Shown piece by piece: positions 1 through 64,000 of a stretch of 64,000 nt of DNA (positions are counted from its first letter, which is position 1; each line of letters begins with the position of its first letter). The notes under the pieces were generated by a model, which worked only from the letters and a program-made list of their open reading frames with translations, made no database searches and was not told the DNA's origin. The DNA lies in NCBI GenBank assembly GCA_963668175.1, contig OY764159.1, positions 800,001 to 864,000 of the forward strand. Reading direction: 5' to 3'. The position numbers and the translations under genes were made by a program. This DNA comes from Syntrophales bacterium. Its GTDB lineage: Bacteria > Desulfobacterota > Syntrophia > Syntrophales > PHBD01.

Positions 1-529
1 TCGTCCCGCGGACGCCGCTGACGGCCGTCGGCGTTTCCACCGTCATGGAGGTGCTCCGGTATCTGAATAGCCGCATGGCATAGAACATGGCCTTGCCTTT
101 CAGCATGGAAAAGACCGTGGTCTTGGTCTGAGCCTGAGGATTCGCCTCGATCGTCTTGAGGCCCAGGCGGGTGTTTTCGCCCATGGTGACGACATCCTGG
201 CCGTTCATCTGAAAACGGCACTTCGAGCCCTTGAGCGTGAAGACAATGTCCTTTTCGAAGAGCCTGTCCCCGGGGGCGGCGTAATAGGCCTGGTTCGTGC
301 CGTCACGGGCGACGATGACGTATCCGATGACGGTCTGGATCATCCCGGCATCCTTGGCGCCGGGGCCGACGTAATAGTCTTTGACGTCTTCGCCTTTAAA
401 CTCCGCGGGCAGCAGATTGGCCGGCGCCTTGCTCCGGGCGGGCGCGGCCCACCCCGGCATGGCGGAAAGAATCAGCCCCCAGACGATAAGCAGGGCGGCG
501 ATGCATCGTAACGATCGGTAACTTGTCAT
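1..529 (-). CDS. Exported FecR-domain protein, paralogue of 606-1598 (runs off the window start; not in ORF track)
   Basis: Manual translation from ATG at 529 (AGGGG SD upstream): MTSYRSLRCIAALLIVWGLILSAMPGWAAPARSKAPANLLPAEFKGEDVKDYY...VETPTAVSGVRGT, open to base 1. Has a signal peptide and the FecR-type TPT..GVRGT motif. Confidence 0.9.
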   Translation of the reverse strand, partial: MTSYRSLRCIAALLIVWGLILSAMPGWAAPARSKAPANLLPAEFKGEDVKDYYVGPGAKDAGMIQTVIGYVIVARDGTNQAYYAAPGDRLFEKDIVFTLKGSKCRFQMNGQDVVTMGENTRLGLKTIEANPQAQTKTTVFSMLKGKAMFYAMRLFRYRSTSMTVETPTAVSGVRGT

Positions 530-1508
530 GACAATCCCCTTTTTCAAATGTCGATCCTGACGAGAAGCAGCTTGTCGTCTGCTTCAAACACCTCTTTATT
601 GAAACTCAACGGCCCTTCGGCATCTGATACGTCTGCGGCAGTTGAGGAACCTGTTGGGTCGGAGATTCCTTCTGAAAATCCCTCTGCTGTTGAATGATAT
701 TGGTCGTTTCCCGCGGCACCGTGGGCTGCAAAGCGCCGCCTTCCAATGACGGAGGCAACGACGCGCCGCCGGCACCCGTATCGTTAAAGAACTGATTCAT
801 CGTGCCCGGCGGTATCGGGAATGTCGTTCCCAGCCCGCGGCCGTCGGCCGTCACGCCCTGTCCCGCGGTCAGGGTGATCGTCTGTCCTGTTACGATGGAA
901 TTCACGTAGACCGATCCCTCGAATGTATAAACGTTGGTCGCAAAATTGGGATTGGACTGCAGGGCCAGATGCATGAATCCGCCCGTAATCGAGTTATCGG
1001 CCACCAGTAAAGGCAGGGAAGCTGCGGGCTTTCCTGCGAGTTCGACGACTTCCACGCCCCACTTCGTTCCGCGGACGCCGCTGACAGACGTCGGCGTCTC
1101 CACCTCCATGGAAGCGTTCCGGTATCTGAAAAGACGCATGGCGTAGAACATGGCCTTACCCCGAAGCATGGAGAAGACGGTCTTCTTGGATTGCGTCTGG
1201 CGGTTCTCCTCGGTTGTCTTGAGGCCCAGCCGACCATTTTCGCCCATGGTGACGACATCCTGGCCGTTGAGCTGGAAGCGGCACTTCGAATCCTTGAGTG
1301 TGAAGACGATATCCTTCTCAAAGAGCCTGTCTCCCGGGGCGGCATAGTAGGCCCTGGTCATACCCTCTTTCGCAACGATGACGCAGCCGGTGACGGTCTG
1401 GATCACGCCGGCATCCTTGGCTCCAGTGCCATTGTAGTAATCTTTAACGTCCATCCCTTTAAGCTCGGCGGGCAGCAGACCGGCGGGCGCCTTGCTTCGG
1501 GCGGGTGC
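1..1508. repeat. Tandem gene duplication: ~1-445 matches ~1064-1508
   Basis: Ungapped manual alignment of the mature N-terminal domains shows about 27 differences in 148 aa. Confidence 0.9.
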
Positions 1509-1598
1509 GGCGGAAACGGCCGCCGCGGCGAGCAAAATCAAACCGCATGCGGCAAGGAGCCGGAAGATATATCGAAAATGTATGCTTCCCGGAGGCAT
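606..1598 (-). CDS. Exported FecR-domain protein with Gln/Pro-rich tail
   Basis: Signal peptide (…AAAAVSA), GDRLFEKDIVFT and VETPTSVSGVRGTKW motifs, low-complexity C-terminus. Confidence 0.8.
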   Translation of the reverse strand: MPPGSIHFRYIFRLLAACGLILLAAAAVSAAPARSKAPAGLLPAELKGMDVKDYYNGTGAKDAGVIQTVTGCVIVAKEGMTRAYYAAPGDRLFEKDIVFTLKDSKCRFQLNGQDVVTMGENGRLGLKTTEENRQTQSKKTVFSMLRGKAMFYAMRLFRYRNASMEVETPTSVSGVRGTKWGVEVVELAGKPAASLPLLVADNSITGGFMHLALQSNPNFATNVYTFEGSVYVNSIVTGQTITLTAGQGVTADGRGLGTTFPIPPGTMNQFFNDTGAGGASLPPSLEGGALQPTVPRETTNIIQQQRDFQKESPTQQVPQLPQTYQMPKGR

Positions 1599-1622
1599 AT
1601 AGCTTCCCTTATCCGATCCCGA

Positions 1623-3200
1623 TCAGAAATAGGCCCCGACGCTTAATGTGTAAGTCCGTTTGTCGAAGGCGTAGATGCTTGTGTTGGAATCGTTCTGAAT
1701 GTAGTTAAAGGCGAAGGACGCGAAAAAATGCTCCAGGAAATTCTGGCTCACCACCGCTGTGTAGACGTTCTTCTGGTCGTAACGCCAGTTGCTGTACAGG
1801 GGGGCCTTGTCCTTGTAATCCTTGTAGTCCCGCTGAAATTTGAAGAATGCTTCCGTCTTCGTCGGAAATCTCATGAAATAGGAGACGGCATAGTAGTGGT
1901 CGTCGTAGCAGTTGATCCTCGCATCGGCATCGGACACGGCAAGTCCGCCTGTGAAGGAGAGGATATGCTGGCGGTTGAAAAGGTAGATATTGGGGTTGAA
2001 TTCCCAGCGCCGGGTCTGGTTGTCGAACTGATTTTCGTCGTTCCAGGACATGGAGTCCTGGCTCCATCTCGGGGCATAGGTCTCCCGTGAGTAAATGAAC
2101 GTCCCTTTCAGGCTGAAGTACTGCCCGAAAAAGTATTCGGCGCTGGGATCGATGTGGCCTATGTACGAGAGTTTCGTCAGGCTGTTGTCCTGGGCCAGTG
2201 TGGCGTTGGTTTTTGCCCATTCCGAAGGCGTCAGGTAGCCCTGATTCATGTTGTCGCGCTGGGTGGAGGTCATGCTCGACAACGCCGCGTTGCCGAAGTA
2301 CTGGATCGAGTAGCCGATAGGGACTTTGACGATAAAGTTACGCCCGACCCACCAGGGACCGGTTGTGGCATCGAGCAGGGCGTAGTTGAACTGGGAATAT
2401 TTGCTGTAGAGGATGCTGTAATAGGTCAGGTCCGTGTTCCATGCCGGACCGAGCTGCCTTTCCCCGAAACTGTAAAGAATATTGCCGCCGAGATTGGTGA
2501 CATACCCCGTATCGCCCTGCTTTGCCGCCGATTGGGAGAGCGTTAATGTTCCGCCGTTGACGTTGACCAGACGGCTGTCCGGTCCCGCGCTGACGTTATC
2601 GTCCCACTGGACGCCGAAGGAGGCGCGGACGGACCAGCGAAGCTTCCTGGTGGCCGCGTCCATGGCGGCCGTAAGTCTCTCGATATTGGCCGTAACTTCC
2701 GCGGGAGGCTGCGAAGCCTTGACTGTTTCCAGCTCTTTCCTGGCTTCCTTGTATTTTCCCAGTTGGAAATAGACGGCCGCGAGTTCCAGCCTGACCCGGT
2801 GCAGCTGCGGGTCGATGGCGAGCATCTGTTCGAATTTCTTGATCGCGAGATTCAGGTTGCCGGTGTTCATGGCGCTCGTACCGATCCACCACATGATATC
2901 CATCGTTTCAACCTTGGAAGCGATTTCGTTGAATATGGGCAGGGCCTCGCCGTATCGGCCGTCGTAGTAAAGGAGAAGCGCTTCGGACAGCTTGTTGTCC
3001 AGGGCGTCGAGCTCCCGGGGCGATATTTCCTTCGCTTTGCCCGGTTTCACCTGACCCTGTTTGGCGTGGCCGAAGTCAGACCCCGAATCGGCCGGAGGTG
3101 TATCCGCAGCCGCTGCCGTGAAGCTGATGCAGATGAGAGCAATAAGAGAATATAGGATAAACTGGAATTTTGATCGGGTTTTCATCATCACATCCCTCAT
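1623..3200 (-). CDS. TPR + outer-membrane beta-barrel protein, Slam/DUF560 (type XI secretion)-like
   Basis: Signal peptide, TPRs (IDPQLHRVRLELAAVYFQLGKYKEARKEL), barrel entry WDDNVSAGP, aromatic-rich strands, C-terminal …LSVGAYF. Confidence 0.75.
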   Translation of the reverse strand: MRDVMMKTRSKFQFILYSLIALICISFTAAAADTPPADSGSDFGHAKQGQVKPGKAKEISPRELDALDNKLSEALLLYYDGRYGEALPIFNEIASKVETMDIMWWIGTSAMNTGNLNLAIKKFEQMLAIDPQLHRVRLELAAVYFQLGKYKEARKELETVKASQPPAEVTANIERLTAAMDAATRKLRWSVRASFGVQWDDNVSAGPDSRLVNVNGGTLTLSQSAAKQGDTGYVTNLGGNILYSFGERQLGPAWNTDLTYYSILYSKYSQFNYALLDATTGPWWVGRNFIVKVPIGYSIQYFGNAALSSMTSTQRDNMNQGYLTPSEWAKTNATLAQDNSLTKLSYIGHIDPSAEYFFGQYFSLKGTFIYSRETYAPRWSQDSMSWNDENQFDNQTRRWEFNPNIYLFNRQHILSFTGGLAVSDADARINCYDDHYYAVSYFMRFPTKTEAFFKFQRDYKDYKDKAPLYSNWRYDQKNVYTAVVSQNFLEHFFASFAFNYIQNDSNTSIYAFDKRTYTLSVGAYF

Positions 3201-3576
3201 GGCGGATCATTCCTGATTAGGATCGACTAATATGGGTAAAATATTGGTCCATTTCTATAGGCGTGTCAGATATTGTTTGTCAAGGGAAAAACATAAAGCA
3301 TTCTTATGTATACAATAACTGATATGACTTACATACCTCATTTGGTGCCTCCTGGAAATCGTTTATAGGATTGGAATGGAACGATTGTTTTCAAGGAGGG
3401 CACTCTCGCGGATTCTCGCCATTCTGTATGACTAATTGAATTCCTGCGAACTTGAAAAATTTAAAATAACTTGACAGTCATAAGTGCAAGAGGATAAAAA
3501 ATGATGTAATGCCTGCGGCATAACGACGGTTTACGATCCATTTTTTAAAAGTATGACCGAAGATTGAGGTATCCAG

Positions 3577-3930
3577 ATGGTGGAAGAGAAGAGAAAGCGA
3601 ACCCGCGTACCCGTCCATGTCCATGTTTCCGTGTCGTTACAAGAAAAATGGATAGACGTGGAGGCCGAGAATATCAGCCTGACAGGGATTCTCTGCACGG
3701 CAGACGCCCGTTTTCGGATGGGGGATGCCTGCCAGGTCAGAATCAGACTGAATCCGGATGTCATCATCAATTTAGACGGCAACATCCTTCGCTCCGACCG
3801 GGATCATACGGCGATCAGCTTTGTTTCCATGGATGAAGATAGTTTCTACCATTTGAAGAAGCTGCTCCAGTACAACCTGACCAATTCCGACCGCATTGAC
3901 GACGAACTGTCGGACCCGGCGTTCGGATGA
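3577..3930 (+). CDS. PilZ-domain protein
   Basis: EKRKRTR (RxxxR) and NISLTG ([D/N]xSxxG) motifs; GAGG SD. Confidence 0.85.
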   Translation: MVEEKRKRTRVPVHVHVSVSLQEKWIDVEAENISLTGILCTADARFRMGDACQVRIRLNPDVIINLDGNILRSDRDHTAISFVSMDEDSFYHLKKLLQYNLTNSDRIDDELSDPAFG

Positions 3931-4044
3931 TTTCTTACTGTCGGCTGAAGGCATTTCGCCTATATTGAAGACAGCGGCGGCGATGCAGGCCGCAACAGAG
4001 GGGTGCGGATTGCCGCCAAACGCCGCAGCGAGAGGAGAATTTTT

Positions 4045-4632
4045 ATGAAAACAGATACTTCCGTTGATATGACGTGCCGGTGTTTTACCAAACCGGGCAA
4101 GAAGAATACAGGCGACGTATTGGCCTTGGCGGCCAAGCGCGCCCGGGAACTAGCCATCGGTAAAATCCTGATCGCCACGTGCAGCGGCAAAACGGCCCTG
4201 GCGGCTGCGAAGATATTCGGCGCCGATGCCCGGATCATTGCCGTAACGCATGTCACGGGATTTACGAAACCCAACGTGCAGGAATTGGATGATAAAACCC
4301 GCACCCAGTTGGAGAAACAGGGTATAAAGGTCCTGACCTGCCAGCATGCCTTCGGCGGAGTCGGCCGGGGGATAAGAAAAAAGCTCGGCACGTACCAGGT
4401 GGATGAAATCATGGCATTCACGCTGCGCACGTTCGGTCAGGGTACCAAGGTGGCGGTCGAGGTGGCTTTGATGGCTGCCGATGCGGGCCTGGTCCGGACC
4501 GATGAAGACATTATCGCCATCGGCGGAACGGGAGAGGGGGCGGATGCGGCTCTGGTGATCAAGCCCGCCAATACCGCCGATGTCTTTGATCTCAAGGTCA
4601 GGGAAATCATCTGTAAGCCGTCCTCTTTCTGA
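4045..4632 (+). CDS. Pyruvate kinase C-terminal-like (COG1751-type) protein
   Basis: KPGKKNT, ATCSGKTA, VTHVTGF, GQGTKVAVEVALMAADAG motifs; start set at ATG 4045 behind AGGAG. Confidence 0.75.
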   Translation: MKTDTSVDMTCRCFTKPGKKNTGDVLALAAKRARELAIGKILIATCSGKTALAAAKIFGADARIIAVTHVTGFTKPNVQELDDKTRTQLEKQGIKVLTCQHAFGGVGRGIRKKLGTYQVDEIMAFTLRTFGQGTKVAVEVALMAADAGLVRTDEDIIAIGGTGEGADAALVIKPANTADVFDLKVREIICKPSSF

Positions 4633-4689
4633 GACGGCTGGACGATAGCTCGAATCACGACAATCTCAATACGGGTTTAAGGAGACGGT

Positions 4690-6390
4690 ATGATGAAGAG
4701 ATCTTGCATGGTGCTGTTGGGATCCATTCTCGTATGGGCCGGCCCGGTCCTGGCCGGTAATGTTACAGTCACAGGCGACATGGGATCGGCGATCCGTTAT
4801 GAGTTGCAGGAGCAGGTAACCGCAGGGGACGGAATGAAAAAACTCGTTCTGAGCTTCGTCGTCCCCCAAACCTACGAGTCGCCCACGTATCACCAGAAGA
4901 TTTCCGATTTTAACCTGACCTTCAGGCCCAGTCCTCAGGACCGCAAGGAGAACCTGGACGAACGGGGCAACCGGGTCGTCGTTGCCACCTGGGACGATCC
5001 GCCGGCGTCCGTCGATGTCCGGCTGTCCTGTAATGCGGCCAATACGACCAATCTCAAAGTCCTGGAGACGCGGACGCCTTTTCCACTCACCGACGTGGAT
5101 CCGAAAGTGAGTGTTTTTCTGCGGCCGACCGATCAAGTTCAGGTCAACCATCCCCGCATCAGGGAGCTTGCCGCCCAGCTGACGTCCGGTGTCAAGACCG
5201 AGTTCGATGCCGTCCAGCGGGTCATATCCTGGGTCGTCGATCATGTCCGATACGTAACACCGCCGCAGCAATACGATGCCGTCTACTCCCTGGAATCCGG
5301 TAAAGGCAACTGCCAGAACTATTCGCATCTGAGCGCCGCATTGCTTCGCTCCGTGGGTATTCCCGTCCGTATCATCAACGGCGTCACCCTGGACCGGTCC
5401 TACGATGTCAAATGGCAGAAGGGCGTCATGACGTTCAAAATGGGCAAAGGACGGCATTCCTGGATCGAGGTCTGGTTCCCCGATCTCGGATGGGTTCCCT
5501 TCGATCCCCAAAATACGGTCCTCTTCGTATCCAACCGCTTCATCCGTATCGAGGTCGGGATGGACAACAACGAAACCAAGAACGACGGGTTGATGCGCTG
5601 GTCCCAGGCGGCGACCGCCCGCCAGAGGCCGTCGCTCCAGGAAGGCATCGACGCTTCGTTCGTCAGCGATTCGGTGTCGATCAACGGCAAGCGCGAATCC
5701 TACGGTCCCAAGAATATCCTGCTGAGTCCCGCCGTCAAGGCCGAATTCAAACAGATCGAATTGAAGCCGCCTCCGCCTCCGCCCGTCATTTCGCCGGAAG
5801 AAAAACTGAAGCTGCGGTTCGACAAGGCATTTTTGTACGGCAATCTCGATTTTCCGGTGGACATCGATTTTGCGTTTCCCCGGGCAACCAAGAAATCTGG
5901 GAAGAACCAATTTGAAATGGCGAAAAATTTCCTGGTGGAAACGGCTGAATTCGTGACCCACAAGGGGATTCAGTATGCCCAGGTGGTCGTCCTGCAGAAG
6001 CCCGTCAAACTGCAGAAAATCGGTCTCGCCCTCCACCGTTTCGGCGGCGACGGCCAGATCTGGCTGGATCTTTACAAGGACAACCAGGGAATGCCGGGGG
6101 ATTTGATCGGCAAGAGCAATTTTAAGTTTTTGGAGGAATTGTCCCTGAAGCCGGGATACCGGTGGACGGACTTCGATTTCGGCAGGGAGAACGTGGTGCT
6201 GATGCCCGGGTCCTACTGGATCGCGCTGGGTTATACCGGAGACCCCGTCATCAACTGGTTCTACACGTACGGCAAGCCCGTCGGCCCGGTCGACGGTACT
6301 CGTTACAAGCGGGAATTCGAAGACCAGGAATGGAGCAACGCCCTGAGCTTTGAATTCAACTACCGGGTGATCGGCCAGACCACGAAATGA
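4690..6390 (+). CDS. Exported transglutaminase-like cysteine protease
   Basis: Signal peptide; triad motifs GNCQNYSH, RHSWIEV, WVPFDP; poly-Pro linker; extra C-terminal domain. Confidence 0.8.
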   Translation: MMKRSCMVLLGSILVWAGPVLAGNVTVTGDMGSAIRYELQEQVTAGDGMKKLVLSFVVPQTYESPTYHQKISDFNLTFRPSPQDRKENLDERGNRVVVATWDDPPASVDVRLSCNAANTTNLKVLETRTPFPLTDVDPKVSVFLRPTDQVQVNHPRIRELAAQLTSGVKTEFDAVQRVISWVVDHVRYVTPPQQYDAVYSLESGKGNCQNYSHLSAALLRSVGIPVRIINGVTLDRSYDVKWQKGVMTFKMGKGRHSWIEVWFPDLGWVPFDPQNTVLFVSNRFIRIEVGMDNNETKNDGLMRWSQAATARQRPSLQEGIDASFVSDSVSINGKRESYGPKNILLSPAVKAEFKQIELKPPPPPPVISPEEKLKLRFDKAFLYGNLDFPVDIDFAFPRATKKSGKNQFEMAKNFLVETAEFVTHKGIQYAQVVVLQKPVKLQKIGLALHRFGGDGQIWLDLYKDNQGMPGDLIGKSNFKFLEELSLKPGYRWTDFDFGRENVVLMPGSYWIALGYTGDPVINWFYTYGKPVGPVDGTRYKREFEDQEWSNALSFEFNYRVIGQTTK

Positions 6391-6470
6391 AATTCAGGTT
6401 TCCGCCTGAGGCCTGAAGAAAGTCGCGGTCGTAAAGTCATCATTTGTCCGTCCTGCGAGGATGCGGCGCT

Positions 6471-6713
6471 ATGAGCGAGGAGAACTGGGAAGTCGTCTTC
6501 ACGGCGGCGGGTATGGCGCAGGCCTCCATCGTCCAGGGGAGGCTGGAGACCGAGGGCATCCCTGTTCAACTTGACTTCGAATCGGCAGGCCGGATCTTCG
6601 CGATTACCGTTGACGGTCTGGGTGAAGTCCGTGTCATGGTGCCGCACGATCTGGCGCAGACCGCCCGGGATATTCTGGCCGCGTCTTATGACGATGCCGA
6701 CGAGCCGGCCTAG
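6471..6713 (+). CDS. DUF2007-like small protein
   Basis: MSEENWEVVFTA…QASIVQGRLETEGIP…EVRVMVP…AQTARDIL pattern. Confidence 0.7.
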   Translation: MSEENWEVVFTAAGMAQASIVQGRLETEGIPVQLDFESAGRIFAITVDGLGEVRVMVPHDLAQTARDILAASYDDADEPA

Positions 6714-7717
6714 AACAGGCCCTCCAGCGTCGTTCCGCAGCGCGGACAGGCCGCTCCCTGCAACTCGTTTCTTAAAATCTGATACCCCAGACGTCTGATC
6801 AGTTCCTGTCCGCAATGGGCGCAGGCCGTATTCTCCCCCTGGTCGCCCGGGACATTGCCGCTGTAAACGTATTTCAAACCGCTCCTCCTGCCGATTTCCA
6901 CGGCCCGGTGGATGATGTCTATCCCAGTCGGAGATTTGTCCGTCATCCTGTAGCGGGGATGAAAGCGGCTGATGTGCCAGGGGATGTCCGTCCCCAGGTT
7001 GCTGATGAAACCGGCAATCTGCTCGAGTTCCCCGTCCGTGTCGTTCAGGCCGGGGATGAGGAGGGTCGTGATCTCGATCCAGACGCCATGCCTCTTCATC
7101 CAGGTCAGGCTGTCCAAAACGGGCTGCAGACGCGCCCCGCAATGCTCCCTGTAGAATGCATCGCTGAAGGATTTCAGATCGACATTGGCCGCATCAAGAC
7201 AAGACCCCATGGTTTCGAGTGTTTGCTCCGTCATGTAGCCGTTGGTCACAAAGACGTTCTTGAGTCCCCGGCTGTGTGCAATCTTGCCGATATCATACGC
7301 GTATTCGAAATAGATGGTCGGTTCGGTATAGGTGTAGGCGATAGTCGCGGAACGGGATTGAACGGCCCTTTCCACGACGGTTTCCGGTTCCGTGGCCTTG
7401 CCGTAAATGTCTCCTGTTTCCCGCGGAAGCTGCGAGATTTCATGATTTTGACAGAATGTACAGCGGAAATTGCAGCCCATGGCAGCGATGGAATAGGATC
7501 GCGATCCCGGATAAAGGTGAAAGAGCGGTTTTTTTTCTATGGGGTCGACGTTCTCTGCGATAAGAGCCCCATAGACCAGGGAATAGAGCGTACCTCCCTG
7601 GTTTTCGCGGACGCCGCAAACACCGCGTTTTGAAGGCGATACACGGCAACGGTGGGCACATAATACGCATTCCGCCTTTTGGTCCGCCGCTCTGGTGTAA
7701 AGCATGGCCTCTTTCAT
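6710..7717 (-). CDS. amrS: AmmeMemoRadiSam system radical SAM enzyme
   Basis: CVLCAHRC…CGVR N-terminus, DPIEKKPLFH, CNFRCTFC, YVYSGNV, C-terminal CxxC pairs. Confidence 0.85.
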   Translation of the reverse strand: MKEAMLYTRAADQKAECVLCAHRCRVSPSKRGVCGVRENQGGTLYSLVYGALIAENVDPIEKKPLFHLYPGSRSYSIAAMGCNFRCTFCQNHEISQLPRETGDIYGKATEPETVVERAVQSRSATIAYTYTEPTIYFEYAYDIGKIAHSRGLKNVFVTNGYMTEQTLETMGSCLDAANVDLKSFSDAFYREHCGARLQPVLDSLTWMKRHGVWIEITTLLIPGLNDTDGELEQIAGFISNLGTDIPWHISRFHPRYRMTDKSPTGIDIIHRAVEIGRRSGLKYVYSGNVPGDQGENTACAHCGQELIRRLGYQILRNELQGAACPRCGTTLEGLF

Positions 7718-8487
7718 TTGATCACCCTGACGGCCCCCTGAACGGGCATGTGGCCCTTGGGCTCCATTTGAAAAGGCATCCGGACGTGCTCCTGAATGGT
7801 TCTATAGGAAAATGTGACCGGGAATGACAGGCCGAGAAATGCCCCGAAGGGGTTTTTAATGACGGGGATGGATTCTTCCAGGGTTGTTGAAAACCGGTAC
7901 CAGCCCAGGGGAAAGAAGATCACGCTCCCCCAATGGATGCGAGCCCCCCGCAATTTCTGCCTGATCATCCGGGTCAATTCGAAAATCGAGAAGAAACGGG
8001 CCTCGTTATAGATGGAATCCCTAGACTTGCCGGAAAGACGCCGTTGAACAGCGACGAGCGAATATTTGTTCAAGACGCCAAGGAAAACCCTTCCCCGGCA
8101 CACCCTGATCGCTTCGGAAACCGCTCTGTCGGGATTGGAAGTGAACTCCAGCGAAGTCATCAGCGTGACAATGTCGAACTCGTTGTCCGAGAAAGGAATG
8201 TCCTCGGCGCTGCCTACGCGCAGATCGGCGCTGGGTCCCAGCTTCTGCCTGGCGATGTCGATCATGTAAGGGGATGGATCGATGCCGGTCACCTGGCATC
8301 CCTTGGCGTGATAAAGGAAGAGGTGATCGCCCGTACCGCAGCCCACGTCAAGAAGCCGTTCTCCGGCCCTCGGGGAAAGCAGGTCAAGGATCAGGTTCTT
8401 CTCCCGGGCGTCGATATAAAGCCCCGTCGGCGTCTGTAGCCACCGATCATAGGCCCTGGCCATATCTTCGTCGAAGACAACCGGCAT
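7714..8487 (-). CDS. Class I SAM-dependent methyltransferase
   Basis: LLDVGCGTG motif I, SAEDIPFSDNEFD; ATGA overlap with amrS. Confidence 0.85.
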   Translation of the reverse strand: MPVVFDEDMARAYDRWLQTPTGLYIDAREKNLILDLLSPRAGERLLDVGCGTGDHLFLYHAKGCQVTGIDPSPYMIDIARQKLGPSADLRVGSAEDIPFSDNEFDIVTLMTSLEFTSNPDRAVSEAIRVCRGRVFLGVLNKYSLVAVQRRLSGKSRDSIYNEARFFSIFELTRMIRQKLRGARIHWGSVIFFPLGWYRFSTTLEESIPVIKNPFGAFLGLSFPVTFSYRTIQEHVRMPFQMEPKGHMPVQGAVRVIK

Positions 8488-8511
8488 ATGGGTATCGTCC
8501 GAGTGTTGTGT

Positions 8512-9504
8512 TCAGCCGCCGATGGCGGACATCTCCTTCAGGCATTTCCTGGTACGGCCATGTTCGCCCGTTATGTCGTGGCGCAGCGGTTTCGAATCCA
8601 GCGTCACTTTGATGAGCCGCTGCAATTCGCGGTCGCTGCAGCCGGCCCGTATGGATTCTTTCAGGTTTGTCTCGTCGTCGGACAGAAGACAAGCCCGCAG
8701 ATGCCCGTCGGCCGTCAGACGAAGGCGATTGCAGGAAATGCAGAAGTGGTGGCTTACCGGGCTGATAAAACCGATAATGCCGGCGCCGCCGGCCGGGCGG
8801 AAAAGTGACGCCGGTCCGCCTTTGCCGCCGTTGTTGTCCTGTAAAGCGGTCAACGGGAAATTCTTTTCAATCCGGGCCTTGACGATGTCGTTGGACAGGT
8901 ATCTACCGTCATTGTGGACATAAGATGAACCCAGGGGCATCAATTCTATAAAGCGGATATGATAAGGTTTTGCATGGGCGAGGCGTGCGAACTCGATCAC
9001 TTCGTCGTCGTTGAATCCCTTTACCACGACGAAATTGATCTTGATCGGGGCCATCCCGAGGGTATGAACGGCTTCAATGCCACGCAGAACGTCCTGCAAG
9101 TTGCCTCCTCTGGTAATGGATGCGTACTTTTCCGGCTGCAGAGAATCGAGGCTGATGTTGATCCTTTTCATGCCTGCCCTGGAGAGGCTTTCGGCATAAT
9201 GATGCAGCAAGATTCCGTTGGTTGTCAGACTGATGTCGTCCAGTCCCTCGATGGAATGCAGGGAGCGGAAAAAATCGACGATGCCGCGTCTTACCAGGGG
9301 CTCTCCGCCGGTGATTCGGACTTTGGTAATACCCATTTTCGCCGATTCTTTAATGATCCTCAATATCTCTTCGTAGCGCAGGATATCGGCATGGCCCAGC
9401 AACGACAGACCTTCCTTTGGCATGCAGTACACGCAGCGTAGATTACAGCGGTCCGTGACGGACACCCGAAGATAATTGATCAAGCGATTGTGCGAGTCGA
9501 TCAT
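8512..9504 (-). CDS. moaA: GTP 3',8-cyclase (Moco biosynthesis)
   Basis: YLRVSVTDRCNLRCVYC, TGGEP, FCISCNRLR, C-terminal IGG; start at 9504 is my estimate. Confidence 0.95.
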   Translation of the reverse strand: MIDSHNRLINYLRVSVTDRCNLRCVYCMPKEGLSLLGHADILRYEEILRIIKESAKMGITKVRITGGEPLVRRGIVDFFRSLHSIEGLDDISLTTNGILLHHYAESLSRAGMKRINISLDSLQPEKYASITRGGNLQDVLRGIEAVHTLGMAPIKINFVVVKGFNDDEVIEFARLAHAKPYHIRFIELMPLGSSYVHNDGRYLSNDIVKARIEKNFPLTALQDNNGGKGGPASLFRPAGGAGIIGFISPVSHHFCISCNRLRLTADGHLRACLLSDDETNLKESIRAGCSDRELQRLIKVTLDSKPLRHDITGEHGRTRKCLKEMSAIGG

Positions 9505-9694
9505 AAGTACTACGTCATCCTTATCTAAATTTTCTAACATACTTAAGCGGGCAAGACAAGCCATGATCACAAGGCGTATGTATTACAAATAATGAAATAA
9601 TGTTTTACTTGACAATTGGCTGATATAATTGTAGTAATATCTTCAGATTCATTAATGGCACAGGTTCATGATTGTTTTTATGAAGGAGGATAAG

Positions 9695-10567
9695 ATGATG
9701 ACCAACGGAATACGCAGGATACACGTTTTCTTTTTGTTCCTATCGATCATGGCCGTGACCGGTCTTTTATCCGTGACCGGATGCGGGGCTCCTCAATTCA
9801 AATCCCCCCTGTTTCAGCATAGCGACTATTCAACGTGGGGTCCGAATGCCATGACCTGGAACGGCAGGGATCTCGTCCTGGCGGATCGCGATATGATTAT
9901 GGATATCAATTTCATCGAAACGGAGAATTACTTACAACCGGATAAGGTTGACGAAAGGGAAGGATACTACCGTTTCGGGAGAGATCCTATGGCTATTGCG
10001 ACCATTGCCAATCTGAACATAGGCGGTCTTGCCTGGGAAGGGGAGTCTGCGAAGAGGGGATATTTATGGGTACTCGATACCAACAGCCGGCAGCTTTACA
10101 GGTTGAACACCAATTACGAAGTCCTGTTGCAGCTGCCTGCCCCGGGTGAATCCCCCCGCGGATTGGCCTATGACGGGGTCAACCTCTGGATAGCCGACGT
10201 GAAGGATTCCAAGATATACAAGATTTCCCCTGCCGACGGGTCCGTTCTGTCAGAGTATAACTCTCCCATCAAAACGCCGTCGGGTCTTGCCTGGGATTGT
10301 TCGGGATTATGGATTGTCGGGATGGATACCTGCAAACCGGTTACCAGTACGTGTTATGCCTCGAAACTGGTGCGGCTCGATATTGATACCGGTCGGGTCG
10401 CTGTGGATGCCGCGCTGCCGTGGCAGGTCACAAGGCCGACGGCCATCGCCTGGGTGGACGGTATCCTGTGGGTGGCGGACAGCAATCTGAACCGGGTATT
10501 CCAACTGCCCGCTACGGGACGGCCATCCCAGGATGGGACGGTTTACCTTTCTGCGGCGAAGAAATAG
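9695..10567 (+). CDS. Lipoprotein with repeated beta-propeller-like blades
   Basis: AAGGAGG SD before ATG 9695; lipobox …SVTGC; repeats PNAMTWNG, GGLAWEG, PRGLAYDG, PSGLAWDC, PTAIAWVDG. Confidence 0.7.
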   Translation: MMTNGIRRIHVFFLFLSIMAVTGLLSVTGCGAPQFKSPLFQHSDYSTWGPNAMTWNGRDLVLADRDMIMDINFIETENYLQPDKVDEREGYYRFGRDPMAIATIANLNIGGLAWEGESAKRGYLWVLDTNSRQLYRLNTNYEVLLQLPAPGESPRGLAYDGVNLWIADVKDSKIYKISPADGSVLSEYNSPIKTPSGLAWDCSGLWIVGMDTCKPVTSTCYASKLVRLDIDTGRVAVDAALPWQVTRPTAIAWVDGILWVADSNLNRVFQLPATGRPSQDGTVYLSAAKK

Positions 10568-10625
10568 CCGTCTTCTCTTTAACAAGAGAGTCGACTTATA
10601 GAAATCGGTGCAGTCCTGAGATGAT

Positions 10626-10684
10626 AAATGGAGGTTGTCCTGCTGTCTGCATATCCGCAGCAGGAAACCTCCATTTTCCGTTTT
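10626..10684 (+). terminator. Long hairpin, probable intrinsic terminator
   Basis: AAATGGAGGTTGTCCTGCTG…CAGCAGGAAACCTCCATTTT followed by T tracts. Confidence 0.55.
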
Positions 10685-10703
10685 CCGCTTCGGGGTTTAT
10701 GCC

Positions 10704-10732
10704 TTGACAATCAAACGTCCTTTTCCTATACT
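10704..10732 (+). promoter_or_regulatory. Sigma70-type promoter of pilT
   Basis: TTGACA-17 nt-TATACT. Confidence 0.7.
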
Positions 10733-10826
10733 CCGCCGCAGAGTAGGACAAGCTATTGCATCAGGCGTTTCCTCGAACGTTGTGCTCAAGATCAATACGG
10801 TGTGATTACAATCAAGGAGGAATCAT

Positions 10827-11909
10827 ATGGCGAAAATAGACGCCTTTTTTGAACTCATGAACAAGGAGGGCGCCTCGGATCTTCATCTGGTCACGGGACA
10901 GCAGCCGGCGCTCAGGGTGCGCGGAGAGATTGAGCGTATCAAGTACAATGTCCTGGAAAACGATGAACTCAAAGCCATGCTCTACGAGATCACTCCCGAG
11001 TATAAGATCAAGTTATTCGAAGAGACCGGCGATATCGATTTTGCCTATGAAATCCCCGGGCTCGCCCGATACCGGGCCAACTTCTTCCAGCAGAAATACG
11101 GCGTTGGCGCGGTTTTCAGGGAAATCCCGAGCAAAATCATGACGACCGAACAATTGGGCCTTCCGCCGGTCATCGCGAAACTGGCCACCCTTCCCCGGGG
11201 CCTGGTGCTGATTACGGGGCCCACGGGAAGCGGCAAATCGACGACGCTGGCGGCTATTATCGACGAAGCCAACCGCCTGCGCCGCGACCATATCATCACA
11301 ATCGAAGACCCCATCGAGTTCGTCCATCAGAGCCAGAGCTGCATCGTCAATCACCGGGAAGTCGGTTACCATACGAAATCGTTTTCCGCGGCCCTGCGCG
11401 GCGCCCTGCGCGAAGACCCCGACATCATTCTCGTTGGCGAAATGAGAGACCTGGAGACCATTTCCCTGGCCATCGAAGCGGCGTCGACGGGGCATCTTGT
11501 CTTCGGAACGCTGCATACGACCAGCGCCGCCAAGACGGTCGACCGCGTCATCGAAGTCTTCCCGTCCACGGAACAAGCGCAGATCAGATCGACTCTGGCG
11601 GACGGCATCCGGGCCGTCGTCGCCCAGGTGCTCTTCAAGCGTGCCGACAAGAAAGGCCGATGCGCCGCTCTAGAGATCCTGATTGCGAATTCGGCCGTCC
11701 GCAATCTTATCCGGGAATCGAAAACATTCCAACTCCCCTCCATGATCCAAACAGGGAAAAAATACGGCATGCAGCTTCTCGACGACGCCATCATGGAGCT
11801 TGTCAACAAGGGCTGGATCAGCCCGGACGACGCCTATCTCAAATGCAACGACAAGGCGCGATTCCGCTCGCTTCTGCGGACGCCGCCTGCGGACTTCACC
11901 GAAGTGTAA
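10827..11909 (+). CDS. pilT: Type IV pilus retraction ATPase
   Basis: GASDLHL, GPTGSGKSTT, TIEDPIE, LREDPD, GTLHT, AVRNLIRE. Confidence 0.92.
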   Translation: MAKIDAFFELMNKEGASDLHLVTGQQPALRVRGEIERIKYNVLENDELKAMLYEITPEYKIKLFEETGDIDFAYEIPGLARYRANFFQQKYGVGAVFREIPSKIMTTEQLGLPPVIAKLATLPRGLVLITGPTGSGKSTTLAAIIDEANRLRRDHIITIEDPIEFVHQSQSCIVNHREVGYHTKSFSAALRGALREDPDIILVGEMRDLETISLAIEAASTGHLVFGTLHTTSAAKTVDRVIEVFPSTEQAQIRSTLADGIRAVVAQVLFKRADKKGRCAALEILIANSAVRNLIRESKTFQLPSMIQTGKKYGMQLLDDAIMELVNKGWISPDDAYLKCNDKARFRSLLRTPPADFTEV

Positions 11910-11963
11910 GAACTCGACGCGCGTTAAAAGGGAACGAAAGACCGGGAAGAAAGGTGTGACGCA

Positions 11964-13142
11964 ATGAGAAAGCAGGAAATCGATTATATCCTGACCAAGA
12001 TGCTTGATTCCGCCGAAAATGTCTCCGATCTGAATATTACGGTCGGGAAGCCGTTTCAAGTGGAGGCATCGGGCGTTTTGCTTCCCGTTATGATGGACCC
12101 TCCTGTCGAGGCCCTGACTCCGATGCAGACCGAGACATTTGCCCTGAACCTGATCAACCAGGACCGGCGTCTTACCCATAACCTGCTGACGGAGGGGTCG
12201 TGCGACTCTTCCTACGAACTGCCCGGCAAGGCCCGCTTCCGCGTGAACATCTTTTCCCAGCGAGGCCGGTACTCAGTCGTCTTAAGGAAGCTCGAAACGA
12301 AGATTCCCACCTGTGAAGAACTCCATTTGCCGGAGGCCTTCAAGAAAATTTCCCAGGAAAAAAACGGTATCGTCCTGGTGACCGGTGCGACGGGAAGCGG
12401 CAAATCCACATCGCTTGCCGCTATTCTAAACGATATCAACGAACAGAAATCGCTCCATATCATCACCCTGGAGGACCCCGTCGAATATTCGCATCCCCAG
12501 AAAAAGAGCACCTTCAATCAGCGGGAACTGGGCATCGATTTCGACACCTTCGCTTCGGGACTGCGTGCCGCCCTGAGACAGGCCCCCAAGGTCATTCTCG
12601 TCGGCGAAATGAGGGACCGGGAAACCGTTGAAATAGCGCTCTCGGCTGCAGAAACGGGGCATTTGGTGATGAGCACCCTTCATACCGTCGATGCCGGGCA
12701 GACCATCAATCGCGTACTGGGCATGTTCGCCACGGAAGAGGAAAAGCAGATCCGCATCCGCCTGGCCGACACCATTCGCTGGATTGTGTGCCAGAGGCTT
12801 CTCCCCAAGGAAGGAGGCGGAAGGGTTGCGGCCTTCGAAATCATGAGCACGAGCCTCCGCGTCAAGGATTCGATCCTGAACGGCGAATCGGAAGGAAAGA
12901 CGTTCTACGACATTATTCAGGCCGGAAAGGCCTTCGGCATGGTGACGTTCGACGATTTCATTGTCGAATTGTATAAGAACGGCCAGATCAGTGAAGATAC
13001 GGCCAAGGCTTATGCCTCGAACAAGAGCGCTGTCAGCCGCGGGATCGATTTTGTCCGCAGTTCCCGGGGCGAGAAGACAACGGACCTGGGCAAGTTGGAG
13101 GTCGACAAAGGTTATGGAAAGCCGAAATCTACACCCTGGTAA
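11964..13142 (+). CDS. pilU: PilT/PilU-family ATPase
   Basis: GATGSGKSTS, LEDPVEY, LRQAPKVILVGEMRD; lacks AIRNLIRE; directly follows pilT. Confidence 0.75.
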   Translation: MRKQEIDYILTKMLDSAENVSDLNITVGKPFQVEASGVLLPVMMDPPVEALTPMQTETFALNLINQDRRLTHNLLTEGSCDSSYELPGKARFRVNIFSQRGRYSVVLRKLETKIPTCEELHLPEAFKKISQEKNGIVLVTGATGSGKSTSLAAILNDINEQKSLHIITLEDPVEYSHPQKKSTFNQRELGIDFDTFASGLRAALRQAPKVILVGEMRDRETVEIALSAAETGHLVMSTLHTVDAGQTINRVLGMFATEEEKQIRIRLADTIRWIVCQRLLPKEGGGRVAAFEIMSTSLRVKDSILNGESEGKTFYDIIQAGKAFGMVTFDDFIVELYKNGQISEDTAKAYASNKSAVSRGIDFVRSSRGEKTTDLGKLEVDKGYGKPKSTPW

Positions 13143-13225
13143 CGTGAAATCTCCAAAGCGAAGAGAGTCTCTCCGACGCAAGACCCGGCAGGGGGATTGA
13201 CACAACAGAAAAGACAGGAGCAGCA

Positions 13226-13747
13226 ATGGCAGAAGACGACTTTTTCAGTGCCGTGGAATCAGATCATTACGATGCCTCGGACCGGCCGTTCGATTTTGTC
13301 GGTATAGGCGACGAAACAGCGCTGGTTTGCGAATCCGATCCGGCCGCCCGGGAGAAGATCAGATCAAGTCTGGCGGGGATGGGTTACCAGATTACGGAGC
13401 CCCCGACGGCGAAAGATGCCATCAGGAATATGCGATTTCATGTCTATGACCTGATTGTTATGAATGACGCGTTCAACACGGAGGAAGACGGGAAATCGGG
13501 TGCCGCAGCGATACTTCACTATCTGGCCAACCTGGAGATGAGTGTGAGAAGAAAAATCTTTATCGTCCTCATCAGCGAGAAACATCGCACCATGGACAAC
13601 ATGGCGGCCTTCAACAAAAGCGTCAACCTGATTCTCAATCCCAAAAACATGGACGATTTCGGAACCATCATCAAGCGCGGACTTGAAGACAATACCGCCT
13701 TCTACCATGTATTCAAAGATACGCAGAAACAAATGGGGCGACTCTAG
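13226..13747 (+). CDS. Receiver-like (probable pseudo-receiver) protein
   Basis: ALVCESD…YDLIVMND receiver-like fold; Asn at the apparent phosphoacceptor position. Confidence 0.6.
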   Translation: MAEDDFFSAVESDHYDASDRPFDFVGIGDETALVCESDPAAREKIRSSLAGMGYQITEPPTAKDAIRNMRFHVYDLIVMNDAFNTEEDGKSGAAAILHYLANLEMSVRRKIFIVLISEKHRTMDNMAAFNKSVNLILNPKNMDDFGTIIKRGLEDNTAFYHVFKDTQKQMGRL

Positions 13748-13834
13748 CCCCAAAATGACATCGCAACAGCCGGCAGCCTTCTTTGCCCGGATGCTTTCCC
13801 CTTGAGATTATACGATCGTTGGAAGGATGCCTGT

Positions 13835-14794
13835 CTAAGGCAAGCGGCCGGGTTCGGAAAGGATGCGGGCCGCTTCATCGAACAGTCCCGCCGCACGGCA
13901 TGATTCGGCCATGTGCAGCCGATAAATGACATTGCCGGGATCCCTGGCGACGGCTTTTCCAAAGGCTTCCGTCGCTTCCCGGTGGCGGCCCGCCTTGGCG
14001 AGACTGTTTCCCAGACGGTTCAGGTAAGCTCCGGCGGAAAGGGGATCCAAAAGCACGGCCTGATCATAAGCAATCAATGCTTCTTCAATCTTAGCCTGCT
14101 TGATCAGGGAATCGCCCCAGGCGCATTTGTACAAGGGGTCATCGGGGCGAGATGCTGTACACTCCGCGTACGCCTTCTCGGCCAGGTCATAGTAGCCCGA
14201 ATCCATAAGCCTGTTGGCCATTCTGAATAAGAATGACGCTTGCCCGGACGGCTCGATCTCCACTGCGCGCCTGTAGGCTGTCTCTCCTTCGGCCGTCTGT
14301 CCCACGGCAATCAGGGCGTCTCCTAAAAGACTGGAGAAGACCGAATCGTCCGGCTCCATCCCCGTCATCTTCCTGTATACAGCGGCCGCTTGCCCGTATT
14401 GGCCGCCTTTCATATAGGCGGAGCCAAGTTCCGTGAGAAGGGCGATGTCCTCCGGCTGGACTGCCACGGCCCTTTCGCAGATGTCGATCAGGTTGTCGAA
14501 TTGGGCAAGCATCGTGTAAATGCGGACCAATTCGTCGAAAGCAAATCCCGTGAACACCCTGAGCTTCAGCTCTTTTTCCAGAAGAAGCGAAAAATATTCG
14601 ACGGCCTTCGCCATGTCGCCGCTGTCGTGATAAGCCCACGCCAGGGCCAGAAGAAAGGAATCTTCGCCGGGATGACGCTCGGCCAGTTTGCGGTAAATGG
14701 CGATGGCCTGGTCGTAGTGCTTCTGTCGCAGAAGTTCTTCGGCCAGGTCTCTTTCGCGCTCCAGGTCGTTGTCGTTCATCTGTTCAGCCTTCAT
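13835..14794 (-). CDS. Tetratricopeptide repeat protein
   Basis: Several TPR-like units (LGSAYMKGGQYGQAAAVYRK, LGNSLAKAGRHREATEAFGKA). Confidence 0.85.
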   Translation of the reverse strand: MKAEQMNDNDLERERDLAEELLRQKHYDQAIAIYRKLAERHPGEDSFLLALAWAYHDSGDMAKAVEYFSLLLEKELKLRVFTGFAFDELVRIYTMLAQFDNLIDICERAVAVQPEDIALLTELGSAYMKGGQYGQAAAVYRKMTGMEPDDSVFSSLLGDALIAVGQTAEGETAYRRAVEIEPSGQASFLFRMANRLMDSGYYDLAEKAYAECTASRPDDPLYKCAWGDSLIKQAKIEEALIAYDQAVLLDPLSAGAYLNRLGNSLAKAGRHREATEAFGKAVARDPGNVIYRLHMAESCRAAGLFDEAARILSEPGRLP

Positions 14795-14880
14795 CAGACG
14801 GCGAGGTGCCTTTGATTGTTTGCAGATTCATTCCTCCTAGGGCCTTCGACGGAGAAGCGCGGCCGTGAAAAATCGCCGCT

Positions 14881-15579
14881 TCAGATGCGGCCGGCGGAGA
14901 TCATCTGCCTTTCCATCATCAGGATCTTTTTCCCCAGGTAATGTTCAAATTCCCGCTGATCGGGTTCGAATTGGACCGAGTAAAACTGAATACGGGTTGT
15001 ACCCGTATCAAGATGCGACCAGCTGCGGACAACCTTTGCCTTCACTTCGAAACGGTCACCGTCAAACACGAAGACGACGTCTATCTGATCGCCCCGCTTG
15101 GCCAGTGAAGAAGAAACATGGGAGAATTTTGCTCCGCCGAGGGAAAGATCGATCAGGTTCAATTTCTCCGGGCCGAACAGGACCGTAATGTTTTCCCCCA
15201 CCACGGGCTTGACCCTGTAGAACATGCGGAGGTTGACTTCCTTCAGATCCGTCAGCTGTTCCAGGATGATAGCCGGGGCCGTCAACGTGGAGGACATCGG
15301 ATATTCGTTCATCATATCGGTGATGACGACGGACGCGGCAAATCGCGCCGGCCTCGTCTTCACCTTGGTCAGAATGGAAAGCTGCATTCGTCTGCCGATA
15401 TGAGAACGCAGAAGAGGCGGAGAGGTCTGCGACACGATGAGCTTGCTGTCTTCAATATCGTAAACCATCGATTTCATGACTCTTGACGCCGTCATGACAA
15501 AATCCACTTCAAACATCATGCTGATGGAATGGCCCGGCTTGATTACCATAGGGACCCTGTCAAACCTCTTCTTTGCCAT
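14881..15579 (-). CDS. YcgR-like two-domain PilZ protein
   Basis: RMFYR and DLSLGG motifs in the C-terminal half. Confidence 0.75.
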   Translation of the reverse strand: MAKKRFDRVPMVIKPGHSISMMFEVDFVMTASRVMKSMVYDIEDSKLIVSQTSPPLLRSHIGRRMQLSILTKVKTRPARFAASVVITDMMNEYPMSSTLTAPAIILEQLTDLKEVNLRMFYRVKPVVGENITVLFGPEKLNLIDLSLGGAKFSHVSSSLAKRGDQIDVVFVFDGDRFEVKAKVVRSWSHLDTGTTRIQFYSVQFEPDQREFEHYLGKKILMMERQMISAGRI

Positions 15580-15801
15580 ACTTCGGCTGGATTATCTACA
15601 GCATTGACTTATATAACTAATCTCCGATAATCGTCAATTACATTTATTTGTCGCCCGGACATAGGTTCACACCCTTTTTTATGATACAATCAAATCAGAT
15701 GTTTGCAAGTGCAGAGCGGGATGAAGCCGATGGGTGTCATTTCCGTGACTTTCGGCTGAAGTAAAGTGTGATTGTTCGCAAGAAACGTCGTGCGGTCTTC
15801 C

Positions 15802-16707
15802 ATGCAACAGGTTATTGAAGCGCGGGATCTGGTAAAAAAATTCGGTGAGTTTACGGCTGTAGATCGTGTCTCTTTCAACCTCTTTCAGGGTGAGTGTCTC
15901 GGTATTCTGGGCCCCAACGGAGCGGGGAAGACATCGACCATCAGGATGATCTATGGCCTGTCGCCTGTTACGGCGGGAAGCCTTCGGGTCTTCGGTCTTG
16001 AAATATCCGAGCATGCCCGGCAGATCAAGAGCAGGATCGGTGTTTGCCAGCAGGAGAATAATCTCGACCCGGAATTGACGGTTCGTCAAAATCTGGAGGT
16101 CTTCGCACGGTATTTTAATATCCCCGCCAAAACAGCAGCTGAACGGGCGGATCATCTGCTCAAATTCATGCTCCTCGATCACAAGGAACGCGCAGCCTCG
16201 GCCGAATTGTCGGGCGGCATGATGCGCCGCCTCGTGGTTGCGAGAGCCCTGATCAACCAGCCCCAGTTGCTTATCCTGGATGAGCCAACGACGGGTCTCG
16301 ATCCCCAATCGAGACAGCAGGTTTGGGGAAGGATCGAAGAATTGAAGCGGCAGGGCCTGTCGGTACTCCTGACGACCCATTACATGGAAGAGGCGTCCCG
16401 GTTGTGCGATCGGGTGATTATCATGGACCAGGGGCGTATTCTCGTGGAGGGGATTCCCCGGGAGTTGATCAAGGCCCATGCCGGCCGTAATATCATCGAA
16501 ATCAGCCATCCGGAACCTTCCTTAACGGATTATGTGAAATCCGAGAATCTTCCCTTCGAGGACCTGGGGGACCGCCTGATCATTCAGGGGAATAACGATC
16601 ATTACCGCGAGATTTGCCGCATGTATCCCGATTCCGGATGTCTTATGAGGATGGCGACGCTCGAAGACGTGTTTCTCAAATTGACGGGAAGGGACCTCCG
16701 GGAATGA
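15802..16707 (+). CDS. ABC-2 exporter ATP-binding protein (NodI/DrrA-like)
   Basis: GPNGAGKT, LSGGM, LILDEPT, TTHYMEEA, TLEDVFLKLTGR. Confidence 0.9.
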   Translation: MQQVIEARDLVKKFGEFTAVDRVSFNLFQGECLGILGPNGAGKTSTIRMIYGLSPVTAGSLRVFGLEISEHARQIKSRIGVCQQENNLDPELTVRQNLEVFARYFNIPAKTAAERADHLLKFMLLDHKERAASAELSGGMMRRLVVARALINQPQLLILDEPTTGLDPQSRQQVWGRIEELKRQGLSVLLTTHYMEEASRLCDRVIIMDQGRILVEGIPRELIKAHAGRNIIEISHPEPSLTDYVKSENLPFEDLGDRLIIQGNNDHYREICRMYPDSGCLMRMATLEDVFLKLTGRDLRE

Positions 16708-16716
16708 AGAACAGGC

Positions 16717-17538
16717 ATGACGGATAGGACCGAGCATCTTTTGATAGACGGGAGGCTTATGACAGGACATATCTCCCGCCGCTTCTGGCGGGTTTGGCAA
16801 AGGAATTTCATGGTCTATCAAAGAAACTGGCTGGTGAATTTTATCCCGCCTCTTCTGGAGCCTCTCCTTTACCTGATGGCGTTCGGTGTGGGATTGAACC
16901 GCCTGATCGGGGATATCGATTATCGGGGGATGCGCTTATCTTACGCGGCTTTCATTGCTCCCGGGCTTCTGGCCGTCAATATGATGAACAACGCTTTTTT
17001 CGAAAATACGTATGGATCTTTTGTCCGGATGTATTATCAGAAAACCTTCGACGCCATGATGGCCACGCCGCTCAATCTGCCGGAAATCATCACGGGGGAG
17101 ATTATCTGGGGGGCCACGAAATCCGTAATCGCCACGTCTATTATGATCGGCGTGATCAGCCTGTTCGGATTCGTACATTACCCGACCGGACTTCTGGTTA
17201 TCCCGCTTTCATTTTTAGGTGGAATGGTTTTCGGTTCGCTGGGGATGTATTTCACGGGGACGGTTCAGAACATCGAGATATTCAATCTGCCCATTTTTCT
17301 TTTCATCACCCCGATGTTCCTATTCAGCGGCACGTTCTTTCCCCTGGAGACACTGCCATCATGGGCCCAGACGGTTTCCGCCGTGTTGCCGCTGACCCAC
17401 CTGGCCCATCTCTGCCGTTGCTTCTGTCTCGGTATCTACGACGATCGGGTGATTGGGGGTATGATCTTTATCCTGATTTTTATCCTGGTCTTCTTTCCTT
17501 TGGCCGTCACCAGGATGCGCCGCCGCCTTATCAGGTAG
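16717..17538 (+). CDS. ABC-2 exporter permease (NodJ-like)
   Basis: Hydrophobic helices, YAAFIAPGL, PMFLFSGTFFP, LPLTH. Confidence 0.88.
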   Translation: MTDRTEHLLIDGRLMTGHISRRFWRVWQRNFMVYQRNWLVNFIPPLLEPLLYLMAFGVGLNRLIGDIDYRGMRLSYAAFIAPGLLAVNMMNNAFFENTYGSFVRMYYQKTFDAMMATPLNLPEIITGEIIWGATKSVIATSIMIGVISLFGFVHYPTGLLVIPLSFLGGMVFGSLGMYFTGTVQNIEIFNLPIFLFITPMFLFSGTFFPLETLPSWAQTVSAVLPLTHLAHLCRCFCLGIYDDRVIGGMIFILIFILVFFPLAVTRMRRRLIR

Positions 17539-17560
17539 GCGGCCTTGCTTTCGTGTCTTG

Positions 17561-18871
17561 CTACTTGGAAGATTCGATGTACTGGACGATCTTCTCGGCG
17601 ATGGTCTTGACGACGTATTCGAACTTAGCCGGGTCCTTTTCCAAGAGCGTCATCCTGAAGCCCGGCAGCGCCGTGGAGAACGAAGAAAGCGGCACAACGC
17701 AGATTCCCGTTGACCCCAGGAGGTAATAGACGAAACGTTTGTCGAAATCGATGTTGCCGGCGATCAGTTTTTCGATGTACTCCTTGACATCGTCGTGCTC
17801 GATGGGAAGCGTCTGCCGGCTGTTCAGCACGGCTTCGTTGAAGACGGCCGTCATGTAGAAGGCGCCGTTGGTCCGGTTAACCGTCAGCCAGGGCACATCC
17901 TTCAGGATGTTGTAGGCGATGTTGGACAGTCTTTCGTAGTTTTGCCTCCGTTCCGTCAGGTAATTCTGGTATTCGGGATGTTCCATGATCTTGGGGATGG
18001 CGGTCTGGGGCAGCGTCGTTGAACATACCTCCGACATCTTCTGATTGAGGATTGTGTTGATATAACGCCGAAACTGCTCGTCCTTGTCGGCGTTGTAAAC
18101 CTCTATCCAGCCGCAACGGGAACCCGGCCAGGGGAATTCCTTGGAAATACCTTTCATGCTGACAGCCGGGACATCCTCGACAACGTCGGACAATGGCGAT
18201 GTCTTCTTGCCGTTGTAAATGATGTTGTGATAGGTTTCATCAAAGATGAGAAAGAGGTCGTATTCCTTGGCGATCTTGACGATCTGGCGCAGCGTGTCTG
18301 TCGGGTAAACAAAACCGGTCGGATTGTCCGGATTGATGACGAGAATACCGACTATGGCCTGATGGCTCTTGACCTTCTGCTCCAGTTCGCGCATGTTGGG
18401 ATACCATTTGCTGTATGGATCCATCCGATACGTATTGGCCGGGAATGAGGCGTGCAGCACCTCCGCCAGGAAATGGGTCGAATAGGTCGGTTCCGGAAGT
18501 ATAATACGTGCGTCGATCTGAATAGCGCTATAGGATCGGGCAATGGCATCCCCCAGCCCGTTGAAGAAAATGATGTCTTCAGGACTGATTTGGACGTGGC
18601 CCCGCTGATTGACCTTATTGGCGAGATATTCCCGGGTCGCATTCATGCCTTTCGTCGGCGAATACGCAAAGGACATATCGTCCCTGATGATTTCGATGAT
18701 GACTTCCTTCATCCAGTCGGGGATCTTCTCGCCCTTCTGCACCGGATCACCGATATTTTCCCAGTGGACCTCAACCCCATATTCCTTGAGTTTGTTGGCC
18801 ACATTGACGATGTTGCGTATCTCGTACGTCAATCCGCTGCCGCCTTTACAAATATTGAATCTCATATCCAT
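17561..18871 (-). CDS. PLP-dependent class I/II aminotransferase (AlaA-like)
   Basis: YEIR, NIGDP, INPDNPTG, DETY, SKEFPWPGSRCGW. Confidence 0.88.
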   Translation of the reverse strand: MDMRFNICKGGSGLTYEIRNIVNVANKLKEYGVEVHWENIGDPVQKGEKIPDWMKEVIIEIIRDDMSFAYSPTKGMNATREYLANKVNQRGHVQISPEDIIFFNGLGDAIARSYSAIQIDARIILPEPTYSTHFLAEVLHASFPANTYRMDPYSKWYPNMRELEQKVKSHQAIVGILVINPDNPTGFVYPTDTLRQIVKIAKEYDLFLIFDETYHNIIYNGKKTSPLSDVVEDVPAVSMKGISKEFPWPGSRCGWIEVYNADKDEQFRRYINTILNQKMSEVCSTTLPQTAIPKIMEHPEYQNYLTERRQNYERLSNIAYNILKDVPWLTVNRTNGAFYMTAVFNEAVLNSRQTLPIEHDDVKEYIEKLIAGNIDFDKRFVYYLLGSTGICVVPLSSFSTALPGFRMTLLEKDPAKFEYVVKTIAEKIVQYIESSK

Positions 18872-19065
18872 TCCCTTCGGGTTAAATCAAGCGCGTTGAA
18901 AAAGTGCATATTACATCTTTTAAGAATTATCCACAAAATTCTCATCTTCCGGCGATCTCCGGTCCAAATCGGAAACGGGCCATATTTTTCTGGATTTGAA
19001 AGCATATTTCCCTTAAAATTACGACAATCAAAATCGACGGGTTTGCGCCCGGAAGTGAGGATTGA

Positions 19066-19374
19066 ATGCAGAAAGCAGGTAGATTTTTCTTGACGGTCAC
19101 GGCGGCCCTCCTCCTGACGACAGGTATTGGAGATTTGGCATGGGCGGCCGAGCGTGAGATCCGGCTGACCGTGCCCGAGTGCGCCACCTGAGGCGGGCGG
19201 TCCAGGATAGGTACTATCCTGAAAAGAACGCCGGGTGTTATAAAATACGAAATTCCCGGAGACAACAAGGTGCTTGTTACCTTTAACGATGAAAAGACCA
19301 AAGCGGAGGATATCGTCAGGAGTCTGACCAGGGGCGGCGCAACGGTCAGGGGAAACCCGGAATATGTAAAATAA
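19066..19374 (+). CDS. Putative exported HMA/MerP-fold selenoprotein, CxxU (in-frame UGA at 19189-19191); not in ORF track
   Basis: GAGG SD; MQKAGRFFLTVTAALLLTTGIGDLAWAAEREIRLTVPECAT[UGA]GGRSRIGTILKRTPGVIKYEIPGDNKVLVTFNDEKTKAEDIVRSLTRGGATVRGNPEYVK-TAA (102 aa); HMA-like sequence on both sides of the UGA; SECIS-like hairpin follows. Confidence 0.8.
19189..19232 (+). promoter_or_regulatory. Bacterial SECIS-like recoding element
   Basis: TGA-11 nt-CAGGATAG/GTA/CTATCCTG perfect 8-bp stem (19203-19221) with G,U in the loop; possible lower pairing GGCG/CGCC. Confidence 0.75.
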
Positions 19375-19443
19375 ATAGGATGTGCATGGCTTCAATAAGC
19401 TTTGCACGCCCGGGACGGAACCATCGTTACAGATGAAGTGAAC

Positions 19444-20655
19444 TCACTTGCGCTCCTTCTCGTCCGATATGAGACGATCCATCCGAAAGTGCAGGAGCAT
19501 GTCGATGAAAGAGGCCGTACGGAGCGGATTTTCGTTCATGGCATACAGCCTGTCCGTCTGAAGAGATGGTGATGGCCCCGGAAAATCCAGCGTCCAGGCG
19601 GAAATCTTCTCCAGCATCCGGTGAAGATCGGGACTGACCGATTCCCCCGACCGGATAGGCAGTATCTTAAATCCGGCAGCGGCCGTTTCTACCTCCGCGA
19701 CCCGTCCTTCATTCTTTCTCCTCCGGGTTTTTCTCTCATAACGGCCCATTTGCCCCGATAAATCTTCATTCGCTTCGCGAACCCGGACATAATAGCCCGT
19801 TCGAAGTACGATAGGGCCTGCCGGGCTCGAAGATGCGATTGTTGTATCTTCGGGGACTTGGAAGAGAACCAGATAGCTTCCCTTGTCGCGGGATTCCTTC
19901 GCGAGCGTATCCCAGGGAATGGTAAGCTCTCGCACAGTACGGGATAATTTCAGATTCCGGTCCCAACGGACGGCGATGGCCTGAAAGTGCAGGCGGTCCT
20001 TCATGGCGGCGAATGTCCGGGCAAAGGCATAATCCGTATGAAAATCGGGCAGGAAGAAACGGACATCCGCTGAGTGAACGAGAAAAATAACACGGCATTT
20101 CACACCCATATCCACACGCGCCGCCAGCTCCAGGAGATGCTTCCTCCCGCGTTCCGTGACCGCGTCGGGGAACATGGCGAGTTGTCTGCCGAAGAGGGTG
20201 CAGGATTTCACTTCGATGAGGATCTTCTCGCGTCCTTTCTGCACGAGCAGATCGAACCTGCTCTTTCCCTGCTTCACTTCCGTTCCGATGACGCGCGCAC
20301 CCTCGAGGCCTTTGATTCTGTCCCGTTCGATAAGGGCTCTCACGATGTCGTTGGCCTTCTGGGTATGGAGGAGGATGATCCGTCCCTCCTTTTCCACGGC
20401 CACGGCGGTAAAAAACGTTTTTCTTTCGGGAGCATCCGTATTTTTAACGAGGGCGATGGGTTGTTCCGGCAACAGCAGTTCCCAAAGACGACCAGGGTTG
20501 GGCAAGTGCGCTGTCACCTTCTTGCCTTGAAGGCGGCATTCAACGATGAAACGGTTGGGACGGGAGAGAAATTCACCCCAGCGGACATTGCTGAATAGCG
20601 GTACGGAGAATGGATCGTCATGCTGGTGCTCCATAGAGGTTACAATCGCTCCCAA
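19444..20655 (-). CDS. sfsA: SfsA nuclease-family protein with a C-terminal DUF123/GIY-YIG-like extension
   Basis: RPNRF, HLPNPGRL, SRFDL, IEVKSCTL, FPDAVTERGRKHL; ~150 extra residues (KGSYLV…GYYV). Start may be 20634. Confidence 0.85.
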   Translation of the reverse strand: MGAIVTSMEHQHDDPFSVPLFSNVRWGEFLSRPNRFIVECRLQGKKVTAHLPNPGRLWELLLPEQPIALVKNTDAPERKTFFTAVAVEKEGRIILLHTQKANDIVRALIERDRIKGLEGARVIGTEVKQGKSRFDLLVQKGREKILIEVKSCTLFGRQLAMFPDAVTERGRKHLLELAARVDMGVKCRVIFLVHSADVRFFLPDFHTDYAFARTFAAMKDRLHFQAIAVRWDRNLKLSRTVRELTIPWDTLAKESRDKGSYLVLFQVPEDTTIASSSPAGPIVLRTGYYVRVREANEDLSGQMGRYERKTRRRKNEGRVAEVETAAAGFKILPIRSGESVSPDLHRMLEKISAWTLDFPGPSPSLQTDRLYAMNENPLRTASFIDMLLHFRMDRLISDEKERK

Positions 20656-20817
20656 GTATTAATGCTGCTTGCATTTTAGGCGATGTGTCGATACATTGCC
20701 ATAAAAAACGACAGGAAGGGATTTCGACGAACATGCGCCGATACCTCCGAAGAGGTTGGTTGAAAGTTAGTATGCAGAGGGAAAACGGACGATTCATCTT
20801 CCCGGATGTAAGCGGCC

Positions 20818-22002
20818 ATGCGCTATCCTGAACTGATTCTGAAACGAGAGCGGGAGCGCTCCCTGCAAAAGGGGCATCCTTGGCTCTTTTCCGGCGCTAT
20901 CGCCCGCGTGAACGGGCATCCCCGGCCGGGAGATATCGTTTCCGCCGTGACGCACTCGGGAGAGCCGGTAGGACTCGGCTTTTACAATCCGGCTACCGAT
21001 ATCTCTTTTCGCTTGTTGACCGCCCGGGTGTCGGAGACCATCGACGACCGTTTCTGGGAGGACAGGATACGTTCCGCCTTCAACTTACGGCAGCGGGTTG
21101 TCCCGCCTGAGACGACGGCTTATCGTTTGATCAATGCGGAGGGGGACGGTATGCCGGGCCTGATTGTCGATCGCTACGATCGTTGCCTGGTCGTTTCGCT
21201 GGCTACGGCCGGCGTGGAAAAGTACCGTTCGGAGATCGTAGGCGGTTTGATACGGGTAATTTCGCCCGGGACGATCTATGAAAGAAGCGAAAGCAAGGCG
21301 AGGCAACTGGAAGGGTTGTCGGAGCGGAAAGGACTTATCTACGGAGAGGAACCTCCCGGCTTCATCGAGATCGTGGAAAACGGCCTGACCTTCGCGGTCG
21401 ATGTCGTCGCGGGGCAAAAGACGGGTTTTTTTCTCGATCAGCGAAAGAACCGCGAATGCATCGAAAAAGTGAGCAAAGGGACGAAGGTGCTCAACTGCTT
21501 TTCCTACACCGGGGCCTTCTCGGTCTATGCCGTCCGCGGCGGCGCGGAGAGAGTGACTTCCGTCGATGTTTCCGCCCCGGCCTGCGACATGGCGAGGGAC
21601 AACCTTACCCGCAACGGTTTCCCGCCGGACCGGCATCCCGTCGTTCAGGCCGATGTCTTTTCCTATCTGAGGGAGACCGAGGAGACATTCGACCTGATTA
21701 TCCTCGATCCCCCGGCCTTTGCCAAATCGAAAAAGGATGTGCCCCGGTCCGCACGCGGTTACAAGGACATCAACCTCCAGGCCGCCCGCAGGCTTTCTCC
21801 CGGGGGCCTGCTGGCTACCTTCTCCTGCTCCAACTATATCGGCGAGGAACTTTTTGAGAAGATCGTTGCCGGGGCCGTTCTGGATGCCGGCAAAGAAGCC
21901 AGGCTGATCGAAAGACTGGGACCCGGGGGGGACCATCCCGTCAATTTGGCGCATCCCGAAGGTCGCTATCTCAAGGGACTGCTGCTCGGTATCTCGGGGT
22001 GA
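20818..22002 (+). CDS. rlmI: 23S rRNA m5C1962-type methyltransferase
   Basis: GHPWLFSG, EGDGMPGLIVD, GQKTGFFLDQR, LNCFSYTG, LDPPAF. Confidence 0.88.
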   Translation: MRYPELILKRERERSLQKGHPWLFSGAIARVNGHPRPGDIVSAVTHSGEPVGLGFYNPATDISFRLLTARVSETIDDRFWEDRIRSAFNLRQRVVPPETTAYRLINAEGDGMPGLIVDRYDRCLVVSLATAGVEKYRSEIVGGLIRVISPGTIYERSESKARQLEGLSERKGLIYGEEPPGFIEIVENGLTFAVDVVAGQKTGFFLDQRKNRECIEKVSKGTKVLNCFSYTGAFSVYAVRGGAERVTSVDVSAPACDMARDNLTRNGFPPDRHPVVQADVFSYLRETEETFDLIILDPPAFAKSKKDVPRSARGYKDINLQAARRLSPGGLLATFSCSNYIGEELFEKIVAGAVLDAGKEARLIERLGPGGDHPVNLAHPEGRYLKGLLLGISG

Positions 22003-22122
22003 ATTACCGATCGCGCCGTCATCTGCATTCGGCATTTAAGGGTATGCTATGAAGATATCAGCCGGAAGAAAAGAAATCGCCGGTTTGGATTCCAAGTCTA
22101 TGTCAGGGCGGAGCATCGCAGC

Positions 22123-23202
22123 ATGACCATTCTTGACCGTTATGTGACCAAAGAGTTTTTGAGGCTTTTGGTCCTGATTCTCATGACCCTGATCCTGCTT
22201 TCCCTGCTTGTCGATTTCTTCGGTAAAATCAGGATGTTTCTTTCCAACCATGCGACGTTTGCCCAGATGGCGTCCTATTTTCTCTGGGAAATCCCCCTTT
22301 TTGTCTCCCTGACCCTTCCGGCTTCCGTCCTTCTGGCATCGCTCATCACATTCGCATCCTTCTCGCGATCCAATGAAATCATCGCCATGAAGGCCAACGG
22401 CATAAGTCTCTACAGGACATCGCTGCCCGTCATCGTTATTTCGGCCTTTATCTGCATCATTACGTTTTTCGTAAGCGAGTTCCTGACCCCTTATGGTATC
22501 GATAAATCCGAATATATCAGGCTTGTGGATGTTCAAAAGCAGACCGACAAGGGAACCTTCAAACAGAACCAGATCTGGTACAGGGGACATTCGGCCATCT
22601 ATAACTTCAGGTTTTTTGACCCGGAAAGGAATATCCTCAAAGGGATTACCATTTTTTATCTCAATTCCTCTTTCCATCTGACGTCGAGGCTTGACGCCGA
22701 GTGGGCCGAATGGCGGGATGGGGCATGGGTCGGCCACAATCTCCTGATCACGACCTTCAAGTCGGAAACCTTCCCCGGTCTCGAATGGGTCAAGCAGAAA
22801 CCCCTGGCGATTCCCGAGCAGCCGTCGGATTTCAAAGTGGTCCAAAAAGACTCGGAGAAAATGAATTATCTGGAACTCCGCCGCTATATCAACAAGATGC
22901 GGGAGGAAGGGTACGATACGGCCCGTTACCAGGTCGATATGTATGGCCGGACGGCTTTCCCCTTCATCACCTTAATTCTTGTATTTATCGGTATCTCTTT
23001 TTCCCTGAGATTAGGCCGTAGCGGAGGCGTAACCCGAAGTATCGGTTTAGGAATCGTCATCGGGTTTTCGTACTGGCTTGTTCATGCCTTCTCTTTGTCG
23101 CTCGGCCGCTCCGGATCGCTGCCCCCGATCCTGTCTGCCTGGATGGCCAACATTCTTTTTATGGCTGCTGCGGCCTATATGTTTTACCATGTCGAGACCT
23201 GA
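22123..23202 (+). CDS. lptG: LPS export ABC permease
   Basis: ILDRY, SNEIIAMKANGIS, periplasmic beta domain, AWMANILF. Confidence 0.85.
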   Translation: MTILDRYVTKEFLRLLVLILMTLILLSLLVDFFGKIRMFLSNHATFAQMASYFLWEIPLFVSLTLPASVLLASLITFASFSRSNEIIAMKANGISLYRTSLPVIVISAFICIITFFVSEFLTPYGIDKSEYIRLVDVQKQTDKGTFKQNQIWYRGHSAIYNFRFFDPERNILKGITIFYLNSSFHLTSRLDAEWAEWRDGAWVGHNLLITTFKSETFPGLEWVKQKPLAIPEQPSDFKVVQKDSEKMNYLELRRYINKMREEGYDTARYQVDMYGRTAFPFITLILVFIGISFSLRLGRSGGVTRSIGLGIVIGFSYWLVHAFSLSLGRSGSLPPILSAWMANILFMAAAAYMFYHVET

Positions 23203-23316
23203 AACACCGTATGATACGATCGCAATCCCCTTCCATGGCGGCGGAGAAATCATTTGCCCGAAGAACTTGATTCATGTATATGTCCACGTTTGGCTCAAGA
23301 GGAGCGATAGAGCGAG

Positions 23317-24201
23317 ATGGAACCGTCGTCCACCGTGATCATGATTGTGAGGATAGCCCATCTCATCCCTGCCGCGGTCAGGAAAGGGATGTTCAAGGCG
23401 GTATGCCGTCTTTTTTATTACATATCGGCAAAGCACAGGATGATTACCCTCTTCAATCTTAAATGCGCCTTTCCGGACAAGGACTTGCGTGAGCTGGAGG
23501 CTATCGCCAAGGGCGTCTACCGGAATCTGGGCATCGTTGCGGCCGAATTCTTCGACCTCCCTTATCTGAACAGTCAGAATATCAGGGACATCGTCGAGGT
23601 TGAAGGATTAGAAAACTATCAACGTGCGCTTGCCAAGAATAAAGGTATTCTGACCTTCGGGGGACATTTCGGCAACTGGGAATTGAGCGCCGTGGCCTTC
23701 TCACTTTATGCCAGGCCCATTGTCGTCATTTACCGGCCCCTGGACAGCCCGATTCTGGATGCGTTGGTCAGGTATGTGCGCTCTTCGACGGGTAATATCC
23801 CGTTGGCGACGGCTCATGCCATGAGGCCGATGATTCGGCATTTGAAGAAAAATGATATGATCGGTCTTCTGGTCGATCAGAATGTGGCCTGGCAGGAGGG
23901 CGTTTTCGTCGATTATTTCGGCCGGCCCGCCTGCACGACCGATGGTTTGGCGCTCCTGGCCATGCATACGGGGGCCGCCGTTCTTCCCTCTTATCTCGTC
24001 AGGATGGAGAACGGCCGGTACCGGCTGGTATTTGAGGAGGAACTGCAGCTCGTTCGTACGGGCGACCGAAGTGCCGATGCGAGGATCAACACGCAGATGA
24101 TCACGAAGAAGATCGAGGATATCGTTCGTCGATACCCCGATCAATGGCTCTGGATCCATCAGCGTTGGAAGACGAAAGCCTGTCAAGCCCGGTGGCAGTA
24201 A
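23317..24201 (+). CDS. Lipid A late acyltransferase (LpxL/HtrB family)
   Basis: GHFGNWEL, LVDQ, FFG-like YFGRPA, PDQWLWIHQRWK; start uncertain. Confidence 0.88.
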   Translation: MEPSSTVIMIVRIAHLIPAAVRKGMFKAVCRLFYYISAKHRMITLFNLKCAFPDKDLRELEAIAKGVYRNLGIVAAEFFDLPYLNSQNIRDIVEVEGLENYQRALAKNKGILTFGGHFGNWELSAVAFSLYARPIVVIYRPLDSPILDALVRYVRSSTGNIPLATAHAMRPMIRHLKKNDMIGLLVDQNVAWQEGVFVDYFGRPACTTDGLALLAMHTGAAVLPSYLVRMENGRYRLVFEEELQLVRTGDRSADARINTQMITKKIEDIVRRYPDQWLWIHQRWKTKACQARWQ

Positions 24202-24239
24202 CAGAGCTTACATATGGATTGCTGAACAGCCTATAATAT

Positions 24240-25331
24240 ATGGATCAATCAATAAAGTTGAAAGTAAGAGCCGCGAAGGCCATTCCCTTCGAACGGGTCG
24301 AGCGCCTCCTGATCAGGGGCACGAACTGGATCGGCGACGCCGTCATGACCATGCCGGCCATTGCCGCCATCAGAAAATCGTTCCCCCGGGCCAGGATTTC
24401 CATCCTCGTCAAGCCCTGGGTTGCCGAACTATTCTATATCAATCCCGATGTCGACGAGGTCGTTATTTTCGAAGATCCCGGACGCCATTCCGGACCCACG
24501 GGGAAATTCAGACTCTCCATGGAACTTCGGGAAAGGCGTTTCGATGCGGCCATCCTGCTGCAGAATGCCATCGAAGCGGCCATTATTGCCGGACTGGCCG
24601 GTATCCCCATCCGCGCCGGTTACAATTCGGATGTCCGGGGAATGCTTCTGACCCACTCGGTACGGCGTACGCCGGCCATCTTCAAGGTCCACCAGGTCGA
24701 CTATTACCTGGAGATGGTCAAAGCGCTGGGTTGTCAGTCGGCGGGGCGCACCCTCGATCTTCGTCCCTCGGAAGAATACAGAAAGTTGGCAGATGAGGTT
24801 CTAGCACCGTTCGGATTCGACAAGGAACGGTTTCTGGTCGGCCTGGCCCCGGGGGCCACTTACGGGCCGGCGAAAAAGTGGTTCCCGGAACGTTTTGCCG
24901 CGGTTGCCGATCATGTCATGGATCATTACCCGGCACAGGTCGTCCTGTTCGGAAGCGCCGCGGACAGGGACTCCCTCGGCGCGGTAGCCGCGAACGCCCA
25001 TCATCCATTGATCGATCTGGCCGGGAAGACAAGCCTCAAGGAGGCGATCGGGCTGATTTCCCGCTGCCGTCTCTTTGTGTCAAACGATTCGGGACTTATG
25101 CATATCGCCGGGGCACTCGACATCCCTACCCTCGCCATTTTCGGGTCCACGAATCCCGTAACGACATCCCCCGTGGGCAGCAGGTCCGTAGTCATCCGGA
25201 AAGATGTATCGTGCAGCCCCTGTCTGAAGGTTTCCTGCCCGACGGATTTCCGCTGCATGAGCCTCATCAAGACCGACGAAATATGCCGCGCCGCGGATGA
25301 TATGCTGCGGTTGCCCCCCGGTGGCGAGTGA
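24240..25331 (+). CDS. waaF: LPS heptosyltransferase II
   Basis: NWIGDAVM, PGATYGPAKKW, NDSGLMHIA (GT9). Confidence 0.88.
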   Translation: MDQSIKLKVRAAKAIPFERVERLLIRGTNWIGDAVMTMPAIAAIRKSFPRARISILVKPWVAELFYINPDVDEVVIFEDPGRHSGPTGKFRLSMELRERRFDAAILLQNAIEAAIIAGLAGIPIRAGYNSDVRGMLLTHSVRRTPAIFKVHQVDYYLEMVKALGCQSAGRTLDLRPSEEYRKLADEVLAPFGFDKERFLVGLAPGATYGPAKKWFPERFAAVADHVMDHYPAQVVLFGSAADRDSLGAVAANAHHPLIDLAGKTSLKEAIGLISRCRLFVSNDSGLMHIAGALDIPTLAIFGSTNPVTTSPVGSRSVVIRKDVSCSPCLKVSCPTDFRCMSLIKTDEICRAADDMLRLPPGGE

Positions 25332-25338
25332 AAACGAG

Positions 25339-25908
25339 ATGAAAAAGCATTCAGCCGTTTTTTTCGACCGTGACGGGACCATCAACGAGGAAGTGGGTTA
25401 TTTGTCCAGCCTCGACCAACTGGCCATCTATCCCGTGTCTTACGAGGCCGTGCGCCGCGTCAACGAAGCGGGCATGAAGGCCGTTGTCATCACGAACCAG
25501 TCCGGCGTAGCCAGGGGGTTCTTTCCGGAGGCGTTCCTGGATGTGCTTCATCGCCGCATGCGGGAGCTCCTGGCCGAAGAGGGGGCCTTCATCGACGGCT
25601 TTTACTACTGTCCCCATCATCCGACCGAAGGAAGCGATACGTACCGTCGAAAGTGCAACTGCCGAAAACCGGAGATAGGCATGCTGACGGCGGCGGCACA
25701 GGAACTGGATATCGATCTTGAGCGGTCTTATCTCATCGGAGACCATGCTTCGGACATGGAGGCGGCCAGGCGGGCGTCCGCCAAAGGTATTATGGTCCGG
25801 ACCGGCCACGGCGAGGTTGAGATCGTGAAGGCCGGTCATTTGGCGAATTTCATCGCCGCCGACGTTCTCGAAGCCGTCCAGTGGATCATGAGGGATAGAG
25901 CAAAGTGA
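25339..25908 (+). CDS. gmhB: D-glycero-D-manno-heptose bisphosphate phosphatase
   Basis: FFDRDGTIN, TNQSG, CPHHP…CNCRKP, IGD. Confidence 0.92.
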   Translation: MKKHSAVFFDRDGTINEEVGYLSSLDQLAIYPVSYEAVRRVNEAGMKAVVITNQSGVARGFFPEAFLDVLHRRMRELLAEEGAFIDGFYYCPHHPTEGSDTYRRKCNCRKPEIGMLTAAAQELDIDLERSYLIGDHASDMEAARRASAKGIMVRTGHGEVEIVKAGHLANFIAADVLEAVQWIMRDRAK

Positions 25909-26936
25909 ATATCCTGGTCGTTAAATTAAGCGCCATCGGGGACGTGATCCACACGCTGCCCTCCGTCGCCTGCCTGCGACGACGATATCCGGATGCCCAT
26001 ATCACCTGGATCATCGAGGAGGCTGCCGCCGATCTCATCCGAAATCATCCCCATGTGGACAGGGTTATCGTTTCTTCGCGCAAACGGTGGCTGCGGGAGA
26101 TCAGACAAGGGAACATCAGGAAGCCCTTCCGCGAAGCGAACGCGATGCTGCATCTCTTACAGGATAGGACTTATGACCTGGTCATCGATTTTCACGGCCT
26201 TTTCAAGAGCGCCGTTTTCGTTTTTCTGAGCCGGGGCAGGCGAAAGCTCGGATACGACAGCATGCAGGAACTGAGCGGACTTTTCCTGAACGAAAAGATT
26301 CCCGAAGACATGAACAAGCATGCCGTCGACCGTTATCTCGACTTCCTCCGCTATCTGGGGGTCGAAGACCCGACGCCCGAATTCTTGATTCCCTACGCTG
26401 ATGAGAACAGGCGGAAGATCGACCGTCTCTTGGACACAAACGGGATCGACCGGCAACGTCCCCTGGTGGCCGTGAGCCCCGTAGCATTGTGGGATACGAA
26501 GCTCTGGCAGGAAGAGAAGTTCGCCGAACTCGCCGACAGGATAGCCGGTGAGTTGAACTGTCAGGTTGTTCTGACGGGACAGGACAGGATTATCCTTGAT
26601 CGCATCGGAGCGCTCGCGAAACGCCCGCCGGTCAATTTGGGGGGGATGACCACCCTCAGGGATCTTGCCTGTTTATATCAGAAGGCCTCGGTCCTCGTGA
26701 CGACCGATTCGGGTCCCATGCACCTGGCGGCGGCGGTGCAAACGCCGGTCGTGGCCCTTTTCGGTCCGACCGACCCCGGACGAACGGGACCTTACGGAAC
26801 GGGGCATAAAGTTCTCACCGCACCACTGCCGTGCCGACCCTGTTTCAAGAAGACCTGCGACACCCAGGCGTGCATGCGGGAGATATCGGTCGCCGATGTC
26901 TTTGACGCCGTCCGAGAAAAAATCTATGGGTTGTAG
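25905..26936 (+). CDS. waaC: LPS heptosyltransferase (GT9, WaaC-like)
   Basis: VKLSAIGDVIH, DSGPMHLAAA, LFGPT; GTG start overlapping the gmhB stop. Confidence 0.8.
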   Translation: MNILVVKLSAIGDVIHTLPSVACLRRRYPDAHITWIIEEAAADLIRNHPHVDRVIVSSRKRWLREIRQGNIRKPFREANAMLHLLQDRTYDLVIDFHGLFKSAVFVFLSRGRRKLGYDSMQELSGLFLNEKIPEDMNKHAVDRYLDFLRYLGVEDPTPEFLIPYADENRRKIDRLLDTNGIDRQRPLVAVSPVALWDTKLWQEEKFAELADRIAGELNCQVVLTGQDRIILDRIGALAKRPPVNLGGMTTLRDLACLYQKASVLVTTDSGPMHLAAAVQTPVVALFGPTDPGRTGPYGTGHKVLTAPLPCRPCFKKTCDTQACMREISVADVFDAVREKIYGL

Positions 26937-26976
26937 AAGAGCTGTGATATGAATAGGCCGAGGAGGGTAAATATCT

Positions 26977-27147
26977 ATGACCATCAGCGAGGATTTTCTG
27001 GCGATCCTGGCATGTCCGAAATGCAAGGGCGATATCCATTTAAACGATAGCAAGGACGGTCTCATCTGCGACAACTGCCGGCTTCTTTATGAAATAAAAG
27101 ACGACATACCGATCATGCTGATCAGCGAGGCCAGGAAGCTGGACTGA
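26977..27147 (+). CDS. Trm112/YcaR-family small protein (56 aa; below ORF track cutoff)
   Basis: AGGAGG SD; MTISEDFLAILACPKCKGDI…GLICDNCRLLYEIKDDIPIMLISEARKLD. Confidence 0.9.
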   Translation: MTISEDFLAILACPKCKGDIHLNDSKDGLICDNCRLLYEIKDDIPIMLISEARKLD

Positions 27148-27195
27148 ACCGATGCCGTCTGTCGGCATATTCCCCGGGAAGAGAAAGCCGCCTTC

Positions 27196-28956
27196 ATGTC
27201 AAGCAAAACCGGAAAATGGTATCAGAATCGACTTAGTGTAGCTATACTTGTTCTAGGGGCGATCCTGATAGGGTACGTGAGCTTTACTTTTATCAAGGGG
27301 TTCCTGTCCCTTTCGGGTCTGCAGGAGACGCTCCTTGAGCAGGCCAAGAACGAGACGCAAAGGCGTTCGGTAACCTTGAGTGCCTTTTTTGCGGAACGCA
27401 AGGCCGACATGGAAGGCCTGGCGGCTTCCACGGAGATTGTTGCCCTTCTCGAACAGCGGGCAACGGCATCGGCGAAAGGGCAGTCGGTCTCTCTCCGGAC
27501 AATCCCGGTAAATCACCTGTTTACGGAAATTCTGAACAAGAAGAAGATAGGCGGCAATCCCATTTACACAAAGATCGCCTTTCTTGACGAAGCGAACAAC
27601 ACCCTGGTTGAAGGGACGTCGGTCAAGCATTTTACAGAGACCAAGAACGAATTCAAGCCGCAAGCCGTTCCGGTTGCCGCACCGGATGTGACATTCCATA
27701 TTGCGGGGCGTAAGGACGTACAGATCGCCAGGCCCTGTTTCAGACAAAATGTCTATCTGGGGCAGATCGTGGCCTGGATGAGGGCCGACATCATCTATGA
27801 CTACCTCCTGAAAGACCAGCAGGACAAGAAACAGAAGATCTTCATGGTTACGGAAGGCAGGGAGATTTTAAGGGGAGGTGCCGCAGACCTCTATATCCCG
27901 GGACTCCCGGACCTGACCCATATAGAAAACGCCAAACCTTTTGAATACGACGCCGTCATGGGCGATGACGTACAGAGAAAAACCTTCGCGATCAAGTTCC
28001 CGATTAAGGATACGCCGCTGTCCCTCATCACGTTTGTGGCCGCCATCGAAGCCTATGGTCCGCTTTCGTCGTGGCACGTCCTTATCTGGATCATCGTCCT
28101 CGTGTTTTTGATCTTCGGAGGATCCATATTCATCCTGTCCCTCAAGAGCAGGTTAAAGGATGCCGTTCAGAGGGAAAAAATACTGGAGGAGAAGAACAAT
28201 CAGCTTGCAGTTGAAATTGAAAGACGAACGGATTTCTTGTCGACGCTTGCCCATGAACTGAGGACGCCTCTCTCGTCGGTTCTGATCTTTTCCGAAAACG
28301 TCTCCCGAAAACTGGACGAAGCGATTTTTCCCCAGGTGAACCGCGAAGACGAAAACACCAAGAAGACCGTCGGCCGCATCCAGGATAATCTGAAAATCAT
28401 GGTATCCGAAGGCCGGAGGCTGGCCGCGCTCATCAGCAATATTCTCGACATCGCTAAGATGGAAGCCGGCAAGATGGATTGGTCCGTCGGTCCTGTCTCC
28501 TTGAAAGAGGTTGTCCGGCAGGCCGCCCTGTCCACCGCTTCAATGTTCGAGCAGAAGGGTATCCGGTTCGTAGAGGAAATAGAAGAGCCGCTGCCGGATA
28601 TTCAGGGTGACAGGGACCGTCTGATCCAGGCCGTGATCAACCTGTTGTCCAATGCAGTTAAGTTTACGGAGCAGGGGACGGTAACCTGCCGGGTCGTAAA
28701 ACGGGCGAACGATATTCTGATCAGCGTTATCGATACGGGCATCGGAATCGAAAAGAAAGACCAGGAAAAAATATTCGAAAAATTCAGACAGGCCAACGGC
28801 AATGCCGGCAATAAGTGGAAGGGAACAGGACTGGGGCTTCCGATCTCCAAGCAGATCATCGAACGGCACGGCGGACGCATTTGGGTGGAGAGTGAACCTG
28901 CTGCCGGAAGCACCTTTGCGTTTACGCTTCCGGTCAAGCCGCCGAGCGGGTCTTAG
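27196..28956 (+). CDS. Membrane sensor histidine kinase
   Basis: Two TM segments around a periplasmic domain; AHELRTPL, NLLSNAVKF, DTGIG, GTGLGL. Confidence 0.92.
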   Translation: MSSKTGKWYQNRLSVAILVLGAILIGYVSFTFIKGFLSLSGLQETLLEQAKNETQRRSVTLSAFFAERKADMEGLAASTEIVALLEQRATASAKGQSVSLRTIPVNHLFTEILNKKKIGGNPIYTKIAFLDEANNTLVEGTSVKHFTETKNEFKPQAVPVAAPDVTFHIAGRKDVQIARPCFRQNVYLGQIVAWMRADIIYDYLLKDQQDKKQKIFMVTEGREILRGGAADLYIPGLPDLTHIENAKPFEYDAVMGDDVQRKTFAIKFPIKDTPLSLITFVAAIEAYGPLSSWHVLIWIIVLVFLIFGGSIFILSLKSRLKDAVQREKILEEKNNQLAVEIERRTDFLSTLAHELRTPLSSVLIFSENVSRKLDEAIFPQVNREDENTKKTVGRIQDNLKIMVSEGRRLAALISNILDIAKMEAGKMDWSVGPVSLKEVVRQAALSTASMFEQKGIRFVEEIEEPLPDIQGDRDRLIQAVINLLSNAVKFTEQGTVTCRVVKRANDILISVIDTGIGIEKKDQEKIFEKFRQANGNAGNKWKGTGLGLPISKQIIERHGGRIWVESEPAAGSTFAFTLPVKPPSGS

Positions 28957-28977
28957 GCGAGAGACGACAGGGGTTCT

Positions 28978-29451
28978 ATGGCAGAGGATAGCAGACTTGT
29001 CCCCATCCTCAGGGAGGGGATCGAAGTCATTAAGATGGTATTCTTCAAGAAGATGCAGGCGCATCTTGCGGAAAAATATCCCGAGCGGGATACCCGGTTC
29101 ATCAATCGACTGACAGGGGCCGTGACCAACAGCCTTTTCGGCGCCTGCAACCGGGAAGAGCCCTTCTTCTCCTTCGCCAGGGACCACGCCGGCCTCATCG
29201 ACGAGGAAATGAGAAACATCGCCGCCGGGCTTGGGGAGATGAAAATTCCGCTCACCGATGCCCTCCGGATTCAGTTTCTCTGCGATTCACTGGACGGCAT
29301 AGACAGTTCCCAGGCCCTGGCGCAGGCGAAGGACATCGGGGTCTTGATCGAGGAGCGGACCACGCCCATGCCGGATCAATTCATGAATCTCGCCCGTCGT
29401 CTGGGAGAGGCCTTAAATATGATCCGGCAGGTCAAAATCGGTTCCGCCTGA
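28978..29451 (+). CDS. Hypothetical protein
   Basis: 157-aa ORF that fills the gap, co-oriented with the kinase; no motif recognised. Confidence 0.65.
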   Translation: MAEDSRLVPILREGIEVIKMVFFKKMQAHLAEKYPERDTRFINRLTGAVTNSLFGACNREEPFFSFARDHAGLIDEEMRNIAAGLGEMKIPLTDALRIQFLCDSLDGIDSSQALAQAKDIGVLIEERTTPMPDQFMNLARRLGEALNMIRQVKIGSA

Positions 29452-29516
29452 CCGGCGAAAGGCCGCATCCGAATGAAAACGCCGCAATGTATTTAACAAG
29501 CGGCATCATGCTGTAT

Positions 29517-29552
29517 AAAAAGCCCCCTGAATACAAGATTCAGGGGGCTTTT
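29517..29552. terminator. Bidirectional intrinsic terminator (groEL and the convergent gene)
   Basis: AAAAAGCCCCCTGAAT-ACAAG-ATTCAGGGGGCTTTT. Confidence 0.85.
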
Positions 29553-29590
29553 CCGTATACAAAAAGGGTTTTGCAGACGCTTACGCGTTC

Positions 29591-31252
<1,662 letters not shown>

Positions 31253-31256
31253 TTAA

Positions 31257-31547
31257 TTATTTCTCGATTACGCCAAGAATGTCATCTTCCCTCATGATGA
31301 GATACTCTTTCCCGTCTATCTTGACTTCCGTGCCGGCATACTTGCTGAACAAAATCCTGTCCCCGGCCTTCACGTCCAGCTTCAGCACGGCTCCGTTTTC
31401 GGTGACCTTGCCCTTGCCGACGGCCTTGACCTTGCCTTCCATGGGCTTCTCTTTTGCCGAGTCGGGAATGATGATCCCCCCTTTGGTCTTCTCCTCTTCT
31501 TCCAGACGTTCAACAATCACTCTGTCCTGCAACGGTCTTATTTTCAT
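31257..31547 (-). CDS. groES: Co-chaperonin GroES
   Basis: [24 protein letters not shown]. Confidence 0.99.
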
Positions 31548-31693
31548 ACGAAACCTCTCCTTTCCTCATTATTATATTTCTCGTGCATCGTATTGACGTT
31601 TTTAGGGCTAATCCTTCGATATAATTTGCTTTAGAGTGCTAATCTTCTGCAAGTGCCGGGATAAGCGGGTTATCCCCCAATGAAGACGCGCAT

Positions 31694-31721
31694 AAATTAA
31701 ACACTTTTTTCCTTGTGTCAA
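31694..31721 (-). promoter_or_regulatory. Candidate groES promoter
   Basis: Minus strand TTGACA-16 nt-TAATTT; the -10 is weak. Confidence 0.4.
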
Positions 31722-31879
31722 GATCGTTAAGACATTTTTTTAGGGCGAAAACACGTCGATTTCCCCTTCCGCTCCGATTGGCGGATAAAGGGAAGGTGCG
31801 GCTGCCGTTGTTCCGGTATGTCCGGAAAAAAATAAGGACTACTGCGAATTCGGGGTGATGTCAAGGCCCGTCTTGAGGA

Positions 31880-33279
31880 TCAATCCTTTCCGGCGACATC
31901 CCATCCTGTGCCCAAGGCCTTGTAGAGGTTCACCAGCGCGCGGAAGAGAGCGGCCCTGGTCTGGGTATAGGCGAGCTGCACATTGAAAAGATTGCGCTCC
32001 GAGTCCAGGACCTCCAGATAGTTGCTGTAACCGTTCTCATAGCGCATAACGGCCAGGTTCTTATAGGTGAGGAGCGCCTCAACCTGTTTGGCCTGGGCCG
32101 ATTGTATCTCCCGCGTTTTGTTTTGCTCGGCCAGGGCGTCTTCAACCTCCCGGAAGGCCGTCTGGATCGTTTGCCGATATTGGAGGAGGGCCTGCTTTTC
32201 CATGGCCTCGGCGGCCGCGACTTGCCCGGCGATCCGTCCTGCGGTGAAGATCGGGGCCGTTACCGATCCCCCGAAATTCCATGTCCGGGACGGGGTGGCG
32301 AAAAGACCGGATAAGTCGGTGCTTGACGTTCCCAGCATGCCGGTGAGAGATATTGATGGGAAGTAGGCTGCCTTGGCTACGCTGATTCGGGCGTTGGCTG
32401 CGATAAGATCCTGTTCCGCCTGGCGGATATCGGGGCGCCGCGCAAGCAGTTCGGACGGCAGCCCCGCTGGTACGGCCGGCGGTACGAGCTCTTCCATGTT
32501 CTTTCCCCGCGCGACAGGTCCGGGATTACGCCCCAGCAAGAAGTTAATGGCGTTCTCATCCTGGGCAATGCTCTTCTCGATTTGGGGAATGGCGGCCCGC
32601 GCGGCCTCATATTCGGATTTGATCTGGCTGACTTCCAATTCGGAGACGACCCCCGCGGTGAAACGCAGACGGAACAACTCCAGGGACGCTTCCCTGGTCT
32701 TAAGGGTGTCTTTGGCTATTTCTAGCTGCCGGTCAAGGCTGCGCAGGTCGATATACGTATTGGCGACGGCTGCCATCAGCGAGAGCAGGACCGCGTTGCG
32801 GTTCTCCTCTTTGCTCATGAGATCGGCCCTCGCCGCTTCCGTGGCGCGCCGATACTTGCCCCACAAGTCGATTTCCCAGTTGGCGCTGAGCGATGCCTGA
32901 TACGTGCTGAATGTCGGCGAAATGCCTTCCGGCCACGGGGCATAATTGTCCTGCGTGATGCGCTGGCGGGCGGCTCCGGCCTCCCCCGAGGCCCTGGGGA
33001 AGAGATCGCCCCGGGTCGTGCGGTAGCGGCCGAGATATTCCTCGATCCTGGCCGCGGCAATGAGAATGTCCTTGTTTTCCTTGAGGGCGGTCTGGATCAG
33101 GCTGTTCAGGACGGGGTCCTGAAATTGTTCCACCATTTGACATTGAGGGCGGCTTTGGCTTCTTTTTCCTCGAAATGCCAGGATTTCGGGGTGTCCACAT
33201 CAGGACGCCGGTAATCCTTACCGATGGAACAGCCGCACAGGACGGCAACAGCGATCACAACGACCAGAAATCGGTCCAT
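31880..33279 (-). pseudogene. RND outer-membrane lipoprotein channel (OprM/NodT family), frameshifted near 33130 (real mutation or sequencing error)
   Basis: N-part MDRFLVVVIAVAVLCGCSIGKDYRRP…VKWW and C-part EQFQDPVLNSLI…RRPDIRQAE…LYKALGTGW lie in different frames; adding one G joins them as WWEQFQDP. Confidence 0.85.
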
Positions 33280-33280
33280 A

Positions 33281-36200
33281 CTATTCGGGCTCCTTTTCTC
33301 TGCCGACGGAAACGGCCCCGCCCGATCCATCTCCTGCCGCCTCCGTCCGCCGGTCCTTCTTGCCTTTGAAGCGGTCCGTCAGTCTTTCCAGGATCAGGTA
33401 GAAGAGGGGGATAAAGAAAATGGCGATCATGGTCGCTCCCAGCATGCCGCCGATAACGCCCGTACCGATGGAATGTCGGCTGTTCGCGGAGGCCCCTGTG
33501 GCGACGGCGAGGGGAACGCATCCCAGGATGAAGGCGAGGGACGTCATGACAATGGGACGGAGACGCATGCGTGCGCTTTCGACTGCGGCATTGTAGACCG
33601 AAAGCCCTTCGGACCGTTTCATGACGGCGAATTCAACGATGAGAATCGCGTTTTTAGACGCCAACGCGATGAGGGTAATCAGACCGATCTGGAAGTAGAC
33701 GTCGTTTTCGATGCCGCGGAGCCATATGGACAGGAGAGCACCGAACAAGGCGAAAGGGACGGCCATGATAATGCCGAAGGGAAGCGTCCATTTTTCGTAC
33801 TGGGCGGCAAGAATCAGAAAGACCATGACCAGCCCGAAGCCGAAAACCACCGACGACATGCTGCCGGATTTCTTCTCTTCGTACGATTCTCCGCTCCATT
33901 CAAAGGAAAAATCGGACGGAAGGACCTCGCGGGCCACCCTCTCCATAGCGGCGATGGCCTGCCCGGAACTGTAACCGGGCGCGGCGCTGCCGACGATCTT
34001 GGCGGCGGGGAAGTTGTTGAAACGGGTGACGAGGTCGGGTCCCGTCACATACTGCTTCGTCACCACGGCCTTCAACGGAATCATATTGCCGTCTTTGGAG
34101 CGGACATAGATCTGGTCGATATCGTCGGGGCGGGACCGGTACTTGGGCTCCGCTTGGAGGATGACCTGCCAGAGCCGGCTGAATTTGTTGAACTGGCTCA
34201 CATACATGGAGCCGAAAAGGATCTGGAGCGTGTTGTACACATCGTCCACGGGCACCCCCAGGGTTTCGGCCTTGTCCGGATCGACGTCGACGCGGAGCTG
34301 CTGGGAGGAGGCATTCAGGAGCGTTGTTACGCCGTGAAGCTCCGGCTGCTTCTGGGCCTTGGCGATGAAGTCGTGCGTGACGGCGGCCAGCTTGTTCATG
34401 TCTCCGGAGCCGCGGTTCTGGATCCAGAATTCGAAACCGGCCGTTGCTCCCAGACCGGGTATCGAGGGGGGATTGACGGGAAGGACGAAGCCCTCCTTGA
34501 TGCCCATCAGTTCGTGTGTCGTTTGGTCGATGACGGCCGGGGCCTGAAGCGATTTGTCCTTCCGCTCCTCGTAATCCTTGAATGAAATGAACAGAGTGCC
34601 GGCATTGGTCTTGAGCTGGGAATCCATCAGGCTGTAGCCGTCCACTTCGGCGACATCCTGAATGGCCGGGTGTTTGGCGAAAACCTTGCCGGCGGCGACA
34701 TTGACGTCCTGCGTGCGGTCGAGGCTGGCGGCGTCGGGAAGAAAGCTCACCCCGAGGAGATAGCCCTGGTCTTCCGAAGGCACGAAACTGGTCGGTATGC
34801 GATAGAAAAGCCCCGATACGGCCAGAAGCATGACAACAAAGATGGCGACGGCCACGGTGGCGCGCTTGATCGCCAGTTGCACGCCCCGGCCGTAGCCTTC
34901 CGTCAGCCGGCTGAAGCTCCGGTCGAACCAGAGGAAGAATTTATGCTTCTCGCCCTGGTGGGGCTTGAGAAAGATGGCGGCCAGGGCGGGAGAGAGCGTC
35001 AACGCAACCATACCGGACAGAACGACGGAGATGGCGATGGTGATGGCAAACTGTTTGTAGAGCTGGCCCGTGATTCCTCCCAGGAAAGCGACAGGGATGA
35101 AAACGGCGCAAAGGACGAGGACGATGGCGACGACCGGCCCCGTCACTTCCTCCATAGCCTTCTTGGCCGCTTCCCGGGGCGGCAGATGGTGTTCGACCAT
35201 GTTCCTCTCCACGTTTTCGATGACGACGATCGCATCGTCGACAACGATGCCGATGGCGAGCACCATGCCGAAAAGCGTCAGCATGTTGATCGAGAAGCCG
35301 AAGAGGGTCATGCCGATAAAGGTGCCGATAATGGAGACGGGGACGGCCATGATGGGGATGATCGTGGCCCGGATATTCTGCAGAAAGAGAAAGACCACGA
35401 GGATCACGAGTAAACAGGCTTCGAAGAAGGTGACGACCACTTCCTTGATCGAGGCGCGGACGAACTTGGTCGTATCCATGGCGATCCGGTAGTCGATACC
35501 GTCGGGAAAGCCCTTCTTCATTTCCTTGAGCGTTTTTTCGATCTGCTTGGAGACATTGAGGGCGTTGGCCCCCGGCTGCTGATAGACGGCTATGAGCGTC
35601 GCCGGCTTTCCGTTCAGGCGCGTCCGGATGGAATAGTCGCGGGCGGCCAGTTCCGCTCTCCCGACATCCTTAAGGCGAACAATGGCCATACCGTCCCTGC
35701 TGGTCCGGAGGATGATATTTTCGAACTCTTTGGGCTCCAGCAGGCGGCCCTTGGTCGTTACCGAAAACGTCTGCTCCACCCGCCCTTCCGTCGGGGCCTG
35801 TCCTATTTTTCCCACGGCGAACTGCTGGTTCTGCCTTTTAATGGCATTGGCGACATCGGCCGCGTTGATGCCGAGCTGCGCCATCCGATCCGGTTTCAGC
35901 CATATCCGCATGGCGTAGTCCGGCATGCTCAGGATGGATGCCTGGCTGGAGCCGGGGAGACGCTTAATCGCGTCCAGGATGTACAGGCTGGTGTAATTGG
36001 CCACGTAGGTATCGTCGTAGCGGTCGTTTGGCGAAAATACGCCGATGATCATCAGGAAGGACGACGATTTTTTGCTCACCTGCACGCCCTGCTCGGTGAC
36101 CGATTGGGGCAGCTGCGGCAGCGCCTGGTTGACGCGGTTCTGGACGTCGACCTGGGCAAGGTCGGGGTTCGTTCCGATGTTAAAGTAGACGCTCAGGCTC

Positions 36201-36466
36201 ATATTGCCGGTGCTGGCGCTCGTCGACGACATGTAAATCATATTGTCGGCCCCGTTCACCTGCAATTCGATAGGCGCGGCAATGTTCTGGGACACGACGT
36301 CGGCGCTGGCTCCCGGATAGTTTGTTGAGACAATGACCTCCGGGGGGGTAATGTCGGGATATTGGGCAATCGGAAGGTTCAGCATGGCCACGATTCCCCC
36401 GATGACGATAACGATGGAGATCACCGAAGCGAATATGGGGCGGTCGATGAAGAAATGGGATATCAT
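33281..36466 (-). CDS. HAE1-family RND efflux permease (AcrB/MexB-like)
   Basis: FFIDRPIFA, IGIVVDDAIVVIENVER, KNAILIVEFA, RLRPIVMTS. Confidence 0.95.
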   Translation of the reverse strand: MISHFFIDRPIFASVISIVIVIGGIVAMLNLPIAQYPDITPPEVIVSTNYPGASADVVSQNIAAPIELQVNGADNMIYMSSTSASTGNMSLSVYFNIGTNPDLAQVDVQNRVNQALPQLPQSVTEQGVQVSKKSSSFLMIIGVFSPNDRYDDTYVANYTSLYILDAIKRLPGSSQASILSMPDYAMRIWLKPDRMAQLGINAADVANAIKRQNQQFAVGKIGQAPTEGRVEQTFSVTTKGRLLEPKEFENIILRTSRDGMAIVRLKDVGRAELAARDYSIRTRLNGKPATLIAVYQQPGANALNVSKQIEKTLKEMKKGFPDGIDYRIAMDTTKFVRASIKEVVVTFFEACLLVILVVFLFLQNIRATIIPIMAVPVSIIGTFIGMTLFGFSINMLTLFGMVLAIGIVVDDAIVVIENVERNMVEHHLPPREAAKKAMEEVTGPVVAIVLVLCAVFIPVAFLGGITGQLYKQFAITIAISVVLSGMVALTLSPALAAIFLKPHQGEKHKFFLWFDRSFSRLTEGYGRGVQLAIKRATVAVAIFVVMLLAVSGLFYRIPTSFVPSEDQGYLLGVSFLPDAASLDRTQDVNVAAGKVFAKHPAIQDVAEVDGYSLMDSQLKTNAGTLFISFKDYEERKDKSLQAPAVIDQTTHELMGIKEGFVLPVNPPSIPGLGATAGFEFWIQNRGSGDMNKLAAVTHDFIAKAQKQPELHGVTTLLNASSQQLRVDVDPDKAETLGVPVDDVYNTLQILFGSMYVSQFNKFSRLWQVILQAEPKYRSRPDDIDQIYVRSKDGNMIPLKAVVTKQYVTGPDLVTRFNNFPAAKIVGSAAPGYSSGQAIAAMERVAREVLPSDFSFEWSGESYEEKKSGSMSSVVFGFGLVMVFLILAAQYEKWTLPFGIIMAVPFALFGALLSIWLRGIENDVYFQIGLITLIALASKNAILIVEFAVMKRSEGLSVYNAAVESARMRLRPIVMTSLAFILGCVPLAVATGASANSRHSIGTGVIGGMLGATMIAIFFIPLFYLILERLTDRFKGKKDRRTEAAGDGSGGAVSVGREKEPE

Positions 36467-36479
36467 CTGCGGGCTCCGG

Positions 36480-37736
36480 TCAGTTCTTCGGGGCTGTCGT
36501 TGCGGCTGCCTTGGCAGGTGAAGGCGGACTCGTCCCCGCCGCTTTGGCGGCCGGAGTCCGTTCGACGGCCTTGACGGGCAAACCGGGGGAGAGTTTGATC
36601 AGGTTGTCAAGGATCACGCGGTCGCCGGAAGCCAAGCCCTTGGCAATGAAGATATCTTCTCCGCGCCAGTCGCTGACCGAGACGTCGCGAAGTTCGACCA
36701 GGTTTTCCTTGCTGGCTATCCAGACAAAATGCCCTTTGGCCCCCTGCATGACGGCGCTTCTGGGAACGAGGATCGCATTGGGGCGGACGGCGCCCAGGAG
36801 GTTGACCTTCAGAAACTGGCCGGGCCGCAGGACGTCTGTGGACTTCGTCGGATTGGCGATTTCGGCCCGTACCTGGTAGGTGCCTGTTTCGGAGCTGAAT
36901 GACGGGTCGGCGAAATTAAGCTTCCCTTTGTTGGGGAAGACGGTGCCGTCGGCGAGGATCACTTCCACGGCGAATTCCTTATAAGGGGGCCATTTGACGG
37001 TGCCCTTGAGAATTTCGTCCCGGAGTTTCAGGTTCTCGTTTTCGGACACGCTGAAAGTGACCCAGATCGGATCGAGTTTGGCGACATAAGTCAAAAGGCT
37101 GTCGGTGCCCGCCGAAATGTAGCTGCCCTCCTGCTTCTTGGCTCGTCCGGCGAAACCGTTGATGGGCGACTTGATCGTCGTATAACCGAGCTTGAGTTCG
37201 GCATCGCGAATCTTTCCCTGGGCCGACAAAACGGCCGCCCGGCTCGCCTGTTCCTGACCCACGGCGTCATCGAGGTCTTTCTTGCTCACGGCATTCTTTT
37301 CCGCGAGAGGGCGTATTCTGTTTAGATTGGCCGCGGCCGTCGACAGTCTTGCCTCCTGTTCGGCCAATTCGCCGCGGGCCTGTTGAAGAGCGGCCTCGAA
37401 AGGCCGCCGGTCGATCTGGAACATGACCTGCCCGGCTTTGACGTAGCCGCCTTCTTCATAGGATTTCTTTTCCAGGAAACCTTCGACCCGTGACCTTATT
37501 TCTACCTGGTGTGAACTTTCCGTTGTGCCGATGAAAGGGATGGTGATGGGAACGTCTTGCGGATGGACGGTGATGACCGTGACGTCGACTGGGCCACGGG
37601 GTTGTACGGCGGCTGTTTTGTCCGATCCGCAGCCCGCAGCCGTTAAGAGAAGCAAGGCGGCAGACATGAGCTTGATCAAAACCCGCCAAGTTAACGTTTT
37701 ATTGGATGACGAAAGATAAAGCCCTGATCCCTCCAT
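36480..37736 (-). CDS. RND membrane fusion (periplasmic adaptor) lipoprotein
   Basis: AAGC lipobox, VEIRSRVEG, TTIKSPING, LRPGQF. Confidence 0.93.
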   Translation of the reverse strand: MEGSGLYLSSSNKTLTWRVLIKLMSAALLLLTAAGCGSDKTAAVQPRGPVDVTVITVHPQDVPITIPFIGTTESSHQVEIRSRVEGFLEKKSYEEGGYVKAGQVMFQIDRRPFEAALQQARGELAEQEARLSTAAANLNRIRPLAEKNAVSKKDLDDAVGQEQASRAAVLSAQGKIRDAELKLGYTTIKSPINGFAGRAKKQEGSYISAGTDSLLTYVAKLDPIWVTFSVSENENLKLRDEILKGTVKWPPYKEFAVEVILADGTVFPNKGKLNFADPSFSSETGTYQVRAEIANPTKSTDVLRPGQFLKVNLLGAVRPNAILVPRSAVMQGAKGHFVWIASKENLVELRDVSVSDWRGEDIFIAKGLASGDRVILDNLIKLSPGLPVKAVERTPAAKAAGTSPPSPAKAAATTAPKN

Positions 37737-37819
37737 ACGCTCCTTTCGAGGTGACCGGCAAACGTTATAAGATCGTAGTCTCTCCGGTCACAGAAATTCA
37801 CAAATTTTCATATAGTTAT

Positions 37820-37838
37820 ATTTATGATTATCATTTTG
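37820..37838 (-). promoter_or_regulatory. Fur-family-like operator immediately downstream of a TTGACA (37840-37845)
   Basis: CAAAATGATAATCATAAAT matches GATAATGATAATCATTATC at 14/19, with the central 12 nt exact. Confidence 0.45.
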
Positions 37839-38238
37839 CTGTCAAGCGATAAGTTGGCAGTCTCAATTTTGCGTTAATTATTCGGTGGTTGTGTTCACAA
37901 GTGGTTTCCTGCGGAGGGCAGTGGGCCGGGCTGTCCGTCGCAGGCGGAGGTGCTTCAGGATGATGCGCCTCAAGAAATATCCAATCTTGAAGTCGCATCA
38001 ATACGAGCTTTCCTGAAATCTATACATCAATAATTTAAAAATTCCTTGACAATCGCATTCCATACCGTTAATAGTGCGGCATACTTGGGGGTAGTTCTCT
38101 TTTTCAATGGTTCGGGTTCCGCGGAATCGAGGCCTGCCGCTGAGTATTAAACCATGGCGGGAAAGGAGGTGAAACAGGAGCAGTAAGCGGATAGGTTGTT
38201 TCAGCGTCAATCAACTCATTAATCCTAAGGAGGGAAAA

Positions 38239-38628
38239 ATGAAAAAATCGTTCGTAAGCGGCCTTCTGACTTTCGTTCTGGTTCTGGTTCTGGCTCCTCT
38301 GGCTTTTGCGGCGAAAGAAGCGGCTCCGGCAGCGGCAGCAGCGGCAGCGGGTGCAACAATCGATTATACGAAGGCTATAGTCGTAGGGCTCGCCATTCTG
38401 GCCGCCGGTTTTTCGATGGGTTTCGGAGCGATCGGTGCCGGGTTGGGTCTTGGTCAGGCGACCAGCGGTGCGAGTAATGCCGTCGGCAGGAATCCCGATG
38501 CGCAGGGTAAAATCATGATGACCATGATGGTCGGTATGGCAATGACGGAATCCGTCGCGATTTATGCCTTGGTCATCGCGCTGGTCATTCTCTATGCAAA
38601 TCCGCTTTTGAAGGTGGTTGGTCTGTAA
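38239..38628 (+). CDS. atpE: F0 ATP synthase subunit c with N-terminal extension
   Basis: GxGxGxG, RNP loop, ES…Y carboxylate helix, LYANP; AAGGAGG SD. Confidence 0.93.
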   Translation: MKKSFVSGLLTFVLVLVLAPLAFAAKEAAPAAAAAAAGATIDYTKAIVVGLAILAAGFSMGFGAIGAGLGLGQATSGASNAVGRNPDAQGKIMMTMMVGMAMTESVAIYALVIALVILYANPLLKVVGL

Positions 38629-38651
38629 GAAGCATTTCAGGCATTTTGTTC

Positions 38652-38699
38652 AAGGGAGGGAAGGCAAATAAAATGGACTTTCCCTCCCTTACTTTTTTT
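38652..38699 (+). terminator. Intrinsic terminator after atpE
   Basis: AAGGGAGGGAAG…CTTTCCCTCCCTT then T7. Confidence 0.8.
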
Positions 38700-39108
38700 A
38701 ATCGTCGGCAGCCACAACCTTCGACCTCTGCAGTTTCTTCTCCGTCTGGGCATGCTTGTCCGCAAGGATCTTCTCTTTGGCCCGCCTTGAACGCCGCCGT
38801 TTTTGCCTCCTGATTTTCTCGATGCGCATCTCCTCCGCTGCGATCAAACCGGTCCGCAGCTTCTCGATTCTGTCGAGCAGGATACGCCGTGCGAGAAATC
38901 TGTTCATGGCCTGGGAACGTTCCTGCTGACATTTGACGGTGAGCCCCGTGGGGATATGCAATAAAAATACGCAGGAAGAGGTCTTGTTGACTTTCTGGCC
39001 GCCGGGGCCCGAGGACCGGACAAAAGACTCCCTGAGATCGCTTTCCCTGATCCCAAGCTTCTCCATCCTGTCTTTCAGAGCCTTTTCTTTTTCGGGTGAG
39101 ATGCTCAT
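38698..39108 (-). CDS. Codon-independent release-factor-like peptidyl-tRNA hydrolase (ArfB/YaeJ-like)
   Basis: SSGPGGQKVNK, RSQAMNR, basic C-terminal tail. Confidence 0.85.
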   Translation of the reverse strand: MSISPEKEKALKDRMEKLGIRESDLRESFVRSSGPGGQKVNKTSSCVFLLHIPTGLTVKCQQERSQAMNRFLARRILLDRIEKLRTGLIAAEEMRIEKIRRQKRRRSRRAKEKILADKHAQTEKKLQRSKVVAADD

Positions 39109-39177
39109 GAGAGAGGCCCGGGTGAAAATACGGATACGGTGGTATCCGGCCGGAAAAGCTTCTCCGGAAAGAAATGC

Positions 39178-39606
39178 CTAAAGGGAGTAAATTTCGTCGC
39201 CGATGAGATTGATCCAGTTTCTCTGGAGAATCTCCCCCGCCTCCTCGATTTTATCGACACCGAGGATGACGATGGTCTCTTTTCCCAGGCGGTTGATCGT
39301 GGTGTACAGATAGTGGATATTGATCTCGGCAGCCGCCAGGGGTTTCAGAATGGCGTTCATTCCGCCCGGATGCAGGGGCACTTCGGCAGCCAGGACGGGT
39401 GTCACTTCAAGATTGAAATTGAAACTCTGCAGAGTGGCGGCCGCACGTTCCGGATCGTTGACGACAAGGCGAACCATGCTGTCTTCCGCTGTACTTGCCG
39501 TAAGCAGGGCCTTGGCGGTAATGTCCTCCTTGTCCAGGATGTCGGTAAGTCTTGATAAGGTTCCGGGAACGTTGCCCAGGAGCACGGATAATTGTTTTAC
39601 GGCCAT
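39178..39606 (-). CDS. Tandem ACT-domain protein
   Basis: VKQLSVLLGNVPGTL, PGGM…INIHYLY. Confidence 0.85.
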   Translation of the reverse strand: MAVKQLSVLLGNVPGTLSRLTDILDKEDITAKALLTASTAEDSMVRLVVNDPERAAATLQSFNFNLEVTPVLAAEVPLHPGGMNAILKPLAAAEINIHYLYTTINRLGKETIVILGVDKIEEAGEILQRNWINLIGDEIYSL

Positions 39607-40164
39607 CTATTTGGGTTCCTCCGCGGATTCATTGAAGTATTCGTAACCGGCGGTAAACGCTTTCCGGTTGATCTCGGCAAGGCTCTTCTTTTTGCCGCCC
39701 ATGGAGACTTCAAGACTTTTTAAAAAGCCTTCCGCCGTGAGCAGGCCGGTCTTTTTCAGGAAGGCCCCCATCATGACGATGTTGGCCGCCCGCGAATTGC
39801 CCTGGGCTTCGGCAATTTCGCCGCAGGGAATGGCATAGACTTCGATGTCGTCCCGGCTGGGGCGGGCGTCGATAATGGATGCATTGAGGAAAAGCTTTCC
39901 CCCGCGGGCCACTCTGTTCTGGAACGTATAAAGCGAAGGCGTATTCATTACAATGATGTTGTCGGGTTCCGAAGAGATGGGCGAGGCGATCTCCTCGTCG
40001 GCTATGGCGACCGTGCAGTTGGCCGTCCCCCCCCTCATTTCGGCACCGTAAGCAGGCAGATACGTGACTTGAAGTCCGGCGTTCATGGCGCCGCGGGCGA
40101 GGCTGTATCCCATCATCAATACGCCCTGGCCGCCGAACCCGGAGAAAATGCTCTTCACCATCAT
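39607..40164 (-). CDS. 2-oxoacid:ferredoxin oxidoreductase gamma subunit
   Basis: FSGFGGQGVL, YGAEMRGG, NIVMMGA. Confidence 0.92.
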   Translation of the reverse strand: MMVKSIFSGFGGQGVLMMGYSLARGAMNAGLQVTYLPAYGAEMRGGTANCTVAIADEEIASPISSEPDNIIVMNTPSLYTFQNRVARGGKLFLNASIIDARPSRDDIEVYAIPCGEIAEAQGNSRAANIVMMGAFLKKTGLLTAEGFLKSLEVSMGGKKKSLAEINRKAFTAGYEYFNESAEEPK

Positions 40165-40169
40165 GATCG

Positions 40170-40931
40170 TTATTTCGCCTCCTTTCGCTCAGAGGTCTCC
40201 ACGTCTTTGATAACGCCGGGCGGAAATGTCAGCGACATCGTCTCCTCGATCCATTTGCAGGAATCGATCGGCGTCATCTTCCAGTTCGTCGGGCAGGGGG
40301 ACAGGAGTTCCACCATGGTAAACCCCCGGCCTTCAAGTTGATACTGGAAAGCCTTCCGAATGGCCCTTTTGGATTTGGCGACGCTTGCCGGGGAGGTGAT
40401 CGTACAGCGCTCAATATACGCCGCTCCCGGCAAATAGGCCAAGATCTCGCTGATCCTGATCGGATAACCGTCGAGGTTGTTGACCCTGCCGACCGGAGAC
40501 GTGGTCGTCTTCTGGCCGAGGATTGTCGTCGGCGCCATCTGTCCGCCCGTCATGCCGTAAACGGCGTTGTTGATGAAGATGATCGTGATGTTCTCTCCGC
40601 GGTTGGCCGCATGGAAGCTTTCGGAGGTGCCGATGGCCGCGAGGTCGCCGTCGCCCTGGTAGGAGAAGACGACGCGATCGGGCAGCATTCGCTTGATTCC
40701 CGTGGCCAGGGCCGGTCCCCGGCCGTGAGGGGCTTCAATCATGTCCACGTCGAAATAGTTGTATGCAAGAACGGCGCATCCTGCCGGGGGCACGCCGATG
40801 GTCGTACCCCGGATCTTCATTTCGTCGATCACTTCCGCGACCAGGCGATGAATGATGCTGTGTCCGCAACCGGGACAATAATGAAAAGGCGTGCTTTTCA
40901 GACTATCGGGTTTTTGGAAGATTTTTTTCAT
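40170..40931 (-). CDS. 2-oxoacid:ferredoxin oxidoreductase TPP-binding beta subunit
   Basis: HYCPGCGH, QGDGDLAAIG, NNAVYGMTGGQ, SPCPTNW. Confidence 0.92.
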   Translation of the reverse strand: MKKIFQKPDSLKSTPFHYCPGCGHSIIHRLVAEVIDEMKIRGTTIGVPPAGCAVLAYNYFDVDMIEAPHGRGPALATGIKRMLPDRVVFSYQGDGDLAAIGTSESFHAANRGENITIIFINNAVYGMTGGQMAPTTILGQKTTTSPVGRVNNLDGYPIRISEILAYLPGAAYIERCTITSPASVAKSKRAIRKAFQYQLEGRGFTMVELLSPCPTNWKMTPIDSCKWIEETMSLTFPPGVIKDVETSERKEAK

Positions 40932-40966
40932 GCGTAAAAGCAATCCTCGTTTCTTGTCATGGGATA

Positions 40967-42043
40967 TCAGAAACGGTCCATGTATTTCCCCTTCTGGGGA
41001 TAACGGCGCGTGACGACGTTTGCCAGTTCCACAGGCGGAGGCACGATACCGCCCGGACGTCCGAAGAAATCGATTTCGGCGAATCCCTGCAGGGCAAGCC
41101 GCACATCTTCAAGCATCTGCCCCGTACTCATTTCGAAGACCAGGTAGTGTTTGACTTTCTCGGAGAGTTCCCGCAATTCCCGGGTCGGAAACGGCCACAG
41201 GGAAATGGGACGGAACAGGCCCACCTTGAGTCCCGAATCCCGCAGCCTTTTGATGGCGCCCTTCGCCACCCTGGCCGCCGTGCCGTAGGCGACGATGACC
41301 ATCTCGGCATCGTCGGTCTTGTATTTTTCGCAATGCGTCTCCCTGTCGGAGATCACCTGATATTTCCGGTGAAGCATCCAGTTGTGCTCTTCCATGAGCT
41401 GGGCGTCGAGGATCAAACCCCGGATGAATTTGCTCTTTCCGGTCCCGGCCCCGGAGAGGATATAGGCGTCGCTGTACTCCCTGGGCTTCGGCTTTTTGAA
41501 TACGACGGGTTCCATCATCTGCCCCATCATCCCGTCGGCCAGGATCATGACCGGTGTACGATACTTGTCGGCGAGGTCGAAGGCGTCCATGGTCAGGTCC
41601 GCAAGCTCCTGTCCCGTGGCCGGTCCCAGGACGATGACACGGTAATCGCCGTGGCCGCCGCCGCGGGTCGCCTGGAAATAGTCGCCCTGTGACGGGCGGA
41701 TGTTGCCGAGTCCGGGGCCCCCTCTCATCATATTGACGATAACCCCGGGAAGTTCGCACGCGGCCATGGAGGAAATGCCCTCCTGCTTGAGGGATATCCC
41801 GGGACTGGAGGAGGATGTCATGACCCTGGCTCCGGCGGCACTGGCGCCGGCAATCATGTTGATGGCGGCGATTTCGCTTTCCGACTGGAGAAAGACACCT
41901 CCCTCCGCCTTGCGAAGGTTGTCCGCCATGTACTCCGTCAGTTCGTTCTGCGGCGTGATCGGGTACCCGGCATAAAACCGGCAGCCGGCACGGATTGCCG
42001 CTTCGCCGATGACCATGTTTCCCTGCATCAATACTTTATTCAC
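40967..42043 (-). CDS. vorB: 2-oxoisovalerate-type oxidoreductase alpha subunit
   Basis: AGYPITPQNE, QSESEIAA, SSSPGISLKQE, RGGPGLG; GTG start overlapping the delta gene. Confidence 0.85.
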   Translation of the reverse strand: MNKVLMQGNMVIGEAAIRAGCRFYAGYPITPQNELTEYMADNLRKAEGGVFLQSESEIAAINMIAGASAAGARVMTSSSSPGISLKQEGISSMAACELPGVIVNMMRGGPGLGNIRPSQGDYFQATRGGGHGDYRVIVLGPATGQELADLTMDAFDLADKYRTPVMILADGMMGQMMEPVVFKKPKPREYSDAYILSGAGTGKSKFIRGLILDAQLMEEHNWMLHRKYQVISDRETHCEKYKTDDAEMVIVAYGTAARVAKGAIKRLRDSGLKVGLFRPISLWPFPTRELRELSEKVKHYLVFEMSTGQMLEDVRLALQGFAEIDFFGRPGGIVPPPVELANVVTRRYPQKGKYMDRF

Positions 42044-42251
42044 GGTAGACCTCGATGGCAATTTCCGGACACATCGTCGCGCAGAGGGCGCAGCCGGTGC
42101 ATTCCCCGTTGCCTACGAATACGACGGGCCGGTACCCCTTGGCGTTATATTCCTTGGACGGTTCGATCTGATTTCTTTTGCAGACCGAAATACAGAAATG
42201 ACACTCTTTGCACAAATCCCTGTCGATGGTGATCTTTCCCTTGGCCGCCAT
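42036..42251 (-). CDS. 2x[4Fe-4S] ferredoxin-like delta subunit
   Basis: CKECHFCISVC and CTGCALCATMCP. Confidence 0.9.
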   Translation of the reverse strand: MAAKGKITIDRDLCKECHFCISVCKRNQIEPSKEYNAKGYRPVVFVGNGECTGCALCATMCPEIAIEVYRE

Positions 42252-42366
42252 GTGCGCTCCCGAATAGTTGACTTGAATGCGCATGGCTTTACGCAAAAAG
42301 TCGGAATAAAGTCAAGTTGAAATTTAGGAAAGTCGTGTTAATATTTTAAAAAGGAAGGCAGGTGTC

Positions 42367-43365
42367 ATGTTCAGTGCGGCGCTCGTCAACGATCCGTTCG
42401 GAGACCCGGCGGTTTATATCGAATTCAAATACCGTAACGAAGCAATCCTCTTCGACCTGGGGGACCTTCACCTCCTGCCTCCCCGGAAAATTCTGAAAAT
42501 CGGCCATGTTTTCGTGTCCCACACCCACATGGATCATTTTATCGGCTTCGATCAGATGCTGCGCGTCTGCCTTGGGCGGGATCTTCATATCGCTCTTTTC
42601 GGTCCTCCCGGTTTCCTGGAGCATATCGAAAACAAACTGAGGGCCTATACGTGGAACCTGGTAGAGAATTATACCAATGATTTCGCCTTACTCGTGACGG
42701 AAGTTCACGAACGGGACTTGATCGTCAAACGGTACCGCTGTCGGACGGCGTTTGCGCCGGAATTTATCGAAACGCGCCGTCACAACGGCGTCCTGATGGA
42801 AAACAAGCTGTTTGCCGTTTCGAGTGTCTTCCTCGATCACAAGATTCCCTGCCTGGCCTTTCGATTTGAAGAGAAAGACAGGGTGAATATCAAAAAAACG
42901 GCCCTCGACGTGATGGGTCTTCCTACCGGGGCCTGGCTCATGAATCTGAGGGAGCATGTCCTTAACGGAGACCCCGACGATACGCCCGTCCGGGTATGGT
43001 GGAGAAACGAGGACCGGCAGATTGTGGAGAAGCACTATCCTTTGGGGGAATTGCGGGAAAGCATCGTCAGGATCACGCCGGGTCAGAGGATCGTCTACGT
43101 GACCGATGCGATATACAACGACGAGAACAATCGCCGGATCGTGGATCTGGCCGGGCGAGCCGACCACCTGTTCATCGAGTCCACGTTTTCAAATGAGGAT
43201 GCCGGGAAGGCTTCCGAAAAATACCATCTGACGGCGTTTCAGGCCGGTTCCCTGGCGAGACGGGCCGGGGCGAAACGGATTACCCCGTTTCATTTTTCTC
43301 CCAAGTATAAAAAGTGCGGACAGCTTTTGATCGATGAAGCGATGAAGGCTTTCAGCGGCTCGTAA
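42367..43365 (+). CDS. RNase Z-like metallo-beta-lactamase
   Basis: LFDLG, SHTHMDH, YVTD, IESTF, YHLT, FHFSPKY. Confidence 0.85.
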   Translation: MFSAALVNDPFGDPAVYIEFKYRNEAILFDLGDLHLLPPRKILKIGHVFVSHTHMDHFIGFDQMLRVCLGRDLHIALFGPPGFLEHIENKLRAYTWNLVENYTNDFALLVTEVHERDLIVKRYRCRTAFAPEFIETRRHNGVLMENKLFAVSSVFLDHKIPCLAFRFEEKDRVNIKKTALDVMGLPTGAWLMNLREHVLNGDPDDTPVRVWWRNEDRQIVEKHYPLGELRESIVRITPGQRIVYVTDAIYNDENNRRIVDLAGRADHLFIESTFSNEDAGKASEKYHLTAFQAGSLARRAGAKRITPFHFSPKYKKCGQLLIDEAMKAFSGS

Positions 43366-43389
43366 TCCACAGGAGAGGCGGGCAGGGCA

Positions 43390-43893
43390 TCAGAGTTTTG
43401 TGATCTGAAAGCCTTCCAGTTTGATGGCGACGGACCGCTGCAGGATATCGATGGACACGACGAACAACTCCTTTTCATAGTCCGTGCTGATGACGATGCC
43501 TTCGATACCCTTGAAGGGACCGTCGGTGATCTGGGCCGGCTCGCCGACTTTCGGATACTGGAAATGCTGGACCTCGATTTTGGATTCGACCAGGCGCTGA
43601 ATAGCGTCGATCTTTTCATCGGGCACGGGGATGGGTTCATGTCCGACCGGTTTGCCGAGGATTCTCACGACGCCGAAGGTCTTGAGGATATCCAGTTTGA
43701 TCTTGTTGTCCATGACCGGGATGTCGATAAAAAGATAACCGGGGAACATCGGCAACAGTATCTTTTTCCGGCGGTCTTTTCGCTTGCTCCAGACCTCTAT
43801 CTTGGGTAAAAAGGCGTGGAACGACTTCTGAACAAAGCCCGTATAGACTTTGTCCTCGTGGCGGCTGCGGGTGTGAACGGCGTACCAGGGCAT
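43390..43893 (-). CDS. NusG-paralogue antiterminator (UpxY/RfaH/LoaP class)
   Basis: WYAVHTRSRHE, PMFPGYLF (NGN domain); ITDGPFKGIEG (KOW). Confidence 0.88.
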   Translation of the reverse strand: MPWYAVHTRSRHEDKVYTGFVQKSFHAFLPKIEVWSKRKDRRKKILLPMFPGYLFIDIPVMDNKIKLDILKTFGVVRILGKPVGHEPIPVPDEKIDAIQRLVESKIEVQHFQYPKVGEPAQITDGPFKGIEGIVISTDYEKELFVVSIDILQRSVAIKLEGFQITKL

Positions 43894-43985
43894 GAATGTC
43901 CTCTATTCTTATCGAATCTTGCTCTGTCTATAACAGGAGATGTTTTTTTTCAATGCCGATTAAACGGCCACAGGCATATTGAGCG

Positions 43986-45587
43986 ATGATGCGTATCAGG
44001 ATCAACGGGATCAGGCTTTCCCTGGACGAAAACGAAGAAGACATTCCGGCAAAGGTTGCAGGTCTGACCGGAACAGCCGTTGAGGCCGTCGCCTATTACA
44101 AGATTGTCCGTATGTCCCTCGATGCCCGCCGGGAGAGGCCGCCTGTCTTCGTCTATACGATCGAATGCACGTTGAATGAAGATGTCTCCGTTCCAACCGG
44201 TAACATTTCGGGCGTCGTTGTGGAACGGATAGATTCTCCGCCACCCGAGCAATCAAAACCGGTTGTCCGAAGGCCCGCGAATAAGCCGGCAGTTGTGGGC
44301 TCCGGTCCCGCCGGTCTTTTCGCCGCCCTGACCCTGGCGGAGGCAGGTATCCCCGTCATTCTTCTGGAACGGGGGAAGGCCGTGCCGGAGCGAGTGGCCG
44401 ATGTCCATCGTTTTTGGGAGCAAGGCGTCCTGAACCCGGAGAGCAACGTCTATTTCGGCGAAGGAGGGGCGGGGACATTCTCCGACGGAAAGCTGACGAG
44501 CCGCAGGCAAAATCCCGAAGTCGCCAGGATCAAGGAGATGTTTGTCCGGATGGGGGCACCGGCGGCCATTCTTGTCGACGCCAAGCCGCACATCGGGACG
44601 GACCATCTGCGGTCGATGGTCGTCCGACTCCGGCAGTACTTGCAGTCTTTAGGCTGCGAAGTGAGGTTTGAAGCGAGAGTGACCGATATCTTGGTCCGGC
44701 AGGGAAAGCTGGAAGGCCTTGTCGTCAATCGCGGGGAGCAAATAAGTGCTTCTCACGCGGTATTCGCCCCCGGCCAGGCCGCTGAAGACGTATATCGCAT
44801 GCTTCTTGACCGCGGCGCCGCCCTTGCCCCGAAGCCTTTTGCCATGGGGGTGCGCATCGAACATCCCCAGGAATGGGTGAACAGGATGCAGTACGGCAAA
44901 TGGTCGGGACATACGGCTTTGCCGCCGGCGGAATACGTCGTGACGGCCCGGGCGGAAGATGCGGGGCGTTCGGTCTATTCCTTTTGTATGTGTCCCGGGG
45001 GGCAGGTCATTGGAAGCAGTTCCGAGGCAGGGACGGTCGTCACGAACGGTATGAGCTTAAGCTCACGGAACGGCCTCTATGCGAACAGTGCTGTCGTGGT
45101 CAATGTCCGAACGGAAGACTATGCATGTCCCTCTCCCCTGGCCGGCTTGGATTTCCGCAGGCAGTGGGAGCGAAAAGCCTATCAGCTGGGTGAGGCCGGG
45201 TATCGCGCCCCGGGGCAGCGATTGACGGATTTTCTTCGCGGCAAAAGGGGGGGAGTGGGCGCTACCAGTTTTCTTCCCGGGGTTAAGCCAGCAGACCTCG
45301 GCGAAACAATGCCGTCTTTCGTGACGGCGGCCCTCCGGGAAGGCCTGCAAAGGATCGACCGGAAAATGCCGGGGTTCATATCGGATGAGGCCGTGTTGAT
45401 CGGTGTGGAAACCCGAACGTCGTCGCCGGTCAGAATCCTGAGGAAAGCGACCGGGGAGAGTACCCATATCGAAGGTCTGTATCCCAGCGGCGAAGGTGCG
45501 GGCTATGCCGGCGGAATCATCAGTTCCGCCCTGGACGGGATGCATGCTGCCCGTTCCATACTTGCAGATTTACAAGGATTGGCATAG
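43986..45587 (+). CDS. Uncharacterised FAD-dependent oxidoreductase (COG2509-like)
   Basis: VVGSGPAG, FGEGGAGTFSDGKL, HIGTD, FCMCPGG, GEGAGYAGGI. Confidence 0.88.
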   Translation: MMRIRINGIRLSLDENEEDIPAKVAGLTGTAVEAVAYYKIVRMSLDARRERPPVFVYTIECTLNEDVSVPTGNISGVVVERIDSPPPEQSKPVVRRPANKPAVVGSGPAGLFAALTLAEAGIPVILLERGKAVPERVADVHRFWEQGVLNPESNVYFGEGGAGTFSDGKLTSRRQNPEVARIKEMFVRMGAPAAILVDAKPHIGTDHLRSMVVRLRQYLQSLGCEVRFEARVTDILVRQGKLEGLVVNRGEQISASHAVFAPGQAAEDVYRMLLDRGAALAPKPFAMGVRIEHPQEWVNRMQYGKWSGHTALPPAEYVVTARAEDAGRSVYSFCMCPGGQVIGSSSEAGTVVTNGMSLSSRNGLYANSAVVVNVRTEDYACPSPLAGLDFRRQWERKAYQLGEAGYRAPGQRLTDFLRGKRGGVGATSFLPGVKPADLGETMPSFVTAALREGLQRIDRKMPGFISDEAVLIGVETRTSSPVRILRKATGESTHIEGLYPSGEGAGYAGGIISSALDGMHAARSILADLQGLA

Positions 45588-45737
45588 GCGATCGGCACGG
45601 CAATTGTCCAGAGGCAAAGGCGCCTCCAGCCGAATGGCAAATGCCTTTTCCGGATACGACGAGGAGCAAGAGGTTTCTAAAGCCATCTCCTGCCCGGGAT
45701 CGTAAAGCGTCCATTATTGAAGCCAAGGAGGGGAATT

Positions 45738-46307
45738 ATGGATTGGCAGCGGGAATTCAAGAAAAGACCGATCATCGTCAACCTGTTTGCCGTATTGGTT
45801 GCAGCCATTTTAATGGAAGTAGTGTGGGGCCTTGCCGCGGGGATCGTCGGCGGAGTCGCCATCAGCCGTGATCCGGAGTTTCAGAAAAGGGTAACGGCCT
45901 TCATGAAGGACAGGGGAGTCGATGTGAAGGTGAGTCCCGATAAAGGTAAAGCGGCGTACGAGCAGCTTTCTCCCCAGGACAAGAAGAATCTGGACGATAT
46001 GACACGCGTCGTCCTGAAAGGTGCCAACTGGTTTGCCGTGGCCTTGTCCGTCAATGTGATCGTTTACGGCCTGACCGGTTTTCTGGGAGGTTTCTTCGCC
46101 AGAGCATGGCTTCTGGCTGCCGGGATTCCCGTCTGGTCGCTGTTAACCAACAATCCCGTCGTCCGTTTTGAATGGGTTGTCGGGTTGTCGTTGTTCGAAA
46201 AATCCATCGTCTTTCTGCTGCCGCTCGCTGTCTGCTCCCTTGCGGCCTTTTTCGGTGCCGCGGTTGGGAAAAAGCGGGCTGAAAGAAAGATGGCGGCGGC
46301 ATCCTGA
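45738..46307 (+). CDS. Hypothetical membrane protein
   Basis: AGGAGG SD; about 4 hydrophobic segments. Confidence 0.65.
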   Translation: MDWQREFKKRPIIVNLFAVLVAAILMEVVWGLAAGIVGGVAISRDPEFQKRVTAFMKDRGVDVKVSPDKGKAAYEQLSPQDKKNLDDMTRVVLKGANWFAVALSVNVIVYGLTGFLGGFFARAWLLAAGIPVWSLLTNNPVVRFEWVVGLSLFEKSIVFLLPLAVCSLAAFFGAAVGKKRAERKMAAAS

Positions 46308-46341
46308 CGGGTGCCGCCAGCGCATTCCGGATTGCCGCAGG

Positions 46342-47616
46342 TCAATATTCTGCTTTAAAAATATCGATGGGTTCTTTCTTTCCCTTCACTTTTTGAGGCG
46401 GCAGCGGCGTGAGGCCCTTGAGACCGTTAATCTCGGAGCGTCTTCCTTCTATGGCTTCTTTAACAGTCCGGGTGATGAGAATTTCGTCCTGTCCCGCCAA
46501 CGATTCCACCCTTTGCGCCACATTGACGGCATCGCCGATGACCGTATAGGTGAGATGGTCTTCCGATCCGATATACCCGGCAACGACATCGCCGGTATTG
46601 ACGCCGATCCCCATGTGAAGCTCCGGCCAGCCCTCTGCCCTCTTGATTCTGTTGAATTCATGAAGTCCGTGAATCATGTCGATGACGGTTCTTATGGCCC
46701 GGACGGGATCGTCGTTGTGTGTAAGCGGGGCGCCGAAAACGGCCATCATGCCGTCGCCCAGCAACTTATCGAGGGTGCCTTCATGCTTGAAGATGAGCGG
46801 CGTCATCTGGGAAAAGAATTCGTTCAGGATCTCCACGACCTTCTCCTGGTCCAATCCCTCGGACAGAGCCGTAAATCCCTGCAAATCGGCAAACACGATC
46901 GTCGCCCGTTTACGTTCCCCTCCCAGACGCAGCATGCCCTTGCTTCCCAGGATTTCTTCGGTGACGGTCTTTGAAAAGAAGCGGCTCAGAAGGAATCGTT
47001 TATTCTCTTCCTTCAGCATCTGCGTGTATAATCGGGACAGAACGATAGCCGTGGCGATCTGATCCGCGACAAGGCTGAAAAAGCTGACCTGGTTCTGATC
47101 GAAACCGTGTTTGACGCGGTGGGTGAGGTTAAGGACGCCGATGGCCTTGTTGTTATGCATAACGGGCACGCAGAGCAGCGACTGGCCTCTAAGCCTTTCC
47201 TGCTCTTCAAGCGAACAGGTTCTCTCCATCTCGTCGACAATGATGGGCTTTTTCTGGGCGATGACCTGACCGCCGGTACCTTCATCAAGGCGGATCAACG
47301 GAGATTCTTGATGCGTTTCCGCTTCATCGTCTGATTTGATCATCTCGAGCATCTGGAGGTCGTCGTTCAAGAGCATCAGCGCCACTTGTTCCAGGGAAGA
47401 ATACTTCTTGATGATTTTCAGCTGTTCGAGGAAGAGCGCTTTCCGGTCATAGATGCCCGTCAGTCGCAGCGTATCGACCAGTTCTTTGATGACGGACAGT
47501 TCTTTGATCTTGTTTTCATAATTGCTTCTCATCTTGAGATACTGTCGTTTGAAGACGTCCTTCTCCGCAGACAGTTGAGACTGTTCGTCGGTTGCGTTTT
47601 TCATGGATTCATCCAT
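46342..47616 (-). CDS. GAF-domain class III adenylate cyclase
   Basis: GAF (SLLCVPV…IGVL); FADLQGF, DKLLGDG, YTVIGDAVNVAQR. Confidence 0.9.
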   Translation of the reverse strand: MDESMKNATDEQSQLSAEKDVFKRQYLKMRSNYENKIKELSVIKELVDTLRLTGIYDRKALFLEQLKIIKKYSSLEQVALMLLNDDLQMLEMIKSDDEAETHQESPLIRLDEGTGGQVIAQKKPIIVDEMERTCSLEEQERLRGQSLLCVPVMHNNKAIGVLNLTHRVKHGFDQNQVSFFSLVADQIATAIVLSRLYTQMLKEENKRFLLSRFFSKTVTEEILGSKGMLRLGGERKRATIVFADLQGFTALSEGLDQEKVVEILNEFFSQMTPLIFKHEGTLDKLLGDGMMAVFGAPLTHNDDPVRAIRTVIDMIHGLHEFNRIKRAEGWPELHMGIGVNTGDVVAGYIGSEDHLTYTVIGDAVNVAQRVESLAGQDEILITRTVKEAIEGRRSEINGLKGLTPLPPQKVKGKKEPIDIFKAEY

Positions 47617-47628
47617 AACGGGACCCCT

Positions 47629-49518
47629 TCAGGTCAGATAATCGAGGTATTCCCTGTTTTCTTCCATAATGGCCGAGGCAGTCCGCGTCATATCGTCGAG
47701 CATTCGCGTGTTCAGGTCTTTGAACAGCTGGGTCAGGAACAGCCAGTGGCCTGCAGTCAGCCAGCTCATTCTGCTGTTTGCCTCACCGGGCATCAAACCC
47801 GCTTCTGAGGACCGGTAGTAAAGATAATCAGCCAGGCCGGTAATGGCGGCCACGGCCGATTCACCAGGTGAACTGTAAGGCTGATGGTGGTATGATATGG
47901 CATTGATAAGCATTTCGGGCAGGTTCCATTGGGAGGCAAGATACTTCCCGACGATGGCATGATGAAGCCCGAAATAATCCTCTTCCATTTCAAAAAGCGG
48001 CAAATCGAGCGTTTTTGAATCTTTGGTCAGATCCTTGTAAATATCCGGATAGTTGGCGATGAGAAAAATTTTACCCACATCGTGAAGCAGCGTGGCGGTG
48101 AAAACGCCGACATCGCGAAACTGAGGCAGCGTTCGGCTTATGGATTGGGCGATCAATGCCGTGCAGATCGCGTGATGCCAGAGAATTTTGGGATTGAGGA
48201 CGCCTTCCAGCGGTTTGACGTCGAACACTTTCGCGGCGGCAAGCCCGAAGGCAATATCGACGATTTCTTCCGTGCCCAAAAGTACGACGGCATGCTTGAC
48301 CGAGCTTATTTTTTGCGGACTTCCGTAAAATGCGGAATTGACGGTTTTGAGAAGTTTGGAGGTCAAGGCCGGGTCTCTCGTCACGATGGCGGCCAGTTCA
48401 GTGCCGGAAGAATTCGGATCGGAGGCGATATGGAATATCTGCATCGCCACCGACGGCAGTGTCGGCAAGTCTTCGGATTGATTGAGCTTCAACAGAACCT
48501 TTTCCAGGAGTATGTCCTGTCGGGCAATGTGGGCCTCCAGTTCCATTTGTTGGATGATCGCGCTGAAATGCTTCTCATACGACTGATCAACAAGGGTGCG
48601 GGGTCCGGACTTGACTAGTTTGTCAAGTTCCGAATTCAGGGGGGAATCGAAGGGCAGGCGTGCTATAAATTCCTTCTGTCCGGACAGGGGAATTCCGCTG
48701 AGGCCTTGCCCAAGGCTCACGGCATCCATGTTAAGCAGTCTTTTAAAAATCCTGCCGCGAGCCCGGGCGAAACACAGCTCGATCGGCGTTGCTTGTGTGC
48801 CGGGCGAAGATTCGGTGTCGCTGTCCGCGGCGGTCTCACGGAGAGCCTTCTCGCCTTCAGCCTGAGCGCGGTTAGATTTTTCGCTTCTGGGTTTACCTGC
48901 CAGATTCATCAACTGGGCGACCGTCTGGCCGTCATCCGGGAACACGGAGTACCCGAAGCTCACGGCTATATCGCTTCCCAGAATCTGCTTCATGACCCTT
49001 TGGGTCTTGCTTTGGATCGGGACCACCCCATGCTTGTCGGTGGCAAAACCGAGGATGATCAGCCTCGTGTCGTCAATGGCTATGACGGTATCGCTTTCCC
49101 GGAAATGGGCGATGACTTGCTCTTCGAAAGGGCCGAGCATGGAAGGGAAATGGTCGTGGGAATCGCCGGGATCAATCTGAACGAGCAACAAAACGAGTGA
49201 AGTGCGGCAACGCAGGACTTTGCTTAATTCCCTCTTGATCATGCCCTCGTGTTTTTGGGATATGCAGAAAGGGAACGACGGGTAGGCGACAATCGGTTCC
49301 ATCGAAACCAGGCAGCCTGATTTGGACAATGCCGACAGGCTGCTCTCTGCATTGTGCTGCGTCTTGAATTCTTTAATGACTCGCGGCGTGCTCGTCAACA
49401 GGCCGTGAATCTTTTCATGGGGGAGTTCCAGGTCCTTTTGCAGGTAGACGGCGATTTTCTTTATATCCGCACCCGGTATCAAACCATTTAATACGAGGCG
49501 ATAATGAGTAGGGTTCAT
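47629..49518 (-). CDS. Multidomain protein: small N-domain, degenerate GGDEF, C-terminal HDOD
   Basis: LPTLP…DPALTSKLLKTVNS…LLHDVGK…WNLP…YHH (HDOD); RELS…RESD…SFGYSVFPDDG (GGDEF-like). Confidence 0.8.
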   Translation of the reverse strand: MNPTHYRLVLNGLIPGADIKKIAVYLQKDLELPHEKIHGLLTSTPRVIKEFKTQHNAESSLSALSKSGCLVSMEPIVAYPSFPFCISQKHEGMIKRELSKVLRCRTSLVLLLVQIDPGDSHDHFPSMLGPFEEQVIAHFRESDTVIAIDDTRLIILGFATDKHGVVPIQSKTQRVMKQILGSDIAVSFGYSVFPDDGQTVAQLMNLAGKPRSEKSNRAQAEGEKALRETAADSDTESSPGTQATPIELCFARARGRIFKRLLNMDAVSLGQGLSGIPLSGQKEFIARLPFDSPLNSELDKLVKSGPRTLVDQSYEKHFSAIIQQMELEAHIARQDILLEKVLLKLNQSEDLPTLPSVAMQIFHIASDPNSSGTELAAIVTRDPALTSKLLKTVNSAFYGSPQKISSVKHAVVLLGTEEIVDIAFGLAAAKVFDVKPLEGVLNPKILWHHAICTALIAQSISRTLPQFRDVGVFTATLLHDVGKIFLIANYPDIYKDLTKDSKTLDLPLFEMEEDYFGLHHAIVGKYLASQWNLPEMLINAISYHHQPYSSPGESAVAAITGLADYLYYRSSEAGLMPGEANSRMSWLTAGHWLFLTQLFKDLNTRMLDDMTRTASAIMEENREYLDYLT

Positions 49519-49606
49519 AGCAGTAACCTGCCGGTTTGCCTATGAAATAACATTTATCCCTCAAACAGGTGTTTATAGCAGATTTTGTCCGATAGAAATA
49601 TCATAC

Positions 49607-49635
49607 ATCATAGGGGAAAGCGGAAAGGGTGTCAA
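49607..49635 (-). promoter_or_regulatory. Sigma70-type promoter of the HDOD-cyclase pair
   Basis: Minus strand TTGACA-17 nt-TATGAT. Confidence 0.65.
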
Positions 49636-49907
49636 GCTATTCAGGGAGGCGCCGCGAGCCGGCGATGCCGACATGCCGCCGCGACGGACCATTCCGAAAG
49701 CCTTGATTCCAGCGTGACGTTTTCGCGGGGACTACCGTACGGCAATCCGTCCCGGTGTTTTCCAATGTGTACGAGCAAAAAAGGCTTGTTATTTATATGC
49801 TTTAATACTACTATGGGCGCCTCGCAGATACCGTCGGCAACCAGTACGATCAGGGCGGCAAGAACGGCAGCCGAGTCAAGCGTTCTTGTCGTTCCCGGTT
49901 TGTTTTA

Positions 49908-52094
49908 GTGATCCGTATTTATGGATGGTTGTTAATCATGATGCTCGTCGTCTTTCTCCTTTTCGCAGTGCTTATCATTGCTGCACTTTATATCCTCTTG
50001 ACAAAACAGGAGAGGAAGACTCCGACATCGGCCAAAGTCGCCCCGTCCGAAAGAGATATCAAGCCCCCGAAAACCGACGCATTTCAGAAAAAACCCATGC
50101 CGCCGCCCGAGGAAATCCTGCCCCTCGAAATGAAAAGAGGGCCGGATGCCGGGGGCCAGGAGATGGGTGTGCCGGATGTTTATAGAGACTTGAGGCGTAT
50201 CGTGCAACAGGGTATCGAGGTGATCTTTTCCGGGCAGAAAGGGGAAAACGCCAGCCCCCGTACACCGTTCATGTACAACCAGATTGATCCCGATATTTTG
50301 CGAACGGTCGAAGAACAAATCGGCCACCTGAAAAAGTTTCGGACGGAGCATCTGCGGCTGCAGAAATTCGTCAGCGACCCGGCGATACAGATGTCCGACC
50401 TTGCCAAAATGATTCTCGCCGATCCCGTCTTGACGGCCAAGATTCTGCGGCTTGCCAATTCCCCCTACTTCGGAATGCAGAACAAGATCGATTCAATCAG
50501 CCATGCCTTGATGATCCTCGGCCTTCAAAACATCAAAAACATCCTCTATCGCGAGGGTTTGCTGCAGCTCTTTCCCATGGGATCGGCCAAGCAGAAGGAT
50601 GCGCTGGCGGCCCTGTGGACGCATTCGACCTTGACGTCGGTATGCGCCTCCTGTCTTGCCGATCTTTTCGACGGCCTGAACCAGGGAACGCTTTTTACCC
50701 TGGGGATCATCCATGATATCGGAAAGCTCGTCATTCTGGGGATGCCCCGGGTGCAATCGTTTGACGGGGAATTCTGGGACAAACTCCCGAGGGGGTTTTA
50801 TATCCAGGATGAAGATGAACTCCTGGGCGTCAATCATGCCGTCATCGGAAAGATGGCCCTGGAACAATGGGGATTTTCCGATTTGATGGTCCATTCCGTG
50901 GCGATGCATCATATGCCGGCGTATGTCCATGCCGACAGCCTGCACCAGGACGGGGATATACAAAAATACATCACGGCACTGTTTATTGCAGACCAGATAG
51001 CGAGGCTGCTCACAGGACGGATTGATCTCTTAACGCCCCTGGCGGATTCATATCGAACATGCGTCGACAGAAACAGATTGCTCGCCAAGCTTACGGATAC
51101 GACTTTTCTTTCTCAGATCCGCGAGGCTGCAATCCTGGCCGATTCGGAATTTCCGGTGAAGCCCGCTCCGGCCGCAGCGTCCGCGCCGATTGCAGCCGTC
51201 GTCGGGCAGACAAACAATGCCTCTCATAAAACCGACGGGCGTTTCCAGGGTGATGCCACAGCCGTGATTGCCAGACCGGAACCCGGAAAGACCATAGGGC
51301 GCTATGAAATCATCGGCGAACTCGGCCGCGGCGCCATGGGAACGGTCTATTTAGGCAGGGACCCGTTGATCAATCGCGAGGTGGCTATCAAGACGCTGCG
51401 CTACGGCCACGGCGACGACGAAGAGATGGCGGCCGCCAAGAAACGGTTTTTCAGAGAAGCGGAGGCCGCCGGCCGGTTGACCCATCCGAATATCGTCACG
51501 GTTTACGATGTGGGTGAATACCAGGGGACGGCCTATATGGCCATGGAGCTTCTCGATGGGACGGATCTGGTCTCTTTCTGCAGTAAAGATAGCCTTCTGC
51601 CTTTCGACGACGTTGTAAAGATTGTATCCACCGTGGCTGTGGCTCTCGATTATGCCCATAAGAACGGCGTCGTTCACCGGGACGTCAAGCCCGGCAACAT
51701 CCGTATTCTTTCGAGGGGCGACATTAAAGTCGTCGATTTCGGCATCGCCAAAGTCATGGATACGTCGAAGACGCAGGCCGGCGTCATCATAGGCAGTCCG
51801 AATTACATGTCGCCCGAACAGATAGAAGGGCGCGCCGTGGACGGCCGGACCGACCTTTTTTCCCTGGGGGTTCTCTTTTATGAACTCCTGACCGGTGAAA
51901 AACCCTTTGTGGGAGAGAGCATCACTACATTGATGCACAATATCGTTTCACAGCCTGCCCCGCCGATAAAAGATCTTATTCCCGCGGTTCCTGAATACTG
52001 CGGGCGAATTCTGGAGAAGGCCTTGGCCAAGAAGATGGAAGATCGGTACCAGAGCGGCCAGGAAATGGCCGACGACTTGATGACCCCGCCATGA
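49908..52094 (+). CDS. Membrane-anchored HDOD + Hanks-type Ser/Thr kinase
   Basis: N-terminal TM; DPVLTAKILRLANS…IIHDIGK; GRGAMG, VAIK, HRDVKPGN, DFG, YMSPE. Confidence 0.9.
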   Translation: MIRIYGWLLIMMLVVFLLFAVLIIAALYILLTKQERKTPTSAKVAPSERDIKPPKTDAFQKKPMPPPEEILPLEMKRGPDAGGQEMGVPDVYRDLRRIVQQGIEVIFSGQKGENASPRTPFMYNQIDPDILRTVEEQIGHLKKFRTEHLRLQKFVSDPAIQMSDLAKMILADPVLTAKILRLANSPYFGMQNKIDSISHALMILGLQNIKNILYREGLLQLFPMGSAKQKDALAALWTHSTLTSVCASCLADLFDGLNQGTLFTLGIIHDIGKLVILGMPRVQSFDGEFWDKLPRGFYIQDEDELLGVNHAVIGKMALEQWGFSDLMVHSVAMHHMPAYVHADSLHQDGDIQKYITALFIADQIARLLTGRIDLLTPLADSYRTCVDRNRLLAKLTDTTFLSQIREAAILADSEFPVKPAPAAASAPIAAVVGQTNNASHKTDGRFQGDATAVIARPEPGKTIGRYEIIGELGRGAMGTVYLGRDPLINREVAIKTLRYGHGDDEEMAAAKKRFFREAEAAGRLTHPNIVTVYDVGEYQGTAYMAMELLDGTDLVSFCSKDSLLPFDDVVKIVSTVAVALDYAHKNGVVHRDVKPGNIRILSRGDIKVVDFGIAKVMDTSKTQAGVIIGSPNYMSPEQIEGRAVDGRTDLFSLGVLFYELLTGEKPFVGESITTLMHNIVSQPAPPIKDLIPAVPEYCGRILEKALAKKMEDRYQSGQEMADDLMTPP

Positions 52095-52269
52095 ACGGAT
52101 AACGTCTCCCGCCCCGATTCCCCTTTCTCTGTATGTATGATAAGCCTGTCCCGCAACCTGCACTTCTTCGTACAATCAACCGACCGGAGAGAATCAGGCT
52201 GTTTGCATTGGGGATAATGAAGATGGGCTGCTCATGCGGGCTTGACAGCGACGGATATGAATAATTGAT

Positions 52270-53112
52270 ATGCGTTTCGGTTTCCATATATCCATTGCCG
52301 GGGATCTGACCCGGGTGGCGGAACGGGCGGCTCAGCTGTCGTGCCGGACGGTGCAGATATTCGCCGGTAATCCGCGGGGCTGGAAGAGCCGGGACCTCGA
52401 TCCGGCGAAAATCCTGGCCCTGAGGGAGGACCTCCCCCGAAGGGACATCGCCCCCCTGTTCGTTCATATGCCGTACCTGCCGAACCTGGCGGCAGAGGAT
52501 GGCGAACTGTATGAAAAATCGGTTCATGTACTAAGCGATATGCTCGAAAGGGCGGGAAAGCTTGGGGCTTCCGGTTTGGTGACGCATCCCGGCCATTACG
52601 GCCGGAAAGGGGAAGCGGAAGCCCTCCGGAGGATTTCCGCGGCCGTCAATCATGCCTTAACGGCCGTTCCCGACGGCGTCCCGATCCTCTTTGAAAATAC
52701 CGCCGGCCAGGGAAAGGAGGTCGGTTCGCAGTTCAGGCAATTGGGGATACTGTTGAAGCAGGCGAAAGATCGGAGCAGGGTCGGCGTGTGTCTCGATACG
52801 GCCCATGCCTTTGCCGCCGGCTATGATTTCTCCACAAAAGACGGGCTTGATCTGGCGCTTGCCGAATTCAGAAAAACGATCGGGTTGAAAAATCTCCGCC
52901 TTCTTCATTTGAACGACGCGAAGGCACCTCTGGGATCACGGGTGGACCGCCACTGGCACATCGGGGAGGGTTATATCGGTGCGGAAGGGATGAAGCGGAT
53001 CGTCACCCATCCCTTTCTTATGGAATTGCCCGCTGTTATGGAGACTCCGAAGAAGAGAGCGGACGACGATATCAGGAACATGGAGACGGTGCTCCGTCTT
53101 GCCGCCGTTTGA
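52270..53112 (+). CDS. nfo: Endonuclease IV
   Basis: FGFHISIAG, HMPYLPNL, ENTAGQG, CLDTAH, HLND, DRH, ETP. Confidence 0.93.
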   Translation: MRFGFHISIAGDLTRVAERAAQLSCRTVQIFAGNPRGWKSRDLDPAKILALREDLPRRDIAPLFVHMPYLPNLAAEDGELYEKSVHVLSDMLERAGKLGASGLVTHPGHYGRKGEAEALRRISAAVNHALTAVPDGVPILFENTAGQGKEVGSQFRQLGILLKQAKDRSRVGVCLDTAHAFAAGYDFSTKDGLDLALAEFRKTIGLKNLRLLHLNDAKAPLGSRVDRHWHIGEGYIGAEGMKRIVTHPFLMELPAVMETPKKRADDDIRNMETVLRLAAV

Positions 53113-53123
53113 GCCTGATTCCT

Positions 53124-53810
53124 TTACAGGCGCATGCCGGCATATTTGCAGATTTCGTTTATCAGATTTTTGCCTTTACTGGTTTCCGTACCGATCTGTT
53201 TCAACTGCTCGGCGCAAATGGCGACGTTGGCAAGGGATTCCCTCTGTACGAGAATCAGGCGCTCGCTTTCCTTGAAGAGCCGAAATAGTTTATCGATCTT
53301 CTTGTTAAGAGACACGAGAGATTTGTCGAGTTCATTGTCCGACAGAGAGGATTTGTTATCGATCAAGTGGAGAATTTCACTGCGAATACCCTTGTAGATG
53401 TCGATGGTCTTGTCCGGGTCGAAAAAGCTGCGGTACTCGAGCAGCCTGTTGATTTTCGACCGCAGGTTGTCCAGGGAGAAAGGCTTCAGCAGGTAATCGA
53501 AGGCCCCGAGCTTCATGGCTTCAATCGCCGTATCGATCGTGGCATATCCCGTCAGCATGATGGTCTCCGATGGAATCAGCTGCGATCGGATGTACCTGAG
53601 GATGTCCATGCCGCCTTCTTCGCCCGTTCCGTCGAGTCCCGGCATGTTCTTGTCGAGCAGGATGATGTCGTATTTCTTCGATTCCAGGAGCTTGAGCGCT
53701 TTGACGGCGCCGTCGGCCAGGTCGAAACTGTAACCTTCGCTCCTCAGGAAATCGGCAATCATGTTAAGAATCAGATGGTCGTCATCGACGACGAGTATAC
53801 ACGGCCCCAT
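53124..53810 (-). CDS. Response regulator (receiver plus helical C-terminus, no recognisable DNA-binding domain)
   Basis: ILVVDDD, LLDKNMP, LTGY, GAFDYLLKPF. Confidence 0.85.
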   Translation of the reverse strand: MGPCILVVDDDHLILNMIADFLRSEGYSFDLADGAVKALKLLESKKYDIILLDKNMPGLDGTGEEGGMDILRYIRSQLIPSETIMLTGYATIDTAIEAMKLGAFDYLLKPFSLDNLRSKINRLLEYRSFFDPDKTIDIYKGIRSEILHLIDNKSSLSDNELDKSLVSLNKKIDKLFRLFKESERLILVQRESLANVAICAEQLKQIGTETSKGKNLINEICKYAGMRL

Positions 53811-53981
53811 TGTGGTCTCCTTTCTCTATGCCACGAAGTCGTATCTTCAAGATATCTATCGGTCGTAAATGGATAATAAAGCGGCGATATTAAACAACAG
53901 TCCCGATGATTTTTCAAGCGTTTATCGTCTCCGCCTGAAAAAATACCGCCGGGGGCGGTTCCCGAACACCGTCGGAAATGG

Positions 53982-55091
53982 TCAGAGGTCGATGCGTCCG
54001 TCGACGATGATGTCGCCCTCTTTGCGCAGTATTTTCCGGTACGTGAGACGGTAGGCGTCGTCGACGCGCCCGATTCCCAGATCGCCGACGGCTTCAAGAC
54101 CGCGGCCGATTATCTTGGGGGCGATGATGACGACCAGCCTGTCGGCCAGCCTGCTTTTCAGGACCGATGTAATCATGGCGGCCCCGCCTTCGACCATGAC
54201 CGATGTTATGCCCTGTTTTCCGAGTTCGGCGAAAAGGCTCTTAAGGTTCATCCGGTCGTCGCTGTCAGTCTTGACGGAGAGCATCTCTATCCCCATTCGC
54301 GCGAGTTCCGCAGCTTTCCCGGGATCGGCCCCCGCCGTTTTCGCAATGACGGTTTTTGCTTTGTCCTGATTTTTAAGAACACAGGCATCGAGGGGGATTT
54401 CCAGACGGGAATCGGCGATGATCCGTAGGGGCGACTTCCCTTTGACCAGGCGCACGGTTAAATCGGGATCGTCATTCAAGACCGTGCCGATGCCGACCAG
54501 GATGCCGTCGTGGATCGAGCGCAGTCTGTGGGCAAATTTCAGGGAGGACGGGGAACTGATCCACCGGGAATGGCCTGTGGCGGTCGCGATCCGCCCGTCG
54601 ATACTCTGGGCGTATTTGACGGTGACGAAAGGAGTGCCTGTTTCCATGAACTTGAAGAAGCGCTCGTTGACGGTGCGGCATTCCTCAGCCAGAATCCCTA
54701 CCGTGGTCTGAATGCCCTTTTCTTCCAGGGCCGTGATTCCTTTGCCGGCGACGAGGGGATTGGGATCGGCCGTCCCGATCACGACGCGGCGGGGCTTCGC
54801 GGCGATGAGGGCGTTCACGCAGGGAGGCGTTTTGCCGAAGTGCGCACAAGGCTCCAGGGTTACATAGACGGTCGAATCCTTTATCGATTCCGTCGCACTT
54901 TTTATGGCGTTGACCTCCGCATGTCCTTCACCGAAGCAGCGATGATAACCCTCACCGATAATCCGGTTTCCCTTGACGATGACGGCGCCGACCATCGGGT
55001 TCGGACTGACCCGCATTTCTCCCCTGCCGGCCAGTTTCAGTGCCCGTTTCATGTAGCGCTCGTCAATTGCAGTTTCCGGATCCGTTCTCAT
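53982..55091 (-). CDS. ribD: Riboflavin biosynthesis deaminase/reductase
   Basis: PNPMVGA, HAE, TLEPCAHFGKTPPC, VEGGA. Confidence 0.95.
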   Translation of the reverse strand: MRTDPETAIDERYMKRALKLAGRGEMRVSPNPMVGAVIVKGNRIIGEGYHRCFGEGHAEVNAIKSATESIKDSTVYVTLEPCAHFGKTPPCVNALIAAKPRRVVIGTADPNPLVAGKGITALEEKGIQTTVGILAEECRTVNERFFKFMETGTPFVTVKYAQSIDGRIATATGHSRWISSPSSLKFAHRLRSIHDGILVGIGTVLNDDPDLTVRLVKGKSPLRIIADSRLEIPLDACVLKNQDKAKTVIAKTAGADPGKAAELARMGIEMLSVKTDSDDRMNLKSLFAELGKQGITSVMVEGGAAMITSVLKSRLADRLVVIIAPKIIGRGLEAVGDLGIGRVDDAYRLTYRKILRKEGDIIVDGRIDL

Positions 55092-55200
55092 GTTTTGATC
55101 CCTTACACCAAGGCGGCCCTGTCTGTAAATGTTTTTTGGTTGACGCCGTCATACATTCTGTTATAAGAATCCGCATTTATCTACTAGAAAGGGGATTGCT

Positions 55201-55929
55201 ATGAAAGGCGTCGTTCTTGCCGGCGGATTGGGAACCCGGATGTATCCGCTGACAAAAGTCACCAATAAACATCTCTTGCCCGTCTATAATGAACCCATGA
55301 TTTACTACCCCATTAAGACGCTGGTCAATGCGGGCATCGATGAAATATTGATTGTTACAGGCGGGCAGAATTCCGGAGATTTCCTCCGGCTTTTGGGAAA
55401 CGGGAAGGATTTCGGCCTCAGACACCTCAACTATACCTATCAGGAGGGTGAAGGCGGGATAGCCGCCGCCCTGGGCCTGGCGGAGTTCTTTGCCGACAGG
55501 GACAAGATCGTCGTCATGCTCGGCGACAACATCATCGAGAAGAACATCAAAAAGGCGGTGGATGCCTTCCGGGCCCAGAAGGAAGGGGCGCGGATCATGC
55601 TGAAAGAAGTTCCGGATCCTCAGCGGTTTGGAGTCGCAACACTTGAGGGGAGCAAAGTCGTCCGCATCGACGAAAAACCGGCGAAGCCCGCCTCGAATTT
55701 TGCCGTTATCGGCATATATATGTACGACAGTAAGGTCTTCGATTTCATCAAGTCCTTGAAACCATCCCAGCGAGGCGAATTGGAGATCACCGACGTCAAT
55801 AATTTCTATATTCAAGCAGGCATCATGGAATGTGACGTCCTCGACGGCTGGTGGTCCGACGCCGGCACGTTCGAATCGCTCCAGTATTCTGGGAATATGG
55901 TGGCGAAGACGGGAGCAAACAAACTATGA
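55201..55929 (+). CDS. rmlA: Glucose-1-phosphate thymidylyltransferase (short form)
   Basis: LAGGLGTR, NKHLLPVY, RGELEITD, WSDAGT. Confidence 0.82.
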   Translation: MKGVVLAGGLGTRMYPLTKVTNKHLLPVYNEPMIYYPIKTLVNAGIDEILIVTGGQNSGDFLRLLGNGKDFGLRHLNYTYQEGEGGIAAALGLAEFFADRDKIVVMLGDNIIEKNIKKAVDAFRAQKEGARIMLKEVPDPQRFGVATLEGSKVVRIDEKPAKPASNFAVIGIYMYDSKVFDFIKSLKPSQRGELEITDVNNFYIQAGIMECDVLDGWWSDAGTFESLQYSGNMVAKTGANKL

Positions 55930-56381
55930 TCGAAGGCGTCGTGGTCAGGAAACTGAAGGTCATTCCGGACGAGCGGGGCCGCCTCATGGAGATCCTCCGG
56001 GCGGATGACGACGTTTTCAAGTCCTTCGGCCAGGTCTACATGACCACGGCTTATCCGGGTGTGGTCAAAGGCTGGCACTACCATAAGGAACAATCGGACA
56101 ATATGGCGGTCGTCAAGGGGATGATGAAAATCGTCCTTTATGACGGCCGGGAAGGATCGCCTTCCTATGGTAAAGTCGACGTCTATTTCGCAGGGGAGCA
56201 TAATCCCATCCTGATTCATATCCCCCCCTTCGTCTATCACGGTTTCAAGTGTGTCTCGCCGGAGGAAGCCATTGTCGTCAACACGCCGGACAGGATGTAC
56301 GACTACCAAAATCCGGATGAATTCAGGGTCCACCCCCACGACAACGATATCCCCTATGACTGGGCGCGGAAAGACGGCTAA
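55926..56381 (+). CDS. rmlC: dTDP-4-dehydrorhamnose 3,5-epimerase family cupin
   Basis: DERG, GVVKGWHYH, HGF; ATGA overlap with the upstream gene. Confidence 0.8.
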   Translation: MIEGVVVRKLKVIPDERGRLMEILRADDDVFKSFGQVYMTTAYPGVVKGWHYHKEQSDNMAVVKGMMKIVLYDGREGSPSYGKVDVYFAGEHNPILIHIPPFVYHGFKCVSPEEAIVVNTPDRMYDYQNPDEFRVHPHDNDIPYDWARKDG

Positions 56382-56392
56382 GAGGATGGACG

Positions 56393-57163
56393 ATGGACCT
56401 GATATGGTATATCGTTGCTGTCGCAGCCGGTGCCGTCGTGGGGAGCTTCTTGAACGTCTGCATCTGCAGGATTCCTGAAGAAAACGAGTCGATCGTCAAG
56501 CCGGCGTCGCGTTGCCCTTCGTGCCGGTCGCCGATCAAGCCCTATGACAACATCCCTGTCCTCAGCTATCTCATCCTGGGAGGAAAGTGCCGGAACTGCG
56601 GTTGCCGGATTTCCATCCGTTATCCCGCCGTGGAATTGTTTACGGGACTGATAGCCCTCTGCTGCCTCTGGAAATTCGGTGCGACGCTTCAGACTGTAGG
56701 CGCCTTTGCCTTCGTCTGTACCCTGATCGTCATCACCTTCATCGATATCGACCACCAGATTATTCCCGATGTGATCTCTCTGCCGGGCATCCCGATTTTC
56801 CTGCTGATGGCCATCTTCGTCATGCAGGTTCCCTGGCTGGATGCCGTCCTGGGGCTCCTCTGCGGGGGCGGCGCATTGTATGTCGTTGCAGTGGGGTACG
56901 AACTGGTCACGAAAAGGGAGGGGATGGGAGGCGGCGACATCAAGCTCCTGGGTATGTTGGGGGCGTTCCTGGGGTGGAAGTCGCTCCTATTTATTCTGTT
57001 GGTCAGTTCGCTTACGGGTGCCGTGGTCGGGATAGCTCTGATGGCGGTCAAGGGCCGGGACATGAAGTATGCCGTGCCTTTCGGTCCGTTCTTGTCGCTG
57101 GCGGCCGTGCTGTATCTTTTCGTCGGCGACCCCGTTATCCGATATTTCCTGGGTATCGCCTGA
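56393..57163 (+). CDS. pilD: Prepilin peptidase
   Basis: GSFLNV, CPSC…CRNC, FIDID, GMGGGDIKL, PFGPFL. Confidence 0.93.
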   Translation: MDLIWYIVAVAAGAVVGSFLNVCICRIPEENESIVKPASRCPSCRSPIKPYDNIPVLSYLILGGKCRNCGCRISIRYPAVELFTGLIALCCLWKFGATLQTVGAFAFVCTLIVITFIDIDHQIIPDVISLPGIPIFLLMAIFVMQVPWLDAVLGLLCGGGALYVVAVGYELVTKREGMGGGDIKLLGMLGAFLGWKSLLFILLVSSLTGAVVGIALMAVKGRDMKYAVPFGPFLSLAAVLYLFVGDPVIRYFLGIA

Positions 57164-57258
57164 ATAACGATTATTCCAAGATCCCATTCGTTCCGCAGAC
57201 ATCGAAATAGCTTGACTTCAAGTGTCTTCAACGATAGGGTATCACGACTGAATCAACC

Positions 57259-57284
57259 GGGTTGGCCATATAGCCAACCTTTTT
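57259..57284 (+). terminator. Terminator-like hairpin just upstream of argS
   Basis: GGTTGGC-CATATA-GCCAACC-TTTTT. Confidence 0.5.
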
Positions 57285-57297
57285 ATTGTAAAGAAGG

Positions 57298-58968
57298 ATG
57301 ATAATGAAAGAAAAACTGGTTGCCGTGCTCCGCAACGCCTTACGGACGTGTGAGCAGGAAGGATTATGGGAGGCCGGAACCCTTCCCTTTATCGAAGTCG
57401 ATTGGACGAAGGATTCCACCCATGGAGATTACGCGTCCAATATTGCCATGATGCTGGCATCGCGTCTTAAAAGAAAGCCCCGCCAGATCGCCGAAACGAT
57501 CTGTCAGCATCTTCATGACGACGAAGGCATCATCGAAAAGACGGAAATCGCCGGACCCGGATTTATCAATTTCTTTTTGAAGGAAGCCATCTGGGCCGGA
57601 TGCCTGGCCGATGTCGAGCGCCAGGGCGCTCGTTACGGTTTCGCCGACGTCGGGGGAGGGAAAAAGGTTCAGGTCGAGTTCGTCAGCGCCAATCCGACGG
57701 GGCCCCTTCATATCGGACACGCCCGGGGCGCCGTAGTGGGGGACGTCCTGGCCAATGTGCTGGCCGCAACCAATCACGATGTCTTCCGCGAATACTATAT
57801 CAACGATGCGGGCAACCAGATGAACAATCTGGGCCGGTCCGTTCTTTACCGGTACCGGGAGCTTCAGGGGCAGGAAGTTGCCTTTCCCGAGAACTGTTAT
57901 CAGGGAGACTATATCAAAGCGCTGGCTTCGGACATTATTGCCAGGGACGGCGACGTGCATCTGAAAAAAGCGGAGGATGACGTTATCCCCCTTTTTACCG
58001 CCTATGCCGCCGGGGTCATCATGGAGGGCATCAAGGACGACCTGGGGGCTTTCGGGATAAAATTCGACCTCTATTTCAGCGAACGGGAGCTCTACCGGGA
58101 TGACGGCGTGGCGAAGCTGCTCCGTGAGCTCGAAGATAAGAAATTCATCTATTCCGACGGCGACACCCTGTGGTTTAAGACCACCGATTTCGGCGATGAG
58201 AAGGACCGTGTCGTCGTCAGGCAGAACGGCGAACCGACGTATTTTGCCGCCGATATCGCCTATCACCGCAACAAGTTCAGCCGCGGCTTCGATACGGTCA
58301 TCGACATCTGGGGGGCCGATCACCACGGGTACATCCCGCGGATGTCGGCCGGCGTGCAGGCGCTCGGTTACAACAAGGAATCGCTTAAGGTTGTCCTGAT
58401 CCAGCTTGTCAACCTCCTCCGGGACGGCAAGCCTGTCGCCATGTCGACGCGGTCCGGCGAATTCGTCACAATGCGGGAGGTCGTAGACGAAGTCGGCCGT
58501 GACGCCGCCCGTTACAATTTCCTCATGCGCCGTTCCGACAGCCATCTCGATTTCGATCTGGAGGTGGCTAAAAGGCAGTCGAATGAGAATCCCGTGTATT
58601 ACGTCCAGTATGCCCACGCCAGGATTTGCAGCATCCTGAGGACGGCCGGGGAGAGGCAGTTGAAGACCCCCGATTATGCGACGACGGATTTTTCCCGCCT
58701 TGTCCTTCCCGAAGAGATAGGGCTTATGAAGATGATCATCCGGTTTCCGGAAGTCCTGGAAGGGGCGGCAAAAATGCTGGAGCCACATCGGCTCACGTTC
58801 TTCCTCAACGATCTTGCCGGAATGTTCCACAGCTATTACAATAAAAACAAAGTCGTGTCCGACGATCCGGCCTTGACGGCAGCCAGGCTGTTTTTAGTCA
58901 TAGCGATCAGGGTCGTATTGCATAATGCCTTGACAATCCTTGGGGTGTCGTCGCCGGAGAAAATGTAG
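57298..58968 (+). CDS. argS: Arginine--tRNA ligase
   Basis: [37 protein letters not shown]. Confidence 0.97.
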
Positions 58969-59025
58969 TATAAGGTCAGTCTGTCATAGCGGTACGTCTA
59001 TTCATTTGATGGAAGGGGCTTCTAC

Positions 59026-60003
59026 GTGGCATCCAAGAATTTCAGGAACTTTGAATTCAAGCTGGGAAAGCTGGGGCTGCTCCTTTTTGTTGCCGGCATG
59101 TCGTTGCTGCTCTTTGCCGTCTTTGTCCTGGGTATTTTTATCGGGAAAGATCTGGATACCATGCCCGGGAAGATTGCCAGCGACCTTCCCGGCACCATCA
59201 AGGAAAAAGCGGGATTGGCTCCGGGAAAAACAGAGAATCAGGCAGGGGAGAAGCCTGTAAGCAAAGAAGGTATTAAGGACGCTTCCGCGGAAAGGCCGCC
59301 GGACTTCAACTGGACGTTTTACGATACGCTGGGCAAAAAGAAGGGGGAAGAGAAGGGCATCATTCCCGAGAGGGATAAAGAGAGGGCCGTCTCCCGGGAT
59401 GCGGCGGGCCAGGTCAGGGTTGCCCAGTTAGCGAAGCCGGCTGCAGAACAAAAGCCTGAACCCGCCGGGACAAGTGCCGCCCCTGAAAAGAAGGCGGGCA
59501 AAACCGTTGGGGGCGATAAAAAAGAGAAGCGCGCTCAACCGCCAGCAGCGAAGCAACCGCCGGTCAGGAACGAGCCGAAAGTAGCCTCGACGACAGCCAA
59601 GGCCCTGCAGGAGAAGGGACTGGTCGTGTCCGACGTCGGCGGGCGGCCCGAGAAGAGGGCTGCGGCATCCAAAGCCGCTCCTCCTCCGGTTGCCGAAAAA
59701 CAGGAGAAGAAGGAAAAGCAAGAGAAGAAGAACGATACGTCCGGGGCCTTTTTTGTCCAGGTGTGTTCTTATAAAGAGAAGGAAAAGTCGGAACTGGCGT
59801 CCAAGAAGGTAAAATTCCTCGGTTATAAAACGAAAATAGTCCCTATCGACCTGGGGTCCAAGGGAAAATGGTACCGGGTGGTCGTGGACGGCTTCGAAAC
59901 CAAGGAGAAGGCCCAAAAAGCGGCGGCTAAAATCAAAAATCAGGTCACCGGTACACAGTGTATCGTCAGGAGCAACACCCCTGTCCAGAAAGCCGGACGT
60001 TAA
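59026..60003 (+). CDS. SPOR-domain protein (FtsN-like)
   Basis: N-terminal TM, WTFYDTL, Lys/Ala-rich linker, FVQVCSY…WYRV; usual position after argS. Confidence 0.8.
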   Translation: MASKNFRNFEFKLGKLGLLLFVAGMSLLLFAVFVLGIFIGKDLDTMPGKIASDLPGTIKEKAGLAPGKTENQAGEKPVSKEGIKDASAERPPDFNWTFYDTLGKKKGEEKGIIPERDKERAVSRDAAGQVRVAQLAKPAAEQKPEPAGTSAAPEKKAGKTVGGDKKEKRAQPPAAKQPPVRNEPKVASTTAKALQEKGLVVSDVGGRPEKRAAASKAAPPPVAEKQEKKEKQEKKNDTSGAFFVQVCSYKEKEKSELASKKVKFLGYKTKIVPIDLGSKGKWYRVVVDGFETKEKAQKAAAKIKNQVTGTQCIVRSNTPVQKAGR

Positions 60004-60075
60004 ACCGGAGACCGGATGTCCGTCATTCATGCCCTGAGCGTCAGGGTAATACTGTAAAAAGGTCTGTAAATCCTT

Positions 60076-61410
60076 ATGTTTGAAAATCTAACAGAAAAGC
60101 TGGAAGGGATTTTTAAGAAGCTCAAGGGCAGAGGTCGTCTCGATGAGGAGAACATCCAGTCCGCCCTCAAAGAGATCCGTATGGCCCTCCTGGAGGCCGA
60201 CGTCAATTTCCGCGTCGTCAAGGATTTCATCGAGGATGTGCGGACGCGGGCGATCGGCCAGAACGTCATTGACAGCATCACGCCCGGACAGCAGGTGGTC
60301 AAGATCGTCCATGACCGGCTCGTAGAGCTCATGGGGGGTACGAGCAGCTTTGTCCGCTTCGGAAACCGCCTGCCGGCGCCGGTGATGCTTGTAGGTCTTC
60401 AGGGATGCGGCAAGACGACAACGACCGTCAAGCTCGCCCGCCTTTTTGCCGCCCAGGGCAAGCGGGTGTATCTCGTATCCGCCGACGTCTACAGGCCTGC
60501 CGCCATGGAGCAGCTGCGCGTTTTGGGAACACAGATCGGGGCCGGCGTTTACGATGCGGGAAGCCTGAGGGACCCCATCAAGATATGCCAGCAGGCCGTC
60601 GAAGAGGCGGCCAGGGGAGGCTACGAGGTCCTGCTTATCGATACGGCGGGTCGACTGCATATCGATGATGAGATGATGGCCGAGTTGCGCAGGATCAAGG
60701 AGGCCATCAAGCCGTCGGAGATTCTCTTCGTCGCCGATGCCATGACCGGCCAGGATGCCGTCAATGTTGCCGGCAAATTCAACGAACTTCTGGGGATCGA
60801 TGCCGTCATTATGACGAAAATGGACGGCGACGCCCGGGGCGGCGCCGCTCTGTCCCTGAAGGCCGTCATCGGCAAGCCCATCAAATTCATCGGTGTCGGC
60901 GAGAAGGTCGATGCCTTGGAGCTGTTTCACCCCGAGAGGATGGCATCGAAGATTCTCGGTATGGGCGATATCCTGACCCTGGTGGAAAAGGCCCAGGCGA
61001 CGGTTGACGAAAAGGAAGCCAGGGAATTAGAAAAAAAATTAAGGAAAAACGAATTCACCCTGGAAGATTTCCGGGATCAGCTCAAACAGATCAGGAAAAT
61101 GGGATCCCTTCAGGACATTCTGGGGATGATTCCGGGACTTGGCAAGCTCAAGGCCATGAAAAACGTGACGCCCGACGACCGGGAACTGGTCAAGGTGGCG
61201 GCGATCATCGATTCGATGACCCGCAAGGAGCGTCTCAATTATCTGATTATCGACGGCTCGCGCAGGAAACGGATTGCCGCGGGGAGCGGTACGACCGTCC
61301 AGGACGTCAATAAATTGCTCAAAAATTACATCGATATGCGTAAAATCATGAAGAAAATGATGTCGAAGGACGGCATGAAAATGATGCGGCGCGGTAATTT
61401 TCCCTTTTAA
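60076..61410 (+). CDS. ffh: Signal recognition particle protein
   Basis: GLQGCGKTT, DTAGR, TKMDGDARGG, Met-rich M domain. Confidence 0.97.
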   Translation: MFENLTEKLEGIFKKLKGRGRLDEENIQSALKEIRMALLEADVNFRVVKDFIEDVRTRAIGQNVIDSITPGQQVVKIVHDRLVELMGGTSSFVRFGNRLPAPVMLVGLQGCGKTTTTVKLARLFAAQGKRVYLVSADVYRPAAMEQLRVLGTQIGAGVYDAGSLRDPIKICQQAVEEAARGGYEVLLIDTAGRLHIDDEMMAELRRIKEAIKPSEILFVADAMTGQDAVNVAGKFNELLGIDAVIMTKMDGDARGGAALSLKAVIGKPIKFIGVGEKVDALELFHPERMASKILGMGDILTLVEKAQATVDEKEARELEKKLRKNEFTLEDFRDQLKQIRKMGSLQDILGMIPGLGKLKAMKNVTPDDRELVKVAAIIDSMTRKERLNYLIIDGSRRKRIAAGSGTTVQDVNKLLKNYIDMRKIMKKMMSKDGMKMMRRGNFPF

Positions 61411-61481
61411 AAAGAAAAAAAGTATGTTAGCTTTTTTATTCTTGTAAAAATAATCCTTTTAGGAGGTGATCGTTAAAAGTA

Positions 61482-61736
61482 ATGGCGGTTAAAATTAGAT
61501 TGGCACGAATGGGTAGTAAAAGCAGTCCTTTTTACAGAATAGTCATTGCCGATTCCGATTCTCCCAGGGACGGGCGGTTTCTGGAAATCGTCGGAAATTA
61601 CGATCCGAAGAAAGATCCGGCAGAGATTAATCTTAAAGAGGATCGCATCTCCGCCTGGCTTGCCCAAGGCGCCAAACCAACCCTGACGGTATCCCAGTTG
61701 TTGAAACAGAAAGGACTTGCTCCGAAGACGGCCTAA
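61482..61736 (+). CDS. rpsP: 30S ribosomal protein S16
   Basis: MAVKIRLARMG…RDGRFLE. Confidence 0.97.
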   Translation: MAVKIRLARMGSKSSPFYRIVIADSDSPRDGRFLEIVGNYDPKKDPAEINLKEDRISAWLAQGAKPTLTVSQLLKQKGLAPKTA

Positions 61737-61858
61737 AGTACTTAAAGATTCTTTTCAGCTGATGACGTCATCATGAACAACGCGACCATTGCGTAAGCGA
61801 AAAAAGTCGATATCTTATTGTCGGAAACGTAATTCGAAAGTCAGTGGAGGTTGGTACG

Positions 61859-62089
61859 ATGAAAGAATTGATTAAGTTCATGGCCCAAGCGTTGGTGGAT
61901 CATCCTGACAAGGTTGAGGTTTCTGAGATAGTCGGCGAGCAGACTTCCGTAATCGAACTGAGAGTCGCAAAAGAAGACTTAGGCAAGGTCATCGGCAAGC
62001 AGGGGAGGACGGCCAAGGCCATGAGGGCCATTCTGAGTGCCGCATCTACAAAAATCAAAAAGAGAACGGTTCTGGAGATCATCGAATAG
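61859..62089 (+). CDS. khpA: KH-domain RNA-binding protein
   Basis: [20 protein letters not shown] before ATG 61859. Confidence 0.93.
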
Positions 62090-62094
62090 CGTTC

Positions 62095-62595
62095 ATGGAT
62101 CTCTTCGAGGCTGGGAAGATCGTAAAAGCCCAAGGGCTTAAGGGTTCCATGAAGGTCATATCCTACCTTGAGAGAGGTGATGCCCTTAGGTCCATAACGG
62201 AAGTCTTCGTTCATAAGGGAAACCAGGGTTATCTACCTTATAAAGTAAGACAAATCAGGATACGGGATAAATTTTTCATCCTGGATCTTGTTGGTGTCGA
62301 CGGTATCGATGCCACCCGGGATTTCATCGGTTGTCCCCTGCTGGTTCCCCGCGACCGTCTGCCCGAGTTGCCTGCCGATGAATATTATTGGCATGAGCTT
62401 CTGGGCCTTGAAGTCGTAACGGAGGAAGGGACGGTTGTGGGGCGGATCGTGTCCATCTTTCCCACGGGCAGTAACGACGTTTATGTATGCAGCGACGGCA
62501 CAAGGGAAATCATGCTGCCTGCCATTTCCGACTGCGTAAAAAAGATCGACAGGCAAAACCGTGTGATGGTGGTCGAGCTGCTCGAGGGGCTGTAA
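62095..62595 (+). CDS. rimM: Ribosome maturation factor
   Basis: GKIVKAQGLKG, EYYWHEL, GSNDV. Confidence 0.93.
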   Translation: MDLFEAGKIVKAQGLKGSMKVISYLERGDALRSITEVFVHKGNQGYLPYKVRQIRIRDKFFILDLVGVDGIDATRDFIGCPLLVPRDRLPELPADEYYWHELLGLEVVTEEGTVVGRIVSIFPTGSNDVYVCSDGTREIMLPAISDCVKKIDRQNRVMVVELLEGL

Positions 62596-62598
62596 GCG

Positions 62599-63333
62599 AT
62601 GATCACGTTCGATATCCTGTCCGTCTTTCCGGAGATGTTCCATTCCCCGTTTGACTGCAGCCTGCTGAAGAAAGCCCGGGAAAAAGGACTGATCGATATT
62701 CGCCTTCATGATATCCGTGAGTACGCGGAAGACAAGCACAGAATGACCGACGACGCACCGTACGGCGGCGGGGGCGGCATGGTCATGAAGGTTGAGCCGG
62801 TTGAAAGAGCGCTCCGCGCTGTGATTCCGGACAGGGAGCATGCCCTCGTCGTTCTCCTGACGCCGCAGGGCGAAACATTCCGTCACCGGATTGCCGAAGA
62901 GATGGCCGCCTATGAACGAATCGTTCTTGTGTGCGGGCATTACGAGGGGTTTGACGAGAGGATCAGAAAGCATCTGGCCGACAGAGAGATATCGATCGGC
63001 GATTACGTCCTTACCGGCGGCGAATTGTCGGCCATGGTGATCGTCGATGCCGTTTCCCGGCTGATCCCTGGCGTGTTGGGGAACAGCGAATCGTCGGCGT
63101 TCGACTCGTTCGCCACGGGGCTCCTGGAGTATCCCCATTATACGCGGCCGGCGGAATACAGGGGATGGGACGTTCCCGATGTCCTGCTCTCGGGCAACCA
63201 CAAGGAGATCGATCTCTGGCGCCGGAGGGCGTCTTTGAAAAGGACGTGGGAACGAAGGCCGGATCTCCTGGACGAGGCGGAGCTCTCAGCGGAAGACCGG
63301 GCCTACCTCGCTGAATTGAAGGCGACAGACTAA
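62599..63333 (+). CDS. trmD: tRNA (guanine37-N1)-methyltransferase
   Basis: [29 protein letters not shown]. Confidence 0.97.
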
Positions 63334-63339
63334 GGCTTT

Positions 63340-63894
63340 ATGGCCGATGTATATATAGCTCTTTTGCATTATCCCGTTTACAACAGAAGCGGGGCCGTCG
63401 TGACGACGTCCGTGGCCAACATGGACATCCACGATATTGCCAGGGCGGCGCGGACATACGGGATCAAGAAATATTATATCGTCACGCCGCTTGCGGCCCA
63501 GAGAAAGCTTGCCGGCGATATTTTGCGCCACTGGCAGACCGGTTACGGGGCCCGGTTCAATTCCAGCCGCCGCGAGGCGTTTGCCATCACGGACCTGTGC
63601 GCAACGCTCGACGATGCGATGGGGGATATCGCAAGCCTGTCGGGATGCACAGCCAGGCTCGTCGCCACGGGGGCGCGTCTTCGGGGGCGGATATCTTACG
63701 CGGAATTGCGGGAAAAGCTCCGGGAGCATTCCGGTGCCTGGCTCCTTCTTTTCGGGACTGGTTCCGGACTGGCCGTCGAGATTCTTGACCGGGCGGACTA
63801 TTCGCTCCAACCGATCAAAGGGCCCGCCGAATATAACCATTTGTCGGTGAGGTCGGCCGTTGCCATCACGCTGGACAGATTGCTGGGAATATGA
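63340..63894 (+). CDS. SPOUT-family RNA methyltransferase (TrmD-associated)
   Basis: LLHYPVYN, DIHDIAR, FGTG, YNHLSVRSA. Confidence 0.85.
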   Translation: MADVYIALLHYPVYNRSGAVVTTSVANMDIHDIARAARTYGIKKYYIVTPLAAQRKLAGDILRHWQTGYGARFNSSRREAFAITDLCATLDDAMGDIASLSGCTARLVATGARLRGRISYAELREKLREHSGAWLLLFGTGSGLAVEILDRADYSLQPIKGPAEYNHLSVRSAVAITLDRLLGI

Positions 63895-63942
63895 AATACG
63901 ATATACAAAGAATAGGATTGAGAACTCAGGAGGGTTAAGGAA

Positions 63943-64000
63943 ATGAATATCATTGACATTTTGGAAAAGGAACAGATGCGATTCGATCTGCCGGATTTCA
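63943..64000 (+). CDS. rplS: 50S ribosomal protein L19 (partial, runs off window)
   Basis: MNIIDILEKEQMRFDLPDF; conserved position after trmD. Confidence 0.85.
   Translation, partial: MNIIDILEKEQMRFDLPDF

Follow-up and report, generated by a model that had tools for sequence, protein, structure and literature searches.

Evidence for a selenoprotein gene encoding a predicted exported, MerP-like domain with a Cys-x-x-Sec motif in a Syntrophales bacterium

The window that we analysed, a stretch of 64,000 nucleotides of a contig from a Syntrophales bacterium, contains a short forward-strand gene with a single in-frame TGA, whose neighbours encode an aminotransferase and SfsA (Table 1). With translation table 11, the locus yields only a 41-residue ORF on this strand (19066..19191), besides two antisense ORFs (18862..19407 and 18942..19301, both on the minus strand). 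Reading through the TGA gives a protein of 102 residues, MQKAGRFFLTVTAALLLTTGIGDLAWA/AEREIRLTVPECATU-GGRSRIGTILKRTPGV...EYVK, where the slash marks the predicted cleavage site. Ordinary gene finders shorten the gene at this codon. An earlier note on this DNA had pointed out a Shine-Dalgarno sequence, the ATG, a signal peptide ending in AWA, the C-A-T-TGA motif and the TAA, all of which are borne out by the sequence and its translation, the signal peptide as a prediction. Similar purine-rich stretches also lie 5' of the starts chosen for the homologues. A scan of the locus for promoters and terminators returned no terminator and a single promoter-like site, located within the gene and not above expectation (0.9 in shuffled sequences). 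Of the 20 upstream regions, 9 contain a CTGGATTTT-like 9-mer, whereas a single shuffle gave no more than 6 of 20; its spacing, judged by eye, is unfit for a sigma-54 promoter.

Table 1. Features of the gene and its product, in window coordinates.
Feature	Position	Strand	Details
Shine-Dalgarno-like GAGGA, purine-rich	19057..19061	+	4 nt 5' of the ATG; read directly
Highly probable selenoprotein CDS	19066..19374	+	102 codons, one of them UGA (Sec), closed by TAA
ATG start	19066-19068	+	Read directly
Predicted Sec-type signal peptide, residues 1-27	19066..19146	+	Cleavage after A-W-A; inspection and simple script
Predicted mature HMA/MerP-fold domain (beta-alpha-beta-beta-alpha-beta)	19147..19371	+	AlphaFold2, Foldseek
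C39-A-T-U42 motif (TGC GCC ACC TGA)	19180..19191	+	Invariant C39 and U42 columns; aligned on the metal-binding Cys pair of MerP
TGC codon (Cys39)	19180-19182	+	Read directly
Extended predicted structure, lower stem including the UGA	19186..19236	+	Minimum-free-energy fold only
UGA, read as selenocysteine	19189..19191	+	Column conserved in 19/20 extracted sequences; Sec machinery in genome
SECIS hairpin, 8-bp stem CAGGAUAG/CUAUCCUG, loop GUA (or 7 bp, loop GGUAC)	19203..19221	+	Fold and covariation
TAA stop	19372-19374	+	Read directly

The short table 11 frame and the antisense ORF that spans the region (181 residues) could be taken to mean that the forward frame is non-functional, that is, a pseudogene, a TGA created by sequencing error or a chance ORF opposite a real antisense gene. 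We regard this reading as next to impossible. Homologues of the same architecture occur in 35 of 61 related genomes, and 36 of the 38 homologous matches in these genomes contain exactly one TGA, a pattern that is more than chance. In an alignment of 20 extracted sequences, C39, U42, R47, D75, I83, G90 and P98 are invariant; the TGA column is shared by 19 of them, and the remaining one has TGT (Cys). Moreover, pairwise identity among the 20 at the first, second and third codon positions is 0.55/0.65/0.36 overall, 0.51/0.60/0.34 on the 5' side of the UGA and 0.56/0.67/0.37 on its 3' side, with third-position variation alike on either side. These values indicate coding under purifying selection in the forward frame both upstream and downstream of the UGA. 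They do not fit the antisense frame, on whose first codon position the variation falls (as derived from the frames), and the antisense product matched no Pfam family. The comparison of homologues suggested in the earlier note came out in the same sense, as none of them ends at the UGA, the residues 3' of it are conserved, and in the 20 extracted sequences the codon is either UGA or Cys. The related concern that the TGA might be a misread TGC or TGT is answered by an assembled contig of another study (run X5), which is identical across 18973-19261, TGA included. A further contig (X6) starts 4 nt before the TGA, too near the contig end to count, and the raw reads of run X14 contributed none.

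CxxC forms make up 8 of the 27 database representatives that were fetched. Public records show 45-residue 'hypothetical protein' fragments, W at the Sec site or, for Cys forms, the name 'CopZ'; the IMG label of one Cys-form relative is 'copper chaperone CopZ'. A word-index protein search with the read-through query found no match among proteins of 56-179 residues, and a single-protein query of genome contigs gave one weak and uninformative match of 26 residues in an Aquabacterium MAG.

A hairpin begins 11 nt past the UGA, and we judged it against the spacing and loop rules of bacterial SECIS elements. It folds at -23.2 kcal/mol (z -3.19). Across the 19 Sec forms, 92.1% of the stem cells are paired, whereas slid registers pair only 34-48%; compensatory changes on both sides are seen at 4 of the 8 stem pairs, and the observed covariation score was reached by none of 500 shuffles. 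This covariation also argues against a non-functional frame. G32 of the loop is invariant. The codon for Arg47 is AGG in 18 of the Sec forms and AGA, accompanied by a compensating ATT, in the other one; in the Cys form (L019) it is CGC, and the hairpin sequence is absent. An Rfam scan of 18900-19500 (E up to 10) found no SECIS or other credible family, and its three matches (E 0.5-4.6, far under the gathering scores) were set aside as chance.

The machinery for selenocysteine insertion, whose presence the earlier note had proposed to confirm, was found complete for the four genes sought: selA (605.8 bits), selB (386.7 bits), selD (391.4 bits, itself with an in-frame TGA) and the tRNA-Sec (selC; 77.4 bits, anticodon tca) all score above their curated cut-offs. 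The sole genome with a strong match in Cys form (G042; motif CRPC) yielded neither selA nor selB, and no tRNA-Sec candidate in it scores above 48 bits. In its congeners G023 and G375, by contrast, the Sec form occurs together with selA and a tRNA-Sec at 73-75 bits; selB, searched for in G023 alone of these two, is present there. Altogether, our results indicate that 19066-19374 of the forward strand is almost certainly a real selenoprotein gene.

The product is predicted to be exported. All 20 aligned members carry, by script, one to four K/R among their first 8 residues, as well as a 12-residue hydrophobic window whose Kyte-Doolittle mean is 2.2-3.5; small-x-small sites follow at 17-30 residues from the start. 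The alignment to the MerP model TIGR02052 starts at residue 11. From residue 31 onwards, the AlphaFold2 model has a mean pLDDT of 85-96 in 10-residue blocks (above 90 for the domain), with the elements E29-35, H42-54, E58-65, E68-74, H80-89 and E95-101. The top Foldseek matches are MerP (1afi and 1osd) and CopA, HMA7 and Atx1 domains, with target-normalised TM-scores of 0.73-0.85 among the top eight and a probability of 1.00 for many HMA structures. No thioredoxin-fold titles appear among the Foldseek matches listed, and the model is that of an HMA-type ferredoxin-like fold, in agreement with the fold first suggested from the sequence. A profile search of the PDB retrieved MerP 1osd (E 6e-7) and set C39 and U42 on its two metal-binding Cys, so that the UGA does fall on the second Cys of CxxC, as had been claimed. 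The proposed search with the Pfam HMA model was less clear-cut: PF00403 gives an HMA-type match (E 6e-4), but its 20.6 bits do not reach the gathering threshold of 24.8. The same model matches 10 of the 20 family members at E <= 0.01. The binding loop reads V-P-(G/E)-C-x-x-U-G, with V-P-G-C in the family and V-P-E-C in the window. The GMx whose absence had been remarked on is indeed missing before the first Cys, the 'mt' of MerP being an insertion in the profile alignment, which leaves the loop two residues shorter. We consider an exported protein with an HMA/MerP-like fold highly probable, its export being a prediction.

These similarities raise the question of whether the protein is a canonical MerP that cooperates with MerT and MerA to confer mercury resistance. 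TIGR02052 is its best-scoring curated family (E 2.9e-9), and MerP is also its top structural match. However, its 37.3 bits fall short of the curated cut-off (92.55), the loop lacks the GMT, MerT (PF02411) has no match anywhere in the genome, and the best MerA match genome-wide reaches 386.6 bits against a cut-off of 454.45. Owing to this low score, the shorter loop and the failure to find merT or merA, we conclude that it is not MerP proper; a canonical role is hardly credible. The surroundings of the gene also speak against it, since its neighbours are housekeeping genes and its synteny is conserved across families, unlike that of mobile mer operons. At 15 of 20 loci, it is flanked on one side by a divergent pair (Maf-like and YggS-like) and on the other by a convergent nucleotidyltransferase-like gene, names that come from reading the sequences by eye and not from a family scan. 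In the window, no mer/cop or other metal-handling partner adjoins the gene, which upholds the earlier remark that no such transporter is nearby; a CopZ-like protein and a CopA are encoded as a pair at another place in the genome.

A CxxU at the N-terminus of a helix is a classic redox motif of many selenoproteins. Cys39 and Sec42 could hence cycle between a reduced and a selenylsulfide state and so exchange electrons with an exported partner such as a peroxiredoxin, in an HMA-fold counterpart of the thioredoxin-like CxxU selenoproteins. MerP itself can form a Cys-Cys disulfide, judging from the title of the 1osd entry ('oxidized MerP'). A 2026 inventory regards most selenoproteins that are still uncharacterised as likely redox proteins on account of their CxxU/UxxC motifs (PMC13188914). 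Two gene neighbourhoods likewise hint at redox chemistry or oxidative stress. At L041, a relative of the CxU type stands in a same-strand row between a gene for a dihydrolipoamide-dehydrogenase-like flavoprotein, akin to the disulfide reductases, and one for an exported peroxiredoxin-like selenoprotein with F-T-P-V-U; at L039, the gene follows a rubrerythrin gene. Such redox-type surroundings are nevertheless confined to these 2 of 11 variant loci and occur at none of the 20 core-family loci, and no CcdA, DsbD or thioredoxin gene adjoins the gene in the window. In addition, the fold is HMA and not thioredoxin, the closest sequence relatives bind metal, and the resolving Cys is absent from the VVU variants, distant relatives that have Sec without Cys (L048, L050 and L051). 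A redox function is therefore possible but, in our view, somewhat unlikely. The VVU relatives also bear on metal binding, as they imply that not every member can chelate a metal with two ligands of the same chain.

In these variants a single Sec is enough, which would also suit a periplasmic carrier of selenium or sulfur species, whose Cys/Sec pair might, for instance, bind selenide or a persulfide that is to be taken up or delivered. In keeping with such a carrier, one protein (P0053) joins the domain to a rhodanese domain, and TGA forms are nearly confined to genomes that have the Sec trait: selB is present in 31 of the 33 carrier genomes with a TGA-holding match, the other two being 85-86% complete. 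However, P0053, a rhodanese-LRR fusion with C-D-A-S (CxxS) replacing CxxU, is 1 of 150 matches listed, and at none of the loci examined is the gene linked to selD, to selA or to a selenium transporter. Since selenoproteins are possible only in Sec-using genomes, the co-occurrence with selB says little; moreover, selB is present in 24 of the 26 related genomes that lack the family, which shows that the Sec trait does not depend on it. We find the carrier role very unlikely. The other long database matches, examined for domain fusions, turned out to be ordinary multi-HMA P-type ATPases.

MerP and CopZ hold their metal ion through two thiolates, and the nearest sequence relatives of the family are metal binders. 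By analogy, we lean towards periplasmic binding of a soft metal through sulfur and selenium as the primary role of the protein. Several of the above results weigh against this role, among them the scores under the HMA and MerP cut-offs, the missing GMT, the want of an adjacent metal-handling gene and of merT or merA, the redox-type motif with its two variant neighbourhoods, and the Cys-free relatives. The SelB-dependent hairpin past the UGA would direct Sec into residue 42, and the cleavable signal peptide would take the product to the periplasm. There, folded as a MerP-like HMA domain, it would present a loop in which the Cys39 thiolate and the Sec42 selenolate jointly bind a chalcophile metal ion, for instance Hg(II), Cu(I), Ag(I) or Cd(II). 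Where the habitat is sulfidic and anoxic, the selenolate may strengthen this binding. The protein would act outside any mer operon, in a chromosomal and vertically inherited housekeeping role such as buffering, scavenging or hand-off to a partner.

A more specific version of soft-metal binding can be put forward tentatively, although as a whole we think it unlikely to hold. The family might be a selenium-dependent periplasmic Cys-Sec clamp specific to syntrophic and sulfidic anaerobes, which pulls Hg, Cu and perhaps trace Ni, Co or Zn from sulfide complexes and serves metal acquisition or buffering as a housekeeping task with no known partner. The CxU and VVU forms might be tunings of this clamp, the latter working as a dimer, and in hgcA hosts the clamp could set how much Hg(II) reaches methylation. 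The hgcA gene is present in the host and in 26 of the 61 related genomes. By hand count, 17 of these genomes have both hgcA and the family, 18 the family only, 9 hgcA only and 17 neither; the odds ratio of about 1.8 comes from related, non-independent genomes, and we do not take it as an association, which gives this version and metal binding in general no support.

Despite its presence in more than half of the related genomes (35/61), the gene is invisible to standard annotation. If it were listed, the selenoproteomes of many anaerobes, among them numerous hgcA carriers, could be put right. Furthermore, nature supplies the family in contrasting forms (Sec or Cys, CxxU or CxU, and forms with Sec but no Cys), which offer a direct test of what a selenolate adds to a classic two-thiolate metal site.

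Among known systems, MerP (TIGR02052; 1afi, 1osd) is the best structural match. Like the present protein, it has one HMA domain behind a signal peptide, and the two ligand positions align; the profile alignment with 1osd further shows a common V-P-G ahead of the site and a common T-F-D-D-x-K-T strand. Here, in contrast, Sec replaces the second Cys, the M-T of the loop is missing, and the setting is chromosomal and conserved, with no mer operon. The CopZ/Atx1 chaperones and the N-terminal domains of CopA (1cc7, 1oq3, 6ff2) are alike in fold and ligand geometry, but they are cytoplasmic, carry GMxCxxC and have a P-type ATPase as partner. The earlier note had cautioned that Sec forms of such proteins might already be on record. 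This was justified insofar as the GOS survey lists a 'Mercuric transport protein MerP' selenoprotein (PMC2398784, Dataset S1). That entry shares the label of a Sec-containing MerP; the sequence given there is a 33-residue read fragment, entered twice in identical form, whose motif is T-U-C and which by eye is unlike the V-P-G-C-x-x-U-G...R-I-G family (PMC2398784). The 2026 inventory of 119 selenoprotein families has neither a separate MerP entry nor a matching family (PMC13188914), and NCBIfam has no matching family either. The metal-binding (seleno)protein NF041115 ('UxxU_metal_bind'), which Table 1 of that inventory lists as 'putative mercuric reductase' (PMC13188914), has in common with our protein a Sec in an x-x-spaced motif and a weak match over residues 38-90. 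It has two Sec (UxxU), whereas the present protein has one, at the C-terminal position, and scores 13.1 bits against a cut-off of 95. Finally, a Sec-containing cation-transporting P-type ATPase (UxxC) is listed both in Table 1 of PMC13188914 and in PMC2398784. The ATPase resembles the present protein in that an x-x-spaced motif of the metal type has Sec where Cys would stand. The UxxC presumably lies in the HMA domain of this heavy-metal ATPase; there Sec takes the first position, in a domain within a cytoplasmic-side transporter, whereas here it takes the second, in a stand-alone exported domain. Sec in place of Cys in the metal motif of an HMA domain is already known in principle, and the family therefore extends a known kind and does not found a new one.

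We found that the stretch at 19066-19374 of the window is a real selenoprotein gene, which has been missed by annotation. The earlier note had described there a read-through frame with a Shine-Dalgarno site, an ATG, a Cys closely followed by an in-frame TGA, and a TAA, and this description agrees with the window, in which a purine-rich GAGGA precedes the ATG and the Cys is residue 39. Translation with TGA as Sec gives 102 residues, that is, a basic and hydrophobic N-terminal segment up to A-W-A followed by AEREIRLTVPECATU-GGRSRIGTILKRTPGV...VLVTFNDEKTKAEDIVRSL...EYVK. Under translation table 11, the ORF listing at this locus holds one 41-residue ORF (19066..19191), two antisense ORFs and nothing else; no Pfam family was found for the 181-residue antisense ORF. 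Compared pairwise over 92 ungapped codons, the homologues have nucleotide identities of 0.55/0.65/0.36 at the first, second and third codon positions. The pattern is alike on either side of the UGA, at 0.51/0.60/0.34 in the 31 codons before it and 0.56/0.67/0.37 in the 60 after it, which indicates selection on the + frame in both parts. Since the variable third positions of this frame fall on the first positions of the antisense ORF, the latter is ruled out as a real gene. Several homologues terminate with TGA, and hence this codon also serves as an ordinary stop in related genomes. A misread TGC or TGT at the Sec site does not explain the codon, as a contig from sequencing run X5, which belongs to another study and bears another organism label, is identical over 18973-19261, TGA included. 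Run X1 is a possible source of the assembly and gives no independent confirmation.

Features of the selenoprotein locus and of one variant locus (+ and -, strand)
Feature	Position	Strand	Remark
Aminotransferase, neighbour	17561-18871	-	family scan of window
Purine-rich GAGGA, upstream of start	19057-19061	+	read in sequence
ATG start	19066-19068	+	read in sequence
TGC, Cys39	19180-19182	+	read in sequence
In-frame TGA, Sec42	19189-19191	+	read in sequence
Hairpin, stem CAGGAUAG/CUAUCCUG	19203-19221	+	begins 11 nt past UGA
TAA stop	19372-19374	+	read in sequence
SfsA, neighbour	19444-20655	-	family scan of window
Exported peroxiredoxin-like candidate selenoprotein (genome G015)	L041:1829-2383, TGA 2057-2059	+	directly after CxU gene

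The UGA is very probably decoded as selenocysteine, as both a recoding signal and the reading machinery are present. The machinery, on which the earlier note had made its proposal depend, was all found in the window's genome: selA (605.8 bits), selB (386.7 bits, cut-off 242), selD (391.4 bits) and a tRNA-Sec (77.4 bits, anticodon tca). The selD gene (L004, G000:C1:4129230-4130159) has one in-frame TGA, so that the selenophosphate synthetase is itself Sec-containing. The runner-up of the selB model, locus L002 (G000:C1:1043967-1045136; 182.7 bits over positions 2-345), contains a single in-frame TAG and may be a match spanning two genes. Bacterial SECIS elements generally follow rules on their spacing from the UGA and on a G in the apical loop, and the hairpin was compared with these. 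The 65-nt stretch with the hairpin folds at -23.2 kcal/mol (z -3.19), and an Rfam search of the UGA-hairpin stretch returned no SECIS family. In the aligned region of 19 Sec-form homologues, 92.1% of the cells are paired, a value that drops to 34-48% when the register is slid by 1-3 columns. Four of the eight stem pairs have changed on both sides (for instance, G-C became C-G at the base, and A-U became C-G or G-C further in), and the observed covariation score was equalled by 0 of 500 shuffles. The hairpin is contained in the codons R-I-G-x-I-L, of which Arg47 is written AGG in 18 of the 19 Sec forms; the remaining one has AGA there and a compensating ATT. The sole Cys form among the 20 aligned sequences reads CGC ATT AAC GCG ATC ATG over the same codons and has no hairpin.

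Of 61 related genomes of the same family and order, 35 gave a match in a six-frame search (E <= 0.001), with exactly one TGA in 36 of the 38 match rows and none in two. In the alignment of 20 extracted sequences, the window's included, the homologues are 31-46% identical to the window protein, and C39, U42, R47, D75, I83, G90 and P98 are invariant, the Sec-site column being TGT (Cys) in L019. As anticipated for a Sec codon, TGA occupies a single column in 19 of the 20 sequences and TGT replaces it in L019, with conservation both upstream and downstream. This Cys form comes from G042, a genome 98% complete in which searches for selB and selA found neither, and whose best tRNA-Sec score (48.1 bits) is at the level of second-best matches in tRNA-Sec-bearing genomes. 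Two congeners of G042, G023 and G375, encode the Sec form of the protein alongside selA and a tRNA-Sec scoring 73-75 bits; selB was found in G023, and G375 lay outside the selB search set. Overall, selB is present in 56 of the 61 genomes. Two carriers, G017 and G043, gave no selB match at a completeness of only 85-86%. Of the 26 genomes without the family, 24 have selB, so loss of the Sec trait does not explain why the family is absent from them. In one genome, G422, the family is present twice, on different contigs (L031, L058): one copy has Sec (C-S-A-U), the other Cys (C-A-D-C).

The protein is predicted to carry an export signal and to adopt an HMA/MerP-like fold. The HMA assignment made in the earlier note stands as a weak Pfam match (E 6e-4) that falls under the gathering score (20.6 vs 24.8 bits); ten of the 20 family members match at E <= 0.01. 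The top NCBIfam family is MerP TIGR02052 (E 2.9e-9), at 37.3 bits far under the cut-off of 92.55, and its alignment starts at residue 11, thus taking in the signal peptide. NF041115, a UxxU metal-binding selenoprotein family, scores only 13.1 bits, and NCBIfam release 20.0 holds no model whose cut-off the protein reaches. With the 20-sequence alignment, AlphaFold2 gives a mean pLDDT of 85 (62-66 in blocks over residues 1-30, the signal peptide, and 85-96 from residue 31) and models strands at 29-35, 58-65, 68-74 and 95-101 and helices at 42-54 and 80-89. Foldseek ranks reduced MerP (1afi) first in the PDB, followed by CopA, oxidised MerP (1osd), HMA7, Atx1 and other HMA domains, with target-normalised TM-scores of 0.73-0.85 in the top eight. 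A profile search of PDB sequences returned CopA domains (E 4.2e-10) and MerP (1osd, 6e-7; 1afi, 1.9e-6). In this alignment the 'mt' of MerP is an insertion, the V-T-F-D-D-x-K-T-S strand is matched, and C39 and U42 fall on the two Cys of MerP, which places Sec42 on the second ligand position. Traits of a Sec-type signal peptide (basic start, hydrophobic core, small-x-small sites) were detected by a simple script in 20/20 members. The window also carries an outer-membrane/LPS run at 22123-25331 (LptF/G permease, lipid A acyltransferase, family 9 heptosyltransferase), which indicates a host with an outer membrane and a periplasm.

Across the phylum, 28 of 401 genomes have a match (E <= 1e-5), with one TGA in 20 of the 29 match rows. 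The core group has CxxU; other loci show CxU (C-S-U, C-E-U or C-A-U in L039, L041, L043 and L045) or C-S-S-U-P (L040, L042). The exported distant relatives L048, L050 and L051 have Sec without any Cys (P-G-V-V-U-G), and L046 and L047, seen only from the TGA onward, are probably also of this kind. Four matches that contain no TGA (L049, L052, L055, L056) belong to the ordinary exported proteins with GMTCxxC. When 1.84 billion protein representatives were searched in full with HMMER, 621 passed E <= 1e-3, of which 42 also passed E <= 1e-10. Among 27 representatives fetched, nine have W at the Sec position, presumably TGA read as Trp by gene callers, eight have CxxC, four have CxC, four are fragments beginning just past the Sec site, and two have other forms. 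Source databases name 45-residue fragments labelled Smithella or Smithellaceae 'hypothetical protein', some fragments 'exonuclease VII small subunit' (IMG) and a Cys form 'copper chaperone CopZ'; 'selenoprotein' is absent from these names of family members. One exported representative of 519 residues, P0053, opens with this HMA/MerP-like domain, bearing C-D-A-S instead of CxxU, and continues with a rhodanese domain and leucine-rich repeats.

HMA domains of MerP and CopZ hold soft metal ions. In the same style, the Cys39 thiolate and the Sec42 selenolate would jointly hold a soft metal ion, and the selenolate would make the site bind chalcophile metals more tightly under sulfidic conditions. 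By analogy, we lean slightly towards this metal-binding function. Its main rival, a selenylsulfide redox role of the Cys/Sec pair, seems rather unlikely to us. CxxU is described in PMC13188914 as the common redox motif of selenoproteins. Moreover, a same-strand row at L041 comprises a dihydrolipoamide-dehydrogenase-like flavoprotein (NF004947, 536 bits, under that model's cut-off), the MerP-like CxU gene and a peroxiredoxin-like candidate with a signal peptide and Sec at the peroxidatic position (F-T-P-V-U), and at L039 a rubrerythrin gene lies upstream of the family member. None of the nine further variant loci examined, nor any of the 20 core loci, has redox neighbours. The Sec-only variants argue that Sec, rather than the Cys-Sec pair, would be the essential residue; they fit dimeric metal binding, or single-selenol chemistry.

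In the window, it is a lone + strand gene between the aminotransferase and SfsA. Fifteen of the 20 loci share one arrangement, in which the gene is flanked by a divergent pair on one side and a convergent gene on the other; by eye, these flanking genes resemble Maf, YggS and a mannose-1-phosphate guanylyltransferase. Its position is therefore conserved, chromosomal and among housekeeping genes, not in a mobile resistance island. A CTGGATTTT-like motif lies at 18990-18998, upstream of the start codon, and occurs, roughly 57-78 nt from the start by eye, in nine of the 20 loci (the window, L012, L014, L016, L017, L021, L022, L024 and L025), against <= 6/20 in one mononucleotide shuffle. The motif might act as a promoter or operator; its spacing, judged by eye, is unfit for a sigma-54 promoter. 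The window's genome also encodes an hgcA-type corrinoid protein outside the window (G000:C1:2038640-2039629; 451 bits, over the NF040863 cut-off), which makes the host a candidate mercury methylator. Among the 61 genomes, 26, this one included, have hgcA over cut-off; 17 have both hgcA and the family, 18 the family only, nine hgcA only and 17 neither. This overlap is near the expectation for independence, and we do not take it as a link of the family to mercury methylation.

The window protein has the same build as MerP, yet it is no MerP and stands outside any mer system: TIGR02052 stays under cut-off, and genome-wide searches gave no match for MerT and none reaching cut-off for MerA. Canonical HMA genes occur at only two places in this genome: near 740 kb, where a CopZ-like gene is paired with CopA, and at 2.9 Mb, where there is a single further gene. 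Heavy-metal proteins that carry Sec in a metal-type motif are already known. Table 1 of a 2026 review (PMC13188914) counts 119 selenoprotein families, including MerT-like (C/SxxU), P-type ATPase (UxxC), NF041115 (UxxU) and MbdU (CU), and none of them is an exported HMA/MerP protein with a CxxU or CxU site; the sections covered of a 2022 review (PMC9312934) give the same picture. The covered part of the GOS survey (PMC2398784) lists a 'MerP' selenoprotein, both of whose entries are the same 33-residue fragment; it carries T-U-C and looks unrelated to the CxxU family. MerT-family selenoproteins appear in the portion consulted of the Haft 2022 preprint, without the window's family, and that of the deep-Sep paper holds nothing relevant to it. 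A keyword search on HMA-domain selenoproteins returned no relevant literature, and supplements of other surveys could contain an unnamed entry. Such supplements aside, the conserved family is missing from the catalogues checked. Altogether, what is new here is an unannotated conserved family of exported MerP-like proteins with Sec, which extends the known kind of Sec-containing metal-type motif.
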